Of a stretch of DNA of 51,831 bases, positions 1 through 51,831 are shown one piece after another. The DNA comes from Planctomycetaceae bacterium (GTDB taxonomy: Bacteria; Planctomycetota; Planctomycetia; Planctomycetales; Planctomycetaceae). A model generated the notes under the pieces. It saw nothing but the letters and a program-made list of their open reading frames with translations. It was not told the DNA's origin and ran no database searches. The DNA is taken from NCBI GenBank assembly GCA_040877445.1, contig JBBDNT010000301.1, positions 4,622 through 56,452 of the forward strand. The letters are read 5' to 3'. How positions within the stretch are numbered: position 1 is the stretch's first letter; each line of letters opens with the position of its first letter. The translations under genes were made by a program, and so were the position numbers.

Positions 1-789
1 GTGCTGATCGGCGACATGATCACCGAAGAGGCGCTCCCGAACTACGCCGTCTCCCTGAACCTGATCGCCCGCGACGATGTCGGCACCAGCGCGCGCCCCT
101 GGGCGCGGTGGCTGCGCGGGTGGACGAGCGAGGAGAATCGCCACGGCGATTTGCTCAACGCCTACCTGCGTCTCACCGGCCGGGTCGACATGCGGGCCGT
201 CGAAGTGACCATTCACCACCTGATCGACAACGGCTTCAGCGCGAGAACCAACGGCGATCCCTACGGCAGCCTGGTCTACACGTCATTTCAGGAACGGGCC
301 ACAAAGATTTCCCACAGCAATGTCGGCCGGATCGCGATTCAGCAGGGGGACGCGGCGTTGGGGCGGATTTGCCAGCGCATCGCCGGGGACGAATCGCGTC
401 ACGAGGCGTTCTACAGCCGGGTGATGGGCAAAGCGATGGAGATCGACCCCGAAGGAGGCGTGCTGACGATGCGGTCGATGCTCCGCCGCGTCATCGCGAT
501 GCCCGGCCGCCTGATGGATGACGGGCAAGCCCCGGACCTTTTCGACCAGTTCGCCGGAGTCGCGCAGCGGCTGGGCGTTTACACGGTTCGCGACTACGCC
601 GACATCATCCGGCACCTGGTCAAGCTATGGAATGTCGAACACCTGCGCGTCACCGGCAAGGCGGCCGCGGCGCAGGATTACCTGTGCCGCCTCAGCGACG
701 ACGTGAACCGCGCGGCCGACGCCGCGGAGGACAAGCCGGCCGCACGGCCGAAGGCGAAGTTCTCGTGGATTTCCGGGCGCGAGGCGTGA
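1..789 (+). CDS. acyl-[acyl-carrier-protein] desaturase (soluble di-iron desaturase), 5'-truncated by the window edge
   Basis: The ORF runs from the window start to a stop at 789. It carries WTSEENRHGDLLNAYLRLTGRVDM, which matches the conserved stearoyl-ACP desaturase signature (WT.EENRHGDLL..YLYL.GRVDM), and a second di-iron ligand region DESRHE. Confidence 0.8.
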   Translation: MLIGDMITEEALPNYAVSLNLIARDDVGTSARPWARWLRGWTSEENRHGDLLNAYLRLTGRVDMRAVEVTIHHLIDNGFSARTNGDPYGSLVYTSFQERATKISHSNVGRIAIQQGDAALGRICQRIAGDESRHEAFYSRVMGKAMEIDPEGGVLTMRSMLRRVIAMPGRLMDDGQAPDLFDQFAGVAQRLGVYTVRDYADIIRHLVKLWNVEHLRVTGKAAAAQDYLCRLSDDVNRAADAAEDKPAARPKAKFSWISGREA

Positions 790-872
790 CGTCGCTCCCA
801 GCGGCCGCCCTCGCACGGAGGCGCGTCCGCCGCGGCGCGGAACGAGATCATCGTCGTGCGGCGCTCACCGCC

Positions 873-3872
873 TCAACGTCCCGCGAGGCATGTCAGACGG
901 CCGTCGATCATGGAGACGTACAGCTTTCCCCGGGCGGCGGCGAGGCCGTCCAGGACTGGCGGCGCCGCGAGTTCGAGTTTCGCCCGCTGCTCCCCGCTCG
1001 CCGCATCGAGCGCCAGCAGCACGCCGCCGGTCGGCTCCAGCACATCGGGCGAACCGGCGGCGAACAGCGTCTCACCCGCAGGCACCAATGCTCGCACGCG
1101 CACCGGGACCGTCAGCGACCACGCGTCCTCCGCCTGATCGCCCCGCCGCGCGAACAGGCGATGATCGCCTTCCGCGGGGCGGGTCGCGGTGTACTTGTCG
1201 GCATTGGGAAACGCGCTCAGTCCGAAGACGTCGTCCGTCGCGGCGGGGCGGGAATCGTCGCCTCCGGCGTCCTCGTTCGATTCGCGGGCGGACGTGCGGA
1301 ACGCGAGAAGTTGTCCCGTGGCGCGGCCCTTCTCCCACGCGGTGCGATTCGACCAGACGTCCGTCAGAAACGACGCCTGCGCGCGGAGCGGCGCTTCGTC
1401 GATGCGATGGCCACGGCCCCGGAACAAGCCGCTTTCCGGCTCGAGGCAGCCTTCCCACAGGAAGAGGTGCTTGGTTCCCTGCACCAGCAGGTCGGCCCGC
1501 GTCGCCTCCTTGGGAAAGGTCTCCCACGCCAGCGCTCCCGACAGTGGATCGAGGGCCACGATCCGCATGCCCCCGTCGAGCGGACCGTGACGACCCGCCA
1601 GGGCGCAGGCCGTGCCGTTCACGATCGTCACGCTCCCGATGACCGGCCACGGGGACGACAGCCGTCCGTGCGCGACGATTCGGCGAGTTCCCGGAGCGGC
1701 GCGGAACCGCCACGCGAGTTCGCCGCTCGCGGCGTCCAGGCAATACACGAACCCGTCCTCCGAACCGAACAGACAGCGTCCCTCGTGAATCGTGGGCGGA
1801 AACGGAATTCGGCCGCCCGCGGTGAATCGCCATGACTCTCGGCCGGTCGCGGCGTCGAACGCGCACACCTGCTGCGCATCGACCGCGGCGACGAATACCC
1901 GCCCCCCCGCGACCACCGGCGGGGTGATCCGCTCTCCCGGAGCGACATCCGCCGTCCAACTCGATTGCGCGTTCGGCGACACGCTGGTGCTCGCCGCGCC
2001 GCTGCGGCGGGAATCGTGCCGGTAGCACGGCCAATCCTCGGAGTCGATCGCGGCAGCGTTCCGCTCGATGCGATCGTACGCCGGTCCGCGCTCGAGTTCC
2101 CCTTTCCCGCCGCCGTCGTGCGGCAACGGATCGGGCGACATGGCGGTGACGCCGTACAGCATGGGATAGCACCGGCAATCGGTCGGGAAGGTGTAGACCA
2201 ACCCGTTTGCTGGAACCGCGCCGAAGCCGCAGGCGCCGCGCGCCACATGGGGGAAATCGACCTCTCCCGTCGTGCATTCGAAGAAGTGAATCCGCCCGGT
2301 GATGAGATACTTCTCGGTCGCCTGGCCGGGAGCGCACTTGTCCTGAAAGCTCGCGGGAAAGCTTTGCCCGAGCGCGCCGGTGCGGGGGTCGACGCCGATC
2401 CACTGGTCGGGACGCCCCGCGTCCTTGTCTCCCACGTCGTGCGCCCAGACGAGTCCATTGGAAAAGAAGGTATTGATGGGGTGCCCCCGGCCGGAAGCGG
2501 TGTAGGCGTGGGTCCAGGACCGCGAGCCGTCCTTCATCGAAAACCCAAGCAGCCGGCTGCGGGTCGCCATCGCGAGGACGTCGCCGTGGATGCCGCACAG
2601 CGCGAGGTCGCGGTCGAAACGTTCGCGCGTGAGATCCGACACGTCGATCCGCCATTGCGTCTCGCCGTCTGCGATGCGGAAACAGACGACTTCATTATTC
2701 CGCGGGACGTTGACGACCACCCGACCGCCGCCGGCGGCGAAGGCGTTCTCGCGCGAGCCCGGTTCGGCGGACCATTTCGTCTTGCCGCTCTGCGGATCGA
2801 GCAGCCGCAGTTTGTTTCGTTCGAGAAGCAGAACGCCTTCGTTCACGACGATCATGCCGTCGGGCTGGGTGTCGAGGTATTGATCGAGCGTTTTGCCGGT
2901 GGCGGCTTCGAGCGCTTCGAGCGGTCCGCCCGGCGACAGCACCGCGTACACGCGATCGCCGACCGCGACCAGCGTGTTCGCGTTGGGCGAGACGTCGTTG
3001 CGGCCGCCCAGTCGCACCGGCCGCTTCCACAGCACCGTCCCATTGAAGGCGTCGCGCGCGATGAGTTGCGCGTCGGGGGGGACGGCCATGAAGGGCGTCG
3101 CCTCGTCGATGATCGAGAAAAACCGCCCGCCGGCGGAGACCGCTCCCACGGGCCGGCCGGTATGTCCGCGCGCCCGGCCGGGGCCGTCGATCCAGCGGAG
3201 GCTGCGCGTGGGAGCGACGAGTTCATCCCGCGAGGTCGCCCGCCGCGATGGATCGTGCCGGGCGTGAGTCCAGTCATCCATTCCCGCGGGCCGCGGCCGG
3301 ACGAGCTTCACCCATTTTCCCGCGGCGTTCTCGACAGTCTCGACTTCGACGATCGAAGGCGCGGCGGCGCGGACGCGCTTCGCCAGCGCGTCCATCGTTT
3401 CCGCTTTCGCACCCAACAGCGCGACCCCGCGCGGCGTCAGCACGCGGACGATTTCCTCCATCGTCAGACCCGCCGCCGACTGCGCCGGGAAGTTTTCGAC
3501 GACGAGCAGATTGACGAGACCGTCGGCATAGGGCAATTTGCCGGCCGCGATCCATTCCGCGGAAACACGGCCGTACTCGCCCCGGGCGCGAATCGCTTCG
3601 CGGGCCTTCGGAAGCTGGTCCGCATCGCCGACCAGGCCATGCACGAGAAACGGGCGATCGCGTCCCAATTCGGCGGTGACTCGCCCGTCGCCCCCCACGT
3701 GCACGCACAGGCCCCCGGAAATGCCCGCGGCGTCGACGATCGCCCGGGCGACCGCCCGGGCCGACGCGTCGGCGGCGGACGAATCCGCCTCCGCCCGCAG
3801 CGGATTTCCGACAAGCCCGCTTCCCGCGACGGCCAGAATGAAACCGGTGACGATCCTGGTGAGTGCTTGCAT
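873..3872 (-). CDS. PQQ-like beta-propeller repeat protein (BamB/PQQ-repeat family), secreted
   Basis: The long minus-strand ORF is 873..3953. I chose the ATG at 3872 because it gives the signal peptide MQALTRIVTGFILAVAGSGLVG. Blade-like motifs recur throughout (G.LYAVD..TGK..W, DG.VYCLDAASGELAWRF), and the C-terminal blade is GKLYVSMIDGRLTCLAG. Confidence 0.7.
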   Translation of the reverse strand: MQALTRIVTGFILAVAGSGLVGNPLRAEADSSAADASARAVARAIVDAAGISGGLCVHVGGDGRVTAELGRDRPFLVHGLVGDADQLPKAREAIRARGEYGRVSAEWIAAGKLPYADGLVNLLVVENFPAQSAAGLTMEEIVRVLTPRGVALLGAKAETMDALAKRVRAAAPSIVEVETVENAAGKWVKLVRPRPAGMDDWTHARHDPSRRATSRDELVAPTRSLRWIDGPGRARGHTGRPVGAVSAGGRFFSIIDEATPFMAVPPDAQLIARDAFNGTVLWKRPVRLGGRNDVSPNANTLVAVGDRVYAVLSPGGPLEALEAATGKTLDQYLDTQPDGMIVVNEGVLLLERNKLRLLDPQSGKTKWSAEPGSRENAFAAGGGRVVVNVPRNNEVVCFRIADGETQWRIDVSDLTRERFDRDLALCGIHGDVLAMATRSRLLGFSMKDGSRSWTHAYTASGRGHPINTFFSNGLVWAHDVGDKDAGRPDQWIGVDPRTGALGQSFPASFQDKCAPGQATEKYLITGRIHFFECTTGEVDFPHVARGACGFGAVPANGLVYTFPTDCRCYPMLYGVTAMSPDPLPHDGGGKGELERGPAYDRIERNAAAIDSEDWPCYRHDSRRSGAASTSVSPNAQSSWTADVAPGERITPPVVAGGRVFVAAVDAQQVCAFDAATGRESWRFTAGGRIPFPPTIHEGRCLFGSEDGFVYCLDAASGELAWRFRAAPGTRRIVAHGRLSSPWPVIGSVTIVNGTACALAGRHGPLDGGMRIVALDPLSGALAWETFPKEATRADLLVQGTKHLFLWEGCLEPESGLFRGRGHRIDEAPLRAQASFLTDVWSNRTAWEKGRATGQLLAFRTSARESNEDAGGDDSRPAATDDVFGLSAFPNADKYTATRPAEGDHRLFARRGDQAEDAWSLTVPVRVRALVPAGETLFAAGSPDVLEPTGGVLLALDAASGEQRAKLELAAPPVLDGLAAARGKLYVSMIDGRLTCLAGR

Positions 3873-3955
3873 GTCCCGTCGTTCCAAGTTTCTCGATTCG
3901 AAGGTCTTGACGCAGCCAGCGAAATTGGAACGACTGATGTCCGATTTTCTCACTC

Positions 3956-4055
3956 AGTAGTTCCAAGTTCCAAAGTTCCGAGTTCCATTTCGGAACCCAA
4001 CTACCGGAGATCACTCCGCCCTTTCGGAACTTGGAACTCGGAACTTGGAACTACT
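3956..4055. repeat. imperfect inverted repeat built from tandem GTTCCRA heptamers; possible terminator or operator between two minus-strand genes
   Basis: The left arm at 3956-3986 is agtagttccaagttccaaagttccgagttcc. The right arm at 4026-4055 is ggaacttggaactcggaacttggaactact, nearly its reverse complement. The element lies 3' of the amidohydrolase stop (4092) and about 85 nt 5' of the PQQ gene start (3872). Confidence 0.6.
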
Positions 4056-4091
4056 GTCACTCGAACAAAACAGCCGAATCCTCGGATCGAG

Positions 4092-7000
4092 CTATTCGCG
4101 CGGGCGGTCGGTGACCTTGGATGCGTTTTCGCCGCGCTTCTCGGCCAGCCGCTGCCGGTAGCGTTCGTAAAACCGCGTCTGGCGACTTTCCGGGGCGAAG
4201 GGACGGCCCGCGATGAAGACGGCCTTCACCTGCGACGACGGCTGCAACGGCGTGCCGTCGCCGATCAACAGGTTCGCCCGCTTGCCGACCGTCAGCGATC
4301 CGAGCGAATCCCCCAGGCCGACGATCTCCGCCGCCGAGAGTGTGACCGCCCGCAGCGCCTCTTCTTCCGGCAGGCCGAAGGCGACCGCCATCCCCGCTTC
4401 GAAGGGAGCGTTGCGGCTGTTCCAGGCGCTGTCCGAGCGGATGCAGAACTTCACGCCGGCCTCGTGCAGCCGACCGGGGTTCGCGTAAGGCGCGTCGAGC
4501 GGGTCGTGCTCGGCGGGAGGAACCATCACCGGGCCGACGATCACCGGCACGTCGCGCTTCTTCAGTTCGTCGGCGAGCTTCCACGCGTCGCGGCCCCCGG
4601 TGATGACGGGCTTCAGCTTCCATTTCTCGGCGAACAGCAGCGCCTCGGCGATCTGCTGCCGGGTGTACGCCTCGATGAACACCGGCTTCTTCGCGTGCAG
4701 GTACGGCCGCATCGCTTCGAGCCGCGGATCGACGACGCCGCCGTCGAAGTCGTCGCTCGCGGAATCGTCGCTTTCCGAGTCCGACTTGTTCGAACTTCTC
4801 TTCTCGGCGGCGGCGCGGACGCGGTCGTACTCCCGGGCCTGCTCGAAGAACTCCTCGAGCTGCTCGCGCTGCTTCTTCGCGTCCTTCCCCTCGGGCCAGC
4901 CGATGACGAGGCCGGCTTCGTATTCGAGGACCATTTCCTCGGCGGTCCAGCCGGCGAGTTGCACGGTCGAGGCCTGTCCGCCGATGAGTCCGCCGTTGGG
5001 GCGAATGAGGATGCTGGTGATGCCTCCGGCGCGGGCGGCGGGAATCAGTTCGGAATCGACATTGACCGCCACGCCGGCGCGGATATCCGGTTGCAGCAGG
5101 CCGCTTTCGGCGAAGTCGTGGGTTTCGCGCAAGCGGTCGATCTCGGTCAACCCGAGCGTCGTCCCGGCGTCGATCAGCCCCGGATAGACGTGCAAGCCTT
5201 TCGCGTCGATCACCTTCGCGTCGGTCGGGACGTCGACATCGTTGGATTTGCCGAGCGCGGCGATGTTCCCGTCCTCGACGACGAGCGTGCCCTTCTCGAT
5301 CACCGGTCCGTCGACGGGATGCAGCGTGGCGCCCACGATCGCATAGCGGCCGTTGGCGTGCGGTTCGAGATCGAGCTTCTTCTCGCGAACTTCGTCGGAT
5401 GCGAATTCGAGCGGCGGGGCCTGCTTCGAGCGTTCGCGCTGCTTCTCGCTCATCACGGTCGGCGCGCCTTCGCGGTGATAGTACACCTCGCCGCCGACGA
5501 GCGCGATTTCGCACCGCGAGAAGGTGCTCAGCGGATGGCCGTTGTAGATCGCCATGTCGGCGAGCTTTCCCGGTTCGATCGTCCCGAGCCGGTCGTGCAG
5601 GCCGAGCTCGCGGGCGGCGTTGCGGGTGACCGCCTGGATGGCGCGATCCGGCGGCATGCCTCCGTAACGGATCGCCTTGGCCGCTTCGAGGTTGAGATGC
5701 CGGATCAGCTCGGCGTTGTCGCTCTTGATGACGACGTTGGCGCCGGCCTCGTCGAGGAGGGCGGCGTTGTAGGGCGTGGCGTCGAACGCTTCGACCTTGT
5801 AGGCCCACCAGTCGGCGAACGTGCTGCAGCTCGCTCCGTGCGCGACGATCTCGGGAGCGATCTTGTACCCTTCGAGCACGTGCTGCAACGACCACACGCG
5901 AATGCCCAGATCGCGGGCGGTGCGCAGCAGCATCAGGATTTCATCGGCCCGATAGCAGTGGCTGTGGATGAATTTCTTGTGGTCGACGATGTCCGCGAGC
6001 GCCTCGAGCCGCAGATCGCGCCGCGGCGGAAGGACCGATGGCGACGCCGCCTTCTCACCACCGCCGTTGCCGCCGGCCGCCTTGGCTTCCGCGGCGCGCT
6101 TCTTCTCGGCGAGCTCGAAGGCGTTCCACTGGCGGCGGTAGTCGATCGCTTCGAGGAAGGCGCGGTTGAGCGTGGCTTCGACGCCGAGGCGGGTGTTCGG
6201 GAAGCGGTCGCGGCGTCCCTTCACGTTCTCGCCGAGCGCGAACTTCACCCCCTGCGGGGCGTCGTCGAGAATCTGCGCGCGCGCCGGCTCGCCGTGCTTG
6301 AAGCGGACGACCGCGTCTTGCCCGCCGATGACGTTCGCCGAGCCATGAAACACGCGGGCGGCAGTCGTCCCGCCCGCGAGCGCGCGGTACTGGGCGACGT
6401 CCGACGTGTCGATCGCGTCCTTGATGCGAACCTCCGGCACGACCGACTGCGTGTACTCGTTCACCCCCCCTTCGATCATGATGTGGCTGTGCGTGTCGAT
6501 GATGCCGGGCATCACGTAGCGGCCCGTCGCGTCGATGACGGCGATGTCTCCCTCCGGCCGCTCGACGTCTTTGCCGACCGCGGCGATCTTGCCGTCGCGA
6601 ACGACGATCGACGCCTCTTGCAGCGTCTCGCCCGTGCCGGTGATGACGGTGGCGTTCTTGATGAAGACGTTCCCCTTCGTCTCGAACGGGCGGCGCAGGC
6701 GATCGGCTTCGAGTTCGGTCGGCCACTCCGCTTGCGGTTTCGCGCCGTCGGAACCCTCTTCCGCGGCGATGTCGATGGTGACCGGGTTCTCGTCTTCCCC
6801 AGCGCCGTCCTTCTCATCATCGCGCTGCGCGCTCCACGGGGCCGGCGCGCCGAAGGGAGACTTCAACTCGCCCGCCAGTTTTCCTTCCGCGAGCTTGCCG
6901 GTGAACTTCAGATCGACTTCGCGATCCCCCGCGCCGATCGACACCGTGAGTTCGATGCCCGCGTCGTCCGCCTTTCCCGCGGCGACGCGGCCGTTCCCCT

Positions 7001-8594
7001 GTTCGCTGACGAAGCGGCCGGTGAGGCGGGCGCCGTCCTGCGACAGTTCGAGCGTTCCCGGCACCTTGCCCGAGGCCGATTCGATGACCACGTTCCACTT
7101 CCCGGCGACCTGAAGCGCGGGCTTCTCGCCCGGCTTCACCGGTTCCACCGGCTTGGCCGATTCGTTGTACTCGTACTGGCGTCCGTCGACGAACAGATGG
7201 CGGACCTTTGCCTGCTCGTGCTCCAGCGGCCCGGTGAGCACGACGACGTGCCCCGCTTTTTCCGCTTCGAGAGTCCCCAGTCGATGCTCGACGCCGAGCA
7301 TCGCCGCGGGGTTGGTCGTGAGCGCGGCGAGCGCGGCGTCGGCGGAAAGCCCGTGTTCGATCGCTGTGCGAACCGCTTCGAGCAGTTTCGCCGGATCATC
7401 GAGTCCCTGCGAGCCGAATGCGAACCGCACGCCCGCCTCTTCGAGCGCGGCGGCCGTTCCCACGCGCCGCTTCCAGCGGTCCAGTTCCTCCTGCTGCACG
7501 CGGACGGGAGGCTTGATCTCGGCGACGAGCTTGTCGGAGGCCGGCTGCCGTTCGATCTTCGGCTCCTTGCCGAAGTCCGCCTGCAAAACGACATCGACGT
7601 TTTCCTTCTTCAAGCGATCGACCGCGCGGTGCGCGTCGCGGGCGCCCCACAGCGTGGCGGCGATTTCGCGTTCGGCCGCGAAATCGAGGGCGCGGTGAAT
7701 GTCGTCCCGCGTGGTGACGGTGAACAGCGCGCGGCGCTCGCCGGAACGTACCTGTTCCAATGCGGCGAGCGCCTCGTCGAACACCGGCCGCTCGACGCCG
7801 GGCGTTCGCTGCTCGAACAGTTCGCGATGCAGCGCGTCGCGCTCGGCGTCGAGAAACGCTTGGCGGAGGTGAGCGGTCGTGCCCATCAGCGTCGAGGGAT
7901 ACTCGTTTCCGCCCGGCGCGTACAGGCGGAAGGCGGCGAGCGAGTCCGGCGCGATGACCGCCTCGCGGAGCGGAAGATCCTCCGTCGAAATCAGTGTTCC
8001 CGTGCCGGAGGCGATGCGTCCCGTCGGCACGACATGCGCCGCCGCGAAACCCGCCTTGCGGAACGCTTCGAGCTTCGCCCCTTCGCGCTTCAGTCCGTCG
8101 CGGACGGCGAACTCGGGCGTGAGCAGCCGGCGATTGTCCGGCGGAGTGGCCGCGAGAATGTAACGGCCGAAGTCGATGTTCCGTCCGGCGACCGGCGTGG
8201 GCCTCTTGTCGCCATCGACCAGCGCGCTCGTCCCCGCGTCGATGAAGGCGGCGTACACGACGTGCCCCTGCGCGTCGACCGATTGCGCATCGGCGGGAAC
8301 CTCGACTTCACCCGCTTTGCCGACCGCGACGATCACGCCGTCCCGAATGACGAGCGTTCCCTCGTCGATCGTTTCGCCAGGCCGCACGACGATCCGCGCC
8401 CCGGTGACCGCGAAGACACGGGGCGTGAATCCGACGATGCGGTCGGCGGCTCGCGGTGAATCGCCGCCGATCAGCCCCACGATCGCCGCCGCAACGAGCA
8501 CGAACGCGGCGCGGATGAAACCGGCGACCCGCGTATTCTTGGGTGCATCGAATTTCGTCCGGCGAAGACCGGTCGCGGAATGAGTCACGCGCAT
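4092..8594 (-). CDS. large multi-domain amidohydrolase-family protein with three tandem metal-dependent hydrolase modules, secreted or membrane-anchored
   Basis: I placed the start at the ATG at 8594 (MRVTHSATGL...), which is followed by the hydrophobic anchor AGFIRAAFVLVAAAIVGLIGG. Three modules begin with V(V/I)RDG.I.AVGK. The metal-binding motif PGIIDTHSHI is present, with HxH-like patterns in the other modules. An acidic Ser/Asp-rich linker sits near the C-terminal third. Confidence 0.75.
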   Translation of the reverse strand: MRVTHSATGLRRTKFDAPKNTRVAGFIRAAFVLVAAAIVGLIGGDSPRAADRIVGFTPRVFAVTGARIVVRPGETIDEGTLVIRDGVIVAVGKAGEVEVPADAQSVDAQGHVVYAAFIDAGTSALVDGDKRPTPVAGRNIDFGRYILAATPPDNRRLLTPEFAVRDGLKREGAKLEAFRKAGFAAAHVVPTGRIASGTGTLISTEDLPLREAVIAPDSLAAFRLYAPGGNEYPSTLMGTTAHLRQAFLDAERDALHRELFEQRTPGVERPVFDEALAALEQVRSGERRALFTVTTRDDIHRALDFAAEREIAATLWGARDAHRAVDRLKKENVDVVLQADFGKEPKIERQPASDKLVAEIKPPVRVQQEELDRWKRRVGTAAALEEAGVRFAFGSQGLDDPAKLLEAVRTAIEHGLSADAALAALTTNPAAMLGVEHRLGTLEAEKAGHVVVLTGPLEHEQAKVRHLFVDGRQYEYNESAKPVEPVKPGEKPALQVAGKWNVVIESASGKVPGTLELSQDGARLTGRFVSEQGNGRVAAGKADDAGIELTVSIGAGDREVDLKFTGKLAEGKLAGELKSPFGAPAPWSAQRDDEKDGAGEDENPVTIDIAAEEGSDGAKPQAEWPTELEADRLRRPFETKGNVFIKNATVITGTGETLQEASIVVRDGKIAAVGKDVERPEGDIAVIDATGRYVMPGIIDTHSHIMIEGGVNEYTQSVVPEVRIKDAIDTSDVAQYRALAGGTTAARVFHGSANVIGGQDAVVRFKHGEPARAQILDDAPQGVKFALGENVKGRRDRFPNTRLGVEATLNRAFLEAIDYRRQWNAFELAEKKRAAEAKAAGGNGGGEKAASPSVLPPRRDLRLEALADIVDHKKFIHSHCYRADEILMLLRTARDLGIRVWSLQHVLEGYKIAPEIVAHGASCSTFADWWAYKVEAFDATPYNAALLDEAGANVVIKSDNAELIRHLNLEAAKAIRYGGMPPDRAIQAVTRNAARELGLHDRLGTIEPGKLADMAIYNGHPLSTFSRCEIALVGGEVYYHREGAPTVMSEKQRERSKQAPPLEFASDEVREKKLDLEPHANGRYAIVGATLHPVDGPVIEKGTLVVEDGNIAALGKSNDVDVPTDAKVIDAKGLHVYPGLIDAGTTLGLTEIDRLRETHDFAESGLLQPDIRAGVAVNVDSELIPAARAGGITSILIRPNGGLIGGQASTVQLAGWTAEEMVLEYEAGLVIGWPEGKDAKKQREQLEEFFEQAREYDRVRAAAEKRSSNKSDSESDDSASDDFDGGVVDPRLEAMRPYLHAKKPVFIEAYTRQQIAEALLFAEKWKLKPVITGGRDAWKLADELKKRDVPVIVGPVMVPPAEHDPLDAPYANPGRLHEAGVKFCIRSDSAWNSRNAPFEAGMAVAFGLPEEEALRAVTLSAAEIVGLGDSLGSLTVGKRANLLIGDGTPLQPSSQVKAVFIAGRPFAPESRQTRFYERYRQRLAEKRGENASKVTDRPRE

Positions 8595-8802
8595 GGAGAC
8601 ACCGTACCAGGGAGTGTCGCGGCAAAAGGAACATTCTCGCCGGATTCCCTGATCGGTGGAACCGCGCGAGACGCTCCAAGTTACCAGAGGGCGCGGGGAT
8701 CTCGCCAGAGCGTGGGGCGGCGCGCTCCGCATTCGCATCGCGGCTAACCATAAGAGTTCGCGTCGCGGCTAACACGGGGAGTCGCGGCGGCGATGCGGCG
8801 CG

Positions 8803-9297
8803 CTACGCGGGGGGAGTGGCGTCGAGGGCGGCTTGGACGGCGAGTTCGTCGCAGCGTTCGTTTTCGGGATGGCCGCTGTGGCCGCGGACGACGGTGAACC
8901 GCACTTCGTGCTTCGCGAGCAGTTCGTCGAGTTTCTGCCAGAACTCGCGGTTGAGGACCGGCTTCCATTGGCCCTTTTCGCGTCGCCGCCAGTCGTTGCG
9001 TTTCCAGTTGGGCATCCACTCGCGGGCGCCCTTGGCGACGTAGACGCTGTCGGTGACGACTTCGACGCGCGAGGGACGCTGGAGCGCTTCCAGGCCGGAG
9101 ATGACCGCCTGCAGCTCCATCTTGTTGTTGGTCGTGTGGGCCGCGCCGCCGGCGCCTTCCTTCTCGCTCCCCGAGTCGGGGTGCTTGAGGATGTAGGCCC
9201 AGCCGCCGGGGCCGGGGTTGCCCCGGCAGGCGCCGTCGGTGAAGAGTTGGACCGACGGAAGTCGCGAGCGCGAATCGGCGGGGGGCGGCTCGGGCAT
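8803..9297 (-). CDS. rnhA: ribonuclease HI
   Basis: The N-terminus VQLFTDGACRGNPGPGGWA and the segments TNNKMELQAV, VTDSVYV and GHSGHPENERCDELA are the canonical RNase H fold motifs. Confidence 0.85.
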   Translation of the reverse strand: MPEPPPADSRSRLPSVQLFTDGACRGNPGPGGWAYILKHPDSGSEKEGAGGAAHTTNNKMELQAVISGLEALQRPSRVEVVTDSVYVAKGAREWMPNWKRNDWRRREKGQWKPVLNREFWQKLDELLAKHEVRFTVVRGHSGHPENERCDELAVQAALDATPPA

Positions 9298-9315
9298 GGC
9301 GGAGATCGCGGGAAC

Positions 9316-9534
9316 TCAGCGCTCGCGATAGACGATGCGGCCGCGCGTCAGGTCGTAGGGAGAGACCTCGACGATCACCCGGTCTCCGGGGACGATGCGG
9401 ATGAAGTGCTTGCGCATCTTCCCCGCGACGTGGGCCATGATCAGGTGGCCGTTGTCCAGCTCGACGCGAAACTGCGTGTTGGCGAGGGCCTCCTTGACGA
9501 CGCCCTGTGCCTCGATGGCCTCTTCTTTGGCCAT
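9316..9534 (-). CDS. infA: translation initiation factor IF-1
   Basis: The 72-aa product [70 protein letters not shown] is full-length IF-1 (S1-like OB fold). The ATG is at 9534 on the minus strand. Confidence 0.9.
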
Positions 9535-9947
9535 GAACCGTCCTCGATGCGAAAAAAAACGAACGCGCGCCGGCGACGCCCCGCGCCGGCCGGGCCAGAA
9601 CTTCCGCCGCCGAGGCGCGATTGTAACAAGCCGACGCCCCGGCGACAAAGGGACGCAAAGAATCCCGGCGGCCTCTGTCGCTCGTCCGCGAGCCGGCCTT
9701 TCCCGACCCGTTCCGCTCGATCGTTCCCGGCGACGACGACGCCCGAACAGGACGGCGGACGCGACCGGCATGATCGGCATATTCGGCATTACCGGGACAA
9801 TCTTAATAATCGACACGAGCCATGCGGTCGATAAAGTCTTACCGTGCGGATCTTCCGCCGGCAGCCCCCGCGTCGCGTCCGCTCGTCGGCGCCGGAACGC
9901 CGTCCATTCGGGAGTGAAGTCCGTCGAAAGAAATATGAAGGGTCGCC

Positions 9948-11492
9948 TTGAATCTCCGTCGTCGCGTCGCAGGGTTTGCGTTTCTTGGCGTCATCGCGTT
10001 GAGCGATGCCTCCGCACTGGCTCAATCGGCTCGGACGGAGCCGGGATTGTTCGAATGGCGCGAATTTCCGATTCCAGGAACGGCGGCGCCGTTCGCCGAT
10101 TCCGGCTTCGCCACGGCGCAGGCCGCGTATCGAACCGCCGAAGGGGAGGAACCGCCTCCGCCGCCGGCGGCGGCGGGTCCGGCGATTCCCGGCGGAGCGC
10201 CGCCTTTCGACTCTCCCCGGTTCGCATCGCCCGAGACGACCGACGATCGATCCGGCGACGAGAAGACGTCGGATTCCTCCGCGGAGAAGCCGGCCCCGGA
10301 GAAGCCCGCGGAGAAAAAGTGGTACGACAAGTACCGCGTGGGCGGGTACGCGCAGTTCCGCTTCAACGAGACGACGCACCTCGCGCCGGGATCGGCCCCG
10401 CCACAGCATGCGGGCGATTCCTCTGTGAGCGACGACGAGACGTTCATCATCCGGCGGGCGCGGCTGATCTTCTCGGGAGACATCTCCGATCACCTGTTCG
10501 TGTATCTCCAGCCCGACTTCGCCGCGTCGGTCCCCGGCAGTCCCGACGCCAATCACTTCGTGCAGATTCGCGACTGGTACGGCGACGTCTATCTCGACAA
10601 GGAAAAGGTCAACCGCTTCCGCGTGGGGCAGTCGAAGGTGCCCTACGGCTGGGAGAACCTGCAATCCAGCTCCCGCCGCGCTCCGTTCGACCGCAACGAC
10701 GCCTTCAACAGCGCCACGCGCAACGAGCGCGATCTGGGCGTGTTCTACTATTGGACGCCCGAGTACGTGCAGGACGTGTTCGAGTACCTCTCCGACAACA
10801 ACCTGAAGGATTCGGGCAATTACGGCGCGTTCGGCACCGGGATCTATGCCGGACAGGGCGGCTCGCTCCGCGAGCAGAACGACAACGTCCATTTCGTCAG
10901 CCGCTTCACCTGGCCGTTCATGTTCGAGAATCGCCAGGTCGTGGAACTGGGCATTCAGGGCTACACCGGAGAATACACGGTCCTCGGCTCGCCGATCCGC
11001 CCGCTGGGAATCGGGTCGGAGGACATCGTCCCCTTGGGCACGCGCGACACGGGAGGCCGCGACGGGCATCTCGATCAGCGGCTGGGCTGGTCGTTCATCT
11101 GGTACCCGCAGCCGTTGGGCTTTCAGGCGGAATGGACGATCGGCCGCGGCCCGGCCCTGAACGACACGCAGACCGCCATCGAGACACGCGCTCTGTATGG
11201 CGGCTACGCGATGTTCCTTTACAAGCTCGATAGTTCGATCGGCACGTGGTTCCCATTCATTCGTTGGCAATACTTCCAGGGAGGTTACAAGTCCTTCCGA
11301 AACGCCCCCTACAGCAAGATCAACGAATTGGAATTGGGAATCGAGTGGCAGATCCGCAAGGAAATGGAACTCACCTTGATGTACACCTTCACCGACCGCA
11401 CCAACCTGGATGCGATGGCCGGCGCCGGAAGAACCTCCTACGACCAGTTCGACGGCCAACTCGTGCGGGTCCAGTTCCAGGTGAACTATTGA
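9948..11492 (+). CDS. secreted outer-membrane-type (beta-barrel) porin, possibly of the phosphate-selective OprO/P-like family
   Basis: A TTG start gives the signal peptide [27 protein letters not shown]. The sequence is rich in alternating aromatic and hydrophilic beta-strand patterns and ends in the C-terminal aromatic residues QFQVNY. An acidic Pro-rich linker follows the signal. Confidence 0.5.
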
Positions 11493-11628
11493 TCCCGACG
11501 CCCGCACAGAGAAAAAACTCCTGTTGACTCGATCGGCCGGTTCGAAGTAAATCGCCGTTTCTCACATCGGCGGCCCACTCTCCGGCCGACGCCTTCCCTC
11601 TCGCGAATCTCGAATCACGGGGTGTGAC

Positions 11629-12774
11629 GTGAACGCTTACCTCGTCTGCATGGTGGCCGTGTTGTCGGCCGATGCGCCGGCTGACGCGTGGCAGACGGCC
11701 TCTCCCTGGGACGGCACGACCGTGGTCCGGGCTCAGGGACCCGGCCCCGAAACGTACCCGTTCGACGGGGGAATGCCGCCCGGAGGAATGGGCTATCCGC
11801 CGCCGGGAGGCGCCTACGGGGCCGATCCCGGCATGTCCTTCATGCCCAATCCGTCGCAGTCCATGATGGACCCGTTCATGTACCCGGGCGGAGGCCATCC
11901 CGGCGGCGCGGTCCCCTTCGTCGCTCCGGATCGCGGGCAGTTCGCCATGAGCACCTTCGGCTATCAGCCCTTTCACATCGGCGGACAATCGCGGGCGGAC
12001 GCGTTCTACATGAGCAGCGAAGGGACGAGCGAGCCGAGCTTCGGGCGCTTTGGAATGTCCGGAGTGAACGCCGAGGCCGAGTACACCAACATCTCCGGCC
12101 TGGGGTGGATCTTCTCCACCACGGCCCAGTACGGCGTGCGGTGGTGGGACGGACCCGACGGCGGCGTCGGTCTTCCCGGCGACGTGCACCGCATCGGCCT
12201 CGATCTCGAATGGGCCACCCCCCGGGGCGACCTGGGTCCGTGGGGCCTGCAGTTCGGCTTCAATCCCTCGATGAACACCTCCTTCGAGCGGTCGATGAGC
12301 AGCGACGCCTATCAGTGGGACGTCCGCGGCCTCGCGACGTATGAAGTCTCGCCCGACCTGTTGCTCGTCGGCGGTGCCGGCCTGTGGGACCGCGTCCGCG
12401 ACCGTGTGATTCCTTACGCGGGCGTCGTCTGGATGCCCAGCGATCGTTGGGAATTGCGGATCCTGTTCCCCGAATCGCAGATCAGCTACTTCCTCGGAAA
12501 TCGCGGCGCGGTCGCCAATTGGATTTACCTCCGCGGCGAGTACCGGGTCGAGGCCTACGAAGTCGCCACCGGCGTCGGTCCCTTCCGCGACAAGGACCAG
12601 GTCGAAACCCAGGACTGGCGCATCCTGTTCGGCTACCAGGCCGACGGCGGGTTCTGTGCCGGGTTCATCGAGGCCGGCTGGGTGTTCGGCCGCGACGTCG
12701 AATTCAAGCACGACACGCAGCCGGGATTCGATATCGGTTCGGGCTTCATCGCCCGCACCGGTTTCCGGTTCTAG
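11629..12774 (+). CDS. putative secreted beta-barrel protein (planctomycete BBP7-like)
   Basis: A GTG start gives a hydrophobic N-terminus. A Gly/Pro/Met-rich N-terminal region (GGMGYPPPGGAYG) is followed by amphipathic beta-strand-like segments. The C-terminus ends in RTGFRF with a terminal Phe, as beta-barrel proteins typically do. Confidence 0.45.
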   Translation: MNAYLVCMVAVLSADAPADAWQTASPWDGTTVVRAQGPGPETYPFDGGMPPGGMGYPPPGGAYGADPGMSFMPNPSQSMMDPFMYPGGGHPGGAVPFVAPDRGQFAMSTFGYQPFHIGGQSRADAFYMSSEGTSEPSFGRFGMSGVNAEAEYTNISGLGWIFSTTAQYGVRWWDGPDGGVGLPGDVHRIGLDLEWATPRGDLGPWGLQFGFNPSMNTSFERSMSSDAYQWDVRGLATYEVSPDLLLVGGAGLWDRVRDRVIPYAGVVWMPSDRWELRILFPESQISYFLGNRGAVANWIYLRGEYRVEAYEVATGVGPFRDKDQVETQDWRILFGYQADGGFCAGFIEAGWVFGRDVEFKHDTQPGFDIGSGFIARTGFRF

Positions 12775-12828
12775 CAAGCCCGACGCTTCGGTTTCGCGAC
12801 GCCACACCCTCAGCATCGAGCCGCCATC

Positions 12829-13572
12829 GTGACCGCTCCCGTAGCCGTCCTCCTCGCCGCCGGCAAGGGGACGCGGATGAAATCCGATCGACCCAAGGTG
12901 CTGCACGAGGCCGGCGGGCGATCGCTGATCGAGCACGTGCTCGCCGCCGTCCGCGCCGCGGGAGTGGGACGGATCGTGGTCGTCGTCGGCTATCGCGCCG
13001 CTGACGTTCGCGCCGCGCTCGCCGGGCAGCCGGACGTCGAGTTCGCGCTGCAAGCCGAGCAACTGGGAACCGGCCACGCCGTGATGATGTGCGCCGAAGC
13101 CTTGCAGAACCACGACGGGCCGGTCTTCGTGCTGGCGGGGGACACGCCGCTCGTGCGCCCCGAATCGCTCCGCGCCCTGCTCGACGATCAGCGACGCGCG
13201 GGGGCGGCCTGCGTCATCGGCACCGCCGAGACCGACGCGAACGAAGGACTGGGGCGGATCGTCCGCGACGCGGCGGGAAACTTCGAGCGAATCGTCGAGC
13301 ACCGCGACGCCACGCCCGAACAACGGGCAATCCGCGAGACCAACACCGGTTGCTACGTCTTCGACTGCGCCGCGCTGCTCGCGGCGCTCGCGCAGCTTCG
13401 TCCGGACAACGCGCAGGCGGAATACTATCTCACCGACTGCCCCGCGCTCTTGAAGGCGGAGGGGCGCCCGGTGCTCGCCAGCCGCCGCTTGAGCATCGAA
13501 GAAGCGCTCGGCGTCAACACGCCCGAGCAACTCGCCGAAGCGGAACGCGCCCTCGCCGAATCGACGGGTTAG
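12829..13572 (+). CDS. sugar-phosphate nucleotidyltransferase (GlmU N-terminal domain-like; no acetyltransferase domain)
   Basis: LLAAGKGTRMKSDRPKVLH is the G-x-G-T-R-M NTP-transferase signature. The sequence ...GTGHAV... and VLAGDTPL follow the GlmU pyrophosphorylase domain pattern. The ORF ends after about 247 aa without a left-handed beta-helix repeat region. Confidence 0.7.
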   Translation: MTAPVAVLLAAGKGTRMKSDRPKVLHEAGGRSLIEHVLAAVRAAGVGRIVVVVGYRAADVRAALAGQPDVEFALQAEQLGTGHAVMMCAEALQNHDGPVFVLAGDTPLVRPESLRALLDDQRRAGAACVIGTAETDANEGLGRIVRDAAGNFERIVEHRDATPEQRAIRETNTGCYVFDCAALLAALAQLRPDNAQAEYYLTDCPALLKAEGRPVLASRRLSIEEALGVNTPEQLAEAERALAESTG

Positions 13573-13625
13573 CCGCGACCCCAAGCCTCGCGTCCCCGGC
13601 CGCGAGCGCAGGGGAGCGCGATTCC

Positions 13626-14582
13626 CTACTTCGCGTACTCCGCGTGCAAGCGGTCGAGCGCGTCGCGGCCGACGCCGTCGTGCACCACGATTCGGTAACG
13701 CAACGTCAAGTCGTCGTCCTGCGGGATCGCCGCCGCTTCGCGCCCGGGCCACGCCGGGTTCTGCATGCTCTTCTGCGCTCGCAGCACCCAGGGCTGCGGA
13801 TGCCCGGGATTCGACGGGTGCGATAGGATCGCCATCCCGCCGTTCTTCGTCGAGATATCGACCCACGGGCCGGCGTCGACCGCGGTGAGTTGCGGGGCGA
13901 TCGGGCCGCGCGGGCCAGCGAACTTCACGTCGACCGGCAGCTTGATCCGCGCGGAGAACCCGCCGTAGCCCTTGTCGTCTTCCGATCCGCCGATCCGCAC
14001 GCCGGGCAACAGCGCCCGCAGGCGGATCTCGAAATCGATCGCCCGGTGATGTTCACCGCGTCGATGCGCGCGGACGATCGTGCGTTCCTCGACGATGGGG
14101 ATGCGGCTTCCGTCCACGCCGGTGACGAGCGGCGACGTCCATTGGACGCGGGCTTCGAGCGCGAGCGCGTCGTCGTCTTGCGACTTCACCTCGATCGACC
14201 GGACTTCCGCGAGAAACCGCTGCGCCGCCCACGGATCGCCGACCCGCCGCTGGCCGATCCACAGTTGATGCCACGCCCAGTAGATGCCCCGCTGATGGAG
14301 ATGGTCCGGCGGGAAGTCCTCGGTGAGTTCCTCCCCCGCGAGATCGTACAGCGGATGCACGTAATTCGCCCGCTCGTAACGGCCCTCGGCCGACTTCGGT
14401 CGCCGCTGATAGAACAGCACCGGCCGGCCCTCTTCGGTGACGCGCACGCCGTCGTCGGTGCGCTCGAGGGCGAACGGACCGGCGAATGACGCCGCGTTCT
14501 CGGCGGGCACGCCCACGGAGCCACCGAGAGCGCCGAGGATCATCGGGAAAGTGGCGATTGCGAAAGCGCATCGGCGATTCAT
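13626..14582 (-). CDS. hypothetical secreted protein (possibly PmoA-like/DUF6807 family)
   Basis: An internal ATG at 14582 gives the signal peptide MNRRCAFAIATFPMILGALGGSVGVPA. The upstream portion of the long ORF is Arg-rich and unlikely to be translated. The family assignment is a tentative recollection only. Confidence 0.45.
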   Translation of the reverse strand: MNRRCAFAIATFPMILGALGGSVGVPAENAASFAGPFALERTDDGVRVTEEGRPVLFYQRRPKSAEGRYERANYVHPLYDLAGEELTEDFPPDHLHQRGIYWAWHQLWIGQRRVGDPWAAQRFLAEVRSIEVKSQDDDALALEARVQWTSPLVTGVDGSRIPIVEERTIVRAHRRGEHHRAIDFEIRLRALLPGVRIGGSEDDKGYGGFSARIKLPVDVKFAGPRGPIAPQLTAVDAGPWVDISTKNGGMAILSHPSNPGHPQPWVLRAQKSMQNPAWPGREAAAIPQDDDLTLRYRIVVHDGVGRDALDRLHAEYAK

Positions 14583-14712
14583 GCGATGGTTCCCGTGCGA
14601 TCGACGGTGAATGTGTCCCCGATGACGATAACGAAACCAGGCGGGGAAAGCATCGGTGCGGCGTCGATCTTCGAACGACCGGCCCGGGGCGATCGTGTGG
14701 AAATCGATCGCC

Positions 14713-15672
14713 TCACAGCCACTGCTCGAACCAGCCGCGTGTTTCCGTCGCGACGTCTCCATCGAAATCGAACCAGATCGAGACGTGCCCGGTGCGCGGC
14801 AACAGAACCAGCTTGGTTCGATCGGGGGCCGCTTCCTGAAGGCGGACGGCGTGGTACGGCGGAACGAGCCAGTCCTCCGTCCCATGGACGATCAGCACTT
14901 GCGCCCGCGATCGGCGAATCGCTTCGATCGACGACGAACGATCGGGGTCGAACTCGCCCGCAACGCCCGCCGCGGCGATCGATTCGTCCATGAATCGGTC
15001 GGAAATCATTCGCTCGACCCCCGGCAGCATCGTCCGGCCGTAGTCGGGAACGACGTCGCGCATCGCGCTGAAGGGAGCGACGGCGACCACGCAGTCGACG
15101 CGGGGGTCCAGTCCGGCGAACTGGATCGCCGTCGCCGCGCCGTAGGAGATGCCGTACACGCCGAGCCGTCCCGCAAGCAGATTCCGCCGTTCGAGATGAT
15201 CGACCACCTGCACGAGGTCGCGCGATTCCTGCTGCCCGAACGTCAGCCGATCCCCCGTGGAACGGCCGTGCCCGCGGAGATCGACGAGCACCGCCCGAAA
15301 GCCTTGCTCGGCCAGTCGGCGAGCGGTGCCGGTCATCCAGAAGCTCGAGTTTCCGATCCCGTGCAGCACGATGATGGTTCCCCGCGGGGCGTCGAATTCC
15401 GGCGGCTCGACGATCGCCACGGCGAGCGTGGCGTCGGGCGGACCGACGGGGACGCGGAGTTCCTGGTCGATCCCGATCGCTTGCCGCACCGCCGGCGGAT
15501 AGCCCGGCTGCGCGCCGAACGGATGAAACGCGTTGGGCGCGGTGGTCATCGCCTTGCCGACGAATTTCGCGCAGCCGCCGCCGGCGACCATGAGCGCGAC
15601 GGCAAGCGCGACCGGGACTGCGCCGGCGCGGCCGCGCGAGAAGGATGACTTGGGCGCTGCGGAGTGTGGCAT
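14713..15672 (-). CDS. alpha/beta-fold hydrolase, probable lipoprotein
   Basis: A lipobox-like VAGGGC lies near the N-terminus. HGIGNSS forms the oxyanion region, GISYGAA is the G-x-S-x-G nucleophile elbow, and a downstream HG motif completes the pattern. Confidence 0.75.
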   Translation of the reverse strand: MPHSAAPKSSFSRGRAGAVPVALAVALMVAGGGCAKFVGKAMTTAPNAFHPFGAQPGYPPAVRQAIGIDQELRVPVGPPDATLAVAIVEPPEFDAPRGTIIVLHGIGNSSFWMTGTARRLAEQGFRAVLVDLRGHGRSTGDRLTFGQQESRDLVQVVDHLERRNLLAGRLGVYGISYGAATAIQFAGLDPRVDCVVAVAPFSAMRDVVPDYGRTMLPGVERMISDRFMDESIAAAGVAGEFDPDRSSSIEAIRRSRAQVLIVHGTEDWLVPPYHAVRLQEAAPDRTKLVLLPRTGHVSIWFDFDGDVATETRGWFEQWL

Positions 15673-15748
15673 GGCACCGATATTCCGCGGGGAAGTGGTC
15701 CGCGTCTTACCTCGGGCCAGGCGTTCATGTCAAGACGTTTCGCGACGC

Positions 15749-16240
15749 TCACGGCTTCGCCGCCTCGATCCGCCCGAACATGTGCCCGCCGACTTCGCCG
15801 TGCTGCCAGGTTCCCGCGTAGCGGTCTTCATGGAAGAACACGCGGCAGGTGAAGGTTCCCAGGCCGGGGATCGCCAGGTCGGTCATCGAGATCATCGGCG
15901 TGTCGCCCGCCCACAGCACCTTGAGGGTGATTGGCACCGTGACGTCGGTCGTGCCGTACTTCACGCGGGAATTGAACACCCAGTAATCGTCGCGGAGCTT
16001 CGACACCTTGGAAATCTCGTAGCGTTCCTCCTTGGCGTCCGCTTCCTTGCCATCGACGGTGAATCGGCCGACCAGCGCCGCGCCGGACAGCTTCTCGGCG
16101 AAGGCCTGCTCCTGCTTCGAGAGCGCGGGGGGCGGATCGACCTGCTCTTGTGCGGCGACCATCGCCGCGCCCATGCCGAATGCCGCGCCGGCGCCGAAGA
16201 CGACCATCGCCGCCATTTTCGCGAGAACTCGCTGCCGCAT
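15749..16240 (-). CDS. hypothetical secreted protein
   Basis: An ATG at 16240 gives MRQRVLAKMAAMVVFGAGAAFGMGAAMVAAQ, a signal peptide. The upstream extension of the ORF is Arg-rich. I recognised no motif. Confidence 0.4.
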   Translation of the reverse strand: MRQRVLAKMAAMVVFGAGAAFGMGAAMVAAQEQVDPPPALSKQEQAFAEKLSGAALVGRFTVDGKEADAKEERYEISKVSKLRDDYWVFNSRVKYGTTDVTVPITLKVLWAGDTPMISMTDLAIPGLGTFTCRVFFHEDRYAGTWQHGEVGGHMFGRIEAAKP

Positions 16241-16531
16241 GGTTGCACCTCCGGTGTGGGCTGGGGATCGGTCGCGTCCCGCACGATGCGGATCGCGGTC
16301 GCGCGCCATGATAGCGGAAAGCTGCCGCCGCGTCCCTGAACCGCCCATATCCCAATCGTATCGGAAGAGCGCTCGGCGGTCACCATCGCCGACGGGCGGA
16401 TTCGCGTTGCTTGTCCGCCCCCTTCGCACCGCCTAGAATGCCGGTCGTTCCCGTTCCGCTTTCTTCACGAGCGGGGCCGAATTCCCTCCTCACGTCCGCT
16501 CCCAGCCGGATCAGCCACGGAGACCCGTCGG

Positions 16532-17242
16532 ATGCAGCCGAGGCAGGAAATCTTCCCCCACGTCATCGAGATGAACTATCAGGCGCGGCGGCGCCTGGGG
16601 TGCGGCGTGTACCTCGTGTTCGACGCCGACGAGTGGAGCCTGATCGACGTGGGCTACGAGGACACGGTCGCCGAGATCGTCGAGTTGATCCGCCAGATGG
16701 ATTTTCCGCTGGCGCAGTGCAAGCACATCGTCATCTCGCACGCCGACGTCGATCACGTGCAGGGGCTGAAGAGGCTCAAGGAATTGCTGCCCGCCGCGGA
16801 GACGCTGGCCCACCCGGACGCGGCCCGGCTGCTCGGGGAAGGGGAGCGCATCATCACCTATGCCGAGATCGCCGCGCAGGGGGTCTCGCTCGATTTGCCG
16901 GTGACCCGGATCGACCGCACGATCAACGAAGGAGACAAGCTGCGCGTCGGCGGGCTCGAGTTGGAGGTCTGGCACACCCCCGGCCACGCGCGGGCGCAAC
17001 TCGCCTTCCGCATGGGAGAATTGTTATTCTCCGGCGACAACATCTTCCGCGACGGCTGCGTGGGCAACATCGACGCGCATCACGGGTCGGACATCCCCGC
17101 CTTCATCAAGTCGCTGGAACGCATCCGCGACAGCGGCGTGAAATGGCTGCTCCCCAGCCACGGCACCTGCGCCATCGACTGGCCGCTGATGGACGAGTGG
17201 GAACAGGAACTCGTCCGCGGCTTCGATCCGGAGAAGACGTGA
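16532..17242 (+). CDS. MBL-fold metallo-hydrolase
   Basis: [11 protein letters not shown] is the H-x-H-x-D-H zinc-binding motif, with downstream His and Asp ligands at WHTPGHA. Confidence 0.8.
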
Positions 17243-17275
17243 GCGTCGCCGCGAAGTTCACGAGGTAAGTAGGAG

Positions 17276-17378
17276 CCGAGGGGTTTATCCCCTCGGTGGG
17301 GATGCGGGGGCCGCAAAGGAAGGCTCACGTTTTCTCGTTGCGGTCGCCGCAGGACCACCGCGGGGATAAACCCCGCGG
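17276..17378. terminator. pair of inverted-duplicate GC-rich stem-loops between convergent genes (bidirectional terminator candidates)
   Basis: Hairpin 1 at 17276-17296 is ccgagggg-tttat-cccctcgg. Hairpin 2 at 17358-17378 is ccgcgggg-ataaa-ccccgcgg, the reverse-complement copy of hairpin 1 with one substitution. They lie between the MBL hydrolase stop (17242) and the GTPase stop (17398). Confidence 0.55.
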
Positions 17379-17397
17379 CTCGACGAGAGATCGCGAA

Positions 17398-18507
17398 TCA
17401 TCCCCCGGCGACGCCCATCCGGTGCGTCGGCACGGGGCGGCCGGGGCGGAAACCTCGCGTGCGGCGGAACTCCGCCCGGGCATCGCGCGCGGCGCACGCC
17501 GCGGCGACCGCTTCGAGCACGCGCGACTCCAATTCCCCCGGATCACACGCCACGCGGGCGTTGACGATCAGATCGAGCGCGTCGACCTCGCAATTCGAAG
17601 GGAGCGACAACTCCGGCTCGCTCGCGCTGCTGACGAGATTCGCCACGCCGAAGAAACCCTCCCACAGGCCGATGGCCTTGAGATGCGCCGTTTCCGCGCC
17701 GTCGGTCGCGAGCGCGGCGCGCAACCGGGCGATCACGTCGAGCAGCAGATCGTCGAGCGGAAACTTGCGCTCGGACGTCACGCGGACGCTGCTGTTGAGC
17801 CAGCCGAGTTCCGCTTCTCCCTCGGCGTAGACGTCGTAGTCGATGTCGAGCACGCGGCGGCCGAAGTCGCCTTCCTGGTCGAGGAAAGCCGTCAGCGCGT
17901 CGAACCCCTGCCCCGTCTTCGCCGAGACGCGCAACACCGGCACGCCGGGGTGCTGCGCGGCGATGAGTCGTTCCAGGTCGTCCGCGTCTTCGGCCGGCAG
18001 TTCGTCGATGCGATTGATGAGAATCGCGTCGGCCTCTTCGAGTTGCTTCTTCAGGATGTACGCCGCCTTGGGCGAGAACCCGCCGCCGGCTTCGTTTCGC
18101 AGGATCCGCCCGCCATGACTCGGCTTCAGAATCACCGCATAAGGGGCGATCGAGAACTCCGCCTCGAACAATTGCTTGATCGGCTGAATGACCGTGGCGA
18201 CGAGATCGGTGCAGCTTCCGACCGGCTCGGCGAGAATCACGTCCGGCTTCTCGCCGCTACCGAGTTTCTCGACCGTGTCCATCAATTCGTCGAAGTTGCA
18301 GCAGAAGCAGGCGCCGGCGACTTCGCCGACGTCGAAGCCTTGCGCGCGAAGGTTGTTGGTGTCGACGAGATCGGCCGCCTGGTCGTTGGTGACGATGCCG
18401 ACCTTCAGGCCGCGCTGCATGTAATGCCGCGCGAGCCGTCCCAGCGTGGTCGTCTTCCCGGCGCCGAGAAACCCGCCGATCATGATGTAGCGAATGCGAT
18501 GGGGCAT
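17398..18507 (-). CDS. G3E-family P-loop GTPase (CobW/HypB/UreG-type metallochaperone)
   Basis: The P-loop is [13 protein letters not shown]. The CxCC-like metal motif GACFCCN follows Walker A, as in CobW/COG0523 proteins. The C-terminal domain is acidic. Confidence 0.75.
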
Positions 18508-18519
18508 CGTCGTCTGACC

Positions 18520-18903
18520 TTACGTTTCGTGGGGATGCGTAGCGTCCGACGCTTCGACTGAAGATACATCTTCGGTCGGCGGACTTCCTTCATTCTCGAC
18601 CGCGACGCAGAGTTCCCCCGCGCGGTCGATCACCTGATAGCGACGGACGGTGCATTTCATCGAATGCGTGAGGCACCGCCCGTCGGCGAGGTCGAACCTC
18701 CATCCGTGCCACGGGCAAGTCAGCGTTCGGTCGCGAAAGTTCGCTTCCAGCGGTCCGCCGAAATGCGGGCAGACGGACGAATACGCGACCGGCGCGCCGT
18801 CCAGCCAGAGCAGCACGACCTCGTCCCGCAATTCGTCGATCCACTTCGTGACGGACCGGCGGCGCTGGAGTTCGGCACGCGTGCAGATGGGGACGGGGGG
18901 CAT
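18520..18903 (-). CDS. Rieske (2Fe-2S) domain protein
   Basis: CPHFGGPL followed 17 residues later by CPWHGWRF gives the CxH...CxxH Rieske cluster ligands. The gene sits immediately upstream of, and is co-oriented with, the G3E GTPase. Confidence 0.8.
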   Translation of the reverse strand: MPPVPICTRAELQRRRSVTKWIDELRDEVVLLWLDGAPVAYSSVCPHFGGPLEANFRDRTLTCPWHGWRFDLADGRCLTHSMKCTVRRYQVIDRAGELCVAVENEGSPPTEDVSSVEASDATHPHET

Positions 18904-19063
18904 GGGGGAGGTCAGTGGTCAGTCGTCAGCGGTCAGTGGTCGGAGAGGCGCGAACCACGGTGCGCGCGATTCGCGTTCCTGATATGATGCTTCAGGATAT
19001 GGCCAACGCCGCGCGGCGGTCAACGCGGCACTGCGGGCGACAACGATTCCCGGATCTCCCCAT

Positions 19064-21175
19064 ATGACCGACCGCGACCGGAATGCCGATGGCGAATCGG
19101 TCCGACCCAACTTCGCTTCCTCGCGACCATTGTGCGCTGCCCTTCCGGCCTTGGCGATCGGGACCGGGTTGACGTTCGCGTTCTGGCTCCCGTTGTGGTG
19201 CGGCGGCGGGTTCACCGGCGGCGACGTGTACTTTCACACGTTCCCCGAAAAGCTGTTTCTCGTCGACTGGTGGCGGCAGGGCGTCTTTCCCGTCTGGAAC
19301 GACCGCTTCGGCAACGGCTTTCCCCTCGTCGCCGAGGGGATGACCGCTCCGTTCTACCCGACCAGTCTGTTGTTCTATGGCCTGCTCGATGCGAACTCGG
19401 CGTTCAACGCGAATCACCAACTGCACTACGCACTGTGCTTCGCGTTCACCTGGATGTTCGCGCGGAAGATGGGCCTGTCGCGCGGAGCCGCGGCGCTCGC
19501 GGGGCTGGTCTACACCTACGGCTGGTTTCCCGCGCGGCGAAGCTGGGAAGTCGCGATCATCGCGGGGGCCTATCTGCCGTTGTTCCTGTGGCTCGTCGAG
19601 AACTACCTCGAAACGCGCCGCGCGCGGTGGCTGGGATGGCTCGGTCTGGCGATCGGCGTGCAGATTCTCGCCGGCCAGTACAACCAGGCGTTCATTTCGC
19701 ACGTCGTCGTCGGGCTGTACGTGTTCGTGCGGATCGCGACGGCTGCTCCTCGATCGAGCGGATCCGGCGCACCGGATACCGACGTCCGCGAACCGCCGCG
19801 ACACCGTTGGTCTCCGCTGGCGACCGTCGCGGCGGCCGGCTTGCTGGGTTACGCGATCGCGGCGGTCACGGTCCTGCCGACGTGGGAACTCAAGCAGCGC
19901 AGCCCGCGGGGGGTGGACGGCCGGTTCGACCCGCTGCAGGGCGTCATCCCGGTCGCGTATCTTCCGCAGGCGGCGCTCCCGTGGAAGTACTACACAATCG
20001 ACGAGGAGGAGTACGTTCGCCGGTTCCGAAGCGGCAGCCGGATGGAGTCGCATCTGTACTTCGGGCTGATTCCGCTCGCGCTCGTCGCGTGGGGGACGTC
20101 GTCGTCGTCGCGGCGGCGGGCGATGCCGCCGGGATTGTGGACGGTGTGGTGCGTGGTCGGCGGCTTCACGCTGGCGTATGCGGTGGGCTGGCTGCCGTTC
20201 GTGGCGCACTTGCCGGGATTCGATTTCTTTCGCGGACCGGCGCGGTACGGATACGGGACGACGTTCGCGGTCGCGATGCTGGCGGCGGCGATGCTCGATT
20301 CGCTTCTGCTCGCCCGCCGTGTCGTCGCGCGTTGGTCGATCGTCGCGTGCGTTCTGCTGGCGACCACCGCCGACTTGTGGTGGGTCGGCCGGCAGGTGGG
20401 GGAAAGCGAACTCACGTGGCGGCCGGCGATCGACTTCCGCGACGACAGCGAACTCGCGCGCGTCCTCGCGGAAGAAAACGAGCGCGGGCCGGTCCGCGTG
20501 CTGACGGCGTTGACGGCGATTCCCGCGGAGAACGTCCCGAGTCTCTACCGCGTCGCGACGTATCCCCCGCGGCTCGCGCTGCCGCCGCTGGCGTACGCGG
20601 ACGTCGGTTCGTTCCAGCAACGCGCGGGACTGGTGCGGCCGATGGAGGGAATCATGCGCGACGAACTCGAACGGTTGCATCGCGTCGGCGTGACGCACGT
20701 GCTCAGCCCGCAGCGGCTCGATGAAGAAGCGTGGCGGGCGGAACTCGTGTGGCGCGGTCGCGACGAACTGCTCGTGCGCGAATGGCAGTCGGGCTTCAGC
20801 GGCCCGCTTCACCTTTACCGCCTGCGCAACGCCCCCGGCCGCGCGTGGTTCGCGGACGCGACTTCCGAAGGGACCGCGCGCGTCGTCTCGAGCGCGCCGC
20901 ACGAGGCGGCGATCGAGGCGAACTCGCCCCGCGGCGGAACGCTCGTTCTCACCGACCTGGCGTGGCCCGGCTGGAGCGTGTCGGTCGATGGCGAACCGGC
21001 GGAGGCGATCGTCGTCGACGAGCTGTTCCGCGGAGTCGACCTGCCGCCGGGAAAGCACGTCGTGACGTGGTGGTTCCAACCGACGAGTTTGTACTGGGGA
21101 GCCGCGATCAGTGTCGTGGCGATCGCGCTGGCATCGACGCTCGTGTGGCGCGGGGGCGCGAAACCGCAAGCGTGA
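19064..21175 (+). CDS. polytopic membrane protein, YfhO/GT-C-like putative glycosyltransferase
   Basis: At least 10 hydrophobic segments are present. An early-loop Trp- and Pro-rich region FHTFPEKLFLVDWWRQGVFPVWNDRFGNGFPL resembles YfhO/GT-C families. The large C-terminal domain is soluble. The start codon is uncertain. Confidence 0.45.
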   Translation: MTDRDRNADGESVRPNFASSRPLCAALPALAIGTGLTFAFWLPLWCGGGFTGGDVYFHTFPEKLFLVDWWRQGVFPVWNDRFGNGFPLVAEGMTAPFYPTSLLFYGLLDANSAFNANHQLHYALCFAFTWMFARKMGLSRGAAALAGLVYTYGWFPARRSWEVAIIAGAYLPLFLWLVENYLETRRARWLGWLGLAIGVQILAGQYNQAFISHVVVGLYVFVRIATAAPRSSGSGAPDTDVREPPRHRWSPLATVAAAGLLGYAIAAVTVLPTWELKQRSPRGVDGRFDPLQGVIPVAYLPQAALPWKYYTIDEEEYVRRFRSGSRMESHLYFGLIPLALVAWGTSSSSRRRAMPPGLWTVWCVVGGFTLAYAVGWLPFVAHLPGFDFFRGPARYGYGTTFAVAMLAAAMLDSLLLARRVVARWSIVACVLLATTADLWWVGRQVGESELTWRPAIDFRDDSELARVLAEENERGPVRVLTALTAIPAENVPSLYRVATYPPRLALPPLAYADVGSFQQRAGLVRPMEGIMRDELERLHRVGVTHVLSPQRLDEEAWRAELVWRGRDELLVREWQSGFSGPLHLYRLRNAPGRAWFADATSEGTARVVSSAPHEAAIEANSPRGGTLVLTDLAWPGWSVSVDGEPAEAIVVDELFRGVDLPPGKHVVTWWFQPTSLYWGAAISVVAIALASTLVWRGGAKPQA

Positions 21176-21205
21176 GGTGGGCGACGGGATCGGCCGAGCG
21201 CGCCG

Positions 21206-21793
21206 TCAACAGCCCATGACGATGGAGTTCTCGTAACCGGGGCGTGGTTTGACCGGTTCGATCGTGGCGTCGTCGATGGAGTAGAGCCACATCAGATAGC
21301 CGTCGTCATCGGTAACTGCCTCGATCCGAAATCGACCTTCGACGAGAATCGGATGGCCGGAGATGTATTTCGTGGTGATCCCATCTCGCAGACGCACGCT
21401 GATGCTGAAATGCGAGATCTTGAAGGTGTTGCCGACGCGCCAATTGAATGACGGGCCTTGTGTCTCTCCGGTGAGCATGAAAACCTTGATGCCGCGTTCC
21501 TGGTAAGGCGGGAACATCCAGCCGCGAATCCGCACGCGTCGCCTGTCGAGTTCCAGCGCGCTGGCCGGCAGAAACGAGCGGTCGAAGGGTTGCCACTCGG
21601 TCGCGAGCAGGGCGAGGTCATCCACTTCGACGTCGACCGGCGATGGATCCGTCGGAACGGAACTCGACTGCACGTCGATCATGTCGACGCCCGCCGGTTC
21701 GTGAGCGTCCGGCCGCCCTTCCGCGAGCCGCGGTAACGTGGCCGCAAGCGCGAGAGCGCATGCCGCGACGATCGTCATGCCGGTGCCGTGCAT
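21206..21793 (-). CDS. hypothetical secreted protein
   Basis: I placed the start at MHGTGMTIVAACALALAATLPRLAEG, a signal peptide. I recognised no catalytic motif. Confidence 0.4.
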   Translation of the reverse strand: MHGTGMTIVAACALALAATLPRLAEGRPDAHEPAGVDMIDVQSSSVPTDPSPVDVEVDDLALLATEWQPFDRSFLPASALELDRRRVRIRGWMFPPYQERGIKVFMLTGETQGPSFNWRVGNTFKISHFSISVRLRDGITTKYISGHPILVEGRFRIEAVTDDDGYLMWLYSIDDATIEPVKPRPGYENSIVMGC

Positions 21794-21876
21794 CGTCCAA
21801 CTCCGCCGAAGCAAGCTGATGAATCGTTCTGCCACACTGAATTACATCATGCGGCGGTGAAGGGGGCAAGAGGAAG

Positions 21877-22887
21877 TTACCCCCGCCCGCCGAGTTCCAC
21901 CAGCAGGCGTTCGACCGCCATGCGTTCCTGCGTTCGGCCTTCGCCTTTCAATTTGCCGTCTGCGACGAGCAGCCATCGCAGCAGTTTTTCCGCGCGGCGG
22001 CGGCCGATGCGGCGGAGATAAGGCTCCGTCTTCTCCCGATCGCGCGGATGCACTCCCGCGGCGTAGATGGCCGGTTGCATGCGCATGCCGCGGCCGGTGA
22101 GCGCGGTCACCCGCGCGAGGGGGCGCATCTTGAAAGCCAGCCCCCCCAGCGTGTACTCCGGCGCTTGCCGCGCGTCGTACAGTTTGCCCAGCAGCGCCAG
22201 CGCGCTCGCGAGATCGCCGTCGATGACGGCGTCCATCATCGCGAAGGTGGTTTCGGCCTTCCATCCGCCGACGAGCACGCGAACGTCGTCCACACCGATC
22301 TTCTTGCGATCGCCGGCGTAGGCGGCAAGCTTGGCGATTTCCTGGTCGAGCAGACCGAGCGACTCGCCGGCGAATTCGACCATCAGCGCGGCGGCGTCGC
22401 GGGGGAGTTGCACGTCGTGCCGATCGCGGGCGTGCTCCTGCAGCCAGCGGAGGAGCGCCGGCCCCTTCAACTCGGCACACTCGATCGGCAGGCCGGCTTT
22501 CGCGACCGCCTTGGCGAGCCGCGTGTTGCTCGGCCACGTCTTCACTTCGAGCACCAGCACCCCTTTCTTCGCGGGGTGTTCGAGATACTTTTCGAGGCCG
22601 GCCCGATGATTCGTCACGAACGTGTCCGCATCCTCGACGATCACCAGCCGGCGATCGCCCCACATCGAGACGGTCCGCAACTCGTCGGCGACCGACTTCA
22701 GTTCGAGAAATTCATCGGTGCCGTCGAACCGGCTCGCGAGCTGATCTTCCCCTTCCACCTCGCCCAGCACCGCGCGGACGACCTCGGCCAGCGCCGCCTG
22801 CTTCAGGAAGCGTTCCTTCCCGTGAATCGCCACGACCGGCCCGGTCGCGTGCTTCGCGGAATCCTTGACGTACTCGGCGGCGTGCAT
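21877..22887 (-). CDS. holA: DNA polymerase III subunit delta
   Basis: The 336-aa product has the N-terminal clamp-loader-like region (VVAIHGKERFLK, LVLEV) and a helical C-terminal region typical of HolA. Its size and composition are consistent with that assignment. Confidence 0.6.
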   Translation of the reverse strand: MHAAEYVKDSAKHATGPVVAIHGKERFLKQAALAEVVRAVLGEVEGEDQLASRFDGTDEFLELKSVADELRTVSMWGDRRLVIVEDADTFVTNHRAGLEKYLEHPAKKGVLVLEVKTWPSNTRLAKAVAKAGLPIECAELKGPALLRWLQEHARDRHDVQLPRDAAALMVEFAGESLGLLDQEIAKLAAYAGDRKKIGVDDVRVLVGGWKAETTFAMMDAVIDGDLASALALLGKLYDARQAPEYTLGGLAFKMRPLARVTALTGRGMRMQPAIYAAGVHPRDREKTEPYLRRIGRRRAEKLLRWLLVADGKLKGEGRTQERMAVERLLVELGGRG

Positions 22888-22933
22888 GAAAAAACTCGTC
22901 GATTTTCGTGACCTTGAATCGCCGCGATGCCCT

Positions 22934-23115
22934 GGTTAGCCGCGACGCGAAGGCTCTGCGCAGCGGAGCGCTCGCCCCGCGCGCGACCCGCGATTGACCC
23001 GTTCGACGGGCTGGTCTACAGTCCCGCCGCCTCACGATACGCTGGCAGAGGCGCGCTGTCCAATGTGGCGTGGCGGAGCGCTCCGCTGCGCAGAGCCTTC
23101 GCGTCGCGGCTAACC
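22934..23115. repeat. MITE-like element: perfect 40-bp terminal inverted repeats flanking a 102-bp core
   Basis: The sequence at 22934-22973, ggttagccgcgacgcgaaggctctgcgcagcggagcgctc, is the exact reverse complement of 23076-23115. The element lies between divergent holA and the phosphohexomutase-like gene. The outer 13-16 nt (CGCGTCGCGGCTAACC) recur at 4 other intergenic sites in the window. Confidence 0.8.
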
Positions 23116-23122
23116 GGACGAT

Positions 23123-24449
23123 GTCGATGACTGCGCCGATCGCACTCCCTTCACGAACGCAATACATCTGCCCCGGCGAGACGCATCCGATCAGCCGGTC
23201 GGTGCATCTCGCGCGGCTGGCGGCGTTCTTCCCGGCGTGCCGCGATTGCCCGCTGCGATCCGACGTGGGCCATCTATCCGTCGAAACGAAACAACGGCTG
23301 GAAAGCACGCGCCGCCGCGTTCCCCGCGCCTCGCTGTTCACGGTCGAGGGCGTCCGCGGAGTGCATCTCAACGAATTGACGCGCCCGCTCGCGGCACGCA
23401 TCGCGACGGCGTTCGCCCATCTGCTGTGGGAAGAGTTTCCGACGGCGGCGCGCAGCGAGTCGCCGGCGTCCCGCGCCACGCCGGCCGTCGTCGTCGCGCA
23501 CGACGAGCGCCCTTCCGCGCCGGACCTCGTGACCGGCGTCGTCTCGGCGTTGCGGCGGATGAGTTGCCGGGTGATCGACATCCGCCTCGCGACCACGCCC
23601 GTGTTCCGCTTCGCGGTCGATCACCTGCAGGCGCACGGCGGAATCTTCGTGACGGGGAGCGGACACGGCCCGGCTTGGATGGGCATGGACTTCGTCCGCG
23701 CCGCGGGACGGCCGTCGTCGCGCGAAACCGAGGGCGCGGTCGATTCGCGCGGCGGACTGGAGCGCCTGGAAGCCGAAGTCGATCGACCGCACGAGCGCCC
23801 CGTGCGGCATGGCGGCGCGTATCGCACGTTCCAAGCCGCGCTGCCTTACGAAGCGGGGCTGTGGAAGCACTTCCACGCCTTGCGGCCGTTGCGGATCGTC
23901 TGCGGATCCCCCTTGTCGTCGCAACGCCGGTTGTTGGAGAAATTGTTCGAGCGGCTGCCTTGCACGCTCGTCGCGAACGCCCTTCCGGTCCGCCGCCGCG
24001 ACGTGAACGATCCCGAAGACGCCGACGTGCGCCGTGTCGCCGAGGCGGTGCGCCGCGAGCACGCGCATCTGGGCGTCGTGATCGACGACGACGCGCAGGC
24101 CGGCGGCTTTCTCGACGAAACGGGGGAACTCGTCCCGCGGGATGCGATCGCGCGGATGATCGCCGACGTGCTGCTGTCCGAATCGCCGGGACGCCGGATC
24201 GCCGTCGCCGGCGAGCGGTTCGACGCACTTCATGGGGCGATCGCGGCACTCGGCGGCGAGCCGATCGATGCGGGGCGCACCCAGGCGGCGATGTGGCAAG
24301 CGGTTTCGGAAGGAGCGATCCACGGAATCGAAGGGAACCGCCACTGGTTCCACGAAGCCTCCCCCGCCAGCGACGCGATCCTCTCGCTGGCCCGCGTGTT
24401 GCAAGCGCTCAGTCGCGGCGACGCGCCGCTTTCAGCCATGCGCGCGTGA
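23123..24449 (+). CDS. alpha-D-phosphohexomutase-family-like protein with divergent active-site loop
   Basis: EGVRGVHLNELT resembles the PGM/PMM domain-I G-(I/V)-R-G...LT motif. VTGSGHGP stands where T-A-S-H-N-P would be expected. An Asp-rich loop IDDDAQAGGFLDE resembles the Mg-binding loop. The N-terminal region contains CPGE...CRDC. The start is uncertain: ATG 23123, or GTG 23070. Confidence 0.4.
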
Positions 24450-24582
24450 ATCGCAAGCCGGGCGAAATCGCCGCGCGACACCCCGTCTCGACGCGCGCCG
24501 CGGCGACTGCTAGACTGCCGCCCGAAATTCAGGCCGGGGAATCGCCTCGGCGGCGCAAGGACGCGAACAGGCGAGCGGCGGT

Positions 24583-25398
24583 ATGATCGGCGCGGAGTAT
24601 CTCGAGGCGATCGTGCTGGGCGTCGTGCAGGGGATCGCCGAGTTCCTGCCGATCAGTTCGTCCGGGCACCTGGTCGTCTGCGGCGCGATCTGGCGGGAGG
24701 CGACGGGGAAATCCGCATCGCCCGCGGACGATCTCGCTCTGAACGTGGCGCTGCACGTGGGGTCGCTGTTTTCGATTCTGTGGGTCTACCGCCGCGACCT
24801 GTGGGCCTTGGCGCGCGCGGGGGACTGGCGATTGGGCGCGGCGATCGTCATCGCGACGATCCCGACCGCGATCGTGGGGCTGCTGTTCCAGGAACGCTTC
24901 GAGACGGCGTTCGCGACGCCGCTGGTCGCCGGCTGCGGCCTGCTGGTCACGGCGTGCTTGCTGGTGCTCGGGCAGCGACTGGAACGGGGCGAGCGGGGGT
25001 TGGCGGGAATCACCGCGACGCGGGCGGCGGCGATCGGCGCGTTTCAGGCGGCGGCGCTCGTGCCGGGAATCTCGCGCTCGGGAAGCACGATCGCGGCGGG
25101 GTTGTTCGTCGGCGCGAAGCGCGACGCGGCGGCGGCGTTTTCGTTCTTCATTGCGATTCCGGCGATCGGCGGAGCGGCGGCGCTGACGTTTCGCGACGCG
25201 ATCGTGTCGGGAGTCGCGCCAACCAACGCCGGGGCGCTCGCGCTGGGAGCGGTGGTTTCGTTCTTCGTGGGAGTGCTCGCGCTGCGGGGACTATTGCGCG
25301 TCATCGCGCGGGGGAAGTTGCACTGGTTCGCGGCGTATTGCGTGATCGTCGGGGCGGGAACGATCGCCTGGCAACTCGCCGAGATGGCGGGATCCTGA
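24583..25398 (+). CDS. uppP: undecaprenyl-diphosphate phosphatase
   Basis: GIAEFLPISSSGHL is the hallmark BacA/UppP motif. PGISRSGSTI is the second conserved motif. The product has eight hydrophobic helices. Confidence 0.85.
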   Translation: MIGAEYLEAIVLGVVQGIAEFLPISSSGHLVVCGAIWREATGKSASPADDLALNVALHVGSLFSILWVYRRDLWALARAGDWRLGAAIVIATIPTAIVGLLFQERFETAFATPLVAGCGLLVTACLLVLGQRLERGERGLAGITATRAAAIGAFQAAALVPGISRSGSTIAAGLFVGAKRDAAAAFSFFIAIPAIGGAAALTFRDAIVSGVAPTNAGALALGAVVSFFVGVLALRGLLRVIARGKLHWFAAYCVIVGAGTIAWQLAEMAGS

Positions 25399-25457
25399 CC
25401 GCGGCGCGAAACCGCCGGCGTCCGGGACGGCCGGCCGAAATTCGAAGACGTCGAGAT

Positions 25458-28400
25458 TCATGTGCCGGGGGCCGTCTCCGGCTGGGAGCCGCGCGGTCGG
25501 CGACGGATCGCGAGCCAGAGCGAAGACAAGAGAATCACGACCCCCACGATCGCCGGACCGAGCCACCACCACCAGATGAAGCCGACCAGCGCCCACGCCG
25601 CCGCGGGATGAGCCGCGAGCCAGTTCGCCATGGCGGGGGCGGGACGCCAGGCCAGCACGACGACGAGCAAGAACAGGGCGGCCGCGGCGATCGCGTCGGC
25701 GGCGGTCGCCCGGATCGCCCAGAACGAAGCCGGCGCCGCTTGGGCGCGTGATTTCTCCGCGATTCGCCCCTCCACCGCCGGCTCGCCGATCATGGGGAAC
25801 GATGCCGATCGCGGCTCCGGCCGCAGCGCCTCCGGAACGGTGGCGAACGTCGGCGGCGGGACTTGTTCGGTGACGAGTCCCGTCCGGAGCCGGGGCATCA
25901 GGTGGATGTCGCGGTCCGGAACGATCGACAGGTAGACGTTCTCGACGGCCGCCTCGCGCGGCAGAGGATACGCGTCGGAGACGCGCCGCATCACGGCGGG
26001 AGCCGCCGCCGCGGACCGCGTCCAGAACAGCGCCACCGTGCGCGTGCCGACCGCCACCGGCAGCACGAGTTCGTTCCCGCCGGGAGGATCGAAAGCGACC
26101 CCTTCGCCGTCGATGAAGGCGGCCGACGGCACGCAATCGGCGGGCCATCTCCATCGCAGGCGGCCTTGCTGGCGGGGCGGGAGTTCGGCGATCGTCGTGC
26201 CGTGTTCGCGCTCCGCTCCGCGCTGCCAGACCCGCGTCCACACCGCCGAGACCTGAAGCGGTCCGGCTTCCGCCGCCGTCGGCCGACGTTCCAGGTTCCA
26301 CGAAGGCGTCGGCCCGCGGAACAGCAGCGATTCGCTGGAAAGCCCCGCGTCGTCGCGCGCGATCACCCAGTCCGGCGCCTCGTCGTGGGCCGACGCCGAT
26401 CCGTCCGCGGGCAACCACTCCATCGCCGGCGGAAGCAACAGGAAATGTTCGCCGGGCGCGGCATCGAGCACTTCGGCGCGGGGCAGCAGCCAGGTCTCGG
26501 CGGCGGTCGTGGCGATCGCGCCGCTCACCTCGACGCTCGTTTCGCCGGCGGATCCGGGTTGCGACTGGATCGATCTTTCGATGGCTCCGTCCGGCCGCTC
26601 GACCGGCGGCCCGATGAGGCAATTCACCGCCGTGATGCGATGATCGGCCGCGAGCGACGGCGGAACGTGGAGGCGATAGGGGGCGGTCCCCGCGGCCGGT
26701 GCGGGAAACCTCGACACGATGGAATATTCGAGCGCGCCGGGCGCTGATTTGGTTGGATCGCCGAGCATCGTCAGCGTATCGACGCGCGGACGTTCGTTGA
26801 CGAGGGCGCGAAGTCGAACGGGCGGCGCCGCCTCGGTCCGGGAGAACTTGCCGATCGCCACGTCGTCCGGGCGGGCCATTTCGGGAAAGGTCGCGGCGGC
26901 GGCGACGCCCTCGGTCGTCGCGCCGGCGAGCAAATCGACCGTGACCTCCGGATCGCGGACCAATTCCAGTCGCGACTCGACGATCTCGGCACCCTCGAAA
27001 TGCAAGTCGGGGAGAGTCGTCTCGGCGCTGAAATCGAGCGGCAGGTCGGCCGACAGGGCCACCCGCTGCGTGGCCGTCGTCCCGCGGTCGAGGAACAGGT
27101 GCAGGCGATCTCCCTCGCGACTCCAATGGACGAGCCGCTCGACGTCCGCCTCTTCCACCGAGATCGAGCGAATCCGCAGTCGCGGATCGGCGACGAGCGT
27201 GTGGCGATAGGCGGGAGCGCCGGCCACCTCGACTTCGGCGAGCAACTTCCACGCGAGTTGCTCGCGGCCCACGCGGCCCGCCTGGAACTGCCGCACGCGC
27301 CGAACCGCGACGAGCGGCTCGAGCGCGAACCGCACGACCGCCGGACCGCGCAGGTCGAACGCGAACTGCGGCCGCCTCGAACCACCGCCCGGTGTCGTCT
27401 CGACCGGAAACGACTCGGCGGCGATCGGGGTCGCCGCGGGACCGCGCTCTCCGGCGGTCAACCTGAACTCGGGCGCGGTGCGGACGCCGACGCGATACGG
27501 AATGAGCGGTTTCCCCGCCCGATCCGTCGCCGCGGACAGCAGTTGGCCGAGCGGGACGGCGATCGTGTCGGCCCGCTCGACGACCGCGGCAAAAAAGGTC
27601 GCCTCGACGACGAACTCCCCGGCGCGCGGCGCCGGAAGCGTCAGCAACACTTCGGCCCGGTCCTCGTCGCGGGGGGATTGTTCGGCGGCGGCGGGCACGC
27701 CGTCGATCGTCGCGCCGCGGAAGAGCATCGACCTGGGGACGTTCCAGGCGAGGTAATCGATCGGATCGTCGGGGGCGCGGTACGCGATGCGGTAGCGGTA
27801 TTCGATCCAGGCGGGGCGAACGTCCACGTCGCAGAGCACGCTCGTTTCGACGACCGCGGGGGCGGAACTGGCCTCGCGCCCCGCGAACCACGTGGCCCGC
27901 AAACGCCCCGCGCCGCCCAGATCGGCCGTCACCGTTCGCGATTCGTCATCGATCGACACGCGGCCCCGCGCGGGAGGGACCGACACCGCGGGAGGCGGCA
28001 CGCTGAAGCTCAACACGGCACGGCTCGCGGCGACCGGCGGGATCTCGATGTCGAAGCCCGGCACCGCCGTCGGCGGCGGATGCAGCGCGAACGCGATTTC
28101 CACCCGCCACGGCGCCGCGAGGTCGTCGAGATCGGGGCGCGCGATCGCGACCGTGAACGCCTTGCCCCCCGCCAGCGGTACGACCGGCACCGGCTCGCCG
28201 GCGACAAGACACGCATCCGGACCGCCGGGATTGGCCGCCGCCAACGGGAACTCGACCTCCGCGGTTCGCACGCCCGGCAACACGATCACGTCGTATCGGG
28301 CGTCCAGCGTCACCGCGTCGCGGTCCTCGATGCGGGCGAGATAGTCGGCCCGCGCGATGAGATACCGCGGCGACTCCGACGCGAGACCGGGCGCCCGCGC

Positions 28401-31400
28401 CAGACGGTCGCGGAGCGCGTCGTTCACGTACACCACCGACAGGTCCGCCGGAGCGCCCTCGGGATCGACCGGCACGAGGACCGCCTGGTCCTCGAATGCC
28501 GGTCGCGGGTCGGCGATCGCCGGAGAAGGCGCGGCTTCCTGCGCGACGGTCGAAGAGACGACGCACGCCAGCCCGAACCCTCCGGCGACGATCGCCAGCG
28601 TCATCGCCGAGGCATGTTGGAACGTCGCGGTGCTGCCGGTCATGCCCTGTTCGACCGGGCGAGGCCGGCCGATGCGGCGGAACAAGCCGATCGGCGTCAG
28701 CGCCGACAACACGCACCCCGCGAAGATCCCGCCGGCGAACGAAGTCCAGGCCGGCGGAGCGGCGATCGCGGCGGCGAGGGCGGTCGCGATCGCGACCACC
28801 GCCAGCGACGACCGCCGCGGAAGCCGCGCCAGCCGGATCGCGATCCCCATCAGGCAGGTTCCCAGAAACAACGTCCAGGCCACGAACGCGACGCGGCCTT
28901 CCTGCTGCGTGCGCAGGACGAGCCGCTCCGGCAGATATGGCGCCCAGGCCTCGATGACGCGCCAACCGGCCGGGGCGAACGCGATATCCGCCGAACGATC
29001 TTCGTCCGAGGCGCGGGGCGTGCCGAGCGGGGCCGGTCCGTCGGAACGCGTGCCGGCATCGCCGAACAGTCCGCTCCACGACGACGGCAGAAAGGGATTG
29101 AAGAACGACTGGTGCGCGGGGCGCCCCAGCGGTCCGAACAGGCGCACGGTCCAGGCCTGTCGCGGGAAGCGCGCATCGAGGGCGACGAACTTCGGTTCCT
29201 CGGCGCAGCGGATGCCCGGTGGGAGGGCGATCGTCCAGTCGAAGGCGAGCACCGCCAGCGAAGTTCGCGGCGTGGGAATGTCGTGCGTCCGCGCCGTCCA
29301 GCCATCGCTGGAACGAGTGCGATAGTCGAGCGTCACCACGTTCGGCCGCCCCGGTTCGAGGGGCGCTTCGCCACTCGACGAGTGCTTCGTCCCGTTGACG
29401 TCCAGGCCCGTCAGTTCGGCGCCTTCGGGAAGCCGGAACACGAACGTCGTCTCGGTCGAGTCGGGAGGAATGCGGAACACGGCGCGGTGATCGTCGAACT
29501 CGAACGAGTCGGCGGCGAGTCGCGAAGCAAGCGACAGGCCGGCCCAACCGGCGGCATGCCGAGCGGACGACGGGGCCGCGCTCGGAGTTCGCTCCTCGTT
29601 CGCGACATCCACGGGGATCGCGGCGCCCGGGACTGGTTCGCCTCCGGAGACTCCAACGACGTTCCGCGCGCCCGCGACGGGAAACATGAGCGTGCCGTCC
29701 GGCGTTCCGACGGCGCGAAGCCACAGGGTCGCGTCGTCGCGGTCGACGACATCGCGCCAGAACGACGCGTCCCGAACCGGTTCGGGCAATGCCTGAAAGC
29801 GGATCGATTCGGAGCGCCGCGCGTCGCGGAGTCGCAACTCCCCGGAATGCGAAAGGCCCGCGATCGATTCGGTCACTTCGCAATCGAGCGGACGGAGGCC
29901 CGGCACGGGGAACGGCTCGCCCGCGGCGACCGGCAAGCGTTGCGCGACCACGACGATCGCCTTGCCCGGCTCGTCCGCTCGGCCGGCGGGAACGAGCGCG
30001 TCGCGAAACTCGATTCGCAATTCCGCAGAACCGTCCTCTTCCGGGACGACATCCCAGCCCGCCACGGCCGATTGCCGCGCGCTCTCCGCCGGACGGACTT
30101 CGGCGATCTGCCAGCCGGGAGGAATGCCGCAGCGGGCGGCGAACGTCGAGCCGGACGAAGCGCGCCATTCGATCCGCGTTCGGGCGGTCCAATTCTCGGC
30201 GTCGAACAGCACGGCGGTGAGCGTGCGGGCCGAGAGGACCGGCTCGGGATGGTCGGCGTCGACGATCAACCCCCCGGGACCATCTTCCCGGGGGTCGTTC
30301 GTGCGGAACCGCTGAAACGTGAAACTGCGCCCGTCCGACTCGGTCCCGATCTGCCGCGCGCCCGGCGAAGAAAGGCCGCGGACTTCGAGCGGCTTCTCGA
30401 CTTCCAGCGTCGAACGCCCTTCGAGAAACAGCAGGTCGTAGTTTTCCGCGGCGACCAACCGCGGCCGGGGGAGCATCCACTTGCGTCCCAGCCGGGGGGG
30501 CGCGAACCCGCGGATGCGAACGGGCCGCGGCATCGGCCCCAGCACCGCATCGGGAAGGGCCACATCGATCAGCCGCATGCCGTCCCGGACCGACGCGGTC
30601 CAGGCCAGCGCGTCTTCCACCGCCAGTCCTCCGCCGATGCGGCGACGGGACGAACGGTATTCGATGGACAGGACTTCGGCGGCGGCGGGGAGCGCGAAAC
30701 GCAACTGGCCGACTGCACCGCCGGCCACATCCAGGTTGAAGTCGCATTGAAATTCCAATCCGTCGGATCGCAGCACGTACGACGTGTCGACCCGCGCCAG
30801 CACCACGGGATGCATGCGGGCGGACCGGGCTTCACGGACGACGGAAAGATGAAAGTCGGTCCGGCTGCCGGCATCCACGCGCCACGCGCTCCACCCCGGT
30901 CGGGATCCGCGATGCGGACCGCTCACCACGACTTCCGCGCTCGAGGTGCGCAGCGCGTGCGAATCGGGAATGGCGAGTTCGAACCGCGAGACGGTGGCGC
31001 GGGGGATATGAATTTCGAACTCGACGCTGCCGGGCAATTTGCGGCCGTTGAGACTCCACGCGCCCGCCAGCCGCTCCCCCGCGCGATCGATGAGCACCGC
31101 CGTTCGCCCCTCGCGGTCGGCCCCCCAGATCGCCGAATGATCGCTCCACGACAGGGCGGACAGGGCGAGATTGGACGAGTCCAGCCACATCAATTGCGGC
31201 GTCTCGGACGATGCCGTGACTGCCGACGACAACTCCGCCAGGAGCGTCCCGGCGGCGAACGCGTCGCCGATGAATTCCGCCTGATACACGGCGGAGGCGA
31301 AGCGGGGCGCCTCGCCTGCGGGGGGCGAACGATCGGCCGCGGAGAGCCGCTTGCGGAACTCGTCGGCGTCCATCACGTGCCAGCGGTCGGGAGACTGCTC

Positions 31401-31712
31401 GAGGAACTCGGACAAATGCTCGACCGGAACGAGCACTTGCCGCACCGGCGAGGCGCCGGCCGGAAGCGCGCTCTTCGCCGCCATCGCGAGGTCCGACGGC
31501 GCCGGCGATGGAGCGAGTGATGTCGATTTCGCCGGCGGTCTCGGCGGAGATGGTTCGTCCCCTTCGGAATCGACGCGGGCGACGGCCAGGCAAGCGATCG
31601 CGGCGATCGCGACGACGCTCGCTCGCAAGGCTTCGCGCCGCCCGCCGCGCTTCGCGGTGGCGATGACGCCGGGCCGAAGCGTTCGGCGCGTTCGTCGCGC
31701 AAGGTGACTCAT
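25458..31712 (-). CDS. giant hypothetical envelope protein (2084 aa) made of two tandem modules, each a large extracytoplasmic region followed by a 3-helix TM cluster
   Basis: The ORF has coding-like composition throughout, unlike the antisense Arg-rich ORFs. Hydrophobic N-terminus: SVVAIAAIACLAVA. Internal TM cluster at about aa 890-1010: FVAWTLFLGTCLMGIAI...LAVVAIATALAAAIAA...MTLAIVAGGFGLACVV. C-terminal TM cluster: AAALFLLVVVLAW...WALVGFIWWWWLGPAIVGVVILLSSLWLAIRRR. I recognised no catalytic motif. Its start overlaps the upstream gene's stop (ATGA). Confidence 0.6.
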   Translation of the reverse strand: MSHLARRTRRTLRPGVIATAKRGGRREALRASVVAIAAIACLAVARVDSEGDEPSPPRPPAKSTSLAPSPAPSDLAMAAKSALPAGASPVRQVLVPVEHLSEFLEQSPDRWHVMDADEFRKRLSAADRSPPAGEAPRFASAVYQAEFIGDAFAAGTLLAELSSAVTASSETPQLMWLDSSNLALSALSWSDHSAIWGADREGRTAVLIDRAGERLAGAWSLNGRKLPGSVEFEIHIPRATVSRFELAIPDSHALRTSSAEVVVSGPHRGSRPGWSAWRVDAGSRTDFHLSVVREARSARMHPVVLARVDTSYVLRSDGLEFQCDFNLDVAGGAVGQLRFALPAAAEVLSIEYRSSRRRIGGGLAVEDALAWTASVRDGMRLIDVALPDAVLGPMPRPVRIRGFAPPRLGRKWMLPRPRLVAAENYDLLFLEGRSTLEVEKPLEVRGLSSPGARQIGTESDGRSFTFQRFRTNDPREDGPGGLIVDADHPEPVLSARTLTAVLFDAENWTARTRIEWRASSGSTFAARCGIPPGWQIAEVRPAESARQSAVAGWDVVPEEDGSAELRIEFRDALVPAGRADEPGKAIVVVAQRLPVAAGEPFPVPGLRPLDCEVTESIAGLSHSGELRLRDARRSESIRFQALPEPVRDASFWRDVVDRDDATLWLRAVGTPDGTLMFPVAGARNVVGVSGGEPVPGAAIPVDVANEERTPSAAPSSARHAAGWAGLSLASRLAADSFEFDDHRAVFRIPPDSTETTFVFRLPEGAELTGLDVNGTKHSSSGEAPLEPGRPNVVTLDYRTRSSDGWTARTHDIPTPRTSLAVLAFDWTIALPPGIRCAEEPKFVALDARFPRQAWTVRLFGPLGRPAHQSFFNPFLPSSWSGLFGDAGTRSDGPAPLGTPRASDEDRSADIAFAPAGWRVIEAWAPYLPERLVLRTQQEGRVAFVAWTLFLGTCLMGIAIRLARLPRRSSLAVVAIATALAAAIAAPPAWTSFAGGIFAGCVLSALTPIGLFRRIGRPRPVEQGMTGSTATFQHASAMTLAIVAGGFGLACVVSSTVAQEAAPSPAIADPRPAFEDQAVLVPVDPEGAPADLSVVYVNDALRDRLARAPGLASESPRYLIARADYLARIEDRDAVTLDARYDVIVLPGVRTAEVEFPLAAANPGGPDACLVAGEPVPVVPLAGGKAFTVAIARPDLDDLAAPWRVEIAFALHPPPTAVPGFDIEIPPVAASRAVLSFSVPPPAVSVPPARGRVSIDDESRTVTADLGGAGRLRATWFAGREASSAPAVVETSVLCDVDVRPAWIEYRYRIAYRAPDDPIDYLAWNVPRSMLFRGATIDGVPAAAEQSPRDEDRAEVLLTLPAPRAGEFVVEATFFAAVVERADTIAVPLGQLLSAATDRAGKPLIPYRVGVRTAPEFRLTAGERGPAATPIAAESFPVETTPGGGSRRPQFAFDLRGPAVVRFALEPLVAVRRVRQFQAGRVGREQLAWKLLAEVEVAGAPAYRHTLVADPRLRIRSISVEEADVERLVHWSREGDRLHLFLDRGTTATQRVALSADLPLDFSAETTLPDLHFEGAEIVESRLELVRDPEVTVDLLAGATTEGVAAAATFPEMARPDDVAIGKFSRTEAAPPVRLRALVNERPRVDTLTMLGDPTKSAPGALEYSIVSRFPAPAAGTAPYRLHVPPSLAADHRITAVNCLIGPPVERPDGAIERSIQSQPGSAGETSVEVSGAIATTAAETWLLPRAEVLDAAPGEHFLLLPPAMEWLPADGSASAHDEAPDWVIARDDAGLSSESLLFRGPTPSWNLERRPTAAEAGPLQVSAVWTRVWQRGAEREHGTTIAELPPRQQGRLRWRWPADCVPSAAFIDGEGVAFDPPGGNELVLPVAVGTRTVALFWTRSAAAAPAVMRRVSDAYPLPREAAVENVYLSIVPDRDIHLMPRLRTGLVTEQVPPPTFATVPEALRPEPRSASFPMIGEPAVEGRIAEKSRAQAAPASFWAIRATAADAIAAAALFLLVVVLAWRPAPAMANWLAAHPAAAWALVGFIWWWWLGPAIVGVVILLSSLWLAIRRRPRGSQPETAPGT

Positions 31713-34700
31713 CGCTCCCGTCCCGCGGTGGTGGTGGAGACGGGTTCGAACGGACTAGGCGCCGGCCGGACGGCGGTCGGATCGTCGGCGCCGGCCGGGA
31801 GCGCGCGATGATTGCCGGACCCGCCCGCGGAGGGGGCGTAGAAATCGCTGGCCGCCGACAGCGTGATGATCGACGGGGCCCGCCGACGTTGAATCGTGTG
31901 CTCGATCGCCGCCGCCGCCACCGCCAGCAGCAGTCCCAGCAATGCCGGTTGCAACAGCACGCGCACCGGTTCGGCGTGCCACAGTCCCACGAGGGCGCCG
32001 GCGAAGGCGATCACCAGCAGCGTCAGCGCGTCGCGCGTGGCGGGAATCTTCAGCAGCACGAAGCCGGCCGCGAGCGCCAGTCCCGCGCCGAGCAGCACGA
32101 TCAGCGATTGGCTCATCGCTCGGAACTCGAGTGCGTCCACCGGTCCGAACCTGGCGAAGAGATACGAGTTGCCGGCCTCGAACATCGGTTCCGGCGCGGG
32201 GCCGTCGCCGGCGCCGATCCAGGCGTCGAGGTCCGCGTAGCCCGGCCGGACGTTTCGGGTCCAGAAGGCCGTGCCCCGCCGCCACTCATACATGGGCGTT
32301 AGCCCGCGCGGCGTGACGAACAAGTGCAGGTCGACCGGAAGGACGATTTCGGTCAACGACTGATCGACGCGAACGTTCGCCGGAAACCGGGCGACCGCCA
32401 ACCGCGACGCGTCCGCCCAGGTGAAGCCCCGCGGCGCGCTCTCCCGGAAGTCGATCGTCAAGAGGTGCTCGCCGGACACCGCTCCCGAAGTCCCATCGGC
32501 GATTTCCAACCGGTGCAAGCCGCCGTCGTCGTCGACCGGAACGAGGCGCTCCGGCGCGATCGTCTCGTGGTTCCACCACAGCGCCTGGACGGTTTGCTCT
32601 TCGGGAACGTGCAGCAGCAGCCTGGTGAAATCGCCCCGCAGGCGAAACTGCGCCCGGATCGACGCGTCGCCGTTGTGATCGAAAACCGTGCGGACTAGCG
32701 AGCGGCGGACGACGTAGTGCTGCGGGATGTCCGGACTGGCGCGTTCCAGTCGCACCACGATCGCGTCGCCGGGAGTCGAGGTCCGCCATTGCCGGCGATC
32801 GTCCATCGCCATCTGGCGCGTCCATCCGGATTCGGCGACGCTCACTTCAACCGTTTCGGTCGGTGGGGCCGACAAGACCAGCGCGCCGAACGGGGCCTCC
32901 GTCGGCAGCACGAGGGGCAACTTCGAATCGACCGGCTCGACCGGAGGGAGCGCCGTCCCGGGGTCGACGAAGTATTCCGCCACGATTTCGAACCAGCCGA
33001 TCCGCGGTTCCGAAAAGCGGATCGTCGCCTGCCGGTGGTCCGCATCGCCGCGGTCGGTCCAACTCGGCGTGAGGACCGCGCCATCGGCCGCCAGGAAGCG
33101 GACTTGTTCCCCCACGCCGCGGGGGACGAGTAGTCGCGCCTGCGGCAGCCGTTCATAGCGCACGTCGTAGGCGATCCGCTGGCGCACGAGCAGCCGGCCA
33201 TCAACCAGTTCGACCGCGGCGTCGGCCGAAGTCCGCACGATCCGCTCGTGCAGCGACAGCCGCACCGCGAGCAGCGCCGACGGCGACGGAACGCGATAGT
33301 GGGCGACTTCGTTCCGCGACGCGGGGGGGGACGCGCCGGCCATCGACCCTTCGCCGAACAACGGAAACGCATCGGCCAACTGGATGCGTTCGAGCGCGGT
33401 CTCGGCCGTCGGTTCGAGCTGCGCTTCGACCGCGTCGGCGGTGGTCACGAACAGGTCGGCCGGGGAGAGACTGGTGGTGTCGATTCCCGGCAGCGAAAGC
33501 ACCGTCGCTTCCGGCTCGGGAAGCATCTTCCGCCCGGCACGGACCCGGACCGTGAACTCGCCCGCTTGACGATCGCGCAACTGGATGCGGACGACATCGC
33601 TGGTCTCGTCCGTGTCGAAGTCGAACCGCTCGATGGCGGCCCCGTCCGCGGCGGGGGCGAACATGTCCGGCGGCTCGATCGTCCAGCCTTCGGCCCGCCG
33701 ATTCGGCCACGCCAGGTCCAGCGACTCGACGACGCCCCGATAGACGCGCACCTTGAACTCCGCGGTCAACTCCGCCCGCTGGCCCGAAAAGTGCAGCTTG
33801 TGCTCCGGTTGCACCGTGAACCCCGGAGGATTCCGCGTGACCGCCAGGCCCAGGCGGAACGGCTGCCGCAAGAAGCGATAAGCGCTTGCCAATGAAGGCT
33901 GCCCGATCACATCGCCGGCGTTGATGCGGTGCACGTTCGCCGCTTCGTAGCGGGCGATCCGCAATCCCTCCACGTGGGAGACGGCGATGTCGCCCGTTTG
34001 CCGCCGCGCGTGTTCGACTTCGAAACCCTCGAGCAACACCCGGCCCGATTCGGGCAACGGCGCCTGCAGCGTCCACCGCAGTTCGATCGGCCCCGTGCCC
34101 GGCTCGGTGAGTTTCACCGCCACGCGCTCGTCCGGAAGCGTCTCGTGCGAGGCGTAGCGCCGGCCTTCGACCGCGATCAGTTCGAATCCCGACGGAAGCC
34201 GGACCGTCAACGAGTCGAAGCTGCCCTGCCGCGCCTGCACGGACTGCACGACTTCCAGCAGCACGGAGTCGATCGTCGGCTTGACGGCGATCGACGCGAG
34301 CGACTCCAGCACCATTTCGACCTGCGCCGGATCGGGAAGCGGCTGCCAGGTCAGATCGAGCCGTTGCTCCAGTCCGAAGATTTCGATTTCGGTCGCGTCG
34401 TCCGACACGGCCCGAGTGCGAATCGTCGAGCGCGGGTCGCGTTCGGCGAGCGGATCGCCCGTTTTCACCGACACCCGCCGCATCGGGACCGCGATCCGCG
34501 CCTGACTCACCGCGGTCGCCGGCAGCGCGAGTTGAACCCGGCGCGTGGGAGACTGCTTGCGGACCGGCACGAACACCGACAGCGTGAGCGTGTGCAGCCC
34601 CTGTCCCTTGAGCGACCAGCGATAACCAGCGTCGCGGTCGAATTCGTCGAAGGCGGCGGTCCCCGGCCCGTCGTACGACGTGTCCCGCAGCACCGCTTCG

Positions 34701-35347
34701 TTCAACCGCAGGGGAACCCGCACCCATCCATCCGCGCGGTCGACCTGCACGCGGATCGTGGCGGTCAATTCCGCCCGCTCGTCTCCCGCCGTTCCCGCGA
34801 GCGCCACCGACGTGATGGCGTAATCCGGCCGAGCCGCCCGAGGAGGCGCGTTCTTCGCCGCGCGCCATTCGAGAAACGCCTTCAAATCCCCGTCGAGCGG
34901 GACCGGAACCAACTGGCCGCGTTCGTTTCTCAGGTAGATCGCGTCCCACTTCACCCCCCCTTCGGCGGGACGCGACACGGATGCGCCGCCGCCGTTCGAG
35001 GGAGTGAACATCGGCGCGACCGGCGACGCTCCCGTCGCGCGGGGCGTCGCTTCGGTCGGCGTTCCGTTCGCCTCTCGCGATCCGCCGCTCGTCCCGGATC
35101 GCGCTTCCGCGGGCGAACCGTTCGTCGAGTTCGAAGGCGACGAAGCATCGGCGGGCGCGGCGACGACGGAACGTGCCGGTGCCGCGGGCTGCTCCGATTG
35201 CGCGATTTGCTCCTGTCCCACGGCGGCGGTCGAGACCATCCACAGCGCCGCGAGCAGGCAAGCCGTGTAACCCAAACGGCGCACGTGGAAGCCCGATCGG
35301 TTCGACGGAGACATGTGCAGAGTGCGGACCATTCCCCCGGCCCGCAT
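31709..35347 (-). CDS. giant hypothetical envelope protein (1212 aa), a paralogous module of the downstream 2084-aa protein
   Basis: The signal peptide is GYTACLLAALWMVSTAAVGQ, followed by a Ser/Thr/Gly-rich linker, a large soluble region and the C-terminal TM cluster LIVLLGAGLALAAGFVLL...LLVIAFAGALVGLW...ALLGLLLAVAAAAIEHTIQRRR. This is the same TM1-loop-TM2-TM3-RRR layout as both modules of the neighbouring gene. The exact start is uncertain, with several in-frame ATGs at 35347-35314. Confidence 0.6.
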   Translation of the reverse strand: MRAGGMVRTLHMSPSNRSGFHVRRLGYTACLLAALWMVSTAAVGQEQIAQSEQPAAPARSVVAAPADASSPSNSTNGSPAEARSGTSGGSREANGTPTEATPRATGASPVAPMFTPSNGGGASVSRPAEGGVKWDAIYLRNERGQLVPVPLDGDLKAFLEWRAAKNAPPRAARPDYAITSVALAGTAGDERAELTATIRVQVDRADGWVRVPLRLNEAVLRDTSYDGPGTAAFDEFDRDAGYRWSLKGQGLHTLTLSVFVPVRKQSPTRRVQLALPATAVSQARIAVPMRRVSVKTGDPLAERDPRSTIRTRAVSDDATEIEIFGLEQRLDLTWQPLPDPAQVEMVLESLASIAVKPTIDSVLLEVVQSVQARQGSFDSLTVRLPSGFELIAVEGRRYASHETLPDERVAVKLTEPGTGPIELRWTLQAPLPESGRVLLEGFEVEHARRQTGDIAVSHVEGLRIARYEAANVHRINAGDVIGQPSLASAYRFLRQPFRLGLAVTRNPPGFTVQPEHKLHFSGQRAELTAEFKVRVYRGVVESLDLAWPNRRAEGWTIEPPDMFAPAADGAAIERFDFDTDETSDVVRIQLRDRQAGEFTVRVRAGRKMLPEPEATVLSLPGIDTTSLSPADLFVTTADAVEAQLEPTAETALERIQLADAFPLFGEGSMAGASPPASRNEVAHYRVPSPSALLAVRLSLHERIVRTSADAAVELVDGRLLVRQRIAYDVRYERLPQARLLVPRGVGEQVRFLAADGAVLTPSWTDRGDADHRQATIRFSEPRIGWFEIVAEYFVDPGTALPPVEPVDSKLPLVLPTEAPFGALVLSAPPTETVEVSVAESGWTRQMAMDDRRQWRTSTPGDAIVVRLERASPDIPQHYVVRRSLVRTVFDHNGDASIRAQFRLRGDFTRLLLHVPEEQTVQALWWNHETIAPERLVPVDDDGGLHRLEIADGTSGAVSGEHLLTIDFRESAPRGFTWADASRLAVARFPANVRVDQSLTEIVLPVDLHLFVTPRGLTPMYEWRRGTAFWTRNVRPGYADLDAWIGAGDGPAPEPMFEAGNSYLFARFGPVDALEFRAMSQSLIVLLGAGLALAAGFVLLKIPATRDALTLLVIAFAGALVGLWHAEPVRVLLQPALLGLLLAVAAAAIEHTIQRRRAPSIITLSAASDFYAPSAGGSGNHRALPAGADDPTAVRPAPSPFEPVSTTTAGRER

Positions 35348-35411
35348 CCACCTTCATCATAACCTCCGGAAATTCCCCGTAGAAGGAGGAATCGGCGGCG
35401 AGCGGCAAAAT

Positions 35412-35717
35412 TCATGCGATCGTCCAAGGGACCGTGCGTGTCCAAGGAACCATGCGAGTCGTACCGCCCCCGGGCGGAACGGAAACGACTCGATCTCCAA
35501 CCCGGTCTCGAGCAAAAGAACCGAGGACCGGCAGGCCGGGGGCCGTGATGTCGTAGCACATGAGCGTGTCCTGCTCGCGAAGATAGAGTTTTCCGCCGCA
35601 GACGACCGGGTGCGCCCAACTGGGGGATTCAACGACCTCGGGACGTAGCGTTCCCTTCAACTGGTAGCGTTCGGGCGTCGCCGCGATCAACGCCACTTCG
35701 ACTGACTCCTCGGACAC
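35412..35717 (-). pseudogene. possible remnant of a PQQ beta-propeller gene (terminal blade only)
   Basis: The short ORF carries WAHPVVCGGKLYLREQDTLMCYDI, which resembles the last blade of a PQQ/BamB propeller. Compare GKLYVSMIDGRLTCLAG at the end of the 873..3872 gene. The remainder is low-complexity. Confidence 0.3.
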
Positions 35718-35893
35718 GAGGCGGCTACCGGCGCATCACCGGCGCCAAGCCGACGGTGACGGCATTCCACGACGATTACCTGTCGCGAGCGAGCGCGTGT
35801 GACCGCCTCCCCAAGCCGGAAAGCACCGGGCGCCACGGGGTTTCGGGTCTCAGAGATTGTGAAACTTTCTTTCCGCTGAGTGAGCTTCGGAAT

Positions 35894-35994
35894 CGTCATT
35901 CCCGCGCAGGCGGGAATCCAGTAATCGCCAAGGCGGTTACCAATGGGATTACTGTCCGTGCATCGACTGGGTTCCCGCCTTCGCGGGAATGACG
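35894..35994. repeat. nested multi-hairpin element (three stem-loops enclosed by a 13-bp outer inverted repeat)
   Basis: Outer inverted repeat: cgtcattcccgcg at 35894-35906 pairs with cgcgggaatgacg at 35982-35994. Inner hairpin A at 35898-35917 is attcccgc-gcag-gcgggaat. Inner hairpin B at 35919-35954 pairs cagtaatc with gattactg. Inner hairpin C at 35972-35989 is ttcccgc-cttc-gcgggaa. The element lies between the ECF sigma gene stop (36035) and the PQQ remnant and giant-gene operon. Confidence 0.5.
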
Positions 35995-36034
35995 CGCTGC
36001 GGACACGGTCGAATGGCGAAAGATTCACAACCTC

Positions 36035-36613
36035 TCAGGACTGGACCTTGCGTTCGGCCAGTTTGCGGCGCGCCCGCGTGAGCACGGGGCCGATCGTGTT
36101 TTCCGGAATTCCCAATCCGGAACTGATCTCGCCGTACGACCGTCCTTCCAGATGAAACAGGCGGACGATCTCGGCGTCGGCGGCGGGAAGGACCTTCAAC
36201 AGTTGGTGAACTTCGTCGCGGTCTTCGATGCGCTTGAAATCGGACGGTTGCGTGCGGACCTTCTCGAGCGACGTCCGGTTCACCTGCACGTGCCCCAGCG
36301 CCTCGGCCATCTTGCGGCGCGACATCTCGCGCACTACGATCCGCCGGGCGACCACGGTCAGATACGTGGCCAGCGAACTGTTTCCGCGAAAGTTCCGCAG
36401 CACGGCGAAGTCGCGGGATACCAGCGTCGTGAAAATCTCCGCGCAGATATCATCCACGTCTTCGGGACGCACCCCCACGCTGCGCGCCTGGGCGGTGTGG
36501 TGGATCACATGCACGAACAACCCGATGAACCGATCGACGAGATCCTTCCAAGCGCCCGGTTCCTGGGCGAGACACCGCCGCAGCAGGTTGCGATCGATTT
36601 CGGTCAAGGCCAC
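36035..36613 (-). CDS. RNA polymerase sigma-70 factor, ECF subfamily
   Basis: The sigma-2 region is LVDRFIGLFVHVIHH...DVDDICAEIFTTL. The sigma-4 HTH is RLFHLEGRSYGEISSGLGIPENTIGPVLTRARRKL. I chose the GTG at 36613; the ORF extends to 36709. Confidence 0.7.
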   Translation of the reverse strand: MALTEIDRNLLRRCLAQEPGAWKDLVDRFIGLFVHVIHHTAQARSVGVRPEDVDDICAEIFTTLVSRDFAVLRNFRGNSSLATYLTVVARRIVVREMSRRKMAEALGHVQVNRTSLEKVRTQPSDFKRIEDRDEVHQLLKVLPAADAEIVRLFHLEGRSYGEISSGLGIPENTIGPVLTRARRKLAERKVQS

Positions 36614-36775
36614 TGGTATTCCGACTCCCTCTGCGGCGCCGCGGCCGCGGCTGCCGAAACGAGTGAACGGGATACCGTCAAATGTACGTTCCCGGCGCCA
36701 TTCCGGCAAGATGAACCCGCCCGTTTCGCCCCGCGGCGGTGGCCGCCCGACCGAAAAGCCGTGCCGAAGTCCGGC

Positions 36776-37369
36776 TCAATCGCAGTCGCGGCACACCGTC
36801 CGGTCGGGCCGGGGTTCGTAGTCCGTCAGGTTTCCGCGGCGGTCGAACTCGAACGTGCAACAGCGATCGAGAGCTTCCTTGAGCAGCCTCCGGCCGCGTT
36901 GGATGCGGGATTTGGCTCCGGACAGCGAGAGTCCCAGCCTGTCCGCGACTTCCCGCCCCGGCACTCCCTCGATCTCCGCCAACCGGACCGCCTCGCGGTA
37001 CTTTTCGGGCAACTCGCGGATCAATCCCTCGAGCCACGATCCCGCCTCGTTCCGCAGATGTCCCACGCGATCCATCTCGGCGGCGGCCGGTTCCGTATCG
37101 GACAGTTCGACGGCGGATTCCGAGGTCTTGCGGTAGTGATCGACGATGACGTTGCGGGCGATGCGATGGACCCACGCCGCCAGGCGATCCGCATCGGCGA
37201 GCGCGTCGATCCCGCGGTGAATCCGCAGAAACGTCTCCTGCAGCAGATCCTCGGCGGCGTGGTCGTCGGCGACGCGGCGGCGGATGAACCGCCGCAGGTC
37301 GCCGCTCAATCGCAGCCACGCCGCATCAGTGGCCGGTCGTGCCGTCATGCGACGGCCTCCCGGCAGCAC
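36776..37369 (-). CDS. ECF sigma factor with C-terminal cysteine-rich extension (CorE-like candidate metal-sensing sigma)
   Basis: Sigma-2: EDLLQETFLRIHRGI...AWVHRIARNVIVDHYR. Sigma-4: LPEKYREAVRLAEIEGVPGREVADRLGLSLSGAKSRIQRGRRLL. An extra 28-aa tail, CCTFEFDRRGNLTDYEPRPDRTVCRDCD, carries a CC pair and a CxxC. Confidence 0.7.
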   Translation of the reverse strand: MLPGGRRMTARPATDAAWLRLSGDLRRFIRRRVADDHAAEDLLQETFLRIHRGIDALADADRLAAWVHRIARNVIVDHYRKTSESAVELSDTEPAAAEMDRVGHLRNEAGSWLEGLIRELPEKYREAVRLAEIEGVPGREVADRLGLSLSGAKSRIQRGRRLLKEALDRCCTFEFDRRGNLTDYEPRPDRTVCRDCD

Positions 37370-37803
37370 TCGCTCTGCGACGAACGATGATTCACCCCGT
37401 CGTCGTCGAGGACGACGTACGTCTCCCAGCGGTTTCCGTCCGGATCGGCCGCCCAGACCTTGTTCTGCACGGCATAGCAGCAGGCGACCCGCTCCTCGGT
37501 CCGGGTGGCGTATCCGGCGGCGGCGAGTCGGTCGGCGACCGTCCGAACCGCGTCGCTCGACTTGACCTGAATCCCGAAGTGAGCGATCGGGTCGGACGGA
37601 CCCGTTGCTCCGCCGGCCTCGTTCAGCGACAGGTTCACCGGCGGCTCGGCGACCTCGAACTTCGCGTAACCCGGACGGGTTTTCGACGGCCCCTGCCCGA
37701 ACAGCATCCGATAGAAGGCGACCGAGCGCTCCAAGTCGTTCACGGCCAGCCCCATGTGAATGCGGCTGTTCGTCTCGAATCGCACCGCGGATTCATGGCT
37801 CAT
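37345..37803 (-). CDS. VOC (glyoxalase/bleomycin-resistance/dioxygenase) family protein, ArsI/CadI-like with vicinal cysteines
   Basis: The N-terminal half has a glyoxalase-fold beta-alpha-beta pattern (HMGLAVNDLERSVAFYRMLFG ... HFGIQV). Vicinal Cys pairs VACCYAV and SECC lie near the C-terminus, as in ArsI/CadI-type metalloenzymes. Its stop overlaps the CorE-like sigma start by 25 nt. Confidence 0.6.
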   Translation of the reverse strand: MSHESAVRFETNSRIHMGLAVNDLERSVAFYRMLFGQGPSKTRPGYAKFEVAEPPVNLSLNEAGGATGPSDPIAHFGIQVKSSDAVRTVADRLAAAGYATRTEERVACCYAVQNKVWAADPDGNRWETYVVLDDDGVNHRSSQSECCREAVA

Positions 37804-38169
37804 GGTTCAGCTCCAAGTTCATCGTGGTTCACGATCGTGGTTCATGTCCGGCGGCTGCCGGCCCTTCCAATCATACAGACGAACGCGGGGCAAAAAGGAC
37901 GCGGAAAATCCCCGGCGCCGCGCGGTGTCGCGACGCCGGCGAATTGCCGTTGACGGGGTTCGCGAAACCGCCTATGGTTCGCCCCGCTTCGGCCGGGGCG
38001 ATCGCCTCCGGTCGAAGCAGCGGCCTGTCGGCCACTCTCTCTCGATGTTCTCCGCCGATCGCCGAACGACCCGCACACGTTGGTTCATTCATCGAAGCGC
38101 CGTCCCATTCCGAGCGGCACTTCGGCTGCACGTCTCCCCCGCAATTCGTGGTCGCGAAAGGACTCGACG

Positions 38170-38505
38170 ATGAGGAATCTCATTCTCCGAACGCTGTGCC
38201 TGGCCCTCATTTTCACGGCGTGTGGATGCTGTTGCCACGGCAGCCACCGGATGTGGCCGTTCTGCGGAACGAAGCGCTGCTTCGGCGGCGGATCGTACCC
38301 GGGTTACATCGGCCCCTCGACCGCCCCCTGCAATCCCTGCCCGACCGGCGCCTGCCCGCCGAGCGGCGGCGGCGCCGTGCCCTACTATCCCTCCGGCTCG
38401 TACCAATCGTACGACACGATTTCGCCGGTCTCCGGACCGGTTGCGTCGCCGACGTACTATCCAGCCTCGGCCATGGCGCCGATCGAATCGCTCCCGACGT
38501 ATTGA
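38170..38505 (+). CDS. small secreted/lipoprotein-like Cys-, Pro- and Gly-rich protein with a CGCCCH cluster
   Basis: An ATG at 38170 gives MRNLILRTLCLALIFTACGCCCHGSHRMWPFCGTKRCFGGG.... The signal peptide ends in a lipobox-like FTAC. The mature part holds 10 cysteines in about 50 residues, followed by a PYYPSGSYQSY-type low-complexity tail. GC3 is high and coding-like. Confidence 0.5.
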   Translation: MRNLILRTLCLALIFTACGCCCHGSHRMWPFCGTKRCFGGGSYPGYIGPSTAPCNPCPTGACPPSGGGAVPYYPSGSYQSYDTISPVSGPVASPTYYPASAMAPIESLPTY

Positions 38506-38581
38506 TCCCGATCCGCGGCACCGATACCGCAACTCGGCCACGAGTTCGGACAGGGGCGTCCTCCGCGACCAATCAGAATCG

Positions 38582-38609
38582 CCCCCGGCGCGATCCCGCG
38601 CGCCGGGGG
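38582..38609. terminator. perfect GC palindrome between convergent genes (bidirectional intrinsic-terminator candidate)
   Basis: The palindrome is cccccggcgcg-atcc-cgcgccggggg. It lies 77 nt after the Cys-rich gene stop and 12 nt after the SPFH gene stop. Confidence 0.55.
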
Positions 38610-38620
38610 CGTGTTCGTCG

Positions 38621-39727
38621 TCACAGCAGGTTGACGATCCGCTCGGCGAGTCCTTTTTCGCCGAGAACGACGTTGAGGTGTCCCGCCGAGGCGACCTTCT
38701 CGAGAACCTCCAGTTCCCGCAGCCGCATCAGCGTCGGGTTGTCGGCCAGCAACTTGGCCGTGTTGGCCTGGCTGCGCATCGCCGCCGTCTCCTCGCGGCG
38801 GGAGATGAGGTTGGCCTCGGCGGCCTTCTTCGCCTCCGTGACCTTGTTCATCAGGTCCTTCATGTCGCCCGGGAGGATGACGTCGCGGATGCCGGCCGAA
38901 ACGACCTGCAATCCCAGTTCACCCGCCCGCGCGCGAACCATCTCCTCCACCTCCCGCGCGATCGCGTCCTTGTCCGCGAGGAAGGCGTCGAGTTCCCGCG
39001 CACCGATCACGGCCCGCAGCGCCAGCTGCGCTTCGCGGTACAGCGCCTGGCGGACGTCCTCCGCCGCGCTCACCGCCTTCCGCGCATCGACGATGCGGTA
39101 GGTGACCACGGCGTTCATGCGGAGCGTGACCTTGTCCGCCGTCATGATCTCCTGACCGGCGACGTCGGACATGCTTTCCCGCAGGTCCACCTCGACCACC
39201 TTCGAGTCGGCCGCGTCCTTCCAGAACGCGTACCGGCCCGAAGGCAGCGTCTCGACGTACGCGCCGTCCACGAACAGCACGCCCAAGCGGTCGCGCTCGA
39301 CCGTGCAGACGTCGAGCACCCGGCTCACCAGCGGCGAACAGGCGATCGTCTTCAGCTCGTCGTGGACGAACCGCACCCGCCGCGCGTCGACGATCTCGAC
39401 CCGCACGTCGCGGAATCCGATCCAGTAGGCGTACAGTCCCTTCGGCAGGACGTGGCTGAAGCGGCCGTCGATCCAGACGAGCGCCCGCTCGTGGTCCTTC
39501 AGGTCGAGGACGACGGCGCGCTCGGCGAGCGCCCCCGACTTGACGATCACGTCGAGCTTCTCGTGGACGAGCCACGGATCGCGCTGCGAGACGACCTGCA
39601 CGCGGACCTTCCGCAGCGGGTCGAAGAAGACGTAACGACCCGCGCCGAGCAGACCCCGGAACTCCTCGTCCCGGAAGTACAGGCCGATCTCGTAGCTGCG
39701 GATCTTGACGCGGCGGAAGGGGAACAT
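38621..39727 (-). CDS. SPFH/band-7 domain protein (stomatin/flotillin-like)
   Basis: The N-terminal beta-rich region is followed by the band-7 core (TADKVTLRMNAVVTYRIVD...) and a long Ala/Glu/Arg coiled-coil tail (EAKKAAEANLISRREETAAMRSQANTAKLLADNP) typical of SPFH proteins. Confidence 0.8.
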   Translation of the reverse strand: MFPFRRVKIRSYEIGLYFRDEEFRGLLGAGRYVFFDPLRKVRVQVVSQRDPWLVHEKLDVIVKSGALAERAVVLDLKDHERALVWIDGRFSHVLPKGLYAYWIGFRDVRVEIVDARRVRFVHDELKTIACSPLVSRVLDVCTVERDRLGVLFVDGAYVETLPSGRYAFWKDAADSKVVEVDLRESMSDVAGQEIMTADKVTLRMNAVVTYRIVDARKAVSAAEDVRQALYREAQLALRAVIGARELDAFLADKDAIAREVEEMVRARAGELGLQVVSAGIRDVILPGDMKDLMNKVTEAKKAAEANLISRREETAAMRSQANTAKLLADNPTLMRLRELEVLEKVASAGHLNVVLGEKGLAERIVNLL

Positions 39728-40271
39728 TGGGGATAGTAGTCAGTGGATAGTGGATAGTGGGTAGTAGTCGGCGAGCCTCCCGCGTGAGCGGGGGGGTGAA
39801 GTCAGCGATCAGAGGTCAGAGATGAGTACTGAGCACTCTGTACTCAGTACTTGGTATTCGCGACGGTTGCGGGGTGAAACGAAAACGCCTTTGGGAGGCG
39901 GGCTGCGTCGTGCGGTCACACGTCGGCACGCGGAGTATCGCTTGAGCGCTCGCGGCCGCCGGCGTCCGAATGCTTCGCTCGACCGGATCCCGCGCGGCCG
40001 AAGCCGCGCGTTTCGCCGGTCGCGTTCCGCAAACTTCTTCCGACGGCGGACCAACGCGGAATCCACACACTGCAAGGCGTCCGTGCGTGCTGCCGTCCTC
40101 CGCGACACGCGCCGCCGCGGTTCGGTTCACCGAACTGGCCGAAGCCGGTTCGGGTTCCCGCCTCGCGGCGTGCGATTACGAATCGACGGCGGACCGTGCG
40201 ACCGCCCGCCTCCCTCGGGCAAAGTGGAGGACGCTTTCGCGCCCGCGTGGTCAGGTCGATTTCAAGTCGAC

Positions 40272-40344
40272 CGGGTGGTACGGGAGTCGAACCCGTGACA
40301 GCCAGATTATCAGTCTGGTGCTCTACCCACTGAGCTAACCACAG
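40272..40344 (-). tRNA. tRNA-Ile (anticodon GAT), with an imperfect acceptor stem
   Basis: The reverse complement reads CTGTGGT-TA-GCTC-AGTGGGTA-GAGC-A-CCAGA-CTGATAA-TCTGG-CTGTC-ACGGG-TTCGACT-CCCGT-ACCACCC-G. The D-arm, anticodon arm (loop CTGATAA, anticodon GAT) and T-arm (TTCGA) are canonical. Positions 1-2 (C,T) do not pair with 71-72 (C,C). CCA is not encoded. Confidence 0.6.
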
Positions 40345-40820
40345 CCGATGCCATCCGGTTCCGAACCCAGTGAGGAACACGCGCCGCCAAATCGCCTGAT
40401 GACGAGGCGCCGCGCGCCGCTGGCCGAACGACACCGTCCGTTTGCCTGAATTTCCTCCTTTGACAGCCGTGGAACGGACGCACCGTCGGGCGAAATGGTT
40501 CGCGTCATCCCGACCATTCTCGACAATCATCCCGCAACTCCGCTCCGCGAGCGCCCCGTCATTCGACGTCCGGCGCATCCGGCGGGGTGCGGCAATCTTC
40601 ACTGGCGTGTGGCAAAAAGTCGGGTGGCGGGGGCGCTTCGCGCAGCGAAAGCCCCCGTCGCGCGCCACGGGGGCTTCCGCGTTGCGGAGCGCCCCCGCCA
40701 CCCATCGCCACAGAGATTGGCGTCGCCAGGAACTCTTGCCGCCCCATCCGGCGACCATCTTCGGTTCCGCCTTGATCCGGCGTTCCATGTCGTTTACGAT
40801 CGATGGTCGAGGCGAACGTC

Positions 40821-41219
40821 ATGACGGCCACTCTTCAACGAGCCTTTCTCTGCGTCGTCGTTCTGGTCTGTCCGCTGTGGTGCGGCGCCGGAGCGGCTGC
40901 CGGGCCGGATCCGCCGGCCAGCGGTCGCTGCTGTTGTTGTCACCACCCCGCGGCGCCGACCGGCCCGTCGCAACTTCCGCCGACGAACGATCACGACGAC
41001 TCCGCCTGCCAATGCTTCTGCGGCGGGGCCGTGGTCGACAAGGAAGCCGGTCCGCGGCTTCCCCTCGACGATGCCGGTCCGTTCGACGGTTCGATCGTCG
41101 CGGCGATCCTCGCGGATCGCAGCGGCACGCGGCTCGTTCTTCCCGAGCCCGCGACTTCCCGCGAGTGCGCACAACCGGGGCGCGCCGTCTGTCTGCGCGC
41201 GATGCGCTTTCTCTGCTAG
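40821..41219 (+). CDS. small secreted Cys-rich protein with a CCCCHH cluster
   Basis: An ATG at 40821 gives MTATLQRAFLCVVVLVCPLWCGAGAAAG, a signal peptide. The mature region carries GRCCCCHHP, then Pro-rich sequence and a second cluster CQCFCGG. It lies in a different frame from the long Arg-rich ORF 40442.., which I take to be an artefact upstream of 41369. Confidence 0.45.
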   Translation: MTATLQRAFLCVVVLVCPLWCGAGAAAGPDPPASGRCCCCHHPAAPTGPSQLPPTNDHDDSACQCFCGGAVVDKEAGPRLPLDDAGPFDGSIVAAILADRSGTRLVLPEPATSRECAQPGRAVCLRAMRFLC

Positions 41220-41368
41220 CGCGCCTTCCGCCCGCTTTCGACCCCGTGTGCGGACGCGCCGCGCGTTCTTCTCGAATGCGGCTCCGGCGTGATCCGCGGT
41301 CGATTTCTTCGTCGTTCGTTCGTGCCGCATCGGCGGCTCGCGCGAGCCGAATCGCGGAAGGCCTTCCG

Positions 41369-42532
41369 GTGTTTCGACTGCTCCCGTGGGAGTACGGCGT
41401 TCGCAACCTGATGCGCCGGCCCGTCCGCACGCTGCTGACGTTCGCCGGGCTGACGACGGTGATCGTGCTGATTCTCGTCGTCGCGGGATTCATCCGCGGG
41501 CTGGAGCGGTCGCTGGCGGTCAGCGGCGACCCGGCCACGGCGATCGTGTTCGGTCTCGGCATGGGCGAAAACCTCGAATACTCGTCGATCCCCATGCGGA
41601 CCAGCGATCTCGTCGCGGCCAGCGTCGGCGGCATTTCCGAACGGCACGGGCGGAAGTACGTCTCGCCGGAACTGTATCTCGGAACGGAAGTCGGCATTCA
41701 GGGACGGGACAAGCCGGGCTTTGGACTGGTGCGCGGACTGACGCCGGCCGTGTTGCTTGTCCGGCAGCAAGTCGAGATCGAAGCAGGCGCGTGGCCCAAG
41801 AGCGGCGAAGTGCTCGTCGGTCGAATGGCGGCCGTCAAACTCGGACTGGCGCGCGATGCGTTGCGAATCGGCGACGTGCTCGAGTTCGAAAACCGGCGGT
41901 GGCGGATCAGCGGGCTGTTCTCGGCCGGCGGGGCGACGTTCGAATCCGAAATCTGGTGCCGGCTGGATGAACTCCAGCAGGCGATGAAGCGGCAGGATCT
42001 GAGTCTGGTGGCGCTCACGCTCGCTCCGGGGGGGGACTTCGCCGATCTCGATCTGTTCTGCAAGGAACGGCTCGACCTGGAGTTGCAGGCGATGCGCGAG
42101 ACCGCCTACTACGACACGCTCCAGAAGGATTACCGTCCCGTGCGGATGCTCGCCTGGCTGGTGGTGCTGCTGGTCGCGGGGGCCGGAACGTTCGCCGGTC
42201 TCAACACGATGTACGGCGCGGTCGTGGGCCGCGTCCGCGAGTTGGCGACGTTGCAAACGCTCGGCTTCGTCCGCCGGGCGATCGTCGTCAGTCTGTTCCA
42301 GGAAGGACTGCTGCTCGCGGCGGCGGCGAGCCTGTTCGCCACGCTGCTGGCGGTGACGATTCTCGACGGGGCCGCCGTGCGGTTCACGATGAGCGCCTTC
42401 GCGCTCCGCGTGGATGAGGTCGCCGTGCTCATCGGCTGCGGAGCCGGTATGGCGATCGGCCTGTTGGGGGCGATTCCCCCGGCGATCCGCGCGATGCGGC
42501 AACCCATCGTCGAAGGATTGAAGGCGATTTGA
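41369..42532 (+). CDS. ABC transporter permease, FtsX/MacB-like family
   Basis: A GTG at 41369 gives VFRLLPWEYGVRNLMRRPVRTLLTFAGLTTVIVLILVVAG, the FtsX N-terminal signature (LRNL.RRP.RTLLT + TM1). A large periplasmic domain and three C-terminal TM helices follow. The upstream 309 codons of the ORF are Arg-rich non-coding-like sequence. Confidence 0.75.
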   Translation: MFRLLPWEYGVRNLMRRPVRTLLTFAGLTTVIVLILVVAGFIRGLERSLAVSGDPATAIVFGLGMGENLEYSSIPMRTSDLVAASVGGISERHGRKYVSPELYLGTEVGIQGRDKPGFGLVRGLTPAVLLVRQQVEIEAGAWPKSGEVLVGRMAAVKLGLARDALRIGDVLEFENRRWRISGLFSAGGATFESEIWCRLDELQQAMKRQDLSLVALTLAPGGDFADLDLFCKERLDLELQAMRETAYYDTLQKDYRPVRMLAWLVVLLVAGAGTFAGLNTMYGAVVGRVRELATLQTLGFVRRAIVVSLFQEGLLLAAAASLFATLLAVTILDGAAVRFTMSAFALRVDEVAVLIGCGAGMAIGLLGAIPPAIRAMRQPIVEGLKAI

Positions 42533-42597
42533 ATTCCAAGATTCTCCGTCGGAAGGAGGCCGACGCAATTAAGGGTTCCACAGAACTGAATTTGGAT

Positions 42598-42698
42598 GCT
42601 GGAGGCGTGTAAGACGGATTGGCAATCCTTCCAATGGTGATCGAGTCGGCAGAACGATCGACCTCCGGCGACGTTGATGCCCCACCGGCGGATTGCCA
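42598..42698. repeat. two copies of a palindromic GTAAGACGGATTGGCAATCCGTCTTAC-type element
   Basis: The sequence at 42598-42617 is gtaagacggattggcaatcc. The sequence at 42678-42698, cggattgccaatccgtcctac, is its approximate reverse complement. More copies lie at 45997-46016 and 51782-51796. Confidence 0.5.
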
Positions 42699-42761
42699 AT
42701 CCGTCCTACGGGCTACCCACGATTTCGAAACCGAATCTTCTACTCTCGAAAGGTACTCCCC

Positions 42762-43313
42762 ATGCAATGCTCGAAGAAGCTCATGCAGGTGAAATGGTTG
42801 GCCGCGCTCGCGATCGTCGCGGTGTTCGCCGGATGCAACCGCGGAACGACGGAGACTGCACCCGATCGAACTGACGCGAGCGAATCGAACGCCGACCGTG
42901 CCGAATTCGTGCTCGCCGACGAGCCGGACGGTGCGAACGACGTGATCGCCGCCCGCGAATCTTCATCGGACGGCGACGATGTGGTCGTCGTCGGTCGGAT
43001 CGGCGGCAGCGAAAACCCGTGGGTCGAGGGACGCGCGGCGTTCTCGATCGTCGATCGCTCGCTCCAGGCGTGCAGCGACATCCCCGGCGACGCCTGTTCG
43101 ATGCCGTGGGACTATTGTTGCGAGACCGACAAACTGCCGAAGGCGACCGCGCTCGTGAAGTTCGTCGATGCCGACGGCCAGCTCGTGAAGTCCGACGCCC
43201 GCGAACTGCTGGGGCTGAAGGAATTGCAAACGGTCGTCGTCCGCGGCAAGTCGCACCGCGACGAGAGCGGCAACCTGACCGTGCTCGCGAACGGCGTCTT
43301 CGTCCGCGAATGA
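42762..43313 (+). CDS. hypothetical lipoprotein
   Basis: An ATG at 42762 gives MQCSKKLMQVKWLAALAIVAVFAGC with the lipobox FAGC. The mature region is acidic and includes CSDIPGDACSMPWDYCCE. It sits between the permease and the HlyD adaptor in one orientation. Confidence 0.55.
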   Translation: MQCSKKLMQVKWLAALAIVAVFAGCNRGTTETAPDRTDASESNADRAEFVLADEPDGANDVIAARESSSDGDDVVVVGRIGGSENPWVEGRAAFSIVDRSLQACSDIPGDACSMPWDYCCETDKLPKATALVKFVDADGQLVKSDARELLGLKELQTVVVRGKSHRDESGNLTVLANGVFVRE

Positions 43314-43335
43314 GAGAGAGTGTGTCTTCGAATCC

Positions 43336-43405
43336 GTAGCGGAAGTCGCAAGACTTCCGACGCTCGCTCGGACGCTCTCGGAATTCTTGCGAATTCCGCT
43401 ACGTC
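43336..43405. repeat. composite REP-like element: two inverted 24-bp hairpin motifs (CGGAATTCTTGCGAATTCCGCTAC family), also resembling an ECF-type -35/-10 promoter
   Basis: The sequence at 43336-43359 is gtagcggaagtcgcaagacttccg. The sequence at 43379-43402 is cggaattcttgcgaattccgctac, followed by gtc. Each motif is an 8-bp stem with a ttgc loop. The two substitutions in the first copy are compensatory (cggaagtc/gacttccg). On the plus strand this reads GGAAT-N17-CGTC, 55 nt upstream of the HlyD start. Confidence 0.6.
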
Positions 43406-43460
43406 GATGGCGGCGTCAACGCATCACCACGGCTTTCGAAGACAGACTCGGAGGTGCTCC

Positions 43461-45068
43461 ATGCGTGCCGATGTCGATCTGTCGCAATTGGCGCTCGATC
43501 GCGGTCCGGGGCCGGCCATCCGGTCCCGGAGCCGCATCGGGTCGCGGTATGTCCTGCCGGGAGCGTTGTTGCTGGGCGTGTGCGGACTCGCGGTGTGGGG
43601 CACATGGAATCTGCTGTTCCCGCCGCGGGCGGTGACGGTCGTTCCCGTACACGTCAGCCGCAGCGCGATCCAGCGGGAAGGGACGCCGCTGTTTCAGGCC
43701 GCCGGCTGGGTCGAGCCGCGTCCCACGCCGATCCGCGTCGCCGCGCTCGCGCCCGGAGTGATCGAGGAACTGCTCGTCGTGGAAGATCAGGTGGTCGAGG
43801 CGGGGGAGCCGGTCGCCCGTCTTGTCCGGGAAGACGCCGAACTCTCTTACCGCCGGGCGCAGGCCGATCTCGCCCTTCGCCAGGCGGAAGTCGCCGAGAC
43901 CCGCGCGCTGTTGCAGGCGGCGGCGACGCGCCTCGATCAGCCGGTGCATCTGGAAGCCGTCGTCGGCGACGCGGAGGCCTCGCTGGCGAAGGTCGAGACC
44001 GCCCTGGAGACGATCCCGTCCGAAATCGACTCGGCCGTTGCGAAAGTCGAGTACGCCCAGGCCGACTACGATCGGCGCATCGCCGCCCGCGACGCGGTGA
44101 CGACTCTCATGCGCGAGGAAGGCCGAAGCGCGCTCGCGATTGCGCGAGCGAATCTGGAAGGACTGAAGCGTCGTCGAGTCGCGCTCGACAACGAGCGGAA
44201 GGCGCTCGCGGCGCGGCGCGACGCGCTCCGCACGCAGCTCGAATTGCTCGCCGACGAAATCGAAGCCCGCGACACCGCTTACGCGCGGCTGAAATCCGCC
44301 GAGGCCCGCGTCGAACAGGCCGAGGTGGCGCTGGCGGAGGCGAAGCTGCGGCTCGACCGCATGACCGTCCGCGCCCCGGTCGCCGGACGCGTGTTGAACC
44401 TCACCTCCGATCCCGGCACGCGGTTGACCGAGGGAATGGGAGACGCCGGCACCGAAGACATGAGCACCGTCGTCACCATGTACCGGCCGGAAAGCCAGCA
44501 GGTCCGCGTCGACGTGCGTTTCGCGGACATTCCTCATGTCGCGCTCGGCCAGCCGGTGCGGATCGAGAACCCGGCGGTGAAGGAACCGCTCAGCGGGCGG
44601 GTGTTGTTCATCAGCTCGCGGGCCGACATTCAAAAGAACACGCTGGAAGTGAAGGTCTCGATCGACTCGCCGCCTTCGGTGTTCAAGCCGGAGATGCTCG
44701 TCGACGTGACGTTCCTCGCGCCGGAGATCCTCGACGATGAATCCGAACCGTCGGAAGAGCTGCGGATCTACGTCCCGCAACGGTTGATCACGCGCGACGG
44801 CGACGCCGCTTTCGTATGGGTGGCCGATCAGTCGGAAGGCCGCGCCCGTCGCGTTTCCGTCGAACTCGGTGCGGCGAGCGGCGACGGGCTGGTCGAAGTC
44901 GCGTCCGGGCTGACGATCGCGAGTCGCCTGATCGCGGGGGGGCACGATGGACTCCGCGACGGCGACCGAATCCGCGTGACTGGCGAAGAGACCCTCTCGG
45001 AAGCCACGGCCCCGGCCGCCGAGCGCTCCCGCAACCCCAGCCGCTTTCCCACGGGAGACGCATCGTGA
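43461..45068 (+). CDS. HlyD-family periplasmic adaptor (membrane fusion protein)
   Basis: An ATG at 43461 is preceded by a GGAGG RBS. The product has an N-terminal TM anchor [16 protein letters not shown], a long Ala/Glu/Arg/Leu coiled-coil ([26 protein letters not shown] ... [31 protein letters not shown]) and a beta-barrel C-terminus. Its stop overlaps the next gene's GTG (GTGA). Confidence 0.8.
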
Positions 45069-45796
45069 CCGCACTCGTCCAGGTTCGCCACGTCGCCAAG
45101 CGCTATCACAAAGGGGGCGAAACGATCACGCCGCTCGACGGCGTCTCGCTCGACGTCGCGCAAGGGGAGTTTCTTTCGCTGATGGGGGCCAGCGGGACCG
45201 GGAAATCGACGCTGTTGAACCTCATCGCGGGCATCGACCGCCCGGACGAAGGAAGCATCGCCGTCGCCGGAACCGAAATCACCCGCCTCTCGCGCACGCG
45301 GCTGGCGCATTGGCGGGCGGCGAACGTCGGCTACATCTTTCAGACGCACAACCTCGTGCCGGTGCTCACCGCCTACGAGAACATCGAGCTGCCGTTGCTC
45401 TTGCTTTCGATGTCGCGAGCCGAGCGCCGCAAGCGCGTCGCCGTCGCGTTGGAAGCGGTCGGGCTGACCGACCGGGCGGACCATTATCCCCGGCAGCTTT
45501 CCGGCGGACAGGAGCAGCGGGTCGGCATCGGCCGGGCGATCGTGGCGCATCCCACGCTGGTCGTCGCCGACGAGCCGACCGGCGACCTCGACCCCGAAAC
45601 CTCGGAGCAGATTCTACACCTGCTGCGGCGGCTCAACGACGAACTCGGCATCACGCTGCTGATGGTCACGCACGATCGGGAGGCGGCGGGAATCGCCGAC
45701 CGGCAATTCCATCTCGATCAGGGCCGGCTGGTGGAATCGGGAATGGGAGATCGAAAATCAGAGATCAGAGATCCGGCGTTGTCATCGAACCGGTAG
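45065..45796 (+). CDS. ABC transporter ATP-binding protein (MacB/LolD-type)
   Basis: Walker A is [12 protein letters not shown]. The ABC signature is [14 protein letters not shown]. Walker B is [12 protein letters not shown], and the H-loop is VTHD. Confidence 0.85.
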
Positions 45797-46016
45797 GACG
45801 GAATTGTATTCCGTCCGCCAAGAAAACCGTTGCGTTTCGTGTTGCAGACGATGATCGGGAACGGCGACGATCGCGCATGTCTCACCGGCGGGCGGGGACG
45901 ACGGAATATAATTCCGTCCTACCCGCCCATGCGTCTCTCCACAAAATGAAACGTGAAAACGTACTACTGCCTCTATCAACATCGACGTCGTGGGAAGGAT
46001 TGCCAATCCGCCTTAC
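45793..46016. repeat. cluster of three related palindromic hairpin elements (GTAGGACGGAAT...ATTCCGTCCTAC and GGATTGCCAATCCGCCTTAC types)
   Basis: The sequence at 45793-45816 is gtaggacggaat-tgt-attccgtcc. The sequence at 45898-45921 is gacgacggaat-ata-attccgtcctac. The sequence at 45997-46016 is ggattgccaatccgccttac. All lie in the 330-bp gap between the ABC ATPase and the second permease. Confidence 0.5.
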
Positions 46017-46125
46017 ACGCTGCCACCGCAAATGCGAACTTGACGAGGTACTTCGGCATGATGCCTATCGCGCGCATTGACCGCTTTTGGCTGGCACTTG
46101 GCCTCTGACCTCTGGGAACCAAACA

Positions 46126-47268
46126 ATGCTCCGCTTCCTCCCCTACATCGCGAAGACGCTCTGGCGGCATCGCTCGCGGACGCTGTTGACCGTGAGCGGT
46201 TCGGCCGTGGCGTTGTTCGTGTTCTGCGTCATCGGCGCGATCCATGAAGGCATGCACGATCTGCGGACCCGGCAGGAGGCGGAGCAATCGCTGATCGTCT
46301 TCCAGGCGAACAAGTTCTGCCCCGCGACCAGCCATTTGCCGCAGGATTACGACGAGCAGATCGCACGCTTCGACGGCGTGCGCGACGTCGTGCCGATCCA
46401 GGTCTTCACCAACAACTGCCGGGCGAGTCTCGACGTCGTCGTGTTCTATGGACTGCCGGCGGCGAAGCTCCGCGCGATCCGCGATTTCGAGCTGACCGAC
46501 GGGAACTGGTCGGAGTTCGAGCGCAATCAGGACGCGGCGGTCGTCGGCCGGGCGGTCGCCGCGCGGCGGGGCATCCGCGTGGGCGACAAGTTCTCCATCG
46601 GCGACATCTCGACGGTGGTCGCCGGGATCTACTCGTCGGGCAATCCGGCCGAGGAGAATTACATCTACACGCACCTCGACTTCCTGCAGCGCCGCCGGGG
46701 GGCGGACTCGGTCGGTACGGTGACGCAGCATGAAGTGCTGTTGGCCGAAGGCATCGACGCCGCGGCGGTGGCCGAAAATATCGACGACCAGTTCCGCGGC
46801 GGCCCGGTCGAAACCGACACGCGGCCGAAGGGCGTCTTCCAGGCGAAAAGCCTCGGCGATCTCGCGCAGCTCATCGCGCTGTCGTATTATCTGGGACTCG
46901 CCTGCGTGGGGCTGGTGCTCGCGCTGGTGGCGACGACGACGCTGATGTCGGTCCAGGATCGCGTCCAAGAGCACGCGGTGTTGCAGACGCTCGGCTTTTC
47001 CGGCCCGCGGGTGTTCGCGCTCGTGCTGACCGAGAGCGTCGTGCTCGGCTTGGCGGGCGGCGCGCTCGGCGTGGGCGGGGCGTTCGTCGTCCTCGAGTCG
47101 ACGAGCCTCGCGATCAGCGCCGAGGCGGTCAGCGTCGCCTTTCAGGCTTCCTGGCGTCTCGCCGGCGTCGCCTTGTTGACGGCCCTCGCGACCGGCTTCC
47201 TCGCCGGCATTCTCCCCGCCTGGCAAGCCGCCCGCACCGAGATCGTCCCGGCGCTGCGGAATGCATGA
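46126..47268 (+). CDS. ABC transporter permease, FtsX/MacB-like family (second copy)
   Basis: An ATG at 46126 gives MLRFLPYIAKTLWRHRSRTLLTVSGSAVALFVFCVIGAI, the FtsX N-terminus plus TM1. A periplasmic domain and three C-terminal TM helices (LIALSYYLGLACVGLVLAL..., VFALVLTESVVLGLAGGALG..., LAGVALLTALATGFLAGILPA) follow. Confidence 0.75.
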   Translation: MLRFLPYIAKTLWRHRSRTLLTVSGSAVALFVFCVIGAIHEGMHDLRTRQEAEQSLIVFQANKFCPATSHLPQDYDEQIARFDGVRDVVPIQVFTNNCRASLDVVVFYGLPAAKLRAIRDFELTDGNWSEFERNQDAAVVGRAVAARRGIRVGDKFSIGDISTVVAGIYSSGNPAEENYIYTHLDFLQRRRGADSVGTVTQHEVLLAEGIDAAAVAENIDDQFRGGPVETDTRPKGVFQAKSLGDLAQLIALSYYLGLACVGLVLALVATTTLMSVQDRVQEHAVLQTLGFSGPRVFALVLTESVVLGLAGGALGVGGAFVVLESTSLAISAEAVSVAFQASWRLAGVALLTALATGFLAGILPAWQAARTEIVPALRNA

Positions 47269-47333
47269 GAATGGGTGAGATGGTCCTCGACCGGGCGTGC
47301 CCAGACAGGAACGCTGATCTCCGCTGAGTCGCA

Positions 47334-47603
47334 CTAATCCGAAGTTTCGTTCGCGGTGTTCTCATCGGCGGGATCCCAAGGCGGCTCCGTTGAACCGAGG
47401 AGTTTCAGTGCGCCCCACAGCGTTTCCCACGACCATCCGGCCTTTCGGCGGACGCGCGCCACGAGTCCTCGCATCGTTTCTTCCCAGTGCTTCTCGACGA
47501 GTTCGATGGCCGCGTCGCGATACGGACTGTCGCTGCGGCGGAGTTGAGCGACGATGTGGGCTCTCGGTGCGTGTAATGGAGGAAACTCTCGATGGTCGCT
47601 CAT
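47334..47603 (-). CDS. hypothetical protein
   Basis: The 89-aa ORF starts MSDHREFPPLHAPRAHIVAQLRR at the ATG at 47603. I recognised no motif. Its codon composition is acceptable. Confidence 0.3.
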   Translation of the reverse strand: MSDHREFPPLHAPRAHIVAQLRRSDSPYRDAAIELVEKHWEETMRGLVARVRRKAGWSWETLWGALKLLGSTEPPWDPADENTANETSD

Positions 47604-47693
47604 GGCGCGCTCCCCTTCGCTCGCGGCGCCGCTCGGCTGCGGGTCGCGGCTAACCGGCGAACGCAAATGATCGCGCGTCGCGCGGCGCGGGCG

Positions 47694-49181
47694 TCAAGCG
47701 ACGATCTCGTGAATCGGTTCGCCGTGGTCGATTTCCAGTCGCTTGCGGCCCGGGATTTCCAGCTTCCGCGAGTCGAGGCCGAGTTGCCGCAGCACCGTTG
47801 CGTGTACGTCGGTGACGTAATGCGGGTGCTCGGCCGCGGCGAAGCCGATTTCGTCCGTCGAACCATGGACGATCCCCTTCTTCAACCCGCCTCCCGCCAT
47901 GAAGATCGAAAAGCCGAACGGGTGATGGTCGCGGCCGGTCGAGCCTTCCGCCCCCGGCGAGCGGCCGAACTCGGTCCCCCACACGACGAGCGTTTCATCC
48001 AGCAGGCCGCGACGCTTGAGATCCCGGATGAGCGCGGCGATCGGCTTGTCGACCTGCGCCGCGAGCCCGGCGTGGTTCTGCTTGAGGCTGCTGTGTGCGT
48101 CCCACGCGCCGGCGCCGCCGTTCGAGCCGTGATAAATCTGGACGAACCGCACGCCCCGCTCGACGAGCCGCCGCGACACGAGGCAGTTGCGGGCGAACTC
48201 GGACAGGTTTCCCTTGTCGTCGCCGTACAGCTTGAGCGTCTCGGCCGTTTCGCCGTCGGCGCCGACCGCTTCGGGTACCGCCATCTGCATCCGGAACGCC
48301 AGTTCGTACGAGCGGATGCGGGCGCGGAGCGCCGCGTCCTCGGGATACTCGACCGCCTGCATCGCGTTCAACCGATCGAGCAACCGGAACTGGGCCGCCT
48401 GCTCTTCGCGATACACGTCGCTGCCCGGCGCGGAGAACGGCAGCGGGTTTTTCGGATCGGCGCTCATCGGCACGCCGTCGTGCTCCGGGCCGAGATAATC
48501 CGCGCGATGCCCTTCGTTTCCTCCGCAGCAATCGGCGAGCGGCGTTCCGAGGACGACGAACTTCGGCAGGTTCTCGTTGAGCGTGCCGAGGCCGTAGTGA
48601 ATCCACGAGCCGATCGTCGGAAAGTTGCCGTCGAGCGTGTTTCGGCCGGTGTGAAATTGAAGCTGCGCGCCGTGGTCGATGTCGGTGGTCCACATCGAGC
48701 GGACGATGGCGAGATCATCCACCACGCCGCCGACGTGCGGGAACCAGTCGCTCACCTCGATTCCCGACTCGCCGCGCTTCTTGTAGCCGACTTGCAGCGG
48801 ATACAACTTGGGCAGCACCTTCCGCAAATCGGGGGCGAGCGTGCGGATCTTGTCCTTGAGAAAGTCGGGATCGAGGAAGTGCTTGTACGGCGTCTCGTCG
48901 AGCGACTTGCCGGCGTAGTCGTTCAGCGCGGGCTTGGGGTCGAAGCTTTCGAGGTGGCTCACCCCGCCGACCATGAACAGCCAGATGACGTTCTTCGCTT
49001 TGGGAGCGAAATGCGGTCGGCCGTCGGGAACGATCGCGGCGGGTTCGTCGCCGCGTGCCGCGCGCTCTCCGGCGAGCATCGCTCCCAGGGCGAGGCCGGT
49101 GAAGCCCATCCCGACGTCCGCGAGGAACGTGCGTCGCGAGATTCGGCCGGATGAGACGCCATGAATCGGGCAGGTGCGCAT
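47694..49181 (-). CDS. DUF1501 domain protein (Tat-secreted sulfatase-like fold, planctomycete family)
   Basis: The Tat motif is SRRTFLADVGMGFTGLALGAMLA. The segments NVIWLFMVGGVSHLESFDPKP, WGTEFGRSP and DHHPFGFSIFMAGGG are characteristic DUF1501 blocks. Confidence 0.85.
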   Translation of the reverse strand: MRTCPIHGVSSGRISRRTFLADVGMGFTGLALGAMLAGERAARGDEPAAIVPDGRPHFAPKAKNVIWLFMVGGVSHLESFDPKPALNDYAGKSLDETPYKHFLDPDFLKDKIRTLAPDLRKVLPKLYPLQVGYKKRGESGIEVSDWFPHVGGVVDDLAIVRSMWTTDIDHGAQLQFHTGRNTLDGNFPTIGSWIHYGLGTLNENLPKFVVLGTPLADCCGGNEGHRADYLGPEHDGVPMSADPKNPLPFSAPGSDVYREEQAAQFRLLDRLNAMQAVEYPEDAALRARIRSYELAFRMQMAVPEAVGADGETAETLKLYGDDKGNLSEFARNCLVSRRLVERGVRFVQIYHGSNGGAGAWDAHSSLKQNHAGLAAQVDKPIAALIRDLKRRGLLDETLVVWGTEFGRSPGAEGSTGRDHHPFGFSIFMAGGGLKKGIVHGSTDEIGFAAAEHPHYVTDVHATVLRQLGLDSRKLEIPGRKRLEIDHGEPIHEIVA

Positions 49182-49365
49182 CGCACTTCCTTCCAGGCGC
49201 TGAGAGAGTCGCTCTCCGCGATATCGGAACCGGCAGGCAAATGCATCGGTCGTCGTCGATGCATGTTAGCAGCGCGGATGGGCGCTCGCCACGCTCCGCG
49301 CCGATTCGACGATCCCGACATTCGGATTTCGTATCACTTGATCGGGGTGGCGCGGCGCACGGGCG

Positions 49366-49440
49366 GTAGCGGAATTCGCAAGAATTCCGGCGATGTCGCA
49401 GTTGCTGGCCCATGTCGGAACTCTTGCGAATTCCGCTACG
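49366..49440. repeat. second copy of the composite REP-like double-hairpin element
   Basis: The sequence at 49366-49389 is gtagcggaattcgcaagaattccg, the exact reverse complement of 43379-43402. The sequence at 49416-49439 is cggaactcttgcgaattccgctac. The arrangement matches the copy at 43336-43405. It lies between the DUF1501 start (49181) and the small gene ending at 49469. Confidence 0.6.
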
Positions 49441-49468
49441 ACAGATCCGACGATCCCCGCTTCGGCAT

Positions 49469-49747
49469 TCAATCGACCACGTCCGCGAGGGCCGAGAGGC
49501 CGACCACCTCGTCGCGGCGGACGACGACGCGGCGGCGATTGGCGCGGATCCCGTGCCGCCGGGCCTCGAGCACGTACCGCTCGCGGTTCGTCTGCGTGTC
49601 GCGGAGGTCGTGGACGTCGGCCTCTTCGAGAACCAGCGCGTCGCGGTCGATCGCGACGAGCGTTCCGAGAAACACGTACTGGCTCGTCACGTCGAGTACG
49701 ACCTCGCGGCCGAGGAATTGCGTGAAGATGTCGTCGGAATCGTGCAT
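49469..49747 (-). CDS. hypothetical protein, possible Sm-like fold
   Basis: An ATG at 49747 gives MHDSDDIFTQFLGREVVLDVTSQYVFLGTLVAIDRDALVLEEADVHDL, an alternating beta-strand pattern reminiscent of Sm/Hfq-like proteins. This call is weak. Confidence 0.35.
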   Translation of the reverse strand: MHDSDDIFTQFLGREVVLDVTSQYVFLGTLVAIDRDALVLEEADVHDLRDTQTNRERYVLEARRHGIRANRRRVVVRRDEVVGLSALADVVD

Positions 49748-50067
49748 GGGAACTCGGATTGACCGGCGGAGCGGCCCCGGCGTACCCTCCCCGCCCGAAC
49801 CTCGGAACATTCCTCTCGACCGCGTCGATCAATGGAGCCTCTCCAATGATGACGAATTCTTCCACGCACGCCAATGGACGGATTCCGCGACGAAGCCGTC
49901 CGTCGGCGGATGAGGCGTGCCTTCACGATACGGCGACCAGCGCGCTCCCCCTCGCCCCCTTGGGGGGAGAGGGTCGGGGAGCGGGGACAATCGCGGCAGC
50001 CGTTTCCCGATTCGCGACGTCTCGCATTGAAGCGGAATGGGGTAACGAGTCGGTCCAGACGCAGGCC

Positions 50068-51744
50068 GTGTCCCATGCTCCCCCTCACCCTAACCCTCTC
50101 CCCCGCAAAGCCGGGGGAGAGGGGACCGAAGACCGGCGGCTGCCGGGTCGGAATCGAATCCGCATCGCGCCGCTCTCTTGGACGCTCGCGCCGCTAGGGA
50201 TTGCTGCGCTGGCCCTCGTCGTCACGGCGGCGCTCGCCCAAGTGGAATCGGAACCGTCGGCGGGAGCGACGAGCGCCCTCGTGATGGTGGACGGGCGGCT
50301 GATCGAAGGGCGGATCGAACGCACCAACGAAGGCTACATGGTGCACCAGCCCGGTTCGAAATTCCTGCTGCTCTCATCGCATGTGCGGGTTCACGGGAAG
50401 GATCGCCGCGACGCCTATCTCAAGCTGCGGCGGACCTACCCGCTGGGCCGTCCCGATCCGCACGTGGAACTCGCGCGGTGGTGCGTCGCCCACGGGCTGC
50501 TGGACGACGCCCGGCGCGAGCTCCGCGAGGCGCTGCGTCTGGCCCCCAACCACGCCGCCGCCCGCGCATTGTTCGACGATCTCCGCGCCGTCGCGCCGGA
50601 CGAGCGCGGCGGCGCGCGCGATCGACCGGCGGACGTCGCGAGCGAGTCCCCGCCATCCGAAAACGGCGGCATCGGTCTTGCTTCGGCTTTCACGCCGGCG
50701 AGCATCGCCCCGGGACACGCGCTTCCCGCCGTCGAGCCGCTCGACAGCCGCGTGCTGGTGACCCTTGAAGGGCGAATCGTCGAGGGGCGGATCACCCGCA
50801 ACGCGGGGGGCTATCAGATCGAGCGGACCGGCGCGCGGTTCGTCATTCCCGACGCGCAGGTCCGCGTCGAAGCCGCCGATCGGAGCGAGGCGTTCGACAA
50901 GATTCGAAGCACGCTGCCTCCCGGACGACCCGAGCCGCACGTCGCGCTGGCCCGCTGGTGCATCGGACACCAGATGCGGGATGAAGCCCGCGTCGCGCTG
51001 CTGCACGCGCTGCGGCTCGATCCGGCGAACGCCGACGCGCGTTCGACGCTGAAGCGGCTTGAAGAGTCGAACGATCCGCGGAACGCGGCCCATCTCGAGC
51101 GCCCCGCCGCGCCGCCGCGCACCGCGGACGGGTTCGATCCGCCGGCCGCCGTCTCGCTGGCGGGACTCACTCCCGAGACCGCCGAGGAGTTCGTGGTCCG
51201 CGTGCAGCCGCTGTTGATGAACAAGTGCGGGAACGCCGCGTGTCACGGCAGCGTCTCCGACCAGGCATTTCGACTCGAAATGGTGCGTCCCGGACGAGGG
51301 GCGCATCGCGCGGCGTCGGAGCGGAACCTGGCGGCGGTGCTCCGCCGCATCGATCGCGAGCGGCCCGAGCGGAGCACGCTGTTGACCGCTCCCGAGGACG
51401 CCCACGACCGCGGGCGACCGGTGTTCCGCGACCACAACGCGCCGGCGCAGCGGGAGGTTCTTTCCGAATGGGTGCGGAAGATCGCGGCCGACATGCCGGA
51501 GACGCCGACGACCTCGCAACCCGTCGCGGCGCGGCCGGCGGCGGAAACGCGCAGTCCGACGAAACCATCGGCGATCGCGACCGCTCCCCCGCGTGGAGTG
51601 CCGGCACGTCCCACGAGTCCCCGCGCGGCGAACTCGACTTCGCTGACGGACGCGGACGAGAAGTTCCTCGAGGACATCCTGCGGGAAGAACGCCCCGACG
51701 CGTTCGATCCCGAAGAGTTCAACCGGCTTCATCGCACCCCGTAG
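50068..51744 (+). CDS. hypothetical membrane-anchored protein with two tandem ~100-aa repeat modules and a C-terminal CX4CH motif
   Basis: The ORF is open from 49759, but its first ~125 codons overlap GC hairpin elements. I chose an in-frame GTG at 50068 that precedes the anchor RIRIAPLSWTLAPLGIAALALVVTAALAQ. The repeat modules are GRLIEGRIERTNEGYMVHQPGSKFLLLSSHVRVHGKDRRDAYLKLRRTYPLGRPDPHVELARWCVAHGLLDDARRELREALRLAPNHAAARALFDDL and GRIVEGRITRNAGGYQIERTGARFVIPDAQVRVEAADRSEAFDKIRSTLPPGRPEPHVALARWCIGHQMRDEARVALLHALRLDPANADARSTLKRL. KCGNAACHG lies downstream. Confidence 0.5.
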   Translation: MSHAPPHPNPLPRKAGGEGTEDRRLPGRNRIRIAPLSWTLAPLGIAALALVVTAALAQVESEPSAGATSALVMVDGRLIEGRIERTNEGYMVHQPGSKFLLLSSHVRVHGKDRRDAYLKLRRTYPLGRPDPHVELARWCVAHGLLDDARRELREALRLAPNHAAARALFDDLRAVAPDERGGARDRPADVASESPPSENGGIGLASAFTPASIAPGHALPAVEPLDSRVLVTLEGRIVEGRITRNAGGYQIERTGARFVIPDAQVRVEAADRSEAFDKIRSTLPPGRPEPHVALARWCIGHQMRDEARVALLHALRLDPANADARSTLKRLEESNDPRNAAHLERPAAPPRTADGFDPPAAVSLAGLTPETAEEFVVRVQPLLMNKCGNAACHGSVSDQAFRLEMVRPGRGAHRAASERNLAAVLRRIDRERPERSTLLTAPEDAHDRGRPVFRDHNAPAQREVLSEWVRKIAADMPETPTTSQPVAARPAAETRSPTKPSAIATAPPRGVPARPTSPRAANSTSLTDADEKFLEDILREERPDAFDPEEFNRLHRTP

Positions 51745-51831
51745 TACCGCTTCAGGCTTGAACTTGGCGGTTGAATCCGTGGTAAGACGGATTGGCGGCA
51801 CCCATGCGATCAAGCCTCACTGGCGTGTCGG

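Follow-up and report, generated by a model that had tools for sequence, protein, structure and literature searches.

The intergenic gaps of a MacB-type ABC exporter operon contain several copies of a short palindrome, and the question raised by this locus is whether these copies control the operon or are mobile DNA inserted into it. For the window analysed here (the whole stretch of 51,831 nucleotides from a Planctomycetaceae bacterium), the original prediction proposed either protein dimer-binding sites or RNA/DNA hairpins, possibly delimiting or attenuating transcription into the second permease gene. It is very likely, in our view, that the elements form a GTAG-tagged REP family, mostly organised as REPINs, i.e. 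non-autonomous mobile DNA inserted in the junctions of the exporter operon. The operon and its A-type and B-type repeats are as follows.

41480-47268, + strand: host operon (MacB-type ABC exporter), with repeats inserted in its gaps
ending at 42532, + strand: MacB/FtsX permease 1, host operon
42609-42709, no strand: head-out (HH) REP doublet 1, a REPIN; 20-nt arms 95% complementary, 61-nt spacer
42609-42631, + strand: A-type REP unit forming the left arm of doublet 1, GTAAGACGGATTGGCAATCCTTC; decayed at its inner end
42687-42709, - strand: A-type REP unit forming the right arm of doublet 1, GTAGGACGGATTGGCAATCCGCC
42762-43313, + strand: lipoprotein gene, host operon
43461-45068, + strand: HlyD adaptor gene, host operon
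45065-45796, + strand: ABC ATPase gene, host operon
45793-45922, no strand: head-out REP doublet 2, a REPIN; 24-nt arms 96% complementary, 84-nt spacer
45793-45816, + strand: B-type REP unit, GTAGGACGGAATTGTATTCCGTC / GTAGGACGGAATTGTATTCCGTCC, its start overlapping the ATPase stop codon, which is the TAG of the GTAG head
45900-45922, - strand: B-type REP unit, GTAGGACGGAATTATATTCCGTC
45990-46016, - strand (head at 46016): decayed single A-type unit, a 27-nt palindrome, GTGGGAAGGATTGCCAATCCGCCTTAC on the + strand
46126-47268, + strand: MacB/FtsX permease 2, host operon
51782-51796, + strand: truncated A-type remnant, GTAAGACGGATTGGC, first 15 nt only, then divergent, and not a hairpin; just downstream of a TPR gene

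The motif is present and non-random. GTARGACGG has 5 matches in the whole window (52 kb) against 0.28 expected, and 5 matches were reached in 0 out of 100 shuffles; as this frequency exceeds chance, the motif that had been predicted stands. Corrected coordinates are listed above; the first two intervals of the original prediction were about 10 nt off. Read 5' to 3' on its own strand, each unit starts with GTA(G/A), followed by a hairpin with an 8-bp stem and a 3-nt loop. All six window units (6/6) have a GTAG or GTAA head, and a copy that stands alone is a full 27-nt palindrome headed at both ends. The consensus is GTAGG(A/G)CGGA(T/A)T-NNN-A(A/T)TCCG(T/C)CCTAC, which can serve as a signature of this REP family, a frequent one in MAGs of planctomycetes and Chloroflexota. 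With six units in the 52 kb of the window, the family is presumably multi-copy in the source organism, where copy number is extrapolated rather than counted.

The first reading of the locus had overlooked that four of these units pair as two head-out inverted doublets. Doublet 42609-42709, located in the 229 bp that separate permease 1 from the lipoprotein gene, folds as DNA into one long hairpin (-31.4 kcal/mol, z -5.9), and doublet 45793-45922 does the same (z -4.0). The z scores of the window doublets range from -4 to -7.6, including those of a sister family described below, while the single unit 45990-46016 and the remnant at 51782 fold no better than shuffled sequences (z -0.6 and -0.8, respectively). 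Many doublets of 55-57 nt were also found in other genomes.

This sister family, hereafter C-type, had equally been overlooked. It follows the pattern GTAGCGGAA(G/T)TCGCAAGA(A/C/G)TTCCG and, together with a doublet of another tag, occupies the following positions.

35894-35994, strand not given: CGTC-tagged REP doublet
43336-43402, no strand: C-type REP doublet, GTAGCGGAAGTCGCAAGACTTCCG, 19 nt, then an inverted copy; z -7.6; occupies the 147 bp from the lipoprotein gene to hlyD
49366-49439, no strand: C-type REP doublet 2, GTAGCGGAATTCGCAAGAATTCCG, then an inverted copy; DNA fold z -6.9

Palindromic doublets are also found in other intergenic gaps of the window, so the clustering is not peculiar to the exporter locus.

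Then, we searched a genome collection with the 23-mer pattern of the A/B-type unit. More than 112 genome blocks (a lower bound) were matched, for about 9 expected by chance, the latter figure being our own arithmetic for a 37-bit pattern over 1.2e12 positions. Among the matches listed, almost all blocks belong to Planctomycetota, Chloroflexota and Verrucomicrobiota, and several MAGs have 5-10 matched blocks each; CAWGOT01, CAVXNL01 and OZ244996.1 are examples of genomes rich in A-type units. The dominant (master) variant differs from genome to genome. All 134 units from other genomes among the matches listed (134/134) start with GTAG or GTAA, as the search pattern demanded. Across genomes, stem pair 6/22 is A-T in 106 cases, G-C in 26, G-T in 2 and A-C in 0, and stem pair 11/17 is T-A in 105 cases, A-T in 28 and A-A in 1. 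Overall, 98.3% of cells pair across 29 distinct variants, a value reached in 0 out of 500 shuffles. Judged from these alignments, two of the stem pairs show covariation and compensatory exchanges preserve the stem, which upholds the hairpin half of the original prediction.

In over 100 blocks belonging to several phyla, the neighbours of the 23-mer are unrelated genes, and ORF clustering identified no recurrent neighbour families other than the ubiquitous ABC ATPases and Ser/Thr kinases. The repeat was also found in frame within coding genes and in a phage contig, between its structural genes; the A-type dimer had no match in plasmids. Its presence in many Planctomycetota and Chloroflexota genomes argues against a control site specific to the exporter locus. 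REPs are usually lineage-specific, and a 23-mer that stays almost unchanged from phylum to phylum is unusual among them, which counts against the REP reading. We also observed, in one Anaerolineae MAG, the hairpin within an element of about 125 bp that has its own terminal inverted repeats (GGGTGTGTTTCA...TGAAACACACCC).

The mobility of the doublets was seen in the BREX pglZ gene of another MAG (L100). This gene contains two A-type doublets and one doublet of a third REP type, all clean in-frame insertions that are missing from six orthologues with 74-90% protein identity. They are also missing from the orthologue L206, which is 87% identical in DNA, and this difference shows that they moved recently. 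The inserted doublets are whole units of 45-57 bp, and alignment of L100 with L206 at three insertion sites revealed no target-site duplication. Such whole-doublet insertion polymorphism, demonstrated in L100 and not in the source organism, shows that the doublet is copied as a unit. The repeats thereby add 15-19 codons in frame to real proteins, such as BREX PglZ.

At the exporter locus itself, comparison with orthologous operons gives a similar picture. The repeat sites are missing from the operons L200 and L202; in L200, the gaps matching the REP-filled gaps of 229, 147 and 329 bp in the window are of 54, 8 and 4 bp, and no REP is found in them. Selfish hairpin repeats have entered an operon that was once compact, and the long gaps between its genes are the scars of these insertions. 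In addition, window positions 43338-45821 recur unchanged in an independent short-read contig (L199), both ends of which lie at REPs. This is expected of repeats that, like the A/B-type, break short-read assemblies, and it speaks for several copies in the source organism.

These results bear directly on the regulatory explanations. It is very improbable that the palindromes are operators of a dimeric transcription factor controlling the exporter. In favour of operators are the perfect dyad symmetry and the location of the units between the genes of a single operon, but the same sequence has no recurrent specific neighbour and stands next to unrelated genes in over 100 blocks of several phyla, it occurs inside ORFs and in a phage contig, and the tightly packed orthologous operons do without it. 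Several of the window copies are also decayed. Dimer-binding sites, as originally proposed, thus found no support. It is also quite unlikely that the hairpins were selected to attenuate transcription or stabilise mRNA and thereby set how much ATPase is made relative to permease 2, which would make them functional RNA and not passengers. In PMC3733652, E. coli REPs are mentioned as affecting mRNA stability and termination; three units are gathered in one gap, and the occurrence of G-T pairs but not of A-C pairs fits RNA pairing. However, no unit is followed by a T-tract terminator (the sequences after the units being, e.g., gccaagaaaa and acccgccca), a 4-bp junction suffices in the orthologous operon, the single unit is decayed, and REPs of other families are similarly placed in further gaps of the window. 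Intrinsic terminators were rejected as well, with 3 sites against 3.4 expected in 42400-46300 and none at a REP. The idea of a device delimiting transcription into permease 2 was consequently abandoned, no locus-specific regulatory role is supported, and the identification as REPs should prevent such gaps from being over-read as operators or attenuators. By analogy with E. coli REPs, a side effect of the hairpins on mRNA stability or read-through is possible.

We then investigated which enzyme might move these repeats. The A/B-type family would be copied by a REP-associated tyrosine (HUH/Y1) transposase (RAYT) which, working as established for E. coli TnpA-REP and IS200/IS605, would recognise the 5' GTAG head and the hairpin foot of single-stranded A-type DNA (GTAGGACGGATTGGCAATCCGTC). 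The copies at the exporter locus would then be passengers, although as part of the operon mRNA their stable hairpins may, as a by-product, alter its decay or the read-through from the ATPase gene into permease 2. All ORFs of the window and of the 112 A-type blocks listed were searched for RAYTs, both by a regular expression that combined HUH with Y..NP and by phmmer, the queries being E. coli RayT, RB11751, Oter_2468 and RB2408. No RAYT was found in the window or in these 112 blocks, and none adjoins an A/B-type unit. The only Y1-like genes found were two of the TIRYT type (in L031 and L046), and the repeat does not flank them. ORFs located between A-type units in four blocks (L011, L052, L062 and L072) were rejected as transposases, being unlike transposases by inspection; they encode a TrpE-like protein, a response regulator, sensor kinases and a permease-like protein. 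No RAYT relative was found in viral contigs.

For the C-type sister family, a candidate enzyme is at hand. The R. baltica protein RB11751 has 863 homologues at about 60% identity, which carry HUH (DHxH) and Y..NPER motifs with invariant D73, H74, H76 and Y135..N139-P140. Against solved structures, the sole match of an RB11751-like protein was TnpA-REP 4ER8 (E = 0.031); hhalign with E. coli RayT gave E = 2.5e-5 and a probability of 75%, and there was no Pfam match. Wherever flanking DNA was readable, GTAG-tagged REP doublets were found on both sides of RB11751-like genes, and in closer relatives of RB11751 these REPs consist of GTAGC, an 8-bp stem and a GCCA/GCAA loop, an architecture that they share with the C-type of the window. 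By its HUH and Tyr motifs, its homology to TnpA-REP and its REP-flanked gene, the RB11751-like protein is a RAYT. The feature that defines a REPtron, i.e. a RAYT flanked by its own REP, was thus observed for the C-type architecture, and was not observed for the A/B-type among the 84 RB11751-like loci (A/B-type REPs in 0/84 flanks), the 112 blocks and the window. The sister family is therefore tied to a planctomycete RAYT family that is well conserved and outside Pfam coverage.

That no RAYT was found beside A/B-type units speaks for another explanation, in which these repeats would be MITEs moved by a conventional DDE transposase or another non-RAYT enzyme, or an orphan family without a transposase of its own, as proposed for the CGTC REPs; the Anaerolineae element with terminal inverted repeats around the hairpin points in the same direction. 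We regard this explanation as unlikely, as the GTAG head and the HH doublets match those of RAYT-associated REPs, including the sister family in the window, and the three fresh insertion sites lack a target-site duplication. Within the preferred reading as a GTAG-tagged REP family, we tentatively consider, with a small chance of being right, that the A/B-type is a REPIN lineage outside the rule of one vertical RAYT with its own REP: orphan or trans-mobilised, horizontally spread, possibly by phage, or served by an unrecognised single-strand DNA transposase. This possibility is suggested by a 23-mer that, almost unchanged, is multi-copy in three phyla, never flanks the C-type RAYT and is present in a phage contig.

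Finally, we compared the repeats with known systems. No Rfam family matches them, the sole match in the window being a tRNA (40275-40342). They are not a CRISPR array (the spacing is 30-38 nt, without unique spacers), nor integron attC sites (the R''/R' core is missing), nor classical MITEs with terminal inverted repeats and a duplication (no duplication at the three L100/L206 insertion sites). CGTC-tagged REPs (PMC3733652) are likewise short hairpins with a tag, arranged as HH doublets, and are not known to have a transposase of their own, but their tag is CGTC, whereas A/B-type units carry GTAG or GTAA.

The repeats are much like the superfamily of GTAG-tagged REPs to which GTAG-20/21/22 of R. 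baltica belong (Di Nocera, De Gregorio & Rocco 2013; PMC3733652); that paper reports GTAG REPs, HH dimers and intragenic REPs from R. baltica, O. terrae and T. roseum. The two share the GTAG at one end, stems of 6-13 bp closed by a short loop and, within each family, stem variants that are complementary. In both, HH (heads-out) dimers predominate, 20-100 bp apart, and the repeats lie between co-directional genes, with occasional in-frame intragenic copies. GTAG-21, back-translated from the REP-encoded peptides SRIRQEF and RILANPA, resembles the C-type of the window, and its dimers are recorded within RB11752 and RB11765 (PMC3733652), which by locus number are near the RAYT gene RB11751. The A/B-type differs in being near-identical over at least three phyla, and in its single copies, which are 27-nt palindromes with a head at both ends. 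The peptides that it would encode were not found in the intragenic-REP table or the supplementary tables of PMC3733652, its DNA motifs were not found in the supplementary tables of PMC3733652 and PMC6006769, and its exact sequence was not found in the searchable literature.

The REPIN-RAYT system (Bertels & Rainey 2011, PMC3116915) is similar in that two inverted REPs form one long hairpin and are moved as a unit, and in that each genome has its own master sequence, as also for E. coli REP/BIME (RayT PDB 4ER8). The foot of the E. coli REP, GTAGGACGGAT...ATCCG (PMC4690160), is identical to the A-type foot. The A/B-type differs in that it was found without a flanking RAYT, and the planctomycete RAYT flanked by the C-type is very divergent. 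REPIN-RAYT systems are described as mostly vertically inherited, whereas the A/B-type sequence is common to several phyla; if this reflects horizontal spread without a linked RAYT, it would be relevant to the debate about a strictly vertical inheritance of REPIN-RAYT systems.

The palindromes that the original prediction placed in the gaps of the MacB-type ABC exporter locus are a genuine repeat family: they are GTAG-tagged repetitive extragenic palindromes (REPs) organised as REPINs, i.e. inverted REP doublets. The repeated motif is real, as the 51.8-kb window holds five GTARGACGG matches against 0.28 expected, and no shuffle reached five. Read 5' to 3' on its own strand, each copy starts with a GTAG or GTAA head, followed by an imperfect hairpin. 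Two variants, A-type and B-type, were distinguished, and an inverted-repeat scan found their doublets:

42609 (+), 42709 (-) and 46016 (-), starts: A-type units, GTA(A/G)G(A/G)CGGATTGGCAATCC
51782 (+), start: A-type remnant, 15 nt
45793 (+) and 45922 (-), starts: B-type units, GTAGGACGGAATT(G/A)TATTCCGTC
42609-42628 and 42690-42709: arms of a head-out doublet, 95% complementary
45792-45815 and 45900-45923: arms of a head-out doublet, 96% complementary

The intervals first proposed were about 10 nt off for the first two elements and right for all later ones; the pairing of units into inverted doublets had been missed. As single-stranded DNA, both A/B doublets form one long hairpin each (z = -5.9 at 42609 and -4.0 at 45792). 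Two copies are decayed: the single unit at 45990-46016 (fold z -0.6) and the remnant at 51782 (fold z -0.8).

The exporter operon contains the following genes (Pfam assignments):

ending at 42532: MacB/FtsX permease 1
42762-43313: small lipoprotein-like ORF
43461-45068: HlyD-type adaptor
45065-45796: ABC ATPase, ending in a stop codon supplied by the TAG in the first B-type head (45793)
46126-47268: MacB/FtsX permease 2

Beyond the source organism, the closest HlyD relatives are only about 60% identical to the window protein. We compared the junctions with those of a REP-free operon (L200) that has the same gene order and a HlyD 57% identical to the window's:

permease 1 to lipoprotein: 54 bp in L200, 229 bp in the window
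lipoprotein to hlyD: 8 bp in L200, 147 bp in the window
hlyD to ATPase: adjacent with one base shared in L200, overlap in the window
ATPase to permease 2: 4 bp in L200, 329 bp in the window

REPs are present in every window gap that is enlarged relative to L200. A related exporter operon (L202) carries, at the ATPase/permease 2 junction, an extra 118-aa gene (7450-7806; Pfam matches 23S_rRNA_IVP and bAvd) instead of REPs. The same organism was also assembled independently from short reads (SRR27977662), and a 2,484-bp contig of that assembly is identical to window 43338-45821; one end lies within a C-type REP (a sister family) and the other just past a B-type REP. Such breaks are expected if the repeats are multi-copy in the organism, and REPs of these types fragment short-read MAG assemblies.

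Other palindromic elements were found in the window:

43336-43402 and 49366-49439: head-out C-type doublets, GTAGCGGAA(G/T)TCGCAAGA(A/C/G)TTCCG, fold z of -7.6 and -6.9; the former lies within the exporter locus, between the lipoprotein gene and hlyD
35894-35994: CGTC-tagged REP doublet, CGTC-ATTCCCGC-GCAG-GCGGGAAT, 43 nt, then the inverted copy
17270-17381: hairpin doublet, GTAGGAGCCGAGGGGTTTATCCCCTCGG ... CCGCGGGGATAAACCCCGCGGCTC, GTAG head on the left arm only
22934-23115: perfect inverted repeat in a divergent intergenic region, GGTTAGCCGCGACGCGAAGGCTCTGCGCAGCGGAGCGCTC, 40-nt arms, 102-nt spacer
40622-40703: near-perfect 82-nt palindrome upstream of permease 1, about 280 bp from the tRNA
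40275-40342 (-): tRNA gene, the only Rfam match in the window

On a rough gene map, such an element is found in most gaps above about 140 bp, so the exporter locus is not special in this respect. The 35894-35994 doublet is a member of the CGTC-tagged REPs, the other superfamily in Di Nocera et al. (PMC3733652), for which no transposase is known.

We then searched with GTARGRCGGAWTKRYAWTCCKYC, using one genome per species. At least 112 blocks matched, against about 9 expected by chance (our own arithmetic, from a 37-bit pattern and 1.2e12 positions). The A/B-type family is unusually widespread, and it appears not to have been described in the searchable literature. The matches listed include Planctomycetota MAGs (Gemmataceae, Pirellulaceae, Planctomycetaceae, Thermoguttaceae, Isosphaeraceae), Chloroflexota (Anaerolineae, Litorilinea, a 3.76-Mb Promineifilaceae chromosome) and Verrucomicrobiota; an Ignavibacteriales MAG and Emticicia have one match each, which could be due to chance. 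Several MAGs have at least 5-10 blocks apiece among these matches. Their consensus is GTAGG(A/G)CGGA(T/A)T-(G/T)(G/A)(C/T)-A(A/T)TCCG(T/C)C, and about 37% of the units listed run on into CTAC, TTAC or CCAC, giving the full 27-nt palindrome. The pattern permitted non-complementary base combinations, but nearly all those observed are complementary: A-T 106, G-C 26, G-T 2 and A-C 0 at positions 6/22, and T-A 105, A-T 28 and A-A 1 at positions 11/17. Across 29 distinct sequences, 98.3% of cells are paired and two pairs changed on both sides; none of 500 shuffles matched the observed pairing or covariation score.

The dominant variant differs by genome, with centres such as TTGGCAA, TTTGCAA and TTGGTAA, and a compensated subfamily, GGTTTTGCAAACC, occurs in one MAG. 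A sequence population that replicates inside each genome should give just such a pattern. The window's exact B-type centres (TGT, TAT) were not seen elsewhere among the matches listed. Units elsewhere occur as singles, as head-out doublets of about 55-57 nt, or in tandem arrays, repeated every 30-38 nt. In the Anaerolineae MAG CAZEBW01 (blocks L019, L053, L059, L062, L084, L097), the A-type hairpin and a second hairpin, GTCGGAATACCATTCCGAC, are both part of a repeat about 125 bp long that is bounded by terminal inverted repeats, GGGTGTGTTTCA...TGAAACACACCC. No specific neighbour gene recurs among the matches listed, only ubiquitous ABC ATPases and Ser/Thr kinases.

Some copies lie within genes. 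A long ORF of L100 (940-3492) encodes a BREX-1 PglZ, in which A-type doublets encode the peptides VGRIGNPS...RIANPSY. Compared with six orthologs (74-90% identical), this protein has three clean in-frame insertions of 17-19 residues. Against the orthologous gene L206:10001-12385 (DNA 87% identical), two are extra A-type doublets (net +45 and +54 bp), and the third (+57 bp, 2198-2254) is a doublet of a third GTAG REP type, GTAG-GTCAGGCT-TTCC-AGCCTGAC, which two Planctomycetota MAGs carry (L100; L046:1398-1420). As the orthologs lack these doublets, whole doublets were inserted recently. A kinase gene (L115) also harbours intragenic copies, as a sensor kinase gene (L052) apparently does. An 11-kb viral contig (L204, IMGVR_UViG_3300037041_001124) carries six A-type units (3242, 3759, 4897, 4960, 8311, 8356) with conserved extended flanks, AAGACTAC|GTAGG...CC|CACAAACCAAG; several of the units bracket its GP7-type major capsid gene. 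The near-identity of A/B-type units across phyla raises the question of horizontal spread, for which such a viral contig is a possible vehicle.

The dimer-binding sites originally suggested are excluded as operators by the spread of the units across genomes and their absence from orthologous operons. Intrinsic terminators were also rejected: the units lack a T-tract, and of the 3 sites that a terminator scan gave (3.4 expected), none coincides with a REP. The anatomy of the elements suits neither CRISPR nor attC. Insertion as classical MITEs would agree with the terminal inverted repeats around the hairpin in the Anaerolineae MAG, but no target-site duplication was found at the insertions examined, those of L100 pglZ aligned against L206. 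An incidental effect of the A/B-type hairpins on mRNA decay or read-through, like that of E. coli REPs, is possible.

We also looked for a transposase. The GTAG superfamily was defined by Di Nocera et al. (2013), with families in R. baltica, O. terrae and T. roseum; head-out dimers predominate, intragenic copies are described, and association with REP-associated tyrosine transposases (RAYTs) is discussed (PMC3733652). No Y1/HUH transposase was found within the window. For the R. baltica RAYT RB11751, taken from the supplementary alignment of that paper, 863 homologs of about 60% identity were found in various planctomycete families; the DHxH and Y..NPER motifs are among the invariant residues. 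This family has no Pfam match; its sole solved-structure match is E. coli TnpA-REP (4ER8, E = 0.031), and hhalign aligned it to E. coli RayT with 75% probability (E = 2.5e-5). Among 84 RAYT loci, GTAG-tagged doublets flank the gene in the Gemmataceae and Planctomycetaceae contigs examined, L115/L116 and L118, and in the 80 metagenome loci wherever flanking DNA was readable; no flanking REP was found at the locus on a 12.7-Mb contig (L117). At L118:3579-3582, the GTAG head of the flanking REP supplies the stop codon (TAG) of the RAYT gene, which parallels the window's ATPase at 45793. Next to closer RB11751 relatives, the REP consists of GTAGC, an 8-bp stem and a GCCA or GCAA loop, which corresponds to the window's C-type architecture. 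None of the 84 loci has A/B-type REPs in its flanks, so the cognate transposase of the A/B-type was not identified. A-type and C-type nevertheless have in common the GTAG head, the 8-bp stem, the short loop and the head-out doublet form. Moreover, the A-type foot, GTAGGACGGAT...ATCCG, is identical to that of the E. coli REP used in TnpA-REP studies (PMC4690160). Because of this C-type-like anatomy and the foot shared with E. coli, the best inference is that a RAYT would mobilise the A/B-type family.

Follow-up and report, generated by a model that had tools for sequence, protein, structure and literature searches.

Probable GTAG-type REP doublets in intergenic DNA of an uncultured Planctomycetaceae bacterium

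Two inverted hairpin doublets and their neighbouring genes

Two short composite elements, here called doublets 1 and 2, span positions 43336-43402 and 49366-49439 of the window, i.e. of the whole stretch of 51,831 nucleotides that was analysed (Table 1). Doublet 1 is located between a conserved gene for a small lipoprotein-like product and the gene for a HlyD/MFP adaptor, and doublet 2 is located between two minus-strand genes, one for a DUF1501 protein and one for a 113-aa product. The listed ORF for the lipoprotein-like gene starts at 42693, and homologues back a start near 42762. The public assembly contig L107 ends exactly within element 1. For the source genome, the analysis covered this 52-kb window, in which two sites with four monomers are present.

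Table 1. Coordinates of the doublets and of the genes next to them, in window numbering. The fourth column gives the strand on which the 24-mer search reported each monomer.
Feature	Coordinates	Strand	Search strand	Remarks
Small lipoprotein-like gene, conserved, upstream of doublet 1	42762..43313	+		stop codon 23 nt before doublet
REP monomer 1a, GTAG tag and hairpin GTAGCGGAAGTCGCAAGACTTCCG	43336..43359	+	- (2 mismatches)	left arm of doublet 1; stem position 6 is the compensated G-C pair
Spacer of doublet 1, 19 nt	43360..43378	.		sequence differs from doublet 2 spacer
REP monomer 1b, consensus GTAGCGGAATTCGCAAGAATTCCG on minus strand	43379..43402	-	+	right arm of doublet 1
HlyD/MFP adaptor gene	43461..45068	+		GGAGG Shine-Dalgarno then ATG, 58 nt past doublet 1
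DUF1501 gene	47694..49181	-		start ~185 nt from doublet 2, which is upstream
REP monomer 2a, consensus 24-mer	49366..49389	+	-	left arm of doublet 2
Spacer of doublet 2, 26 nt	49390..49415	.
REP monomer 2b, GTAGCGGAATTCGCAAGAGTTCCG on minus strand	49416..49439	-	+	right arm of doublet 2; one G.T pair
113-aa ORF	49469..49810	-		GC3 0.85, no Pfam match; doublet 2 is 29 nt past the stop codon

When the window was searched for the 24-mer with up to three mismatches, exactly four matches were obtained, forming two inverted doublets, versus an expected count of 0.00 in 100 shuffles. The repeated composite double hairpin reported in the original prediction is thus real, and its pairing of a reverse with a following forward 24-mer was recovered at both sites, the tetranucleotide GTAG pointing outward in both (head-out, HH). 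Read on its GTAG strand, each copy is composed of GTAG (present in 4/4), a first arm CGGAAnTC, the loop GCAA and a second arm GAnTTCCG, in agreement with the 8-bp stem and 4-nt loop described before. The spacing, previously given as 12-20 bp, measures 19 and 26 nt. The two changes in the variant copy (monomer 1a) are indeed compensatory, a T-A pair being replaced by G-C so that one base pair is altered on both sides, and one uncompensated change in the copy at 49416-49439 results in a G.T pair. The whole doublet is predicted to fold as a single long hairpin of about -28 kcal/mol (z about -7); an alternative fold consists of two separate small hairpins. No direct target duplications were found flanking either doublet. 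The supposed partial copy at 40729 is reduced to an identity of 11-12 nt (GGAACTCTTGC), lacking the second stem arm as well as GTAG/CTAC, and is in all likelihood coincidental, or else a relic that can no longer be recognised.

The HlyD/MFP gene is the third member of a conserved cluster in the order FtsX-like, lipoprotein, MFP, ABC ATPase and FtsX. The gap between the lipoprotein and HlyD genes, which contains doublet 1, measures 147 nt in the window versus 8 nt (L114) and 2 nt (L115) in orthologous clusters. Because these orthologous junctions are so short, doublet 1 can be regarded as an insertion inside an operon. A doublet of the same family is found in L115 too, but at another site. Two further families of GTAG hairpins are present in other gaps of the same window operon, and all three of its enlarged gaps hold GTAG-hairpin doublets. 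Copies of the 24-mer and of its two sister families hence share the junctions of one efflux operon.

Dispersal, covariation and the flanked transposase gene

Scanning public genome contigs for the 24-mer gave at least 164 matches at no fewer than 106 loci, nearly all of them in Planctomycetota (Pirellulales, Gemmataceae and Planctomycetales), with additional copies in MAGs that bear the labels KSB1, Poribacteria, Verrucomicrobiales and Bacteroidetes. In many Planctomycetota genomes the 24-mer is thus a dispersed repeat, located for the most part between genes and most commonly arranged as a GTAG-outward doublet. Among the matches listed, at least 9 loci belong to the MAG LejiaB_67_431 and more than 20 to Pirellulales STL-PLA35. 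The doublets among the matches listed comprise 84 of the HH, 28 of the TT and 43 of the HT type, and the HH spacers are mostly 7-27 nt long, like the two in the window. GTAG was fixed in the pattern used for this collection; a fuzzy search left it free, and most variants found in this manner retain GTAG, a few having GTCG, GCAG or GGAG instead. Both bases preceding GTAG are pyrimidines in most copies.

It had been proposed to check whether copies are enriched upstream of genes. Among the matches listed, 115 sites could be considered, with 39 in unidirectional, 25 in convergent and 10 in divergent gaps, a tally that rests on crude gene calls, most of the 'genic' calls being within ~100 nt of the start of ORFs that were called too long. 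These counts do not bear out an upstream enrichment. Several copies among the matches listed supply the TAG stop of the upstream gene, and the window doublets, at 23 and 29 nt beyond stop codons, match the preference of REPs for post-gene positions.

The hairpin itself is strongly conserved through covariation. Two stem pairs left unconstrained in the search pattern are Watson-Crick in 151 of the 168 copies among the matches listed (shuffle mean 63, maximum 82). Across 40 distinct variants, the proportion of paired cells is 97.2%, four stem pairs vary on both sides, and the covariation score of 0.437 (versus 0.125) is reached by 0/500 shuffles. The earlier conclusion from the compensatory change, namely selection on structure, is upheld. 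Most simply, the structure under selection is a single-stranded DNA hairpin seen by a transposase, and it need be neither an RNA nor an operator.

A RAYT gene was found neither within the window nor among the REP loci listed (at least 106). In a Planctomycetales MAG (L111/L112), a RAYT homologue, P0171, has the exact window 24-mer on both sides: GTAGCGGAATTCGCAAGAATTCCG is present at 1316-1339 and 1994-2017, each copy with an inverted partner, and the one at 1994-2017 provides the stop codon of P0171. This arrangement, a RAYT homologue between its cognate REPs, is a REPtron. At three other loci (L108, L109 and L113), the REPs on either side of the RAYT homologues are cognate variants from the same superfamily. 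The clade flanked by the window 24-mer is tightly conserved (about 60% identity) and is 62% identical to RB11751 of Rhodopirellula baltica, listed as a RAYT in Additional file 5 of Di Nocera 2013 (PMC3733652). The motifs MPDHxH (HUH) and Y..RNPER are invariant across 31 homologues. The sole NCBIfam match of the clade is NF047646, 'REP-associated tyrosine transposase', with E values of 1e-7 to 1e-10 that are below the curated 80-bit cut-off, and its match to Pfam Y1_Tnp is sub-threshold. The best PDB profile match is 4ER8, TnpArep of E. coli, in which HUH and Tyr are aligned at a marginal E of 0.043.

Given that the units carry a GTAG tag and a covarying hairpin, are paired as inverted doublets, are dispersed over many genomes with a bias towards gene 3' ends, and flank a RAYT gene as an identical 24-mer, the window elements are very probably head-out inverted doublets of GTAG-type REPs (HH dimers or REPINs). 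The REP/BIME-like family envisaged in the original prediction is thereby well supported. REPs are common bacterial mini-repeats, small parasitic or domesticated stretches of DNA that a dedicated transposase spreads; the type is already known, and the host, an uncultured Planctomycetaceae MAG, is new.

RNA, promoter and other readings of the doublets

Both doublets are 23-29 nt past a stop codon and would be transcribed, and they could be viewed as cis-acting RNA for a host function (3'-end stabiliser, RNase site or attenuator, setting differential expression in the ABC-transporter operon) and not as mobile DNA. The presence of GTAG-hairpin doublets in all three enlarged operon gaps would fit such a role, as would the GCAA loop of the GTAG strand, which is of the GNRA type, and the G.U pairs of some variants; moreover, REPs elsewhere are reported to alter mRNA stability and termination (PMC3733652). 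However, copies of the 24-mer run with as well as against transcription and are found beside unrelated neighbours, whether the gap is unidirectional, convergent or divergent; the 24-mer brackets a transposase gene, and the orthologous operons do without the doublet. Neither window site has a predicted U-tract terminator or any terminator-like site, no T-run being found after the hairpins, and no Rfam family is matched. A purely RNA-based identity is for these elements very unlikely, and an effect at the RNA level, if there is one, is better regarded as a by-product of a REP.

The original prediction also offered a promoter reading, in which the HlyD-ABC operon would be driven from the forward 24-mer, acting either as an ECF-sigma promoter or as an operator for a local ECF sigma, with GGAAY of the stem as -35 and CGTC or CGAC just beyond CTAC as -10. 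The letters are present, as GGAAT-N17-CGTC at 43380-43405, 56 nt before the HlyD ATG, and as GGAAC-N17-CGAC at 49417-49442; one window copy fits the ECF (group 4) pattern GGAAC-N16-17-CGTC in its -35/-10 letters and spacing, and an ECF sigma gene is encoded in the window at 36035-36775(-). In contrast to such promoters, the -10 lies outside the repeat: CGTC follows CTAC in 1/156 non-redundant copies among the matches listed, the outside bases being merely pyrimidine/purine-biased. In this window of 67.6% G+C, GGAAY-N16-18-CGTC is observed 7 times versus 8.66 +/- 2.77 expected, so the match is at chance level and has no statistical weight. The 24-mer is palindromic and shows no preference in orientation or position relative to gene starts, convergent gaps even holding more of the sites listed than divergent ones (25 versus 10). 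As the genes on both sides of element 2 are on the minus strand, its plus-strand motif is antisense, reading into the 113-aa ORF. An ancestral promoter at the HlyD junction is likewise not indicated, since in two relatives HlyD follows the upstream gene by 2-8 nt within the conserved five-gene cluster. A single copy might serve as a fortuitous promoter, but as an explanation of the element the ECF reading is highly improbable.

A CRISPR-like remnant, an integron attC site, a TIR-type MITE with target duplication or chance palindromes can practically be dismissed: the 24-mer does form regularly spaced direct arrays (periods 33-118 nt) in one Pirellulales MAG, which on a first look resemble CRISPR, but the inter-repeat segments of the arrays in L028, L060 and L013 are themselves repeated and thus reflect tandem duplication, unlike the unique spacers of CRISPR, while the window copies are inverted pairs with no cas or integrase genes near them and no direct duplications beside them, and their number in the shuffles excludes chance.

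Proposed mechanism and comparison with known systems

For the REP doublets of the window, a mechanism can be proposed by analogy with TnpArep of E. coli (PMC3479197, PMC8266576). The folded single-stranded hairpin together with GTAG would be bound by a RAYT whose gene lies elsewhere in the source genome, and this enzyme would cleave nearby, the pyrimidines before GTAG recalling the CT cleavage site of E. coli. The element could then be copied or moved into intergenic DNA with no target-site duplication. Indirect evidence for such mobility comes from the orthologous junctions of L114 and L115, which lack the doublet, and from the same-family doublet at another site of L115. Inside the operon, the transcribed hairpins may possibly act as passive protectors of mRNA 3' ends or as partial attenuators, as REPs do elsewhere. 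Judging from the variation of the spacer sequence, the doublet as a whole appears not to be a conserved replicating sequence, or else to diverge quickly, and either the monomer or the doublet may be what is mobilised.

The REP, identical over 24 nt, and its tightly conserved RAYT clade appear to be shared by several orders of Planctomycetota. If the MAG labels are real, this sharing could reflect a REPIN-RAYT lineage that is unusually old or spreads horizontally, whose copies within the operon might in addition set differential expression; we put this double proposal forward tentatively and consider it rather doubtful. If true, such a lineage would contrast with the view of REPs as species-specific and vertically inherited.

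Several features are shared with the REP/BIME elements of E. coli and their TnpArep (RAYT, YafM; PDB 4ER8). GTAG stands 5' at the foot of the hairpin, the elements are extragenic, alternate in orientation and are often within operons, and the RAYT gene is flanked by REPs in a REPtron, here seen in relatives. The GTAG hairpin of E. coli is recognised on single-stranded DNA by the HUH/Y1 enzyme, and a counterpart acting on the window elements is presumed by analogy. In contrast to the E. coli REPs, whose palindromes are imperfect and include an essential bulge, those of the window have perfect 8-bp stems and in this respect resemble the 'second group' of Corneloup et al. 2021 (PMC8266576). The similarity of the planctomycete RAYT to the E. 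coli enzyme is remote, as the profile match to 4ER8 indicates. Like the REPINs of Pseudomonas fluorescens SBW25 (Bertels & Rainey 2011, PMC3116915), the doublets consist of two inverted REPs that can form a long hairpin. In SBW25, a single-copy RAYT is considered to replicate the doublet as a unit (PMC3116915), whereas the spacer of the window family differs in sequence, and between genomes also in length.

The closest parallel is in the same phylum as the window host. The families GTAG-20 and GTAG-21, as well as many tyrosine transposases, have already been described in R. baltica (Di Nocera, De Gregorio & Rocco 2013, PMC3733652). In the R. baltica elements, a short perfect hairpin has an unpaired GTAG at one of its ends, and most copies are HH dimers, for which a fold into a single long hairpin is possible; the window elements correspond to them in both respects. 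The window elements differ in the stem CGGAAYTC, the strict GCAA loop and the uncultured MAG host. The peptides RILANPA and SRIRQEF encoded by intragenic GTAG-21 copies (PMC3733652) back-translate to ...ATTCTTGCGAATCC.GC.. and ..CGAATTCGCCAAGAATTCGG, which have the same GAATTC-type stem and a GCAA/GCCAA loop; on the basis of these peptides, an identity of the window REP with 'GTAG-21' may be proposed. The post-gene position, with a TAG stop sometimes donated to the preceding gene, and the occurrence of several GTAG REP families together in one genome are further traits that the window family has in common with the elements of R. baltica.

The 24-mer and other repeats of the window

The REP (repetitive extragenic palindrome) 24-mer, GTAGCGGAAnTCGCAAGAnTTCCG, was searched in the whole window as CGGAAYTCTTGCGAATTCCGCTAC. 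At no more than three mismatches it gives four matches and no others (see the table), while none are expected from 100 dinucleotide-preserving shuffles of the window, whose G+C content is 67.6%. The repeated double-hairpin element of the original prediction is thus real at both sites. Read on the other strand, all copies give GTAG followed by CGGAAnTC-GCAA-GAnTTCCG, so that a 4-nt loop closes a perfect 8-bp stem and the GTAG ahead of it stays unpaired. The two copies of a site are oppositely oriented, their GTAG ends outermost. This inverted arrangement with a spacer is as first described, but the spacer measures 19 nt in doublet 1 and 26 nt in doublet 2 rather than 12-20. The 43336 copy carries the compensatory change already noticed, with one pair altered on both sides from T-A to G-C, and the 49416 copy contains a single G.T pair. 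In single-stranded form, each doublet is predicted to give one long hairpin (about -28 kcal/mol, z -6.5 to -7.5) or, alternatively, two small ones. A further partial copy had been proposed at 40729. This sequence has GGAACTCTTGC alone in common with the family, without a second arm or GTAG/CTAC, and was rejected as a mere 11-mer identity. An independent public assembly, a Logan contig from SRR27977662 (2484 nt, matching the window from 43338), stops within doublet 1, where a dispersed repeat would be expected to break an assembly.

Genes of the window were called from third-position G+C and Pfam matches. Doublet 1 lies between co-directional genes, 23 nt past a stop codon and 58 nt ahead of the next start. 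The genes on either side of doublet 2 are both on the minus strand; the 113-aa ORF stops 29 nt before it, and the DUF1501 gene starts about 185 nt beyond it. The remaining enlarged gaps of the HlyD cluster hold two further GTAG-plus-hairpin families. The doublet of the second family, GTAGGACGGAAT(TGT/TAT)ATTCCGTCC, lies in the 290 nt that separate the ABC ATPase gene from the FtsX gene. The third, GTA[AG]G[AG]CGGATTGGCAATCC, forms a doublet in the gap ahead of the lipoprotein gene, overlapping an over-called TTG start at 42693, and its third copy is a singleton adjoining the second-family doublet. Around element 1, a permissive Rfam search returned only meaningless sub-threshold hairpins (miRNA precursors; naRNA4 at 15 bits), and at gathering thresholds the tRNA gene is the sole Rfam match in the whole window.

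Features of the window and, where a locus is named, of Pirellulales MAG STL-PLA35
Feature	Position	Strand	Basis or remark
24-mer copy	43336-43359	-	search at <=3 mismatches
24-mer copy	43379-43402	+	search at <=3 mismatches
24-mer copy	49366-49389	-	search at <=3 mismatches
24-mer copy	49416-49439	+	search at <=3 mismatches
Second GTAG-hairpin family	45793-45817	+	head-out doublet, 84-nt spacer
Second GTAG-hairpin family	45898-45922	-	same doublet
Third family	42609-42628	+	
Third family	42690-42709	-	
Third family	45996-46020	-	
tRNA gene	40275-40342	-	Rfam, 59.7 bits; just upstream of the 40622-40703 palindrome and the FtsX-like gene
FtsX-like protein	40442-42532	+	third-position G+C/Pfam
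Small conserved lipoprotein-like gene	ends 43313	+	third-position G+C/Pfam
HlyD/MFP adaptor	43461-45068	+	GGAGG ahead of ATG
ABC ATPase	45065-45796	+	third-position G+C/Pfam
FtsX permease	46087-47268	+	third-position G+C/Pfam
DUF1501 protein	47694-49181	-	third-position G+C/Pfam
113-aa ORF	49469-49810	-	third-position G+C/Pfam
TPR protein	from ~49759	+	third-position G+C/Pfam
Tandem arrays, L028	4582-4830, 6159-6552		
Tandem array, L060	3133-3781		
Tandem array, L013	73-449		
Tandem array, L049	6765-6854		
Tandem array, L083	4245-4343		

The source genome is rich in REP-like repeats. The 13-mer GGTTAGCCGCGAC has six window copies at no more than one mismatch (8737, 8762, 13567, 22934, 23103 and 47643), and at no more than two mismatches 10 matches were found versus 3.1 expected. 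Its copies always stand at gene ends, where TTAG/CTAA supplies the stop codons, and two of them head a perfect 40-nt inverted repeat (22934-22973 / 23076-23115). It is probably another repeat family, perhaps TIR-like. Three more long intergenic inverted repeats (17273-17381, 35894-35994 and 40622-40703) have 29-44-nt arms with 84-93% complementarity. One of them, CGTCATTCCCGCGCAGGCGGGAATCC, resembles the ATTCCC-N8-GGGAAT repeats of Neisseria.

Dispersal of the family and the promoter reading

A scan of 185,579 species-representative genomes with the pattern GTAGCGGAANNCGCAAGNNTTCCG gave at least 164 matches in at least 106 loci. Those listed are nearly all from Planctomycetota (Pirellulales, Pirellulaceae, Lacipirellulaceae, Gemmataceae, Planctomycetales and Schlesneria), with a few in MAGs labelled Verrucomicrobiales, KSB1, Poribacteria, Bacteroidetes and Alcaligenaceae. 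The pattern leaves four positions free, corresponding to two stem pairs. These are Watson-Crick paired in 151 of the 168 copies listed, versus 63 on average and at most 82 in shuffles, and the more variable pair is T-A in 88, C-G in 55, G-C in 18 and A-T in 2 of the copies listed. Among 40 distinct variants gathered without a structural filter, 97.2% of the cells are paired, with double-sided changes at four of the eight pairs. This set has a covariation score (0.437 versus 0.125) that was reached in none of 500 shuffles, and shifting the partner by one column lowers pairing to about 50%.

Among the matches listed, the commonest layout is that of the window, GTAG-hairpin, short spacer, hairpin-CTAC (84 such outward-facing pairs versus 28 and 43 in the TT and HT orientations), with spacers of mostly 7-27 nt whose sequence is not conserved. 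With crude gene calls, the sites listed fall in 39 unidirectional, 25 convergent and 10 divergent gaps. Most of the 23 'genic' sites lie within the first ~100 nt of ORFs with over-extended starts, as in the window. In at least eight loci the upstream gene ends on the TAG of GTAG; L002, L035, L039, L058, L066 and L096 are examples. Among the 156 non-redundant copies listed from the scan (L001-L106), most carry two pyrimidines directly ahead of GTAG, position -1 being C in 73, T in 63, G in 16 and A in 4, and the three bases past the hairpin tend to A-C-G.

The original prediction had alternatively seen in the 24-mer a promoter or operator of ECF sigma factors. Both strings on which this was based, GGAAT-N17-CGTC (43380-43405) and GGAAC-N17-CGAC (49417-49442), are present. 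The motif GGAAY-N16-18-CGTC, however, occurs in the window at chance frequency, 7 times versus 8.66 +/- 2.77 expected. The supposed -10 falls outside the repeat, GTC following CTAC in only 1 of the 156 non-redundant copies listed, and the flank on the CTAC strand has a purine bias only (YY ahead of GTAG on the other strand). The element is palindromic and found in all orientations, and convergent gaps outnumber divergent ones among the sites listed. Since doublet 2 lies between two minus-strand genes, a plus-strand promoter there, one of the two window copies, would read antisense into a gene. A consensus scan of 42400-49900 found no sigma-70-like promoter or U-tract terminator at either doublet. 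The ECF reading is thus not supported. GGAAT-N17-CGTC at 43380-43405 might still be a fortuitous promoter, though nothing favours this.

In the Pirellulales MAG STL-PLA35 the REP is also repeated directly in tandem, at periods of 33-38, 74-75, 104 and 118 nt. A CRISPR identity was ruled out because the 'spacers' are themselves repeated, so that these are tandem duplications ('grouped elements'). The identical 24-mer is present in MAGs assigned to other phyla, labelled KSB1 (one MAG; L040, L052, L065, L067, L068, L074, L084 and L092), Bacteroidetes (one MAG; L081, L094), Poribacteria (L015, L042), Alcaligenaceae (L048) and Verrucomicrobiales (L018, L035, L076, L078, L088 and L101). In the KSB1 and Bacteroidetes MAGs its partner is always GTAGCCGAAGTGGCAACACTTCGG, separated from it by exactly 13 nt of variable sequence. 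Horizontal spread, deep ancestry and mis-binning are all possible reasons for the occurrence in these MAGs.

RAYT homologues and their flanking REPs

No RAYT (REP-associated tyrosine transposase) was found in the window or in the 106 REP loci listed by tblastn with R. baltica RB11751, O. terrae 2468, RB2408 and E. coli YafM, and an HUH...Y..NP regular expression applied in six frames to the window and the REP loci listed found none adjoining the copies. A search with RB11751, the R. baltica RAYT given in Additional file 5 of PMC3733652, yielded 863 homologues of ~190 aa, 50-75% (roughly 60%) identical across the phylum, some of which carry the JGI name 'REP element-mobilizing transposase RayT'. 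The flanks of four homologues were fetched. In one locus (L111) of the Planctomycetales MAG LejiaB_67_431, the source also of nine of the REP loci listed, the homologue (1401-1997) is bracketed by the exact 24-mer of the window. GTAGCGGAATTCGCAAGAATTCCG stands at 1316-1339 and 1994-2017, each copy being paired with an inverted GTAGCTGAATTCGCAAGAATTCAG variant, and the second copy provides the stop codon of the RAYT homologue itself. The same bracketing is seen in L112. Each homologue of L108, L109 and L113 stands between REP variants of its own, which belong to the same superfamily and have GCCA as loop and CCGAAGTC or CTGGATTC as stem. Such an arrangement is a REPtron, with REP sequence and RAYT changing together from genome to genome.

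In alignment A1 of the RB11751-type protein, M-P-D-H-x-H and Y-x-x-R-N-P-E-R are invariant. All four proteins match a single NCBIfam model, NF047646 'REP-associated tyrosine transposase', at E 1e-7 to 1e-10 but short of its curated equivalog cut-off, and Pfam Y1_Tnp is sub-threshold. The best PDB match of the profile is E. coli TnpArep 4ER8 (E 0.043), with the HUH motif and the Tyr aligned; a single-sequence PDB search with P0171, the homologue of L111/L112, gave only noise (bromodomain matches, E > 0.1). Many members of this clade (P0121-P0240) lie on contigs shorter than 1.5 kb, and the clade has no precomputed Pfam domain. Unlike E. coli TnpArep, it has GCLVPGYPEL as an extra conserved C-terminal motif.

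The HlyD operon junctions and known REP systems

The nearest HlyD homologues are only ~60% identical to that of the window, which makes this a long-range comparison. Two relatives, L114 and L115, have the same five-gene cluster (FtsX-like, lipoprotein, MFP, ABC ATPase, FtsX), with lipoproteins 57-63% identical to that of the window. The lipoprotein-to-MFP junction measures 8 nt in L114 and 2 nt in L115 versus 147 nt in the window, and the ATPase-to-FtsX junction 4 nt in L114 versus 290 nt; the latter is not comparable in L115, where a 118-aa gene is inserted. This gene (7450-7806) is 23S_rRNA_IVP/bAvd-like and stands where the window has REP doublets. L115 has a doublet of the same superfamily at a different junction (2418/2462). 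Since the orthologous junctions are tight and the doublet of L115 lies elsewhere, we infer that the doublets at these window junctions are insertions into tight operon junctions and not conserved regulatory DNA. The REP/BIME alternative of the original prediction thus holds, on the covarying GTAG hairpin, its dispersal, its position bias, the REPtron and the absence from orthologous junctions.

If the E. coli system (PMC3479197, PMC8266576) is a valid model, a RAYT coded elsewhere in the source genome would bind the folded ssDNA hairpin together with a base-specifically recognised GTAG. It would then cleave a nearby dinucleotide via a 5'-phosphotyrosine intermediate, followed by strand transfer, and the REP would spread in this way without target-site duplication. 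None was found at either window doublet. A secondary RNA-level effect on the operon, such as 3'-end protection or partial attenuation, is plausible.

For annotation, such hairpin doublets should be masked as REPs and not taken for promoters, operators, small RNAs or terminators. Where an ORF start runs through them (43320, 42693), it is over-extended. REP doublets also explain assembly breaks in planctomycete metagenomes. The exact REP around its own RAYT adds a clean Planctomycetota REPtron, and the window a concrete case of REPs entering tight operon junctions; general knowledge of REPs is otherwise unchanged. The family is mildly unusual in two points only: its 24-mer is identical base for base in several planctomycete orders and in MAGs assigned to other phyla, and a RAYT clade not recognised by Pfam is strongly conserved.

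GTAG-tagged REP doublets are known in Rhodopirellula baltica, where the families GTAG-20 and GTAG-21 were described (Di Nocera et al. 2013, PMC3733652), and are found here in an uncultured Planctomycetaceae MAG (protein MEX0718536.1). The outward-facing pair, the gap bias and the donation of a TAG stop are all among the properties listed in that paper. The pyrimidines 5' of GTAG recall the CT dinucleotide at which E. coli TnpArep cleaves. In contrast to the bulged E. coli REPs, the stem is perfect, so that the window family falls into the 'perfect palindrome' group distinguished by Corneloup et al. (PMC8266576).
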